A stretch of DNA of 33,579 nt, from the NCBI GenBank assembly GCA_041175245.1, contig JBEDFI010000001.1, positions 1 through 33,579 on the forward strand, in the 5' to 3' direction. Positions 1 through 33,579 of this stretch are shown in pieces. A model generated the notes under the pieces. That model saw only the letters and a list, made by a program, of their open reading frames with translations, ran no database searches and was not told the DNA's origin. The number at the start of each line of letters is the position of its first letter. Positions within the stretch are counted from its first letter, which is position 1. Source of the DNA: Bacteroidota bacterium. Its GTDB lineage: Bacteria > Bacteroidota > Bacteroidia > Sphingobacteriales > Sphingobacteriaceae. Both the position numbers and the translations under genes were made by a program.

Positions 1-1
1 T

Positions 2-106
2 ACCGGTAAACACTGGATTACCAAAAAATTTGAAGGCGACGCACACGATGAAATTGCTTGGGCAAAACGACTGTCAATTCCAGTGCTATTTTTATTGAAA
101 AAATAA
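2..106 (+). CDS. 3' terminal fragment of an unidentified CDS entering from the left edge
   Basis: Frame 2 is open from the window edge to TAA at 104-106 (...HWITKKFEGDAHDEIAWAKRLSIPVLFLLKK*). A hairpin plus T-run follows at 110-134. Only 34 codons are visible and I recognise no family. Confidence 0.3.
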   Translation, partial: TGKHWITKKFEGDAHDEIAWAKRLSIPVLFLLKK

Positions 107-109
107 TTG

Positions 110-134
110 AAAGCCAATAAAAAAGGCTTTTTTT
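110..134. terminator. Weak intrinsic-terminator-like hairpin between the left-edge CDS and the 3' end of the tRNA
   Basis: AAAGCC (110-115) pairs with GGCTTT (125-130) around a 9-nt loop. A T-run follows through 134 on the + strand. An A-rich loop and flank give a similar shape on the - strand downstream of the tRNA. The stem is only 6 bp. Confidence 0.4.
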
Positions 135-135
135 G

Positions 136-222
136 CGGAGAGGGAGGGATTCGAACCCTCGATACCCTTGCGAGTATACAAACTTTCCAGGCTTGCTCTT
201 TCGACCACTCAGACACCTCTCC
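136..222 (-). tRNA. tRNA-Ser (anticodon GGA), class II with long variable arm
   Basis: The reverse complement reads GGAGAGG-TG-TCTGAGTGGTCGAAAGA-G-CAAGC-CTGGAAA-GTTTG-TATACTCGCAAGGGTATC-GAGGG-TTCGAAT-CCCTC-CCTCTCC-G. It has a 7-bp acceptor stem, a D-loop with GG, the anticodon loop CT-GGA-AA, a long variable arm and a T-loop TTCGAAT. CCA is not encoded. Confidence 0.93.
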
Positions 223-241
223 GTAAGGGAGGACAAAAGTA

Positions 242-1261
242 TCAATTTTCTGTTAATTCGCCACGTAAATTTAATGGCAACATTCGGGCGACTACATCAA
301 TGGGTTTACCTGAGCCCAAAAGGAACATCAATTTGGTTACTGCGGCCTCAAACGTCATGTCAAAACCGCTTACCACACCCATATCTTTAAGTTGTCTGCT
401 GGTTTCGTATCGGCCCAGTTCCACCGAACCACCACGGCATTGAGAAATATCCAAAATTAATTTACCATCTGCAATGGCCTGCTTCAGAGCATTTAAAAAC
501 CAGTCTTCTGTCGAGGTATTGCCTGCTCCATAAGTTTCCATGATGATGGCCTTGCAGTCTGACTGTAGTACTGCATCTACCATTTTTTGGTTGATTCCGG
601 GATATAGTTTTAGTACGGCAATAGAAGTGTCTAAGTCCTTGTGAACTTTTAGGGGTTTATTAGAAATTTTGGCAATATAACTTTCAAAAAAGCTGAAATG
701 TACCCCTGCTTCGGCTAATAAAGGATAATTCGGCGACTGAAAGGCCTCAAATTTCGCAGAATTGTATTTGGTAGCCCGATTTCCTCGTAATAACTGATAA
801 TCGAAATAAATGCATACTTCGGGCGTAAGGGCTTTACCCTCTTCCTTTTCTGCAGCAATCATGATAGCAGTGATCAGGTTCTCTTTTGCATCGGTACGTA
901 TTTCGTCAATGGGTAATTGAGAGCCGGTAAGCACTACCGGTTTCGCCAGACCTTCGAGCATGAAACTCAAGGCCGAGCTGGTAAAAGCCATCGTATCCGA
1001 TCCGTGGAGGACCACAAAACCGTCGTACTTTTGGTAATTTTTCTCAATAATTTTAGCAATATCTACCCAAATACCTGGGTTCATGTCCGAAGAATCAATG
1101 ATGGGATCAAAGGAGTGTACGGTAATTTGATGATTCAAGCGTTGCAGTTCCGGAACATTGTCTTTAATCTGCTCAAAATTAAATGGGAAAAGCACCCCCG
1201 TTTCGGGGTTGTGAACCATCCCGATGGTTCCGCCGGTATAGATGATCAGGATATTTGCCAT
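242..1261 (-). CDS. ansA: L-asparaginase, type I (cytoplasmic)
   Basis: From ORF 242..1285. The N-terminus ANILIIYTGGTIGM carries the asparaginase TGGT active-site motif, and HGSDTM lies downstream. I moved the start to the ATG at 1259-1261 (M9 of the ORF), directly before the conserved core and 24 nt after the upstream gene's stop. Confidence 0.9.
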   Translation of the reverse strand: MANILIIYTGGTIGMVHNPETGVLFPFNFEQIKDNVPELQRLNHQITVHSFDPIIDSSDMNPGIWVDIAKIIEKNYQKYDGFVVLHGSDTMAFTSSALSFMLEGLAKPVVLTGSQLPIDEIRTDAKENLITAIMIAAEKEEGKALTPEVCIYFDYQLLRGNRATKYNSAKFEAFQSPNYPLLAEAGVHFSFFESYIAKISNKPLKVHKDLDTSIAVLKLYPGINQKMVDAVLQSDCKAIIMETYGAGNTSTEDWFLNALKQAIADGKLILDISQCRGGSVELGRYETSRQLKDMGVVSGFDMTFEAAVTKLMFLLGSGKPIDVVARMLPLNLRGELTEN

Positions 1262-1285
1262 GCGATAGAGCCACAAATATCGCAA

Positions 1286-2053
1286 CTAAATACCAAATAT
1301 TTTTTGGGAATTTTGGGTCGTAATATCGGCAAGTCTTGCCAGGGAAATCTGATGTAAATCGGCTACTTTTTGAGCGATGTGAACCAAAAAACTGCTTTCA
1401 TTGGGTTTGCCCCGGTAGGGAACCGGCGCAAGGTAAGGCGAGTCGGTCTCTAAAACCAGCCATTGTAAAGGGATTTGTGCAACTACCTGATCTAATCCGG
1501 CATTTTTATAGGTCACTACTCCCCCAATCCCCAAATAAAAACCCAGATCGATGATTTGGCGAGCCTGCTCCAGCGTTCCGGTAAAACAGTGAAAAATTCC
1601 TCTCAGGTGCTCATCATGCTCCTCAAGCAGCACCTGGTAAACTTCATCAAAGGCCTCCCTACAATGGATCACAATAGGCAAATTGAGCGATTTGGCCCAG
1701 GCAATCTGAGTTTTAAAGGCCTTAATCTGCTGCGGCAAGGTACTTTTGTCCCAGTAGAGATCGATCCCAATTTCGCCGATGGCATATATTTTTTGTTTAG
1801 GAATTTCCTCAGCAATTTGACGCAAAACCGCTTCAAAATTATCCTTTACATCGCAGGGATGTAAACCCAGCATTGTGAAACAATTTTCAGGATACAACTT
1901 CGCTAAATTCATCACTAACGGAATCGAGACCACATCTACATTTGGCAAAAAAAGACGACTTACCCCCGCACCCAAAGCCCTTTGCATGAGTTGTGTGAGG
2001 GCAAGCGGATCTTGCTCATAGTACAAATGGGTATGCGTATCGGTCAGGATCAT
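1286..2053 (-). CDS. TatD-family metal-dependent hydrolase
   Basis: The protein is 255 aa. The N-terminal MILTDTHTHLY is the HxH metal site. GEIGIDLYW, IVIHCREA and LETDSPYLAP are typical TatD/YcfH motifs. Confidence 0.9.
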   Translation of the reverse strand: MILTDTHTHLYYEQDPLALTQLMQRALGAGVSRLFLPNVDVVSIPLVMNLAKLYPENCFTMLGLHPCDVKDNFEAVLRQIAEEIPKQKIYAIGEIGIDLYWDKSTLPQQIKAFKTQIAWAKSLNLPIVIHCREAFDEVYQVLLEEHDEHLRGIFHCFTGTLEQARQIIDLGFYLGIGGVVTYKNAGLDQVVAQIPLQWLVLETDSPYLAPVPYRGKPNESSFLVHIAQKVADLHQISLARLADITTQNSQKIFGI

Positions 2054-2057
2054 GCCA

Positions 2058-2065
2058 CAAAATTA
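2058..2065 (-). promoter_or_regulatory. Bacteroidota-type -7 promoter box (TAnnTTTG) 4 nt upstream of the tatD-like ATG
   Basis: The minus strand reads TAATTTTG-tggc-ATG. The box sits just downstream of the terminator hairpin at 2069-2101. Confidence 0.4.
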
Positions 2066-2068
2066 CCT

Positions 2069-2101
2069 AAAAAAAGCCCTCCGGGTATCGGAGAGCTTTT
2101 T
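2069..2101 (-). terminator. Intrinsic terminator after the nrnA-FKBP transcription unit
   Basis: AGCCCTCCG (2075-2083) pairs with CGGAGAGCT (2089-2097) around a 5-nt loop. The stem is 9 bp, with one G-U pair in the minus-strand RNA. An A7 run (2069-2075) gives a U-tail on the minus-strand transcript. Confidence 0.65.
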
Positions 2102-2113
2102 ATTGTCTTGAAA

Positions 2114-3064
2114 TTATTTTTTTACCGGAGGTGGAGGAGGAGCTATCGCACCTTTTCCAGGTGTAATTTTTACCACTTCAATCTCGAAAATTAAAGGAGT
2201 GTATGGCGGGATACCTGAATTTCCTTGTTCACCATAGGCCAATTTAGAAGGCAAAATTAAGGTTGCTTTGGTCCCTTTAGGCAGCAACATCAAGCCTTCG
2301 TCAAATCCAGGAATACTCTGACCCTGACCCACCGCCATTTTCAATGGGGCGTAAGGGCGCATGGAATTGTAGGTTCCTGATTTTTTTGCAATTTCCGGAT
2401 TGCTGGTATCAAATACTTTACCGCTTAAAAAAGAACCGGTATAGTTTACTTCAATTGTATCGCCAATTTTGGCTTTGTCACCGGCACCTGCTTTCGTTAC
2501 CACATAATTCAATCCGCTTGGAGTGACCACCGGTTTAAGAGATTTTGACTGGATGTATGCCTTCAATTTACCAGATTCTGCTTTCTTGGCAGCATCCGCA
2601 TCTGATTTAATGAAAGCATCAATCTTTTTGCCAAATTCTTCGTCACTTAACTTGCCTCTAGGCACTACCTTTTGAACTTTAACGGTAAAGAGTAAATATC
2701 TGTCTTTCGCGGCAAATGGTGGCTTGGGGCGTCCGGTTTTAGCAGCCATGGTATCCAAATCCAGCTTAATGGTTGCACTATCGCCTTCGCTCAGCATCGA
2801 AATGGCGGTGAAAAAGTCACCGTTGAATTGAGGCTTATCCACTACTAAAAAAGTAGGGCGATCGGTATCGTAGGTACTAAAAATCACAGAATCTTTTTCT
2901 GTTTTTTGTGTTCCACTGATAGCGATAAAATCTCCTTCTTTAATACTCTCTCCGTCTGCATCTGTATGGATTTTATACTGCAAACCTCCTTCTCCGGTTT
3001 TAAAACGAGTACAGCTGCCCAAGGTTAATGCAGCTAAGCCTAAAATGATGATATTTTTTTTCAT
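2114..3064 (-). CDS. FKBP-type peptidyl-prolyl cis-trans isomerase, lipoprotein
   Basis: The lipoprotein signal is MKKNIIILGLAALTLGSC. The C-terminal FKBP domain reads GLNYVVTKAGAGDKAKIGDTIEVNYTGSFLSGKVFDTS ... LILPSKLAYGEQG ... PLIFEIEVVKI. The tail PPPPPVKK is Pro-rich. Confidence 0.85.
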   Translation of the reverse strand: MKKNIIILGLAALTLGSCTRFKTGEGGLQYKIHTDADGESIKEGDFIAISGTQKTEKDSVIFSTYDTDRPTFLVVDKPQFNGDFFTAISMLSEGDSATIKLDLDTMAAKTGRPKPPFAAKDRYLLFTVKVQKVVPRGKLSDEEFGKKIDAFIKSDADAAKKAESGKLKAYIQSKSLKPVVTPSGLNYVVTKAGAGDKAKIGDTIEVNYTGSFLSGKVFDTSNPEIAKKSGTYNSMRPYAPLKMAVGQGQSIPGFDEGLMLLPKGTKATLILPSKLAYGEQGNSGIPPYTPLIFEIEVVKITPGKGAIAPPPPPVKK

Positions 3065-3078
3065 TTGTTTTTGATAAT

Positions 3079-4089
3079 TTATTGCAATAATAAACTTTTA
3101 TAAATTGGTAAAAGATTTTTAAACTGATTTACTACTTCGTTGAATGGATCGTCAGAAGCGCCACCAGCAGCGTTGCGATGTCCGCCTCCGTTAAAATATT
3201 TTTTACAGATTTCGTTCGCCGGAAAATCTCCCGTGGAGCGGAGAGAAAGTTTTACCCGGTCGGGCCGCTCAATAATTAAAGCTGCCAGCCGGATGCCATT
3301 AATAGACAGGGCATAGTTCACCAATCCCTCGGTATCGCCGGTCTCAATGTTAAACTTTTGCAAGTCCGATTCCGGAACCGTGATCATGGCCGTGTTATAT
3401 TCTGAGAAAACTTCCAATCGATTGCTTAGACAATGTCCCAAAAAACGCAATCGGTTCTCCGAGGAATTATCGTAAACCAGCTGATGAATGCGATGGTTCT
3501 CTGCCCCCTTAGCGATTAAATCGGCCACAATCTGGTGTACCTCTGCCGTGGTATTTGAATATTTGAAGGAACCAGAATCGGTCATAATACCGGTATAAAG
3601 GCAATTGGCCACATCTTTCGTGAGCAGCTCCGGTTCTTCCAGCTCATTCACAATTAATTCATATACCAGCTGAGCCGTAGCACAAGCTTTAATGGACCAT
3701 AAGCGGTAATCATCAAAATCATCGGGCTCTAAATGATGGTCAATCATCACTTTTTTGGCAGCAGATTGAGCCACCCATTCGCCCATCTCGTTGATCCGAG
3801 AAAGCGAATTAAAATCAAGACAAAAAATGAGGTCTGCAGCCGCAATCAATTCCTTAGATTTCTCCACCTGCTCCGTATACACAAGCACTTCTCCGTTGTT
3901 AGGCAGCCAATGTAAAAAAATCGGGTAATCTGTGGGAGTAATCACGTGTACATGATGCCCCTTTTGAATAAGATAGTTATACAAACCCAAGGAAGAACCC
4001 ATGGCGTCGCCATCTGGTTTATGATGCGTGGTGATGACCACGTTTCGTGGTTGAGCCAAGATATTCTTGAGTTGCTTGATGGCTAACAT
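3079..4089 (-). CDS. nrnA: DHH-family phosphoesterase, NrnA-like oligoribonuclease/pAp phosphatase
   Basis: Motifs are HHKPDGDAMGS (DHH motif I/II region), IDHH, and GGGHRNAAGG in the DHHA1 domain. The ORF extends to 4128. I prefer the ATG at 4087-4089 (M14) because a TAGTTTTG -7 box lies inside the first 13 codons of the longer ORF, and M14 gives the usual N-terminal spacing to the DGD motif. Confidence 0.85.
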   Translation of the reverse strand: MLAIKQLKNILAQPRNVVITTHHKPDGDAMGSSLGLYNYLIQKGHHVHVITPTDYPIFLHWLPNNGEVLVYTEQVEKSKELIAAADLIFCLDFNSLSRINEMGEWVAQSAAKKVMIDHHLEPDDFDDYRLWSIKACATAQLVYELIVNELEEPELLTKDVANCLYTGIMTDSGSFKYSNTTAEVHQIVADLIAKGAENHRIHQLVYDNSSENRLRFLGHCLSNRLEVFSEYNTAMITVPESDLQKFNIETGDTEGLVNYALSINGIRLAALIIERPDRVKLSLRSTGDFPANEICKKYFNGGGHRNAAGGASDDPFNEVVNQFKNLLPIYKSLLLQ

Positions 4090-4106
4090 GAGATTTTTAA
4101 GAGTTA

Positions 4107-4114
4107 CAAAACTA
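4107..4114 (-). promoter_or_regulatory. Bacteroidota-type -7 promoter box (TAnnTTTG) for nrnA
   Basis: The minus strand reads TAGTTTTG, 17 nt upstream of the ATG at 4089. Confidence 0.45.
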
Positions 4115-4208
4115 TCAAAAACCTGCATTAAAGCGCAATTTGTCGATAAAAACCTGTGCCAACTAAGAGGTATTTTAGTGTGAAATGGTAATTTCAGATC
4201 AAAAACCC

Positions 4209-4216
4209 TATTTTTG
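4209..4216 (+). promoter_or_regulatory. Bacteroidota-type -7 promoter box (TAnnTTTG) for ndk
   Basis: TATTTTTG(CAG) lies 15 nt upstream of the ATG at 4232. The same extended TATTTTTGCAG string recurs at 6202-6212. Confidence 0.5.
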
Positions 4217-4231
4217 CAGAAAATTTAAGCG

Positions 4232-4651
4232 ATGGCAACAAACAGAACTTTTACGATGATTAAGCCCGATGCGGTAAAAAACGGTCACATCGGAGCTATA
4301 TTAAATGACATCATTGCTGGCGGATTTAAGATCATAGCCATGAAATATACCCGTTTAAGTGCCGAAAAGGCCGGTGAATTTTATGCGGTGCACAAAGAAC
4401 GTCCGTTTTACGGCGAATTGGTTGAGTTTATGTCCTCTGGACCGATTGTGGCAGCCATTTTAGAAAAAGAAAATGCGGTGGAAGATTTCAGAAAATTGAT
4501 TGGTCATACGGATCCAAGCAAGGCGGAGCCTGGAACTATCCGTAATAAATATGCAAAATCGATCGATGCCAATGCGGTACATGGATCAGACTCAAATGAA
4601 AATGCAGAAATTGAAGGTAATTTTTACTTCTCTGCGTTCGAAAGATTCTAA
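4232..4651 (+). CDS. ndk: Nucleoside diphosphate kinase
   Basis: The protein is 139 aa. Motifs are [20 protein letters not shown], and NAVHGSDS with the catalytic His. Confidence 0.97.
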
Positions 4652-4669
4652 ACGAATTGAATGATTTTC

Positions 4670-4702
4670 AAAAAGCTCTCTGTTGTTCAGAGGGCTTTTT
4701 TT
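4670..4702. terminator. Bidirectional intrinsic terminator between convergent ndk and the DUF721 gene
   Basis: AGCTCTCTG (4674-4682) pairs with CAGAGGGCT (4688-4696) around the loop TTGTT. The stem is 9 bp including one G-U. An A5 run precedes it and a T7 run follows. Confidence 0.75.
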
Positions 4703-4705
4703 GAT

Positions 4706-4996
4706 TTAAAGCAGTACCAGTTCTTCTACTACGTTTGCCCCGGCTTTATCATTCATTTTTTCCAGGATTTGAGAACGCATCATCAGGAGTTCACTTTTTA
4801 TAACTGAGGACTCAATACGAAGAAATAATTTTTTATCCCGGATATAAATTTCTTTGGTTCGGTTAGCGATGGCAGTCCCCATCAATTCGGGCCAGGCAGC
4901 AATTAAAGACGTTTCATCATACTTACGCCTGAGCTTATAAACCTGTAACAATTGCTCCAGGGCTTCCTTTATAGATTTATCGTTCGTTTTCCTCAT
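4706..4996 (-). CDS. DUF721 / DciA-family protein
   Basis: The protein is 96 aa. The pattern AAWPELMGTAIANRTKEIYIRDKKLFLRIESSVIKSELLMMRSQILEKMN matches the DUF721 layout (W..ivG....ht....l..g.L.v.v.s......L). It lies directly downstream of recF, and its start overlaps the recF stop (TGATG). Confidence 0.75.
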   Translation of the reverse strand: MRKTNDKSIKEALEQLLQVYKLRRKYDETSLIAAWPELMGTAIANRTKEIYIRDKKLFLRIESSVIKSELLMMRSQILEKMNDKAGANVVEELVLL

Positions 4997-6099
4997 CAGG
5001 CCTGCGTTACAGTTCCATTTTGGACCTCAAAAATGGCAACCTGCTCTCCAATTTCATTAAAAACAGAGCGGATGCGTGCTGAGCTGGTATCGGTGATAAA
5101 AATCTGTCCAAAATCGTGGTCAGAGACCTTTTGCATTAATTTCCGGGTACGTTGATCGTCCAGCTTATCGAAAATATCATCTAATAATAGCAAGGGCTCA
5201 AAGCCTTTCGTTTGTTTCAAATAGGTGTATTGAGCCAATTTAAGCGCAATTAAGAAGGATTTTTGCTGGCCTTGTGACCCGAACTTCTTCAGAGGCATCC
5301 CATGAATACTGAAAACCAACTCATCTTTGTGTACACCCATAGTGGTACGCTCCAAGATCCGGTCTTTTTCCAAGTTTTTTTGAAGTAATTCAGCCAGAGA
5401 GGCTTCGTGAAGCGGCGAATCATACACCAGACTTACCTGTTCTGCTTCTTCACTTAAAAAAGAATAGTGCCAATTAAATATTTCCGCAAACTGCTGCATA
5501 AAGTCACGGCGTTTTTGGTAAATAATCGCACCCGACTTAACCAGCTGTTCATCGTACACTTCTAATAACTGTGGATCATATTTAGAGGTGCTGGCAATTT
5601 GCCTTAAAAGCGCATTACGGTTAGTCAAACATTTGTTGTATTGAATGAGCTCATCCAAATAAGTACGGTCAGTCTGACTGATGGCATTATCCATGAACTT
5701 CCGTCGCTCCTCACTCCCCTCCATGATAATACTCACATCGTAGGGAGAAATCATCACGAGCGGAAAGAGTCCGATATGATCGGCGAGCCGTTGATACTCT
5801 TTTTTATTCCGCTTAAATTGTTTTTTTTGATGTTTTTTTAGAGAACATGCAATGGTTTCATCTTTTCCCTGCAGATTAAAAACACCCTGAACCATAAAAT
5901 AATCGGTATGCTGCTTGATCTGCTGCACATCAATGGGGTTGAAATAACTTTTACAGAGAGAGAGATAATGGATGGCGTCTAAAAGATTCGTTTTACCGGC
6001 ACCATTATTTCCTGTAAATGCATTTACGGTAGGAGAAAAGTCTAAACTTGCCTCTTCGTAATTTTTAAAATTAAGGATGGATAAACGCTGAAGCCACAT
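4996..6099 (-). CDS. recF: DNA replication and repair protein RecF
   Basis: The protein is 367 aa. Motifs are Walker A GNNGAGKTNLLDA, the SMC-like signature FGSQGQQKS and Walker B LLLLDDIFDKLD. Confidence 0.95.
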   Translation of the reverse strand: MWLQRLSILNFKNYEEASLDFSPTVNAFTGNNGAGKTNLLDAIHYLSLCKSYFNPIDVQQIKQHTDYFMVQGVFNLQGKDETIACSLKKHQKKQFKRNKKEYQRLADHIGLFPLVMISPYDVSIIMEGSEERRKFMDNAISQTDRTYLDELIQYNKCLTNRNALLRQIASTSKYDPQLLEVYDEQLVKSGAIIYQKRRDFMQQFAEIFNWHYSFLSEEAEQVSLVYDSPLHEASLAELLQKNLEKDRILERTTMGVHKDELVFSIHGMPLKKFGSQGQQKSFLIALKLAQYTYLKQTKGFEPLLLLDDIFDKLDDQRTRKLMQKVSDHDFGQIFITDTSSARIRSVFNEIGEQVAIFEVQNGTVTQA

Positions 6100-6113
6100 A
6101 TGATCTATTCGTT

Positions 6114-6121
6114 CAAATTTA
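6114..6121 (-). promoter_or_regulatory. Bacteroidota-type -7 promoter box (TAnnTTTG) for recF
   Basis: The minus strand reads TAAATTTG, 14 nt upstream of the recF ATG (6099). Confidence 0.45.
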
Positions 6122-6201
6122 CAATTTAGCCGCTGCTTTGAACTCTTTATCGAAAAATAAAGCCGAATTATTTTAAGGGTTGATTCTTAGCCGCAAAACT
6201 G

Positions 6202-6209
6202 TATTTTTG
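6202..6209 (+). promoter_or_regulatory. Bacteroidota-type -7 promoter box (TAnnTTTG) for the TPR gene
   Basis: TATTTTTG(CAG) lies 20 nt upstream of the ATG at 6230. A TTG sits about 21 nt upstream of the box, a possible -33 element. Confidence 0.5.
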
Positions 6210-6229
6210 CAGTCTTTAATTCAAATTGC

Positions 6230-6910
6230 ATGTCAGGTAAACAAAAAGATATTCAGGAAACGGTAGAAACGTCTAAAAAGTCGGGCGGTAAGTTCTTTCA
6301 GGAGAACAGTAAGAGCTTAAGTATAATTGGGGGTGCTATATTGGCTTTAGTCCTCTTGTTCTTTGGCTATCAGAAATTTTATTTGGCTCCCCGTGCTGAA
6401 AAAGCTGTGAACGAAATGTTTAAAGCTGAACAGTATGCTGCCATCGACTCTCTCAGCAATCGAGCGATCAAAGGCGACGGTTCTTATCCGGGCTTTGAGA
6501 AAATTGCTGAAGAATATTCAAACACCAAATCAGCCAACATCGCTAACGCATATTTAGGTGGTTTGTATCTTAAAAAAGGAGAATTTGAAAAAGCCATCGA
6601 AGCCCTGGGTAATTACAGCAGCACCGGCAGTCCGGTGATTGATCCCTTGGTTTTAGGAATGATGGGCGATGCTTACAGCGAACTGAAAGACTATGAGAAA
6701 GCGGCTACTTTTTATAAAAAAGCAGCAGCGAAAAAAGAAAATTCATTCACCAGCCCCTTATTTTTAAAAAAATTGGGATTGGTGTATGAAGAACTAAAAG
6801 ATTTCGATAACGCTTTAGAGTCTTACAAAAAAATTCAGGAAACTTACCCAGAAAGTGCCGAGGCCTTCAATATTGAGCAGTATATTGCCAGAGTAGAAGC
6901 AAAACTTTAA
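6230..6910 (+). CDS. Membrane-anchored tetratricopeptide-repeat protein
   Basis: The protein is 226 aa with one N-terminal TM helix (LSIIGGAILALVLLFFGY). TPR-like repeats follow (ANAYLGGLYLKKGEFEKAIEAL, GDAYSELKDYEKAATFYKKA, LGLVYEELKDFDNALESYKKI). Function is unknown. Confidence 0.7.
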   Translation: MSGKQKDIQETVETSKKSGGKFFQENSKSLSIIGGAILALVLLFFGYQKFYLAPRAEKAVNEMFKAEQYAAIDSLSNRAIKGDGSYPGFEKIAEEYSNTKSANIANAYLGGLYLKKGEFEKAIEALGNYSSTGSPVIDPLVLGMMGDAYSELKDYEKAATFYKKAAAKKENSFTSPLFLKKLGLVYEELKDFDNALESYKKIQETYPESAEAFNIEQYIARVEAKL

Positions 6911-6929
6911 TCTTTAATACCATTTGATG

Positions 6930-6970
6930 ACAGAAAGCTTGCCCTATTAAGGCAGGCTTTCTGTATTTTT
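6930..6970 (+). terminator. Intrinsic terminator after the TPR gene
   Basis: ACAGAAAGCTTGCC (6930-6943) pairs with GGCAGGCTTTCTGT (6951-6964) around the loop CTATTAA. The stem is 14 bp with one mismatch and is followed by ATTTTT. Confidence 0.8.
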
Positions 6971-6971
6971 G
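6964..6971 (+). promoter_or_regulatory. Possible -7 promoter box (TAnnTTTG) 4 nt upstream of the ribH ATG
   Basis: The sequence reads TATTTTTG-aacc-ATG. The box overlaps the T-tail of the preceding terminator, so the match could be incidental. Confidence 0.3.
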
Positions 6972-6975
6972 AACC

Positions 6976-7470
6976 ATGGCAACATCTTTAAAAAACTTGT
7001 CTGATTTTTCGCATACTGAAGTGGCTGATGCCAGTACCTTCCGTTTTGGGATTGTTGTGGCCGATTGGAATAAAGAAATCACGCAAGCATTGTTGGAGGG
7101 CGCCTACGACACACTGATTAAGCAGGGCGCCAAGGCAGAACACATCAAAACCATCCAGGTGCCCGGCACCTATGAACTCATCGCCGGGGCAGATATGCTG
7201 CTGGCTTTCAAAAACTTCAACGCTGTAATCTGTTTGGGTTGCGTGATTCAGGGAGAGACCCGTCACTTCGATTTTATCTGTAATGCAGCTGCAAACGGGA
7301 TCGCACAGGTGGCCATTAAATACAACAAACCGGTTGTTTTTGGTGTGCTAACCACCGATACCTTCGCTCAGGCGCAAGACCGCTGCGGAGGAAAACACGG
7401 CAATAAAGGAGTGGAAGCAGCTGTTACCGCCATTCAAATGGCAAACCTGCAACATCAGCTGGCCATTTAA
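6976..7470 (+). CDS. ribH: 6,7-dimethyl-8-ribityllumazine synthase
   Basis: The protein is 164 aa. Motifs are RFGIVVADWNKEIT, VPGTYELIAGA, ICLGCVIQGETRHFDFI and VVFGVLTTD. Confidence 0.95.
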   Translation: MATSLKNLSDFSHTEVADASTFRFGIVVADWNKEITQALLEGAYDTLIKQGAKAEHIKTIQVPGTYELIAGADMLLAFKNFNAVICLGCVIQGETRHFDFICNAAANGIAQVAIKYNKPVVFGVLTTDTFAQAQDRCGGKHGNKGVEAAVTAIQMANLQHQLAI

Positions 7471-7497
7471 TTCTAATTTACAATACATCTTGAACGT

Positions 7498-7827
7498 ATG
7501 AACTGGATACCACTCACCGATCTGGAGCAGTTGAACAACATCAAAGCTTCGAATTCCAAGAGCCTCATTTTCAAACATAGCACCCGTTGTTCGATCAGCC
7601 TGATGGCTAAAAAAAGATTGGAAATGGAGGCTGTATTAATTCCCGAGGAGGTTCCGGTTTATTACCTCGACCTATTAAACTACCGTGAAATTTCCAATGC
7701 CATTGCAGAGATTTTCCAGGTACATCATGAATCACCACAATTACTGGTCATCAAAAGTGGCGAGTGCGTATTCGAAGCCTCTCATGGAGACATCTCCGGT
7801 GCAGAAGCAGCGGTACAATTAGCCTAA
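7498..7827 (+). CDS. ytxJ: YtxJ-like monothiol thioredoxin-fold protein (bacillithiol system)
   Basis: The protein is 109 aa. The single-Cys motif FKHSTRCSIS corresponds to the T-C-P/S-I-S motif of the YtxJ/DUF2847 family. The C-terminal HESPQLLVIKSGE is typical of the family. bshA lies in the same window. Confidence 0.75.
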   Translation: MNWIPLTDLEQLNNIKASNSKSLIFKHSTRCSISLMAKKRLEMEAVLIPEEVPVYYLDLLNYREISNAIAEIFQVHHESPQLLVIKSGECVFEASHGDISGAEAAVQLA

Positions 7828-8240
7828 GACCAATTAAATACGAGTTTTTCCTCCAAATCAGGGTGTAAACTTTTGGCTACCGGACAGGTTTTGGCGGCAC
7901 GCTCTAAAATGATTTTTACTTTATCGCTGTACTCCCCGGCTGGAAAATTGAACACAATTTCTACGGCACCTACTCTTCTCGGATCGGTTGCCATCACTTT
8001 AGTAATGGAACAAGTGGTGCCGTCAATATTGACTTTTTGCTCCCGAGCTACAATTCCCATCACGGTCAGGATACAACTTCCCAAAGCAGTTGCCAACAAA
8101 TCGGTGGGTGAAAAAGCCTCCCCTTTTCCCTGATTATCAATGGGCGCATCGGTAATAATTTGTTCACCGGAACGCACATGGGTCGCCTGTGTACGTAATT
8201 CACCTAAATAAACGGTCTCTACAGTTGCCATAGCTTTCAA
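7824..8240 (-). CDS. OsmC/Ohr-family peroxiredoxin-like protein
   Basis: The protein is 138 aa. Motifs are AFSPTDLLATALGSCILTVMG and AAKTCPVAKSL, which carry the two conserved Cys of the OsmC family. Its stop overlaps the ytxJ stop in antisense (CTAA at 7824-7827). Confidence 0.8.
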   Translation of the reverse strand: MKAMATVETVYLGELRTQATHVRSGEQIITDAPIDNQGKGEAFSPTDLLATALGSCILTVMGIVAREQKVNIDGTTCSITKVMATDPRRVGAVEIVFNFPAGEYSDKVKIILERAAKTCPVAKSLHPDLEEKLVFNWS

Positions 8241-8309
8241 ATTTGAAGCAAGTTACCAATAATATGAAACTCGAATGACTGGCTAGACCGGTAAATTGCC
8301 CAAAAATTG

Positions 8310-8317
8310 TAATTTTG
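8310..8317 (+). promoter_or_regulatory. Bacteroidota-type -7 promoter box (TAnnTTTG) 4 nt upstream of the lipA ATG
   Basis: The sequence reads TAATTTTG-tttc-ATG(8322). Confidence 0.4.
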
Positions 8318-8321
8318 TTTC

Positions 8322-9200
8322 ATGATCGAGTTACCGGTAATTCCTGTCAACCAAATGCAGCGCAAGCCCGACTGGCTTCGGGTAAAATTACCGGTGGGTA
8401 AAGAATATGCACACGTTCGTAACCTGGTCGATACACACAAGCTACATACCATTTGCGAAAGCGGCAATTGCCCCAATATGGGCGAATGTTGGGGAGCAGG
8501 TACGGCTACTTTTATGATCTTGGGTAATATTTGTACCCGCTCTTGCTCTTTTTGTGCCGTAGCTACCGGCCGACCATTGGCTGTTGATTTGGATGAACCC
8601 AACCGGGTAGCCAATTCTGTAAAACTGATGCAGGTAAAGCATTGCGTGATTACCTCAGTGGATCGGGATGATTTAAAAGACGGTGGTTCTACCATCTGGG
8701 CCGAAACAATTTTAGCCATCCGTCGCGAAAGCCCTGAAACTACCTTAGAAACATTAATCCCTGATTTCAAAGGCATTTGGGATAATCTTGAACGAGTTTT
8801 GGCAGTACGTCCAGAAGTAGTTTCTCACAATCTGGAAACCGTACGTCGACTTACCCGTGAGGTTCGGATTCAGGCTAAATACGATCGCAGTTTGGAATGT
8901 TTGAGCCGTATTTCCGCCGCTGGTATACGGACAAAATCAGGCATTATGCTGGGTTTGGGGGAGACAGAGGAAGATGTGATGGAAGCCATGGCCGATTTAT
9001 TGAAAGCCGGTGTGCACATCCTCACGCTCGGCCAGTATTTACAACCAAGCCGAAACCATCACCCGGTTATCGACTGGATTAGGCCCGAACAATTCGAAAA
9101 ATACAAGAAAATCGGCTTAGAAATGGGCTTCAGATACGTAGAAAGTGGGCCACTGGTTCGATCTTCATACCACGCTGAAAAGCATTTATTCGACTTATAG
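8322..9200 (+). CDS. lipA: Lipoyl synthase (radical SAM)
   Basis: The protein is 292 aa. Motifs are [10 protein letters not shown], the auxiliary cluster [12 protein letters not shown] and the radical-SAM motif CTRSCSFC. If the mRNA starts near 8322, the true start could instead be M12 (8355). Confidence 0.95.
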
Positions 9201-12032
9201 TTCCGATTGTAAGAATCGTCCGGTATGACTTCTTTCACATTTAACCAGCCCTTCTGGAGTTCCTTCATATAAAATTTCTCCGCCTCCGGCTCCGCCTTCA
9301 GTCCCCAAATCAACTACCCAATCGGCCACTTTAATTACATCTAAATTGTGTTCAATCACCAGCACGGTATTCCCATGATCTACCAGACGGTTGAGTACCC
9401 CCAACAATACGTTAATGTCTTCAAAATGAAGCCCGGTAGTAGGCTCATCCAGAATATAAAAGGTGTTCCCGGTATCTTTCTTGGAAAGTTCGGTGGCCAA
9501 TTTAACCCGTTGGGCTTCGCCTCCTGATAAGGTAGTGGAAGATTGACCGAGGGTTATGTACCCCAAGCCCACATCCTCTAAAGTTTTAATTTTACGATAA
9601 ATAGCCGGAATGGGTTCGAAAAAAGAAACGGCTTCTTCAATGCTCATGTCGAGCACATCGCTGATCGATTTTCCGCGGTAACGCACCTCCAAGGTTTCCC
9701 GATTGTAGCGACGGCCACCACACTCTTCACAAGGTACCTGGACATCCGGGAGGAAATTCATTTCAATAATTTTTAAACCAGCTCCCTGACAGGTTTCACA
9801 GCGACCGCCCTTCACGTTAAATGAAAAACGTCCGGGCTTGTACCCCCTGATCTTCGCTTCAGGCAATTGAACAAATAAGTTTCGGATGTCTGAAAAAACA
9901 CCTGTATAGGTGGACGGATTCGACCGTGGAGTTCGTCCAATCGGGGTTTGATCAATCTCGATCACCTTATCAATATGCTCCAAGCCTTTAATCCCGCCAT
10001 AGGGCATGGGTTTTTTCTTGGATCTGTAGAAATGATGGTTTAAAATAGGATATAAGGTTTCGGCGATGAGGGTAGATTTACCGCTTCCCGAAACACCGGT
10101 AACTCCAATTAAAGTACCCAAAGGGAAATGAACGTTAACATTATTCAGGTTATTTCCACTGGCATTTTCCAGAATTAGTGTTTTTCCATTCCCTTTTCTT
10201 CGCTTTTTGGGCGTTTCAATAGATTTTGTCCCATTGATATAATCGGTGGTCAAGGTATGCACCTTCATCAGCTCTGCGGGCGTGCCCTGGGCTACTACTG
10301 TTCCACCGTGAACACCGGCGGCAGGGCCCATGTCGATCACATGATCGGCCTCGAGAATCATATCCTTATCGTGCTCTACCACCAATACCGAATTGCCGAT
10401 ATCTCTTAAATTTTTTAGTGCATGTATTAGTCTGCTGTTATCCCGCTGATGTAAACCAATGCTCGGTTCATCCAAAATATAGAGCACATTCGACAATTGT
10501 GAACCGATCTGAGTAGCCAAACGGATACGCTGTGCCTCTCCCCCGGACAGAGTTTTGGCGGTTCGATTCAGTGTTAAATAGTTGAGTCCGACACTGAGCA
10601 AAAACCCAATTCTTGATTTAATTTCTTTGATGATCTCTTTCGCAATACTAAGCTGACGTTCATTCAATTGTTTCTCCAGCTGATCGAACCAATCGGCAAG
10701 TGTATCAATATCCATGCAGGCCAGCTCATAAATATTTTTCTGCGCAAGCTTAAAATGCAACGATTCCTTCTTAAGTCGGGCACCCTCACACTCGGGACAG
10801 GTTTTAATAGATCTGAAAGTTTCTAAATCTGCTAAAGCTTCCTCTCCCCGACGTTCGTGTTGTTCTTCCAGGAGTTTAATGATCCCTTCAAACTCGATTT
10901 GATAGTTCTTAACGTTCCAGCTATTGTGTGCAACAGGCACCGTTAACACCTCGTCACAACCGTTTAGTATGAGTTCAATTTTTTCCTGAGGAATGTCTTT
11001 TATTGGACTTGATAAGGAAAAGTTTTGCTGCTTGGCCAGAGCCTTTAATAATTGAAAAACCCAAATTTCGCGGTATTCGCCTAGCGGGGCCAAGCCTCCT
11101 TGTATAATACTCAGTTTAGGATCAGGAATCACCGAAGCTTGATCTACCTCAAAGATGGTGCCCAGGCCATTACATTTTTCACAGGCTCCGTATGGAGAGT
11201 TGAAGGAAAAGGTGTTTGGCTGTGGTTCATCGTAGGAGATCCCCGATTCGGGATCCATTAAAAACTTACTGAAGAAATAATCTTTATTACTTTGATCACT
11301 GATTTTAATAATTCCTTTCGCAAGCTTCAAGGCAATTTGTATGGCTTGTTGAATGCGCTTTTTATCCTCATCGTTCACCAATAACCGATCAACTACTATC
11401 TCGATATCATGAATCTTATAGCGGTCAACCTGCATCTTGGGCCTTAAATCCATTACCTCCCCATCTACCCTCACCTTTAAATAACCCTGTTTACGAATTT
11501 GCTCAAATAACTCACGGTAATGACCTTTTCGACCCTTTACCACCGGAGCTAAAATATGAATGGCTTGCTGGTTGAATTGCTTGAGAATAGTTTGTAGGAT
11601 TTGATCTTCAGACATCCTCTGCATGATCTTGCCACTCACATAAGAATACGCTTCGCCGGCACGGGCATACAGCAAACGCATAAAATCGTAGATCTCGGTG
11701 ATCGTACCCACCGTGGAGCGTGGATTTTTACTGGTTGTTTTTTGTTCAATAGAAATTACCGGACTCAAGCCGGAGATTTTGTCTACATCAGGGCGTTCCA
11801 TGCCCCCCAGAAACTGCCGTGAATAGGCGCTGAACGTTTCCATGTATCGACGCTGCCCCTCAGCATAAATGGTATCAAAAGCAAGCGAAGATTTTCCGCT
11901 GCCACTCAGTCCGGTAATGACTACCAGCTGATTTCTTGGAAAGGAAACATCAATGTTTTTTAAGTTATGCACCCGGGCTCCAAAAACCTCTACATCACGT
12001 TGCTCACCTAAGTCAGGATTTGTCTTTTGCAT
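9195..12032 (-). CDS. uvrA: Excinuclease ABC subunit A
   Basis: Two ABC ATPase modules are present ([14 protein letters not shown]; [10 protein letters not shown]; LSGGEAQR twice) with Zn-finger Cys pairs. The ORF extends to 12095. I chose the ATG at 12030-12032 (MQKTNPDLG...), which gives a typical length of about 945 aa. The stop overlaps lipA by 6 nt. Confidence 0.95.
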
Positions 12033-12102
12033 GGCCAAAAAAACGCTCAGAATTAGAAGGCAAAGATGCGATAATGTTTGGCAAATAACCAGCATTCCAA
12101 CT

Positions 12103-12131
12103 AAAAAGGCCCCGGAAATCGGGGCCTTTTT
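12103..12131 (-). terminator. Strong intrinsic terminator after the transglycosylase gene (bidirectional shape)
   Basis: AGGCCCCG (12107-12114) pairs with CGGGGCCT (12120-12127) around the loop GAAAT. The 8-bp stem is perfect and GC-rich, and it is flanked by A5 and T5. Confidence 0.85.
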
Positions 12132-12172
12132 AGAACAAAATGATAAATAATCAACAATTAACCTGCAAACTA

Positions 12173-12973
12173 TTATGGGCTCGTATGAATGATACCCCTC
12201 AAAAGGTTATTAGTATAAAAACGAGTATCCGGAAGGTTTATTGCATAGGAAGGAATCGGTGCTTTATCGTACCCATGTAAATTGGGATGTTCGATGATCT
12301 CTTTGACTGCAATGAGTTTGTATACATAAATAGAAGTCTCCGGATTGAACCGGATACTGAAGTAGTCGTCTTGCTCTTGCTGCCGGATTAAGCGTTTCAG
12401 TTTATTTTCACCAATATTAAAAGCCGCCGCCACGAGCGTCCAGTTTTTAAATTCTTTGTGGAGGCTGCGGATGTATTTGCAAGCCGCTATGGTTGATTTT
12501 TTTATCTGAAGTCGTTCATCCACTCCGCCGTTCACCTTTAATCCATATTGACGGGCTGTATGAGGCATAAACTGCCACACCCCGGCCGCTCCCTTGTGCG
12601 AAACCCCCGAATGCAATCCACTTTCTACCAAGGGAACATACTTGAAATCGTTCGGAATTCCATAGTCGGCCAGGATGGGTTCCATGATAGGGAACCAAGT
12701 TGACGCCACCCTGTGTAGTCTGTAAGAACGTAAATTATCGTATCCGTAGGTGTTAAACACCCGTTTTACTTTATTCAATACATAATTATCGGTTACCGGT
12801 AAGGATTCATCGGCAAAATGAAGCGAGGCAATATAAGCCTCGTCCCATTTAGGTCCTGCAGCTTTTTTAGCAACGGGCTTGGGAGCATAGGCTGTATTGA
12901 CTAAAAGAAACCTGGAAATCAAGGCCAATAAAAGCAATGCAAAGCTGGCAATGAGTATGTTCTTTGTTTTCAT
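12173..12973 (-). CDS. Membrane-anchored lytic transglycosylase (SLT domain)
   Basis: The protein is 266 aa with an N-terminal TM anchor. SLT motifs are VESGL (catalytic Glu region), GAAGVWQFMPHTARQYGL and AAAFNIGENKL. Confidence 0.8.
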   Translation of the reverse strand: MKTKNILIASFALLLLALISRFLLVNTAYAPKPVAKKAAGPKWDEAYIASLHFADESLPVTDNYVLNKVKRVFNTYGYDNLRSYRLHRVASTWFPIMEPILADYGIPNDFKYVPLVESGLHSGVSHKGAAGVWQFMPHTARQYGLKVNGGVDERLQIKKSTIAACKYIRSLHKEFKNWTLVAAAFNIGENKLKRLIRQQEQDDYFSIRFNPETSIYVYKLIAVKEIIEHPNLHGYDKAPIPSYAINLPDTRFYTNNLLRGIIHTSP

Positions 12974-13005
12974 TACTTATTCAATCATTGAAATGAAAAA
13001 GTATT

Positions 13006-13013
13006 CAAAATTA
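13006..13013 (-). promoter_or_regulatory. Bacteroidota-type -7 promoter box (TAnnTTTG) for the transglycosylase gene
   Basis: The minus strand reads TAATTTTG, 32 nt upstream of the ATG at 12973. Confidence 0.4.
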
Positions 13014-13042
13014 CGCCTTAACCCAATCCAATCCCTCCTAAC

Positions 13043-13051
13043 TTATCCACA
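13043..13051 (+). promoter_or_regulatory. Perfect DnaA box (TTATCCACA)
   Basis: This is an exact 9-mer match to the DnaA-box consensus, in a non-coding divergent intergenic region. Confidence 0.6.
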
Positions 13052-13108
13052 AATCCTGTTATTTAAGCATAAATGAGGCCCTAAGCATCACAAGCTTAAT
13101 TTTAAAGA

Positions 13109-13117
13109 TGTGGATAA
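13109..13117 (-). promoter_or_regulatory. Perfect DnaA box (TTATCCACA on the minus strand)
   Basis: The + strand reads TGTGGATAA. The box is inverted relative to the box at 13043-13051, with 57 bp between them. It lies 24 nt upstream of the rluB-like -7 box, roughly the -33 region. Confidence 0.6.
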
Positions 13118-13141
13118 GCCTGGAATGAAGGCTTTTTTACG

Positions 13142-13149
13142 TATGTTTG
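13142..13149 (+). promoter_or_regulatory. Bacteroidota-type -7 promoter box (TAnnTTTG) for the rluB-like gene
   Basis: TATGTTTG lies 31 nt upstream of the ATG at 13181. Confidence 0.45.
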
Positions 13150-13180
13150 CGTACTTTTTAAGTACTAACACGCATTTTTC

Positions 13181-14503
13181 ATGCCAACTCCAAGACAAAG
13201 GAATCGTCGCGATGACAAGTCCAGCAGCGAAAGAGCTCCCAAAAAGAGCTTCAGCGATCGTAAATCAGGTTTTAAGCCAAAATCCACTGAATCCTTTCGC
13301 CCAAACCGCGATACTGACAAAAAGTCTTTCGAAAAAAAACCGGAACGTTCCTTTAAAACCGGTAAAAAAGATGCGGGCGATTACAAACCTCGAAAAAGTT
13401 TCGACAAAGAAGGTAGTGCAGAGAGTCCAAAGAAATTTGACCGAAGCAGCAAAAGACCATTCGAAACATCAGATAAACGATCTTTCAGAAAAGATGGCGA
13501 TTCAGCAAAACGATCTTTCAGAAAAGAAGGTGATTCAGAAAAGCGACCCTTCAGAAAAGATGGAGATTCAGCAAAGCGATCTTTCAGAAAAGATGAAGAT
13601 TCAGCAAAACGAACTTTCAGAAAAGAAGGAGATACAGATGAGCGCTCAGATTTTACAAAATCTTACAAACGCTCAGATGGTCCACATGAGCGTGGTTACC
13701 AGAAAACCTATAAAGCCAGAAAATCTGCTCCTGAAAGATTGGGTGGCAAAGGTCCGAAAAGACCTACGGCCTCTGCCAAAGATGATGGTCTGATCCGCTT
13801 GAACCGTTATATTTCCAATGCCGGTATTTGTTCACGCCGTAAAGCTGATGAGCTCATTGCCGCCGGCGTGGTTTCCGTGAACGGAACCGTAGTTTCGGAA
13901 CTGGGATTCAGGGTTGACCCTGCCAAGGATGTCATTCGCTACAACGGCGAAACCCTTAAGCGGGAGAAAATGGTGTATGTATTGCTGAATAAGCCGAAGG
14001 ATTACATTACCACTACCGACGATCCACAGGAACGGCGTACCGTTATGCAGCTGGTTGAAAAAGCTTCCAGAGAGCGGATTTACCCGGTGGGGCGCCTAGA
14101 TCGGAACACTACCGGACTGCTATTAATGACCAACGATGGTGATTTGGCTGAAAAATTATCGCACCCAAAAAATAATGTGACCAAGATTTATCATGCGGAA
14201 CTGAACAAAAGCTTGAGCCAGGGCGATTTAAATAAGATTTCGTTTGGTTTAGAGTTGGAGGATGGGTTCATTAAGCCCGATGAAATTACGTATGTTCAGG
14301 GTGCCAGCAAGCGTGAAATCGGCATTCAGATTCACAGTGGCAAAAACCGGATCGTGAGAAGAATTTTTGAGCATTTAGGCTACGAAGTAATTAAACTGGA
14401 CCGGGTAATTTATGCCAATCTTACCAAAAAAGATCTGCCAAGAGGACGCTGGAGGCATCTGGATGAAAAAGAAATCATTCAGCTGAAGCACCTTATCAAA
14501 TAA
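13181..14503 (+). CDS. rluB: RluB/RsuA-family 23S rRNA pseudouridine synthase with a roughly 200-aa basic low-complexity N-terminal extension
   Basis: The protein is 440 aa. It has an S4 domain (IRLNRYISNAGICSRRKADELIAAGVVSVNG) and a catalytic core (IYPVGRLDRNTTGLLLMTNDGDL, with the Asp of GRLD). The N-terminal roughly 200 aa are rich in K, R, S, D and F and contain 11-aa repeats. Confidence 0.88.
   Translation: MPTPRQRNRRDDKSSSERAPKKSFSDRKSGFKPKSTESFRPNRDTDKKSFEKKPERSFKTGKKDAGDYKPRKSFDKEGSAESPKKFDRSSKRPFETSDKRSFRKDGDSAKRSFRKEGDSEKRPFRKDGDSAKRSFRKDEDSAKRTFRKEGDTDERSDFTKSYKRSDGPHERGYQKTYKARKSAPERLGGKGPKRPTASAKDDGLIRLNRYISNAGICSRRKADELIAAGVVSVNGTVVSELGFRVDPAKDVIRYNGETLKREKMVYVLLNKPKDYITTTDDPQERRTVMQLVEKASRERIYPVGRLDRNTTGLLLMTNDGDLAEKLSHPKNNVTKIYHAELNKSLSQGDLNKISFGLELEDGFIKPDEITYVQGASKREIGIQIHSGKNRIVRRIFEHLGYEVIKLDRVIYANLTKKDLPRGRWRHLDEKEIIQLKHLIK
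13475..13639 (+). repeat. Five tandem copies of a 33-nt (11-codon) unit inside the rluB-like gene
   Basis: Copies lie at 13475-13507, 13508-13540, 13541-13573, 13574-13606 and 13607-13639. They encode KRSFRKDGDSA / KRSFRKEGDSE / KRPFRKDGDSA / KRSFRKDEDSA / KRTFRKEGDTD. The copies differ by only a few nucleotides. A degenerate copy (KRPFETSD) precedes the array. Confidence 0.95.
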
Positions 14504-14511
14504 CAGCTTTT

Positions 14512-15639
14512 TTATTGTTGATCTATGATTTCCTGGTAATAGGCTTCGTAAATCGGCAAAATCAATTTCAGATCGAATTCTTTTGCTCTGTTGTAGGCAT
14601 TCTCCTTGAAACTTGCCAACTTATCGTCATCTTCTAAAATGGCAATGGCATGATGTGCCATGGCAGACACATCGCCTACTGGATCGAGATATCCGGTTAC
14701 GCCATCCACGTTTAATTCGGGCAAACCACCTGCATTGGACGTGATAACCGGGACTTTACAAGCCATCGCTTCGAGCGCCGCCAAACCAAAACTTTCTGAT
14801 TCGGATGGCATAATAAATAAATCTGCAACCGATAATATTTCCTCCACTGCATCCTGCTTACCCAAGAAACGAACGTGATCGCAGACGTGTAAGTCGCGGC
14901 ATAATTGTTCGCAATTGGGACGTTCCGGACCATCCCCCACCATCAATAACTTGGCAGGCACTTTCTTTAATAATTTCTCGAAAATAGCGATTACGTCTTG
15001 CGTACGTTTCACTTTCCGGAAATTAGAGGTGTGTACCACAATCCGTTCGTTATTAGGAGCTATGGCTTTCTTAAAATGATCTTTCGCTTTCAATTTAAAG
15101 CGATTCATGTCGACAAAATTAGGAATCACCCGGATGTCTTTCTGAATGTCAAAATGTTTAAAGGTATCTTCCTTCAAATCATGGGAAACCGCGGTTACCC
15201 CATCCGATTGGTTGATAGAAAAAGTGACCACCGGTTTATAGGTCAAATCTTTACCCACCAGGGTGATGTCGGTGCCGTGTAAAGTGGTCACCACCGGAAT
15301 GCGTATCCCATAGGTAGCTAAAATCTGTTTCGCCATGAAAGCTGCAGAAGCATGCGGAATGGCATAATGGACGTGCAGGATGTCGAGTTTTTCGAAGCGC
15401 ACCACATCCACCAGTTTGCAGGCAAGTGCCGACTCATAGGGGGCGTAATCAAAAAGCGGATAATTCGCCACCGACACCTCATGGTAGAACAAGTTTTCAG
15501 AGAAAAAGTCGAGCCGTGCCGGTTGGCTGTAGGTTATGAAATGCACCTGATGACCTTTGTCGGCCAGGCCTTTCCCTAACTCAGTAGCTAATACACCACT
15601 CCCCCCGAAGGTTGGATAGCAAACAATCCCGATTTTCAT
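14512..15639 (-). CDS. bshA: N-acetyl-alpha-D-glucosaminyl L-malate synthase (bacillithiol biosynthesis glycosyltransferase)
   Basis: The protein is 375 aa. The N-terminus MKIGIVCYPTFGGSGVLATELGKGLADKGHQVHFIT, with LDILHVHYAIPHA and TTLHGTDIT, closely resembles Bacillus BshA as I remember it. The fold is GT4. Confidence 0.85.
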   Translation of the reverse strand: MKIGIVCYPTFGGSGVLATELGKGLADKGHQVHFITYSQPARLDFFSENLFYHEVSVANYPLFDYAPYESALACKLVDVVRFEKLDILHVHYAIPHASAAFMAKQILATYGIRIPVVTTLHGTDITLVGKDLTYKPVVTFSINQSDGVTAVSHDLKEDTFKHFDIQKDIRVIPNFVDMNRFKLKAKDHFKKAIAPNNERIVVHTSNFRKVKRTQDVIAIFEKLLKKVPAKLLMVGDGPERPNCEQLCRDLHVCDHVRFLGKQDAVEEILSVADLFIMPSESESFGLAALEAMACKVPVITSNAGGLPELNVDGVTGYLDPVGDVSAMAHHAIAILEDDDKLASFKENAYNRAKEFDLKLILPIYEAYYQEIIDQQ

Positions 15640-15670
15640 ACCGTAAATATCGCTCTATTTTTTCAATAAG

Positions 15671-17296
15671 TTATTTTGATTGAAATGAACGCCGCAAACG
15701 CAGCATCATCACCAGGCCGAAGATCAAGAGTAGTAAAGCCCCCATTAAGCCTGCTTTTGCAATTAAATCAGGATATCGGGTATAAAACGTGAGTTCTTCA
15801 TTTAGATGGATGTCTTGTTTCAGTGCCGTTGCCGTCCACCATGTACTTTGCTGCACCACATCACCCCGCTGATTGATAAATGCAGAAATACCGGTATTGG
15901 CAGAGCGGGCCACCCACCGTCTGTTTTCGATGGCCCTCAGCTTGGCATAGTACAAATGCTGGTCTTTTCCGGAAGTATTACCCCACCAGGCATCATTGGT
16001 GATGATCGCAATAAAGCTGGCGCCTTGTCCAACGCTTTCTGCCACATATTCACCCCAAATAGATTCGTAGCAAATGACCGGTGAAACACCTGTGCCACTC
16101 TGCGCATAAAACACAGAGGGCTTTTCCTGACGACCATATCCACCGGTGGTACCGCCAAAAGCAGAAAAAGCAGGTTTAAGGAAAGCAAGTGCATCAGCGA
16201 AAGGCAATTGCTCTACTCCAGGCACCAATTTAGATTTGTGATAAAACTGCACCCGGGCAGAATTCTCCATCTGAACTGCCGCGTTGAAACTATCATAATA
16301 GAGGCCACTTTGCTCCATTCGGCGGGCAGTAGGTGTTTGGGCATCCTGATAAGTACGGTACGACTCAATACCCGAGAGTACGTTTCCGTTTTTGTACTTA
16401 GTCAGGAATTGCTGCACACTGATGAAATTGCGATTGCTCCGGATTTCCTCTTCGTTTACATATTCTGAAATCGCAGTTTCGGGCCAGATGAAATATTCAG
16501 TATTTGCTTGCCCGAGCGAATCGGATAACCTGATGAGTTGACTAAGTTGTGTGGAAGCCGACAAGCTACCGTACTTGGAATAAGGATCGATATTGGGCTG
16601 CACCACCACCACATTGGCTGGCCGTTCCTCCTCCTGATAATCTTGGTACCGATAGATAGAAAAAGCAGAAGGAATTAGGATTAAACTCAACCAAACATAA
16701 CTTAGGCGACTAATTGTATCGGTGTTAAATTTAAGGCGAAAGATTTCAAACAAGAGAATATTACTCATTAGAACCCAAAGCGTTCCGCCGTAAACACCGG
16801 TGTATTCATACCACTGAACCAATTGATGCGTTTGCGCAAATCCATTGCCCAGGTTCATCCATGGGAAAGCCAAATCCCAGCTCTGGTGCAGGTATTCGTA
16901 GCAGATCCAGAAACAAATGAGTGCCAAATACGACCATAACCGATTTAACACCTGCCGAAAAGCGTAATATATCCAGAAAGCTGTCGCCATTAGGAGTGCT
17001 CCCAAACCAAAGGGGATCAGAGAAATGAGCACCGCCACCGGCGCCGGCATCACGGCGTGGAGGGAATTGAAAACCCAGTAAATAGATGCGGTATTCCAAA
17101 TGGAAAATGTCAGAAAAGAAAGAGCAAAAATTTTACGACCCTTCTTTTTAAGGTCGGCCTCAAACAGGTGATCGATGGCAAACAGTAAGGGCACTAATGC
17201 AACCCACAAAACCGGTCCGGTATAGGGAATAGGCGGCCAGGCCAGCCAAAGTAAAAATGCAGTTAAAAGTGCTAAAGCGTAATGCTTACGAGTCAT
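15671..17296 (-). CDS. lnt: Apolipoprotein N-acyltransferase
   Basis: The protein is 541 aa with a polytopic N-terminal half. The C-terminal CN-hydrolase domain carries Glu (IWPETA), Lys (HKSKLVP) and Cys (ICYES) triad motifs. Confidence 0.85.
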   Translation of the reverse strand: MTRKHYALALLTAFLLWLAWPPIPYTGPVLWVALVPLLFAIDHLFEADLKKKGRKIFALSFLTFSIWNTASIYWVFNSLHAVMPAPVAVLISLIPFGLGALLMATAFWIYYAFRQVLNRLWSYLALICFWICYEYLHQSWDLAFPWMNLGNGFAQTHQLVQWYEYTGVYGGTLWVLMSNILLFEIFRLKFNTDTISRLSYVWLSLILIPSAFSIYRYQDYQEEERPANVVVVQPNIDPYSKYGSLSASTQLSQLIRLSDSLGQANTEYFIWPETAISEYVNEEEIRSNRNFISVQQFLTKYKNGNVLSGIESYRTYQDAQTPTARRMEQSGLYYDSFNAAVQMENSARVQFYHKSKLVPGVEQLPFADALAFLKPAFSAFGGTTGGYGRQEKPSVFYAQSGTGVSPVICYESIWGEYVAESVGQGASFIAIITNDAWWGNTSGKDQHLYYAKLRAIENRRWVARSANTGISAFINQRGDVVQQSTWWTATALKQDIHLNEELTFYTRYPDLIAKAGLMGALLLLIFGLVMMLRLRRSFQSK

Positions 17297-17308
17297 CTCT
17301 TGTAATGA

Positions 17309-17986
17309 TTAATAATTATTGCCGGCTAAACAAATCACGAATTCTCCCTTCAGCGTATGTGTTTCAAAATGGGTTTTCACTTCCTGCAAAGTACCGCGAA
17401 CGGTTTCCTCAAATACTTTACTCAGCTCCCGCGATACCGAAACAGGACGATCGGCACCAAAATAGTCGGCAAACTCCTCCAAGGTTTTCAGCAAACGGTG
17501 TGGCGATTCATAAAAAATCATGGTTCGCTCTTCGTTCAAAAGAGATTTGATTCGGGTTTGACGGCCTTTTTTCACCGGGAGAAAGCCTTCGAACACAAAA
17601 CGATCGTTCGGCAGGCCAGAATTTACCAAAGCAGGCACAAAGGCCGTTGCACCCGGCAAACAAGAAACATTTATACCATGTTTGATCGCCTCCCGAACCA
17701 ATAAAAATCCCGGATCGGAAATGGCTGGAGTTCCGGCATCAGAAATCAATGCGACCTGTTTACCTTCATTCAAAAAGCGGATAATTTCTTTTACCGACTG
17801 GTGTTCATTGTGTTGATGATGTGCAAATACCTTCTTATCAATTCCGAAATGCTTGAGCAGCGGGGCGCTGGTTCGGGTATCTTCCGCCAGAATAATATCC
17901 GACTCCTTGAGTAGCCTGACAGCTCTAAGGGTCATATCTTCAAGATTGCCGATCGGGGTCGGAATGAGGTATAAAGTACCGCTCAT
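17309..17986 (-). CDS. rsmI: 16S rRNA (cytidine1402-2'-O)-methyltransferase
   Basis: The protein is 225 aa. Motifs are GTLYLIPTPIGNLEDMTLRA, AEDTR, SDAGTP.ISDPG and ESPHRL, all typical of the RsmI tetrapyrrole-methylase fold. Confidence 0.9.
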   Translation of the reverse strand: MSGTLYLIPTPIGNLEDMTLRAVRLLKESDIILAEDTRTSAPLLKHFGIDKKVFAHHQHNEHQSVKEIIRFLNEGKQVALISDAGTPAISDPGFLLVREAIKHGINVSCLPGATAFVPALVNSGLPNDRFVFEGFLPVKKGRQTRIKSLLNEERTMIFYESPHRLLKTLEEFADYFGADRPVSVSRELSKVFEETVRGTLQEVKTHFETHTLKGEFVICLAGNNY

Positions 17987-18065
17987 CTAGGTATTTATTT
18001 TAAGTTCGAGCAAGTTCCAGGGCAAAAAAACATAAAACTCATCGCCCACAACTCGTAACTGATAT

Positions 18066-18073
18066 TATCTTTG
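18066..18073 (+). promoter_or_regulatory. Bacteroidota-type -7 promoter box (TAnnTTTG) for serS
   Basis: TATCTTTG lies 16 nt upstream of the ATG at 18090. Confidence 0.5.
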
Positions 18074-18089
18074 TGCAAATTTCAATAAA

Positions 18090-19361
18090 ATGCTGCAAGT
18101 TAATTATATCCGGGAACATAAGGAGGAAGTTTTAAAACGCCTGGCGGTAAAAAATTTCAAACAGCCCGAACTGGTGGAGGAGATCCTGAAACTGGATGAA
18201 AAACGCCGTCAAACTCAAACTCAACTCGATAGCCTTGCAGCAGAGGCAAATGCCGCTGCCAAACAAATCGGCGAGCTGATGCGTCAGGGCAAAAAAGAAG
18301 AAGCCGAAGCCATCAAGGCGCAAAGCGGTCAGCATAAAGAAACGCAGAAAACACTCGGCGAACAACTGGCACAGCTGGAAGAACAATTGCAGCAGCAACT
18401 GGTCATTTTGCCGAACCTGCCCCATACTTCGGTGCCATTGGGCAGCAGCGCCGAAGAAAACGAAACCGTTTTAGAAAATGGCGCCAAGCCGAACCTGCCG
18501 GCAGATGCCCTGCCGCACTGGGAACTGGCCGCCAAATACGATATCATCGACTTTGAATTAGGAAATAAAATTACGGGTGCCGGATTTCCGGTTTATAAAG
18601 GCAAAGGTGCCCGCCTGCAGCGAGCGCTCATCAATTTCTTTTTAGATGAAGCTGAAAAAGCCGGCTATCGCGAAATGCAGCCACCTATTGTAGTGAACGA
18701 AGCTTCAGGTTTTGGCACTGGCCAGCTGCCGGACAAAGAAGGCCAGATGTACCATGTGGGTATCGACAATTTATACCTCATCCCGACTGCCGAAGTGCCG
18801 ATCACCAATTTATACCGCGATGTGATCTTGAAGGAAGAGGAACTGCCGGTTAAAAACTGCGGCTATACCCCTTGTTTCCGCCGCGAAGCCGGTTCATACG
18901 GCGCCCATGTGCGTGGACTGAACCGTTTGCACCAATTTGACAAAGTAGAGATCGTGCAGGTGGCCCATCCAGATCAATCCTACGATACACTCGAAGAGAT
19001 GAGCACTTATGTGCAGTCTTTGTTGCAGAAACTAGAATTGCCTTACCGGGTACTGCGTTTATGCGGCGGAGACATGAGCTTTGCCTCTGCCCTCACCTAC
19101 GACATGGAGGTATGGTGTGCCGCACAAGCCCGCTGGCTGGAAGTATCTTCTGTTTCCAACTTCGAAACTTTCCAGGCCAACCGTTTGAAACTTCGTTTCA
19201 AGGGCAAGGAGGGCAAAACCCAGCTGGCCCATACCTTGAACGGAAGTGCCTTGGCACTACCACGAATTGTCGCTTCTTTGCTGGAGAACAATCAAACCGA
19301 ACAAGGTATCCGCATCCCTAAGGTGCTGGTGCCCTATACCGGTTTCGAGTTTATCAATTAG
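18090..19361 (+). CDS. serS: Serine--tRNA ligase
   Basis: The protein is 423 aa with an N-terminal coiled-coil arm. Class II motifs are present (FRREAGS, RLHQFDKVE, NGSALALPR). Confidence 0.97.
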   Translation: MLQVNYIREHKEEVLKRLAVKNFKQPELVEEILKLDEKRRQTQTQLDSLAAEANAAAKQIGELMRQGKKEEAEAIKAQSGQHKETQKTLGEQLAQLEEQLQQQLVILPNLPHTSVPLGSSAEENETVLENGAKPNLPADALPHWELAAKYDIIDFELGNKITGAGFPVYKGKGARLQRALINFFLDEAEKAGYREMQPPIVVNEASGFGTGQLPDKEGQMYHVGIDNLYLIPTAEVPITNLYRDVILKEEELPVKNCGYTPCFRREAGSYGAHVRGLNRLHQFDKVEIVQVAHPDQSYDTLEEMSTYVQSLLQKLELPYRVLRLCGGDMSFASALTYDMEVWCAAQARWLEVSSVSNFETFQANRLKLRFKGKEGKTQLAHTLNGSALALPRIVASLLENNQTEQGIRIPKVLVPYTGFEFIN

Positions 19362-19362
19362 A

Positions 19363-20079
19363 TTATTTTAACTCGAACACTGCTCGGATCTGAGAACTTA
19401 GCTTGATTTTTTTGAAATCAATTTCAGGCATCGGCGCTGTTTCCTCTACCGCATCTGATTTCATCAGCATCGGTGCACGATGCATCGCCTGCGGATAATA
19501 TTCGTTTCCGCTTTCGTTGATCTCTAAGGCTGGGCCTACCTTTTCAGCAATGGCTTCAGCTAAATAAACGGCCTTATCACGGGCATTTTTTAAGGCTTTG
19601 ATCTTTAATTCTTTTTTGAATTCCTCAATTTTGGAATGGTCATAACCATCAATGTTACTGTACTGCACCCCTCTCGAATTAACCGAATTGATGATCTGAT
19701 TCCATTTATGCAGGTCGCTTACTTTGATGCGGTATTGCTTGCTGGCCAGAAAATCAGGATTCTTTTTACGGTCCCACACATCATTATAGGCAGAAATATT
19801 GTTAATGGTAAAATTCTCCTTTGGGATACCTGCCTTCAAAACCGCCGATTGCAATTGCTTTTCCAATTCTTCGATCTGCACTTTCTTCTTCCCTTCCATA
19901 AATTCTCTCAAGGAAATGCCGATGTAAATGATGTCCGGAGTAAGTTCGGTTTCGGCAGTGCCGTTCACTTCAATTTTGCGGCGCAGATCGGTTTGCTGGG
20001 CAGCTGTGCTGAGTACCATACCCAGCATCAGTAGAGAAAATAGGACTTTTTTCATAATAGAGGATGTTTTAATCTTCAT
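19363..20079 (-). CDS. SIMPL/DUF541-domain periplasmic protein
   Basis: The protein is 238 aa with a signal peptide (MKKVLFSLLMLGMVLSTAAQ). The overall layout resembles the SIMPL family. The start could be the second ATG at 20055 (M9). Confidence 0.6.
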   Translation of the reverse strand: MKIKTSSIMKKVLFSLLMLGMVLSTAAQQTDLRRKIEVNGTAETELTPDIIYIGISLREFMEGKKKVQIEELEKQLQSAVLKAGIPKENFTINNISAYNDVWDRKKNPDFLASKQYRIKVSDLHKWNQIINSVNSRGVQYSNIDGYDHSKIEEFKKELKIKALKNARDKAVYLAEAIAEKVGPALEINESGNEYYPQAMHRAPMLMKSDAVEETAPMPEIDFKKIKLSSQIRAVFELK

Positions 20080-20110
20080 TAAGTTCGTGAATAATAATCA
20101 GAATCACAAC

Positions 20111-20134
20111 AAAAAAGCCCCCATCAAGGAGGCT
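20111..20134 (-). terminator. Intrinsic terminator after the ileS-dksA-like-lspA operon
   Basis: The minus strand reads AGCCTCC-ttgat-GGGGGCT followed by TTTTTT. The stem is 7 bp including one G-U. The hairpin lies 6 nt downstream of the lspA stop. Confidence 0.65.
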
Positions 20135-20139
20135 TAATA

Positions 20140-20790
20140 CTATTCTTCTACCATTTCACTTTGCGGTTGACTTTCCAAGACCTCCGGTTCTTTGAAGTAG
20201 TGTTTCTGAAAAATCAGGATGAGGATAACCCCGATGCTGATGGCCGTATCGGCCAGGTTAAACACCGGCTGAAAAAATACCAGGGGTTGATTGGCCCAAA
20301 ACGGAAACCAGGATGGATATTGTGTATTTATGATCGGGAAGTATAACATATCCACAACTTTCCCGTGAAATATACCGGCATAACCACCATCGGCTGGGAA
20401 AAGTGTTGCCTTATCAAAATACGTGCTTTCGCTAAAGATTTTGCCGTAAAAGGTAGAATCAATGATATTACCCAATGCCCCTGCAAAAATGAGCGATACA
20501 TTTAAAATCAACCCCCGGTGATATTTATGTTTGATCAGGTAAACCAAGCCGTATCCAATTCCAGAAACTGCTATGATCCGTAGGATACTCAGTGCCAGCT
20601 TACCGGTTTCACCGCCGAACTCAAAACCAAAAGCCATCCCATTGTTTTCGGTAAAATGGATGATGAACCAATCTCCGAGTATGCGGTATTCCTGACCGAT
20701 GCTCATATTCAATTTGATCCAAAACTTGAGTAGCTGATCAGCCAAAAGCACCAGAAAAATAAGAAGTAAGGGTTTGGTATAGCCTTTCAT
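20140..20790 (-). CDS. lspA: Lipoprotein signal peptidase (signal peptidase II)
   Basis: The protein is 216 aa with four TM segments. Motifs are NNGMAFGF and FNLADTAISIG (catalytic Asp). It lies in the conserved ileS-lspA linkage. Confidence 0.85.
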   Translation of the reverse strand: MKGYTKPLLLIFLVLLADQLLKFWIKLNMSIGQEYRILGDWFIIHFTENNGMAFGFEFGGETGKLALSILRIIAVSGIGYGLVYLIKHKYHRGLILNVSLIFAGALGNIIDSTFYGKIFSESTYFDKATLFPADGGYAGIFHGKVVDMLYFPIINTQYPSWFPFWANQPLVFFQPVFNLADTAISIGVILILIFQKHYFKEPEVLESQPQSEMVEE

Positions 20791-21173
20791 TAGTTCTGTC
20801 TGAGTTTAGCTTCCATACTTAAAGTAGCATGAGGCACTGCACGCAAACGCTCCTTTTGGATCAGTTTACCTGTTTCACGGCAAACACCATAGGTTTTGTT
20901 CTCCACTCTCACCAATGCCGCTTCCAAATTCTCAATGAATTTCTTCTGACGGGAAGCCAACTGATTGATTTGCTCTTTTTCTAAAGTTGCAGACCCATCC
21001 TCCAAGGTTTTATAGGTTCCGGCAGTATCATCCGTTCCGTTCACATTCGGACTGCTTAGGGATTGTGTCAGGGCGCTCAATTCCTCCCGGGCTACTTGCA
21101 ATTTCTCTAAGATAATTTCTTTAAACTCCTGTAACTCTAAGTCGGAGTATCTGGTCTTTTCGTTCGTGTCCAT
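20790..21173 (-). CDS. DksA/TraR-family protein with a degenerate zinc finger
   Basis: The protein is 127 aa with an N-terminal coiled-coil. The C-terminal YGVCRETGKLIQKERLRAVPHATLSMEA aligns to the DksA CxxC...CxxC region but keeps only one Cys. The stop overlaps the lspA start (TAATG), and the gene begins 1 nt after the ileS stop. Confidence 0.65.
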   Translation of the reverse strand: MDTNEKTRYSDLELQEFKEIILEKLQVAREELSALTQSLSSPNVNGTDDTAGTYKTLEDGSATLEKEQINQLASRQKKFIENLEAALVRVENKTYGVCRETGKLIQKERLRAVPHATLSMEAKLRQN

Positions 21174-21174
21174 A

Positions 21175-24100
21175 TTAAGGTTTGGTTATCGAAATGTATA
21201 ATCTAACATCATCAATTTCAATGACATCTTCCGAGCTGAAACCATGTTCAAGCACCAAAGAATCGGCTAAAATTTCGGCGCAAATATACGCTAAATTATT
21301 TTCTGCAGCATGAGCGATATCCGGGTGATGACTCAGCTTAACCCGTATTCTATCGGTCACCAGAAAATCTTTATCCTTACGTAAATTTTGTATCCGGTTG
21401 ATCAATTCTCTGGCAATTCCTTCCTGTTTCAACGCTTCTGAAATGCTAACATCCAGAGCAACCGTAAGTTTTCCCAAGCTAGCCACTTGCCAACCTGGTA
21501 CATCTTCGGCAATAATCTCCACATCGGTAATATCAATAGTATAAGCCGTTTGAGCTATCTGATAGAATCCATCCGCTTCGAAACGGGCAATCTCCTCCTG
21601 GTTAAGCTCTGTTAGCACAGCCGCCACTTCTTTCATATCCTTGCCTACTTTCGGACCCAAAGCCTTGAAATTGGGTTTTACTTTTTTACTGATGAAACCG
21701 GCCGTATCGCTGATATATTCGATCTGCTTGATATTGGTTTCTGATAAGATCAATTCGCGAACTTTCTCAACCTGCTCTTTAAAACCCGGATCAAGTACCG
21801 GTACCAGGATTTTACTCAAGGGTTGGCGTACATTGATGCCCACTTTTTTACGCAGCGACAGCACCAGCGAAGAAATATCTTGTGCCAGCGCCATACGCTC
21901 TTCCAGCGATTGATCTACCAGTTCAGCCTGATAAGCTGGATAATCGGCTAGGTGAACAGATGCTACCTGTTCTTTTCCGGTTACGCTATTCAAATCGAGG
22001 AACAAGCGGTCGGAGAAAAATGGCGCAATGGGCGACATCAATTTGGCGACCGTGTTCAAACAGGTGTACAGCGTTTGGTAAGCCGATATTTTATCTTCCG
22101 TATAATCGCCTTTCCAAAAACGGCGGCGACACAAACGCACATACCAGTTACTCAGGTGCTCATCCACAAAATTCTGTATAGCCCGGGCAGCCTTGGTAGG
22201 CTCAAAGTCTTCATAATATCCATCCACTTCCTTCACCAAGGAGTTCAATAATGAAATAATCCAACGATCAATTTCAGGGCGTAACTGAATATCCATCTCC
22301 GTTTCTTTGTAGCTAAAACGGTCAATATTGGCATAAAGTGCGAAGAAGGAATAGGTATTGTATAAAGTACCAAAGAACTTACGACGCACTTCGTCCAAAC
22401 CTTCGATATTGAATTTCAAATTATCCCAAGGTGAGGCATTGCTGATCATATACCAACGGCTGGCATCGGCGCTGTAGGTTTCAATGGTTTCGAAGGGATC
22501 GACGGCATTGCCCAAACGTTTCGACATTTTATTGCCATTTTTATCGAGCACCAAGCCATTAGAAACTACATTTTTGAAGGCCACGCTATCGTTCAGCATC
22601 ACCGAAATGGCATGCAGGGTAAAGAACCAGCCACGGGTTTGGTCTACCCCTTCGGCAATGAAATCGGCCGGATAGGCATTTTTAAAATCGCCTTCATTTT
22701 CAAACGGATAATGCCATTGCGCAAAAGGCATGGCACCTGAATCGAACCAAACGTCGATCAGATCGCTTTCGCGGAACATTTTTTTGCCTGTTGGCGATAC
22801 CAGGATCACCTCATCCACGTACGGACGATGCAAATCGAAAGTGCCGCTCTCCAAAGCTTGGGCGTATTCCTGCACCTTCGCTTTTTCAGCATCGCCGAGC
22901 AGGCCGCCAGCCAGCGATTTTTGCAGTTCTGATTTCAATTCGTCGATAGAACCGATACAAATTTCTTCGGCTTTATCTTCCGTTCTCCAGATCGGCAGCG
23001 GGGTACCCCAATAACGGGAACGCGATAAATTCCAGTCGACCAGATTTTCGAGCCAGTTACCGAAACGGCCGGTTCCGGTAGCTTCCGGCTTCCAATTGAT
23101 GGTTTTGTTCAGCTCCACCATGCGATCTTTGACTGCAGTGGTCTTGATGAACCAGCTGTCCAGCGGATAGTACAATATCGGTTTATCGGTACGCCAGCAA
23201 TGCGGATAGCTGTGTTCGTATTTCTCTACCTTAAAGGCTTTGTTTTCTTCTTTCAGTTTGATGGCAATGAGCACATCGGTTGGGCGGAAATCAGGATCTT
23301 TGCGCTCCTCGTCGGTGTAAAACTCTTCTTTCACAAAGCGGCCGGCAAAATCGGTCACTTCGTCTACAAACTTACCTTGTTTGTTCACCAGCGGCACTTC
23401 GTTTCCGGCTTGGTCTTTCACCATTACCGAAGGCACCTCGTTTTCCTTACATGCCCTGAAGTCGTCTGCACCAAAAACGGAAGCGGTATGGACCACACCG
23501 GTACCATCCTCAGTGGTTACAAAATCTGCCGGAATGACGCGAAATGCTTTTTGCTCCAATTCTTCATTGGTCACGTATGGCATTAACTGGTGGTAACGCA
23601 GTCCGAGCAGATCCTTCCCTTTGAAGGTAGCTGCCACTGTCCAGGGGATTACTTTATCTCCTGCCTTAAACGCTGAAAAATCAGCATTTTCACCTTCCGA
23701 TTTGAAATATTTGCCCAGCAATTCTTTAGCCAGCACCACACTTACCGGGGCGGAGGTATAAGGATTGAAGGTTCTCACCTTTACATAGTCGATCTTTTCG
23801 CCTACCGCCAGGGCACAGTTGGCAGGTAAGGTCCATGGCGTGGTGGTCCAGGCCAGGATCACGGTATCTTCCTCTGCACTGTCGAATAAAACCGACATCA
23901 GCGCATGCTGCTGATCCTTCTTCGGACGGAATTGCGCCACGATGGAAGTATCTTTTAGTATTTTGTAAGTGCCGGGTTGATTCAGCTCGTGCGAACTCAA
24001 CCCCGTTCCGGCAGCCGGAGAATACGGCTGTACGGTATAGCCTTTATACAGATAACCCTTCTGGTGCAATTGTTTCAACAACCACCACAGGGTTTCGATG

Positions 24101-24561
24101 TACTCATTTTCGTAGGTGATGTACGGATTCTCCAGATCCACCCAATAGCCCATTTTCTCGGTCAGGTCGTTCCATACATCGGTATATTTCATCACCTCCT
24201 TGCGGCAGGCCGCATTGTAATCGGTCACCGAGATCTTCTTTCCGATGTCATCTTTGGTGATGCCCAAAGTTTTTTCAACAGCCAACTCAATCGGTAAACC
24301 ATGCGTATCCCAGCCACCTTTACGTTTTACTTGATAGCCTTTGAGGGTTTTATATCGACAAAAAATATCTTTGATGGCACGGGCCATTACGTGGTGGATT
24401 CCCGGCATCCCATTGGCGGATGGAGGGCCTTCATAAAAGGTATAGGGCTTGGATGCAGGTCGATTTTGAATACTTTTTTCAAAGATCTTTTGCGTTTTCC
24501 AATACTCCAGAATTTCCTTTCCGGTTTGCGATAAATTGAGTTGTTTATATTCTTTGTACAT
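21175..24561 (-). CDS. ileS: Isoleucine--tRNA ligase (long, type 2 form)
   Basis: The protein is 1128 aa. It has a HIGH-class motif region (PPSANGMPGIHHVMAR), KMSKRLGN (KMSKS) and a CP1 editing domain. Confidence 0.97.
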   Translation of the reverse strand: MYKEYKQLNLSQTGKEILEYWKTQKIFEKSIQNRPASKPYTFYEGPPSANGMPGIHHVMARAIKDIFCRYKTLKGYQVKRKGGWDTHGLPIELAVEKTLGITKDDIGKKISVTDYNAACRKEVMKYTDVWNDLTEKMGYWVDLENPYITYENEYIETLWWLLKQLHQKGYLYKGYTVQPYSPAAGTGLSSHELNQPGTYKILKDTSIVAQFRPKKDQQHALMSVLFDSAEEDTVILAWTTTPWTLPANCALAVGEKIDYVKVRTFNPYTSAPVSVVLAKELLGKYFKSEGENADFSAFKAGDKVIPWTVAATFKGKDLLGLRYHQLMPYVTNEELEQKAFRVIPADFVTTEDGTGVVHTASVFGADDFRACKENEVPSVMVKDQAGNEVPLVNKQGKFVDEVTDFAGRFVKEEFYTDEERKDPDFRPTDVLIAIKLKEENKAFKVEKYEHSYPHCWRTDKPILYYPLDSWFIKTTAVKDRMVELNKTINWKPEATGTGRFGNWLENLVDWNLSRSRYWGTPLPIWRTEDKAEEICIGSIDELKSELQKSLAGGLLGDAEKAKVQEYAQALESGTFDLHRPYVDEVILVSPTGKKMFRESDLIDVWFDSGAMPFAQWHYPFENEGDFKNAYPADFIAEGVDQTRGWFFTLHAISVMLNDSVAFKNVVSNGLVLDKNGNKMSKRLGNAVDPFETIETYSADASRWYMISNASPWDNLKFNIEGLDEVRRKFFGTLYNTYSFFALYANIDRFSYKETEMDIQLRPEIDRWIISLLNSLVKEVDGYYEDFEPTKAARAIQNFVDEHLSNWYVRLCRRRFWKGDYTEDKISAYQTLYTCLNTVAKLMSPIAPFFSDRLFLDLNSVTGKEQVASVHLADYPAYQAELVDQSLEERMALAQDISSLVLSLRKKVGINVRQPLSKILVPVLDPGFKEQVEKVRELILSETNIKQIEYISDTAGFISKKVKPNFKALGPKVGKDMKEVAAVLTELNQEEIARFEADGFYQIAQTAYTIDITDVEIIAEDVPGWQVASLGKLTVALDVSISEALKQEGIARELINRIQNLRKDKDFLVTDRIRVKLSHHPDIAHAAENNLAYICAEILADSLVLEHGFSSEDVIEIDDVRLYISITKP

Positions 24562-24590
24562 CAGCGCTGTAGATCTCCGAATTAAGCCAG

Positions 24591-24598
24591 CAAAATTA
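24591..24598 (-). promoter_or_regulatory. Bacteroidota-type -7 promoter box (TAnnTTTG) for ileS
   Basis: The minus strand reads TAATTTTG, 29 nt upstream of the ATG at 24561. It sits between the arms of a 7-bp inverted repeat (24577-24583 and 24603-24609). Confidence 0.45.
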
Positions 24599-24662
24599 GA
24601 AAAATTCGGGGTTAATAATAGGCATAAAACTTGTAGTGAATATTTATTTATCAGAAAAGATC

Positions 24663-24929
24663 ATGAGCGTAAATAATCTGTTCCAATCCATTTTAAATAC
24701 GAAATATGTTTGTAGCGGTATCGTATTATTTTTTGTTGGCTTAGGGATGCTATGCCTCGGCTATCTGATCCGTGATCAGGAGTGGGGCAAGTACGGTTGG
24801 GCCATGATCATTGGCGTACTGCTGTTGGGTGGCAGTTTTGTCCTTTTCTTATGGAGTTTAATCCGTAAGATGGATTATCTGAGTCTGAAAGAAGAACGAC
24901 TTAAGAAATCAACGCAGAAGACTGATTAG
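24663..24929 (+). CDS. Small two-TM membrane protein, function unknown
   Basis: The track ORF starts at a GTG (24636). The first ATG is at 24663, giving 88 aa. There are two hydrophobic helices (VCSGIVLFFVGLGMLCLGYLI; WAMIIGVLLLGGSFVLFLWSLI) and a charged tail. I recognise no family. Confidence 0.45.
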   Translation: MSVNNLFQSILNTKYVCSGIVLFFVGLGMLCLGYLIRDQEWGKYGWAMIIGVLLLGGSFVLFLWSLIRKMDYLSLKEERLKKSTQKTD

Positions 24930-24943
24930 CAGAAGACTGATTA
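24914..24943 (+). repeat. Perfect 15-bp tandem duplication spanning a stop codon
   Basis: GCAGAAGACTGATTA occurs at 24914-24928 and again at 24929-24943. Copy 1 ends the small ORF (..Q K T D TAG). Copy 2 re-encodes Q K T D and is followed by TAA. Confidence 0.95.
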
Positions 24944-24948
24944 AATGA

Positions 24949-27306
24949 TCAGCTTAGCTCCTCCGGCTCCAGTTCAAGCAAACTTTCCGGTGTTTTCTTT
25001 TTCAGGTTACGTTTTTCCAGACTCAGCAGTAATGCCGGCAAAAGCGTCAGATTGGAGATCAGGGCAAGCAATAGCGTTATGGAAAGGAGGATCCCTAAGG
25101 CTACGGTTCCGCCAAATGTGGATGCCGCAAAGATGCCGAATCCAAAAAACAGGATCATAGCTACATAAATCATGCTCAATCCGGTTTCTTTGATGGTATC
25201 GGTCACAATTTGCGAGATGGTCCATTTGGTTGTTCGCAATTCTTGACGATAACGGGTTAAGAAATAAATGGTCTGATCGGAGGCAATACCAAAGGCAATG
25301 CTGAAGATCAGGATGGTGGACGGTTTCAATGGAATGCCGGCAAAGCCCATGATGCCTGCGGTTAAGATCAATGGAATAATATTCGGGATGAGGGAGATCA
25401 AGATCATCCTGCCCCCGCGGAACAAGATCCACATTAAAATGGCAATTAAGGCCACCGCCAAAATCAGGCTATCGCGTAAATTATTCAGCAGGTAATTGGT
25501 TCCCTTCACAAATATGATACTCGATCCGGTGAGCTCCACATCGTATCGCTCCGGATTAAAAATAGAATCAATCTTTGGTTCGATCTCTTCAATCAGCTGG
25601 TTCATGCGTTCCGAACCCACATCGGCCATCTGGAAACTCACCCGCGTCACCTGGCGGTTTGGATCCACGAAATTTTTAATCAGGTTGTTACTATTGTTCT
25701 TACCGGCAGCATTAGCTGCATAGGATAGGATGAAATTCTTCTCCATCTCATTCGGAACGCGATAAAAACTCGTATCTCCTCCGTAAAATGCCTGTGAAGA
25801 AAATTTGAGCACTTCTACCAAGGAAACGGCTCTCGAAAACTCCGGGTAGGCGGTGATCATTTCTTGCAAACGGTCTATTTTATTTACCACCGACAAGTTC
25901 ATGACCCCATTTTTTCGGCGGGTATCTACACTTACTTCGAGTGGAATAATCCCCTTAAAGTTTTGACTAAAAAATTCCATATCCTGGTAAATGGCATCTC
26001 TTTGAGGCAAATCATCTACCACATAGCCATTAATTTTAATCCGGTTTAGCCCCAGGATAGCAATTAATAATAATAGTACGGTTGCACCATACACCCAATT
26101 CCTTTTATGATGTGCCAGGATATCGAGCTTATTCAACCAGGATGCCAGCAAAGGGCTGTAGAGGTGACGGGTATGTTTGATGTTTGGAGGGGGCAAAAAG
26201 CTGAAAATGATGGGAATCAGACACAAACTCATTAACCAGGTGGCCATTACATTCAGGGAGGCCACCACTCCGAATTGCATGAGTAATTCGCTGTTGGTAA
26301 AATACAAAACTCCAAAACCGATGGCGGTAGTCACATTGGCGATCAGCGTGGTGATGGCAATCCGTTCAATAACCGTTTGCAAAGCTTTCTGCTGGTTGCC
26401 ATGAAGAGTGTATTCGTTGTGGTATTTGTTGATGAGTAAAATGCTGTTCGGAATACCGATCACCACGATCAGCGGTGGAATTAGACCGGTAAGCAGGGTA
26501 ATATCGTAGCCGAACATCACCAGGGTACCCAAACTCCAAACCACCCCGATTAATACCACCAGCAGCGGAAAAAATACTGCTGAAAACGAACGGAAAAATA
26601 AAAAAAGAATCAGAGCCGCAACTACAATAGAGAGCACAATAAATAAGGCAAACTCCTGCGAAACCTTGTCGGAAATAACCGTTCGGATATACGGGAGGCC
26701 AGAATAATGGATGTCGGTTTGATGTTTCTCTTTGAAGGCCTTTGTTTTCTGAACAATGACCTCAATTACCCCAATGCGGTCAGAAGAATTCAGTACGGAA
26801 CCGGCAAACGTTATGGCCATCAAGCTTGCCTTTTTCTCCGGATTATAAATCAGGTTTTTGTAGAAAGGCAGCTTGTTCAGCTTGTCGGCAACGCTATCTA
26901 CACCCGCCTGCGTAGCAATGGGCCAGCTGGCGATGGGTCTGGCAACAAATTTTTGCTCGACGGTATCTTTTGTGAGTTCAACCAATTTACCCATAGAGAG
27001 CACTTGTTTGATTCCCTCAATCTGCTGAATCTCATTGTTTAGTTGCAGCCAGTCGTTAAATAAATCGCTTTGCAGGAGTTTATCAGACTGAATGCCCAGC
27101 ACCATTACACTACCATCCTCTCCAAATAACTGTTTAAAACGATCGTATTTAATATAGGCCGAATCCGTTAAGGGCAGCATTTTACCGGCATTGAACGATA
27201 AACGCACCTTACTTCCCTGCCAGGCCATGAAGACGGTGGCCACTAAGAAAAAAACGAGAAGGAGGTATCGCTTAGCTAAAATGAATTTCGAGAGTCTTTC
27301 CCACAT
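24949..27306 (-). CDS. RND-superfamily / MMPL-type exporter (COG1033-like) without partner genes
   Basis: The protein is 785 aa. The topology is duplicated: one TM helix, a large loop, then a 5-TM bundle, twice. The hydrophobic blocks are typical of sterol-sensing or MMPL-like domains. The N-terminus is MWERLSKFILAKRYLLLVFFLVATVF. No adaptor or outer-membrane factor gene is adjacent. Confidence 0.75.
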   Translation of the reverse strand: MWERLSKFILAKRYLLLVFFLVATVFMAWQGSKVRLSFNAGKMLPLTDSAYIKYDRFKQLFGEDGSVMVLGIQSDKLLQSDLFNDWLQLNNEIQQIEGIKQVLSMGKLVELTKDTVEQKFVARPIASWPIATQAGVDSVADKLNKLPFYKNLIYNPEKKASLMAITFAGSVLNSSDRIGVIEVIVQKTKAFKEKHQTDIHYSGLPYIRTVISDKVSQEFALFIVLSIVVAALILFLFFRSFSAVFFPLLVVLIGVVWSLGTLVMFGYDITLLTGLIPPLIVVIGIPNSILLINKYHNEYTLHGNQQKALQTVIERIAITTLIANVTTAIGFGVLYFTNSELLMQFGVVASLNVMATWLMSLCLIPIIFSFLPPPNIKHTRHLYSPLLASWLNKLDILAHHKRNWVYGATVLLLLIAILGLNRIKINGYVVDDLPQRDAIYQDMEFFSQNFKGIIPLEVSVDTRRKNGVMNLSVVNKIDRLQEMITAYPEFSRAVSLVEVLKFSSQAFYGGDTSFYRVPNEMEKNFILSYAANAAGKNNSNNLIKNFVDPNRQVTRVSFQMADVGSERMNQLIEEIEPKIDSIFNPERYDVELTGSSIIFVKGTNYLLNNLRDSLILAVALIAILMWILFRGGRMILISLIPNIIPLILTAGIMGFAGIPLKPSTILIFSIAFGIASDQTIYFLTRYRQELRTTKWTISQIVTDTIKETGLSMIYVAMILFFGFGIFAASTFGGTVALGILLSITLLLALISNLTLLPALLLSLEKRNLKKKTPESLLELEPEELS

Positions 27307-27387
27307 GTGCGCTTAACTGGTCTTGGTAAATCCGCGGTAAAACTACAAATTTTCCTAAATTGGCGGCAGCTGAATTGAGCGAAAGTC

Positions 27388-28113
27388 ATGTTGCAAAAAA
27401 CCCGGGGAATTGTATTCAAAACCACACACTATGCTGAGAGCAGCGTGATCGTACAGGTATTCACGGAAAAGCTGGGTTTGCAATCTTATTTGATCAATGG
27501 GGTGAAAAAACCAAAAGCCAAAATCAGTTTGAACATGCTGCAGCCCTTGCACCTGTTAGATATGGTGGTGTATCATAAATCAAACAGTACTATACAACGG
27601 GTATCAGAGTTGCGACAAAGTCCGGTTTTTCAGCAAATTCCTTATGATATCGTGCGAAGCAGTTTGGCTATCTTTTTGAATGAAGTCATTTATAAAAGTC
27701 TTAAACAACAAGACAAAGACGAGATCTTATTCGATTTTTTGTTCCATGCCATCGAACTGCTCGATCGGATGGAGAAAGGCCTGGCCAATTACCATCTTTA
27801 TTTCTTGATGAGATTGACCCGATTTTTAGGCTTTTTCCCGGATGAACACTCCTTTCGGGAAGAGGCTTATTTCGATCTTAAAAATGCCGAGTTTACTTCT
27901 TTTGTACCGCCGCACACCTTCGTGATAGGACCAAATTTGACTGGCTTGTGGAATCTATTGTTAAAAAGCTCGTTTGAAGAGCTGGATCAGCTGCAGGTAA
28001 GCTCCAATGAGCGAAAGCTCTTGCTTGAGCACCTGCTGGATTATTACCGCTTACACATCGAGAATTTTGGCGAGATCAAATCTCAGGCAGTATTAACCGA
28101 GCTTTTCAACTGA
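27388..28113 (+). CDS. recO: DNA repair protein RecO
   Basis: The protein is 241 aa. It has the N-terminal OB-fold pattern (TRGIVFKTTHYAESSVIVQVFTEKLGLQSYLINGVKK) and a helical C-terminal domain. Size and layout are typical of RecO. Confidence 0.85.
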   Translation: MLQKTRGIVFKTTHYAESSVIVQVFTEKLGLQSYLINGVKKPKAKISLNMLQPLHLLDMVVYHKSNSTIQRVSELRQSPVFQQIPYDIVRSSLAIFLNEVIYKSLKQQDKDEILFDFLFHAIELLDRMEKGLANYHLYFLMRLTRFLGFFPDEHSFREEAYFDLKNAEFTSFVPPHTFVIGPNLTGLWNLLLKSSFEELDQLQVSSNERKLLLEHLLDYYRLHIENFGEIKSQAVLTELFN

Positions 28114-29213
28114 ATTCCATCTGCAGGCCGATACAGTGGCAGCGTAAACCAAAAAGTAGCTCCTTCACCCTCCTTGCTTTCTACGCCGATTTCGCCCCCA
28201 TGGCGCTTCACAATTTCGGAAGAAATATACAAGCCCAAGCCCAAACCCGAAAACTTCTGTGATGATTCCTGAACTCTGAAGAAACGGTCGAAAATATAAT
28301 GAATCTTATCTGCAGGGATCCCAATGCCAAAATCCTGTATGGCGATGATGAGGCATTGCTCATCTTTTTCCAAATTGACCAATACCCGATCGGCATCCGG
28401 CGAATATTTAATGGCATTGGATAAAAAATTGATGATTACTTGCTCAATTCGGTGCCGATCGGCAAAAATTAAGACCTCCTCGGTGCCATTGATCAAAATT
28501 TGGTGGGTATTTGTTTGAGACTTAATTTGATCTGCACAATCGGCGAGTACCTCTTCGAGCTGAAAAACCGAATGGTTGAATTGCATTTTACCTGCATGTA
28601 TTTTGGTAACGTCTAATAAATCCTCCACCAGTGTAATTAGTTTGTTTACTTGCTTATTTGCCTTCTCAATAAACGTATTGATGGCAGAAAAGGTCTCTTG
28701 TTGATGGGCCAAACGTTCTAAAATTTGCAGCGAAGCCTTCATACTCGTAATAGGAGTTTTGAGTTCATGGCTGGCAATGCTCATGAACTCGTCTTTTTTC
28801 TGCATCAAGATTTTAGTTGCCTGCTGAGCCAGCTCCTGCTCGGTAATGTCGGTTAAACTGCCAATGTATCCCGAAAACTGTGGATTGAACAATACATTCC
28901 CCTGGCTAAGCACCCAGCGGTACTGGCCATCGCTTCTTCTTAAACGAAATTTAGATTGGAAGGGAGTACGTTTTTCAAAAGCGGACATAAAAACCTTGAA
29001 TTCCTGATCACGGTCCTCAGGATGTACGGCAGCGCCCCAGCCGAAGCCCAAACTATTTTCAAACGACATGCCCGTAAAATCCACCCAGGTCTTATTTACA
29101 TACGTTGCCGATCCTTCATTGTTCACCTTCCAAATCATGGTGGGTATCAGATCGGCCAGTTCGGTAAAATGATCTTCCAGTATTTTTCGTGGTGTTGGAC
29201 TCAGGTTTTTCAT
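28083..29213 (-). CDS. Soluble PAS-domain sensor histidine kinase
   Basis: The protein is 376 aa with no TM segment. It has a PAS domain (IWKVNNEGSATYVNKTWVDFTG...YRWVLSQG), an H-box (IASHELKTPITS), an N-box (NFLSNAIKYS) and G-boxes (DFGIGIP, GLGLGLYIS). The 3' end overlaps recO by 31 nt. Confidence 0.88.
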   Translation of the reverse strand: MKNLSPTPRKILEDHFTELADLIPTMIWKVNNEGSATYVNKTWVDFTGMSFENSLGFGWGAAVHPEDRDQEFKVFMSAFEKRTPFQSKFRLRRSDGQYRWVLSQGNVLFNPQFSGYIGSLTDITEQELAQQATKILMQKKDEFMSIASHELKTPITSMKASLQILERLAHQQETFSAINTFIEKANKQVNKLITLVEDLLDVTKIHAGKMQFNHSVFQLEEVLADCADQIKSQTNTHQILINGTEEVLIFADRHRIEQVIINFLSNAIKYSPDADRVLVNLEKDEQCLIIAIQDFGIGIPADKIHYIFDRFFRVQESSQKFSGLGLGLYISSEIVKRHGGEIGVESKEGEGATFWFTLPLYRPADGIQLKSSVNTA

Positions 29214-29282
29214 GGTATGATCTAAGATTTAAGTATCGGGGACGAAAAAATCAGGATCTGTTGAGCTTTCAGTACACTGTAC

Positions 29283-29645
29283 TCATAGATGCTTAAAATT
29301 TAGGACAATATCCTCCAACTCTTTGATGTCAAACGGCTTAGACAGGAAATTATTGGCTCCAGCCTCTTTAGCCAGCTTTTTGATGTCGTTATTGGCGGAA
29401 AAGTAAATGATCGGAATTTGATACACTTCGCGGTCTTTCTTGAGCAATTGAGTAGCTACAATCCCTCCACAGTCGGGAATCCAGTTATCCATTAAAATCA
29501 AGTCTGGCTTTAACCTACGAACGGTCTTCAGAATATCGTTGCAATGTGTGCGGGTATGCACCTCCCAGCCTAAAGCGGATAAGATATAATCACAAATGGA
29601 GAGGATATCGGTATCATCGTCGCAAATTAAGATTCGCTTAGACAT
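29283..29645 (-). CDS. Stand-alone response-regulator receiver domain (CheY-like, no output domain)
   Basis: The protein is 120 aa. It has the acidic pocket ILICDDD, the phospho-acceptor LILMDNWIP, FSAN, and the conserved Lys in LSKPF. Confidence 0.88.
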   Translation of the reverse strand: MSKRILICDDDTDILSICDYILSALGWEVHTRTHCNDILKTVRRLKPDLILMDNWIPDCGGIVATQLLKKDREVYQIPIIYFSANNDIKKLAKEAGANNFLSKPFDIKELEDIVLNFKHL

Positions 29646-29751
29646 AGCTTAAAGTTTAGTAACTAGGTCTGCGTCAAAAGTTGTACCACGAGTGTATACA
29701 ACAAAATAGAGGAACTTATTTGTGCTTTTAAAAAGTATGAAAGCCTAAAAT

Positions 29752-30153
29752 TCAAGGGGAATTTTTCAATCTCTTGTTAATGATTCCCATACCGACATAA
29801 AGTACTGGCGAAATCAGAAACTCTTGAATGGTTACAGTAAAATCTTTGACTTGTTTACTCACCATACCGAAAACCCAATCATATGTCCCAATCAATACCA
29901 ATACTGCCAAGAGAGAAATATGGATAAAATGCCAAATTTGGGACATCCATTTATCGTTTAATTTACCCAGATGCGAAGTTCCAATGAGATACACCAAAAA
30001 AGTCGTTGAAAACTTAATAATATGCCTGATACGACGTGGAATAAATTGTGTTTGATCAGACTCAATAAAAAACAAGTAGAATAGGGAATAAATTATCAAA
30101 ATCAATATTAAACCCACTATCCACCTAGACCGCTCGCTTTGATAAATTTTCAT
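29752..30153 (-). CDS. Exosortase F system-associated membrane protein
   Basis: The protein is 133 aa with about four TM helices. Its start overlaps the XrtF stop (TGATG). Size, topology and position match my memory of the family named 'exosortase F system-associated protein'. This was not verified by alignment. Confidence 0.6.
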   Translation of the reverse strand: MKIYQSERSRWIVGLILILIIYSLFYLFFIESDQTQFIPRRIRHIIKFSTTFLVYLIGTSHLGKLNDKWMSQIWHFIHISLLAVLVLIGTYDWVFGMVSKQVKDFTVTIQEFLISPVLYVGMGIINKRLKNSP

Positions 30154-30755
30154 CAGTCAATTTTAAAACTTAGTTTTCTGGCATAACACATCCATAATAG
30201 GAAGATGGTTCCATAGATGATGATTTTGAAAACATAGTGATGTGCAAATTCAAAATAAGATTGGATATAAATCTCAATGGTTGCAAGGCCTGCACACCTT
30301 ATCAGGTTAGCAAGATGTATAATTATTACGCCAGAAAGAATATACAAAACTTTTCTTTTTAAGGTTGACGGTAACAACAAGATAAACCCAATGTATAAAA
30401 CAAATAATTCCAGTCCATTACAGCCATCGGCAATATGCATTACTTTAAAGTTGTTGAACGTTATTCTACTTACATTAGATTCAATTAATTGGCCTTCGAA
30501 AAACTTTTTACTCACAAAAGGAGAAGAAGTAAAACTAGTTGTTCGGTGAGAAAAATTGAGGATACTAACTGTTTGGCTACCAACTAAATTGGTTAAGGGA
30601 CCATCTAAAAGCCTATTAGGTAAAAATACTATAAGATAAACGGTCTTCCAGATGACGAATAGCAGAAGAGCCCTGTAAAAGAAATCTCTAACAGGGCCTT
30701 TTACATCTTTAAACAAAAATTTAAAGATGTCATTTATTGGTTTTAACCAAATCAT
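30153..30755 (-). CDS. xrtF: Exosortase family protein XrtF
   Basis: The protein is 200 aa and polytopic. Cys112 lies in HIADGCNGLE (codon 30420-30422). The N-x-x-R motif ANLIRC places Arg153 41 residues after the Cys. His172/His173 and Arg193 follow. This arrangement matches the Cys/Arg(/His) active-site layout of exosortases and archaeosortases. The Bacteroidota context and the adjacent partner gene fit XrtF. Confidence 0.7.
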   Translation of the reverse strand: MIWLKPINDIFKFLFKDVKGPVRDFFYRALLLFVIWKTVYLIVFLPNRLLDGPLTNLVGSQTVSILNFSHRTTSFTSSPFVSKKFFEGQLIESNVSRITFNNFKVMHIADGCNGLELFVLYIGFILLLPSTLKRKVLYILSGVIIIHLANLIRCAGLATIEIYIQSYFEFAHHYVFKIIIYGTIFLLWMCYARKLSFKID

Positions 30756-30946
30756 TCACTACCCTGGTCTTTGGATGCTTTGTAAACATCTCTCGCCTTT
30801 TTGGCGCCGTAACCAAGCCCTGCAGCGAGTAATAGACTAATCCCTCCATCTATAGGTACATCATTCTGATCCGGATCAAAGTCAGGCTGAGCATGAACTG
30901 AAAAGAATAGGCCAAGGAAGATGATCAAAAAAATGAATTTCTTCAT
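30752..30946 (-). CDS. Secreted mini-protein with a PEP-CTERM-like C-terminal sorting signal (P-I-D-G-G / TM / KKAR)
   Basis: The 64-aa product is MKKFIFLIIFLGLFFSVHA-QPDFDPDQNDV-PIDGG-ISLLLAAGLGYGA-KKAR-DVYKASKDQGSE, which I re-translated by hand. It starts 13 nt after the T9SS gene stop. Its stop overlaps the XrtF start (ATGA). Confidence 0.6.
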   Translation of the reverse strand: MKKFIFLIIFLGLFFSVHAQPDFDPDQNDVPIDGGISLLLAAGLGYGAKKARDVYKASKDQGSE

Positions 30947-30959
30947 ATCAAAGTAGATT

Positions 30960-33579
30960 TTATTTCTTAATTATTTTATGAGTATATCTACGTTTTCCGG
31001 AAATTAGTTCAACAATATAAGTTCCAGCAGTTAGAGCGCTCACATCAATCGAAAAAGAGTTACCGTCACCCACCTCAATATCCGCAGTTAACAGACGTTG
31101 TCCGTTGAAATCAGATATAAAAAGTTTCGAATTTTCTTGTAATTCAATATCACTGCCCAGAGACAGATTTAATTCATTGGTGACCGGATTTGGATAAACC
31201 ATAAATCCTTTTTGTGTGACTGCTTGTGTGGAGGAAAGTTCTAATACAGGTTTTCTTAACAGTAAGTAGAAGTTGTCGAGGGTTCTTTGACCAGTAACTG
31301 GTGCAATTGATACATCGAATATAGATCCTTTATTTACTCTGTATTCAGTACCTTTAAGTTTATCTACCAAAAAGATTTCATGCTGGGCAGCATAATCTTC
31401 CGCATTAATCCTTAATACATAAGAACGGGCATTCAAATTCCATAACTTTAAATCAACTGAATCGCTCAGCAGATTGCTCAGCGGATTCTTACCTTCAAAT
31501 GCAAAATTCTTAGCGCCTCTTGAAAGTGCAATATTTTCATCTGGATTATTCAATTTATCCGCATCATCCACCCCTAACTCATCAGACCATCCATTAGCGT
31601 AGTATAATGTTGCAGCATCGGCTGCTTTCTTATCTAGATTCTCTTTTAGATAAATTAAAATTGAAATTCTATTCTCACCCACATCAGGCTGCAGATTGTT
31701 TGCAGAATTGGTGGAATTGGAAACAGGTGGGGAATCTACTGAAAAAATTGATTTCCGTCCATTGCTACCGGTGTACTTGTCAGTTTCGTTAAAAGTGATT
31801 GATGGACTTGAACCGGTGGTTTTTACAAAAAAAGCTTGCCCTGGCTGAATGTAGCGATCTAATCTTGAAGTGGTACCATTTTGTTTTTGTCCAGAATTTG
31901 TTCCAGGATTATAAATCCAGGCTTCAAATCCACCTCTTCCATTCGTTCCTGCAATGGTCGGATCCCAAACATAATAGGTATTGCTAACATTTTGTTTGGT
32001 AACCGTATGCCAATCTACATAAGCCCAGTATGGATTTCCGATAAATGACCAGGCATTGGTGGTGGCATTTAAACTAACTGCAGAAAGAACGCTGGTACCC
32101 GAACCTGTGGAATTAAATATAGTTTCACAATAGCATAACTGACCCGTTGTTCTGATCGTGGTTGAATCGGGCACAGGGGTATTCGTGTTCATGTTAACAG
32201 CCCGGCTTCCCCTAATCAAAATTCGATAAGCTTCTCCGAATTTCATGAGATCAGTACTCGCATTGTTTGTACTACTAACCGAAACCCAGGTTTGTGTAGC
32301 ATTATCGAATTTGAACAAACTTGGATTACCGGTCAGTGTGGCATCAAACCCATTTGCTCCAGTTGTGCTACCGGTAATATGAGTTCCATAGCCAGTTGTA
32401 TTATTTTGATAGCTGGCATATACCGTAGAAGTATTATTTTGACCTTCTTGCCAATTGTCACGAATAGTTCCTGTGGTGTTTACACCGGGAGTTAAAAATC
32501 TAAAAGCTCGTTGACTACCTGGAATCAGTCGCTCAACAATCACGTTACCATTAATGGTTGCGGCGTTTGAGCAATTTACAGTACCCAATATCCCCTCATC
32601 ACTGGCTGTACTTTTAAAAGTTAGGTTTCCATTCGTACTAAGTTGCCCACTATTTATCGACAATACCCCAATCATGTTAACCATGGTACCTACGTTATTG
32701 CTGATAGTTACTCCAGAGGTATTTTCAATTTTTAAGCTTTTAAAAGCTCCAGTACCTGAAATGGTCTGGGAATTGGTACCACTCAGTTCAAGTGTGCCCT
32801 CTCCGAGTGATTGACCGTCATTGCTAACATTGCCTTTTACTGACAATACCGTGTTGTTGTTGATAGTAATTTTCGCACCTGACTGAATTACTAAATCCTT
32901 GATGGAAACATCATTCCCTACTTCCGGATCATTAGTTATGCCCGAGGGAATACTGATTGAATAATCTACAGAAGGGCTAAGGTCATTTGGATTCCAGTTT
33001 GAACTACTTCCAAAAGAATTGTTACTGGCACCAGTCCAGACTAAAGGGTCGTTGTTATCCGCAATGGTCCCAGTAGAAAATGTACCGCTACTATTTGAAA
33101 TTTCTTTGGTTGTTGCACTTTCAGTAAATGAATTCGTTTTAATTACAAAATTTTCATTTACCTCCGGTCGAGAATCATCCGTAACAGAAACTCGCAGGAA
33201 TACAGTATTAGTTGTATTCGTTACAGTTATTGAACTAGTTAGATCTGACCAAGTTGAATTATTAAGCGAATATTGAATAGTTGAACCTAAATCACTTCCC
33301 ACAACTGCGGTCCCATCTATTAATGTTGGCGTAAAAGATATAGAATTACCAGTGGCTCTACTTTTTGAGAAGCTTAGTTCAAAGTTAATGTAGTTATTAC
33401 CCGAAGCCTCTATAACCACCGATGGATCTGAAATGCTGACAACTACTGTAGCATCTTGAGTGGTTTTTGCAGATTCCAAGTCAGTTTTTACGCCAGAAGA
33501 ATTAAACCTAAAATTAGACCCGACGCTGAAATTCGATTCGTAGCCAGGAAGAACAAATAAATATCTAGAGGTGCCACTG
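30960..33579 (-). CDS. Large surface protein with a Calx-beta-like domain and a T9SS type A C-terminal sorting domain (5' end outside the window)
   Basis: The C-terminus VYPNPVTNELNLSL...IDVSALTAGTYIVELISGKRRYTHKIIKK is a classic Por/T9SS CTD. The N-terminal visible part fits a Calx-beta pattern (FTPTLIDGTAVVGSDLGS...VFLRVSVTDDSRPEVNENFVI). The 'M' at 33479 in the ORF track is a TTG. I checked the frame from there to position 33579 and found no stop, so the gene is truncated by the window edge. Confidence 0.85.
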   Translation of the reverse strand, partial: SGTSRYLFVLPGYESNFSVGSNFRFNSSGVKTDLESAKTTQDATVVVSISDPSVVIEASGNNYINFELSFSKSRATGNSISFTPTLIDGTAVVGSDLGSTIQYSLNNSTWSDLTSSITVTNTTNTVFLRVSVTDDSRPEVNENFVIKTNSFTESATTKEISNSSGTFSTGTIADNNDPLVWTGASNNSFGSSSNWNPNDLSPSVDYSISIPSGITNDPEVGNDVSIKDLVIQSGAKITINNNTVLSVKGNVSNDGQSLGEGTLELSGTNSQTISGTGAFKSLKIENTSGVTISNNVGTMVNMIGVLSINSGQLSTNGNLTFKSTASDEGILGTVNCSNAATINGNVIVERLIPGSQRAFRFLTPGVNTTGTIRDNWQEGQNNTSTVYASYQNNTTGYGTHITGSTTGANGFDATLTGNPSLFKFDNATQTWVSVSSTNNASTDLMKFGEAYRILIRGSRAVNMNTNTPVPDSTTIRTTGQLCYCETIFNSTGSGTSVLSAVSLNATTNAWSFIGNPYWAYVDWHTVTKQNVSNTYYVWDPTIAGTNGRGGFEAWIYNPGTNSGQKQNGTTSRLDRYIQPGQAFFVKTTGSSPSITFNETDKYTGSNGRKSIFSVDSPPVSNSTNSANNLQPDVGENRISILIYLKENLDKKAADAATLYYANGWSDELGVDDADKLNNPDENIALSRGAKNFAFEGKNPLSNLLSDSVDLKLWNLNARSYVLRINAEDYAAQHEIFLVDKLKGTEYRVNKGSIFDVSIAPVTGQRTLDNFYLLLRKPVLELSSTQAVTQKGFMVYPNPVTNELNLSLGSDIELQENSKLFISDFNGQRLLTADIEVGDGNSFSIDVSALTAGTYIVELISGKRRYTHKIIKK

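Follow-up and report, generated by a model that had tools for sequence, protein, structure and literature searches.

A gene encoding a 64-amino acid (aa) precursor with a PID-CTERM tail lies directly upstream of an exosortase-type gene in a Bacteroidota genome, and its product is probably a dedicated substrate of that enzyme. The gene occupies positions 30752..30946 (stop codon included) on the minus strand of the window, i.e. the whole 33,579-nt stretch of DNA that was analyzed, and was recognized from the list of open reading frames (ORFs) and from a match to the curated model NF046080. Its translation, MKKFIFLIIFLGLFFSVHAQPDFDPDQNDVPIDGGISLLLAAGLGYGAKKARDVYKASKDQGSE, begins with a signal peptide (residues 1–19, MKKFIFLIIFLGLFFSVHA; 30890..30946, minus strand), which was judged by eye from the sequence (n-region, h-region and V-H-A) and from the alignment of homologues. 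Signal peptidase I is predicted to cut before Gln20 (VHA/Q). This site is consistent with the −3/−1 rule, and among 32 aligned homologues the Ala at −1 was at least 90% conserved and the Gln at +1 was found in 24, in agreement with the Q-rule of Bacteroidetes (PMC5837995). The sequence then reads into the exported peptide QPDFDPDQNDV (residues 20–30; 30857..30889, minus strand), with a net charge of −4, and the signature motif P-I-D-G-G (residues 31–35; 30842..30856, minus strand), which was invariant in the 32 homologues. The alignment also delimited a Gly/Ala-rich membrane helix (residues 36–48, ISLLLAAGLGYGA; 30803..30841, minus strand). The protein ends with the basic cluster KKAR and 12 further, charged residues that are predicted to lie in the cytoplasm (residues 49–64; 30755..30802, minus strand). 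The five-part ORF and the PIDGG codons were therefore present where the original prediction had placed them. That prediction had let the tail end in KKAR; the cluster is present, but it is followed by the 12 charged residues DVYKASKDQGSE, an extension that the alignment showed to be usual for the PID-CTERM family.

The sequence and the alignment together showed the three-part layout of motif, hydrophobic helix and basic cluster behind an N-terminal signal peptide. Against NF046080 (PID_CTERM), the mini-protein scored 46.2 bits (E = 2.8e-12; cutoff, 26), residues 30–53, beginning at Val30, being aligned to positions 1–24 of the 25 in the model. This match bore out the proposal that the tail is an exosortase-type sorting signal, and the label “PID-CTERM”, which had been half remembered in the original prediction, proved to be correct. 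The corresponding Pfam family (PID_CTERM, PF28310) was present in all 38 of the word-indexed homologues, a profile search yielded 4,427 clusters at 50% identity, and the ORF was conserved in several Bacteroidota families. Within the helix, Y46 and G47 were invariant among the 32 homologues, and conservation was 90% or higher at S37, L39, L40, A41, A42, G43 and A48; it also reached this level at K49, which was followed by charged tails of variable length. The motif varied by clade (PVDGG, PLDGG and PINNG), and it did so together with the helix, PIDGG or PVDGG being paired with AAGxGYG and PLDGG with GAAAFG; PINNG was also seen. Proteins with PID tails were uniformly small: all 52 of the DNA-anchored matches had 190 aa or fewer, the best 150 of the 4,427 clusters ranged from 53 to 125 aa, and the sampled proteins were usually 60–80 aa long and mostly of low complexity. 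These data support the view that small size goes with PID tails in general and is not peculiar to one locus. A six-frame search of the window revealed no second PID-type tail. Our literature search returned no description of PID-CTERM, and where papers named XrtX, XrtY, “exosortase X” or “exosortase Y”, they dealt with unrelated subjects or meant something else by these words; the family is known from curated models only.

Comparison with two close relatives showed 6–9 synonymous and 0–1 non-synonymous changes in the tail codons (31–53). The dN/dS ratio of the whole mini-gene was 0.23–0.33 with the tail almost invariant, a pattern of codon changes that points to strong purifying selection on the PID tail. 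The codons of the signal peptide and linker changed freely and the exported part evolved fast. Among relatives, the exported region was highly variable: some versions were acidic and others strongly basic, and their lengths lay between 10 and approximately 130 residues. Over a patch of approximately 120 nt, loci L087 and L088 shared only 62–65% identity between flanks that were 90–100% identical, and the divergent patch comprised the signal-peptide and exported-peptide codons and stopped before the tail. At the level of sequence, this pattern shows a local allele swap, and an exchange at the exported peptide suggests that some pressure acts from outside the cell.

The start codon of the exosortase gene (30153..30755, minus strand) overlaps the mini-gene stop codon, the two genes sharing the 4-nt overlap ATGA at 30752–30755 that had been claimed. 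It encodes a 200-aa protein that we classified as XrtX-like from its scores on NF046081, TIGR04128 and TIGR04178. NF046081 (exosortase X) was the best model (125.3 bits; cutoff, 170), followed by TIGR04128 (XrtF; 82.8 bits; cutoff, 90). The score on the superfamily model TIGR04178 (56.5 bits) was well above the cutoff of 23, and that on PF09721 fell marginally short (25.2 against 25.7). Eight other members of the clade, individually scored on NF046081, reached 103–134 bits, and true XrtX genes reached 181–219 bits. Judged by these scores, the enzyme beside the mini-gene belongs to a sister clade of XrtX without a model of its own. The original prediction had taken this neighbor to be XrtF. That identity was rejected on the TIGR04128 score and because the partner described below matched no XrtF-associated family, and any tie to the question of what XrtF processes is consequently by analogy only. 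The two residues singled out in the prediction, Cys112 and Arg153, were indeed invariant in 36 exosortase homologues, as were N113, H172 and H173. The enzyme carries extra residues at approximately 73–91, which were absent from the shortest aligned homologues (P0074–P0076), and AF2 modeled residues 75–108 as a three-stranded sheet. When the mini-protein and the exosortase were modeled as a fusion, the overall pLDDT was 84.4 and that of the enzyme part exceeded 90; the mini-protein formed a helix at residues 35–58 with a pLDDT of 58–76, and residues 30–32 were below 50. The charge distribution and the AF2 secondary structure suggest that both termini of the exosortase are inside (N-in, C-in), which would bring Cys112 to the outer side of the membrane, at the height of the PID motif. 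Searches of the PDB by sequence and by fold returned nothing significant for the enzyme.

The ORF directly 3′ of the exosortase gene (29752..30153, minus strand) encodes a four-helix membrane partner of 133 aa. As predicted, the two genes overlap, by 1 nt: TGATG at 30151–30155 contains the stop codon of the exosortase and the start codon of the partner. The partner had no match in Pfam. In NCBIfam, a single model, that of an unrelated permease, was matched at E ≤ 1, and neither NF046082 nor the XrtF-associated family was matched at this level. Homology to the partner at L083, a canonical XrtX locus, was rejected by a comparison of family profiles (hhalign probability, 0.7%); the L083 partner itself scored 41 bits on NF046082, under the cutoff of 75. 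Residues H61, W69, M70, W74, H75, H78 and E111 were invariant in the partner, and its AF2 model had a pLDDT of 81, for which a fold search of the PDB found no significant analogue. As far as sequence comparison goes, the partner represents a family without an existing model.

Conservation of this arrangement was assessed in 80 loci of related genomes. A small PID-type ORF stood directly 5′ of the exosortase gene in approximately 60 of them, which agrees with the expectation that a similar mini-ORF would precede the enzyme in other Bacteroidota, the enzyme being the homologous XrtX-like one. These ORFs encoded a signal peptide and a P[IVL][DN]xG tail, and in at least 27 loci the gap to the exosortase gene did not exceed 25 nt. 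The partner was directly 3′ of the exosortase gene in 76 of the 80 loci. In a metagenome sample anchored on the tail, the exosortase gene came immediately after the mini-gene in 19 of the 36 loci with at least 600 nt of downstream sequence, approximately half of the PID mini-genes in this sample having no adjoining exosortase. True XrtX genes were also paired with a PID mini-gene (L084, 217.9 bits; L114, 218.7 bits; L136, 181.2 bits), so that co-occurrence with a cognate exosortase was seen by adjacency in the window, in the related loci and at true XrtX genes. Some loci had two or three PID mini-genes. Unbiased clustering of the neighbors in the 80 loci recovered four conserved families, namely the exosortase, the partner, the mini-ORFs and a large upstream protein, and it showed no conserved link to polysaccharide genes in the XrtX-like clade.

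In the window, the large upstream protein is a T9SS type A CTD protein of at least 839 aa (30960..33579, minus strand), which was recognized by its Por_Secre_tail match. Its ORF has no in-frame stop as far as the window end, beyond which its 5′ end lies, and it terminates 13 nt before the mini-gene. The protein scored 40.5 bits on TIGR04183 (cutoff, 23), as expected of type A cargo, and 43.3 bits on PF18962 (cutoff, 27), with the sorting domain at residues 761–839; a sequence search of the PDB gave a weak match confined to this C-terminal region. The family was upstream in 32 of the 80 loci, and a CTD protein was upstream in 22 of 52 tail-anchored metagenome loci. A T9SS protein also preceded the mini-gene at L081, L083, L085, L086 and L149, and pairs of the two genes without an adjacent exosortase were found at L081, L085, L138 and L148. 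The upstream T9SS proteins had approximately 500 C-terminal residues in common. This protein, which had no place in the original prediction, is the sole other conserved neighbor of the cassette.

We favor the reading in which the mini-ORF encodes a dedicated substrate of the adjacent exosortase. The earlier proposal of such a mini-substrate thus keeps the curated tail, the conserved adjacency and the small size, and the enzyme to which it is tied becomes an XrtX-like one. We judge this reading likely because the tail exceeds the curated cutoff, because the genes are tightly ordered (T9SS gene, 13 nt, mini-gene, 4-nt overlap, exosortase, 1-nt overlap, partner) and because the exosortase directly follows the mini-ORF in many loci of both samples, a pairing that recurs at bona fide XrtX genes. 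It is further favored by the variation of the motif by clade, by the constraint on the tail codons (9 synonymous changes and 1 non-synonymous change) beside a free signal peptide and linker, and by the invariance of C112, R153, H172 and H173. Finally, the archaeosortase ArtA cleaves and lipid-anchors tails of a like three-part layout (PMC6098224). By analogy to archaeosortase A and PGF-CTERM, the following sequence of cleavage, acyl-enzyme formation and transfer may be inferred for the mini-protein. The precursor would be exported via Sec and cleaved after VHA by signal peptidase I, and Gln20 would probably cyclize to pyroglutamate. The 45 residues left would reside in the inner membrane, N-terminus out and C-terminus in, anchored by the Gly/Ala-rich helix and by KKAR with its charged tail. 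On the outer side of the membrane, the exosortase would recognize VPIDGG in combination with the helix, and Cys112, aided by Arg153 and His172/His173, would cut at or beside the motif via an acyl-enzyme intermediate. An acidic peptide of 11–12 residues would then pass to an acceptor in the envelope or be released, and the membrane stub would be discarded. Several points count against a substrate: the exported part is so short and variable that a function of the product is hard to name, approximately half of the PID mini-genes do not stand beside an exosortase, the fusion model placed the motif with low confidence (residues 30–32), and the sequence conservation of the helix and the 12 residues past the basic cluster would fit a stable subunit as well.

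It is unlikely, in our judgment, that the mini-protein remains uncleaved as a stable single-pass subunit or regulator of the exosortase–partner complex, perhaps a pseudo-substrate, whose helix packs on the enzyme. The sequence conservation of the PID helix is far above that known of ordinary sorting signals. Since the helix is conserved in sequence and not in hydrophobicity alone (SLLLAAG, GYG, AKK), and since the charged tail runs 12 residues past the basic cluster, these features would also suit a stable subunit, as would the freedom of the extramembrane part to vary, the overlapping coding regions of mini-gene, exosortase and partner, and the moderate confidence of the helix in the AF2 fusion model. 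The invariance of the catalytic Cys, Arg and His residues, however, implies that a substrate must exist, and there is no other conserved candidate nearby; two or three mini-genes at some loci and a large unlinked fraction would be odd for a fixed subunit, and the position of the invariant PIDGG, external to the membrane, is that seen in cleaved sorting signals. Quite unlikely, too, is that the mini-protein acts mainly with the T9SS protein, with the exosortase perhaps joining the peptide to this protein or to its holder in the envelope to give one surface structure. We know of no peptide-ligating chemistry of this sort for exosortases, more than half of the cassettes have no T9SS neighbor, and the adjacency may be mere co-regulation of surface components. 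What speaks for a joint role is that this protein is the only other conserved neighbor in both locus samples, that its pairs with the mini-gene persist without an adjacent exosortase, and that its homologues have their long C-terminal region in common. In addition, the T9SS and xrtF mutants of Flavobacterium johnsoniae have defects in biofilm formation and colonization in common (PMC10936215), although that phenotype concerns XrtF, which is of another clade.

That the exported peptide is an Agr-like signal, freed from its tail by a membrane cysteine protease and sensed by the adjacent kinase and regulator, with allele swaps creating pherotypes, we regard as very unlikely. After the cassette, the window contains a response regulator (29283..29645, minus strand) and a PAS histidine kinase (28083..29213, minus strand), both assigned by Pfam and NCBIfam matches and both syntenic in the close relative L087, and the allele replacement of approximately 120 nt spares the tail in genomes that are otherwise 90–100% identical. 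However, conservation of the two-component genes beside the cassette did not extend to the other loci, and these genes probably represent a lineage-specific regulator that is context only. Moreover, the kinase showed a PAS domain but no predicted sensor in the periplasm, the exported parts differ widely in charge and length, and the curated models gave only exosortase-type families for the enzyme and none of AgrB type. A nonfunctional mini-ORF, whether a chance ORF or an upstream ORF relevant to translational coupling only, has almost no probability left: its extreme shortness would fit, but a chance ORF is contradicted by the E-value of the HMM match, thousands of homologous clusters, amino acid-level selection on the tail and conservation across Bacteroidota families.

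A further proposal, which we consider unlikely, is that the mini-proteins are no ordinary cargo but disposable acyl donors. From them, the exosortase would make short, pyroglutamate-capped, strain-variable peptides that become covalently linked to an envelope acceptor (lipid, polysaccharide or LPS) or to the co-encoded T9SS adhesin and thereby build a variable surface coat, swapped between strains by recombination. If true, exosortases would serve here for peptide tagging, a role other than the sorting of proteins.

The system most like the present one is that of PID-CTERM, XrtX and the XrtX-associated protein (NF046080, NF046081 and NF046082; PF28310), with which it shares the tail, above cutoff, the gene order (mini-gene, exosortase, small membrane protein) and the phylum. 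The canonical XrtX locus L083 likewise has a T9SS protein directly upstream. The differences from the canonical system are the lower score of the enzyme (125 bits against a cutoff of 170), its insertion at approximately 73–91 and a partner unrelated to that of L083; moreover, L083 has linked polysaccharide-export genes, whereas the present system has none. The AgrD/AgrB pair is similar in mechanism only: a short precursor meets a membrane cysteine enzyme, a two-component system is nearby and the middle of the precursor is variable among alleles. In Agr, the charged C-terminal tail of the precursor is removed via an acyl-enzyme step, and chemistry of this type may be inferred by analogy for the mini-precursor. 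There is, however, no homology between the systems, the mini-precursor has a Sec signal peptide, and the nearby two-component genes do not belong to the conserved cassette. The XrtF system of F. johnsoniae (TIGR04128) likewise has a short Bacteroidota exosortase (175–200 aa) followed by a small membrane partner, and many members of the XrtX-like clade have been labeled XrtF by JGI; the enzyme studied here differs in its score below the XrtF cutoff, and its partner in matching no XrtF-associated family. [quoted passage not shown] The PEP-CTERM/XrtA (EpsH) and PGF-CTERM/archaeosortase A systems have the same succession of motif, helix and basic cluster and a polytopic enzyme with conserved Cys and Arg, and for ArtA both cleavage and lipid anchoring have been demonstrated (PMC6098224). 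They differ in serving up to dozens of substrates per genome (1–52 are predicted in ArtA-encoding genomes; PMC6098224), and the archaeosortase and exosortase substrates known so far, the S-layer glycoprotein and ZepA among them (PMC6098224, PMC10957091), are folded proteins of full size, whereas all PID substrates sampled were within 190 aa. Unlike the PEP-CTERM and PGF-CTERM tails, the PID tail has a helix conserved in sequence and extends past the basic cluster.

To our knowledge, there is no exosortase whose product has been defined chemically. A review in 2018 noted that exosortases had had no experimental analysis (PMC6098224), and among the exosortases of Bacteroidota a phenotype is known for XrtF alone (PMC10936215). 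An enzyme encoded beside a 64-residue precursor with an exported part of 11 residues would have a very small natural substrate, one suited to asking where the cleavage site lies, which group is left on the new C-terminus and what role the obligatory membrane partner plays. The recurrence of the T9SS neighbor suggests, in addition, that the two sorting systems of the Bacteroidota are connected. The cassette was also present in cultured genera, with Algibacter lectus DSM 15365 and Mariniflexile gromovii KCTC 12570 among the carriers, and occurred in Flavobacterium ammoniigenes and in Algibacter, Mariniflexile, Winogradskyella, Tamlana and Mucilaginibacter.

The mini-gene of the window is a 64-codon ORF (30752..30946, minus strand) encoding MKKFIFLIIFLGLFFSVHAQPDFDPDQNDVPIDGGISLLLAAGLGYGAKKARDVYKASKDQGSE. 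All five parts that the original prediction had described (signal peptide, acidic stretch, PIDGG, hydrophobic helix and basic cluster) were present in the product, and the PIDGG codons were read at 30842-30856 (minus strand), as claimed. The basic cluster KKAR was also present, but the prediction had omitted the 12 charged residues after it, so that the protein extends beyond the cluster. The stop codon of the mini-gene and the start codon of the exosortase gene (30153..30755, minus strand) share ATGA at 30752-30755, and the predicted overlap of the exosortase gene with its partner gene (29752-30153, minus strand) was seen as a single base (TGATG). The label “PID-CTERM” suggested in the original prediction proved correct: the mini-protein scored 46.2 bits against NCBIfam NF046080, the PID-CTERM protein-sorting domain (curated cutoff, 26; residues 30-53), and Pfam PF28310, named PID_CTERM, was found on 38 of 38 word-indexed homologues. 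At the predicted signal-peptide cleavage site, Ala at position -1 was at least 90% conserved, and 24 of 32 homologues carried Gln at +1.

The 200-aa enzyme is an exosortase, as indicated by a score of 56.5 bits against TIGR04178 (cutoff, 23). Its original assignment to XrtF was ruled out, because it scored 82.8 bits against TIGR04128, under the cutoff of 90, and scored higher against exosortase X (NF046081), its best model (125.3 bits, under the cutoff of 170). The XrtX model was top-scoring for all 36 homologues in the exosortase alignment A1, none of which reached its cutoff. Eight other members of the clade, scored individually, gave 103-134 bits on this model, whereas genuine XrtX genes found in this analysis gave 181-219 bits. 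These scores place the enzyme in a consistent sister clade of XrtX, for which no specific model exists. NCBI names one clade member only “exosortase/archaeosortase family protein”, and several carry the JGI label XrtF.

A one-genome-per-species scan for exosortase relatives yielded 80 loci from Chitinophagaceae, Sphingobacteriaceae, Flavobacteriaceae and Mucilaginibacter. The original prediction had suggested checking whether a similar mini-ORF directly precedes the exosortase in other Bacteroidota, and such an ORF was seen in approximately 60 of these loci. It is small, lies immediately 5′ of the exosortase, and encodes a signal peptide and a variable stretch, then P[IVL][DN]xG, followed by a hydrophobic helix and basic residues. 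Of the loci that lack it, three have less than 400 nt of upstream sequence. The gap to the exosortase was 25 nt or less in at least 27 loci, frequently with the identical 4-nt overlap. The motif differed by clade: Chitinophagia and Sphingobacteriia had PIDGG or PVDGG together with AAGxGYG, Flavobacteriaceae had PLDGG together with GAAAFG, and Mucilaginibacter had PINNG. Conversely, metagenome contigs were searched with a degenerate DNA pattern built only on the tail, which yielded 52 tails. An exosortase lay immediately 3′ of the tail in 19 of the 36 loci holding at least 600 nt downstream, and 12 of the 52 also had the same partner family. PID-CTERM mini-genes directly precede true XrtX genes as well. 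In some loci more than one PID-type mini-gene (two or three in all) lay no further than 6 kb from the exosortase, each with a different exported part (L014:2417-2869 and 5748-5966; L025, L027, L043 and L053).

A profile built from 32 mini-proteins, used in a full HMMER search, gave 4,427 clusters (50% identity, E <= 0.001), 1,052 of them with E <= 1e-10, and every one of the best 150 was 53-125 aa long. This list is biased to full-length matches, and the DNA-anchored sample is the fairer test of size; there, 52 of 52 ORFs were 190 aa or less between stops, in two classes of 63-79 and 104-184 aa. Around the 80 exosortase genes (within 6 kb), all PID-type tails were likewise on small ORFs. The exported parts, of about 10 to about 130 residues, were acidic and Pro/Gly-rich, strongly basic, or His/Cys-rich according to clade. 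Lys/Arg runs were seen in the mini-proteins of L036, L037, L051, L054 and L059. In Flavobacteriaceae, the pattern H-x-H...G-C-G-H-[DN] recurred in His/Cys-rich exported parts, which could bind metal (mini-ORFs immediately upstream of position 6000 in L026, L029, L032, L039, L047, L056, L061 and L065). A soil-metagenome group of 136-166 aa (L091, L097, L102, L108, L112, L122, L128, L130-L132, L135, L137, L141 and L144) shared the exported segment NPLHLQDPIG.P.PD.NR.DL, so the exported part is not always a mere spacer. In this group an exosortase from the clade of the window enzyme came after the tail and, where the contig was long enough, the same partner family came next.

Codons were compared between the window and two close relatives, L087, whose gene order matches that of the window up to recO and the MMPL transporter, and L088. 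Tail codons 31-53 contained 6-9 synonymous and 0-1 non-synonymous changes, whereas the signal peptide and exported stretch varied freely. L087 and L088 were 90-100% identical in the end of the T9SS gene, the exosortase and the partner, but between L087:1996-2190 and L088:250-444 identity fell to 62-65% over about 120 nt, covering only the signal peptide and exported peptide; within this patch L088 was closer to the window allele. Since neutral drift would be unable to yield such a patch against a near-identical background, the pattern points to recombination that replaced the allele only in the exported half of the mini-gene.

A fourth member of the module, missed in the original prediction, is a large T9SS type A C-terminal sorting domain (CTD) protein (30960-33579, the window end; minus strand), whose gene ends 13 nt upstream of the mini-gene. 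The frame is open to the window edge: upstream of the listed TTG start it has no stop codon, and the listed 839 aa are therefore a minimum; homologues have 920-1,900 aa. When all neighbours in the 80 loci were clustered without bias, no more than four gene families proved conserved: the exosortase (in 80 loci), the partner (in 74), the large upstream protein (in 32, with 89% of cases on the same strand) and the mini-ORFs. A CTD protein ended right at the mini-gene in 22 of the 52 tail-anchored loci. In genomes of this kind about 1% of genes encode T9SS cargo, and on that basis an adjacency of 40% would be a large enrichment. The pair also occurred in Bernardetia litoralis (L081), in the canonical XrtX locus L083, and in L085 and L086, and a Flavobacterium ammoniigenes-like contig had all four genes together. 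The last ~500 residues were common to these upstream proteins. Some loci with a T9SS CTD and a tail had no exosortase within several kb downstream.

Cys112, Asn113, Arg153, His172 and His173 of the enzyme were invariant among 36 exosortase homologues. The mini-protein was fused to the exosortase and modeled with AF2, using unpaired homologue rows (mean pLDDT, 84.4; above 90 throughout the enzyme). Numbered as in the enzyme, the model shows a short N-terminal helix, a membrane helix (21-47), a less hydrophobic helix (51-69), a three-stranded sheet (75-108) and three more helices, the first beginning just past Cys112. As to the docking check proposed originally, pLDDT was below 50 at residues 30-32 of the mini-protein and 58-76 in its helix. 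Positively charged residues were grouped at the N-terminus, in loop 128-135 and at the C-terminus. From this distribution and the model we infer that both ends are cytoplasmic and that the sheet, just before the catalytic Cys, is outside the membrane, with Cys112 at the outer face; Cys112 would then be level with the PID motif of an N-out, C-in substrate. Residues ~73-91 are extra, being absent from the shortest homologues in the alignment (P0074-P0076). A search for structural relatives of the exosortase found no resembling solved structure.

The best-supported reading, which we consider probable, is that the mini-protein is a dedicated substrate. After Sec export, signal peptidase I would cut before Gln20, leaving an end that should be pyroglutamate under the Bacteroidetes Q-rule (PMC5837995, PMC10653852). 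The exosortase would capture the membrane-anchored remainder, Cys112 would attack at or beside PID, and the acidic 11-12-residue peptide would be transferred or released. Cleavage and transfer are proposed by analogy to archaeosortase A, the sole relative with experimental data (PMC6098224). Alternatively, the mini-protein might persist uncleaved as a subunit or regulator, which appears unlikely, and a role tied to the T9SS protein appears somewhat more doubtful still. It is highly improbable that the exported peptide is an Agr-like signal, and the chance that the ORF is no gene at all is negligible.

The 133-aa partner matched no family in Pfam or NCBIfam, and its family is labelled “hypothetical protein” in public records. 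The partner was 3′ of the exosortase in 76 of 80 loci. Its family is better conserved than the enzyme: in separate homologue searches, most partner hits were 47-69% identical to the window protein, compared with 36-54% for most exosortase hits. H61, W69, M70, W74, H75, H78 and E111 (within QEFLISP) were invariant. AF2 predicted a four-helix membrane bundle (pLDDT, 81), without significant fold analogues in the PDB. Because invariant polar residues (His, Trp, Glu) are placed inside membrane helices, the model suggests a candidate binding or catalytic site rather than a passive scaffold. Profile comparison with the partner gene of L083 found nothing, that comparator being itself weak on NF046082 (41 bits, under the cutoff of 75).

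The PID-CTERM signal, exosortase X and the XrtX-associated membrane protein are already curated NCBIfam/Pfam models, so the PID-CTERM concept and its exosortase pairing are both known already, and the locus will not surprise sorting-signal curators; a literature search found no papers on any of the three. The present system differs in that its enzyme clade falls outside the XrtX and XrtF cutoffs, its partner belongs to an unrelated, unnamed family, and it lacks attached polysaccharide genes: the canonical XrtX locus L083 is followed by polysaccharide-export genes, but neighbour clustering of the 80 loci showed no conservation of them in this clade. Four points were not stated in any paper found: the restriction of the PID tail to mini-proteins in the samples examined here, strong selection on the tail with an exported part free to vary, the probable local allele replacement of the exported peptide, and the recurrent linkage to a T9SS protein. 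The cassette offers a clean, very small experimental system for the study of exosortase products.

The rest of the window contains housekeeping genes. Lnt (apolipoprotein N-acyltransferase, 15671-17296) and LspA (signal peptidase II, 20140-20790), both on the minus strand, lie in ordinary surroundings among a tRNA synthetase, uvrA, recO and MMPL, with no evident tie to the cassette. Directly downstream of the cassette are a stand-alone receiver-domain response regulator and a PAS histidine kinase (28083-29645, minus strand), which are syntenic only in the closest relative, L087, and not in the other clades; in this lineage they may control the cassette.
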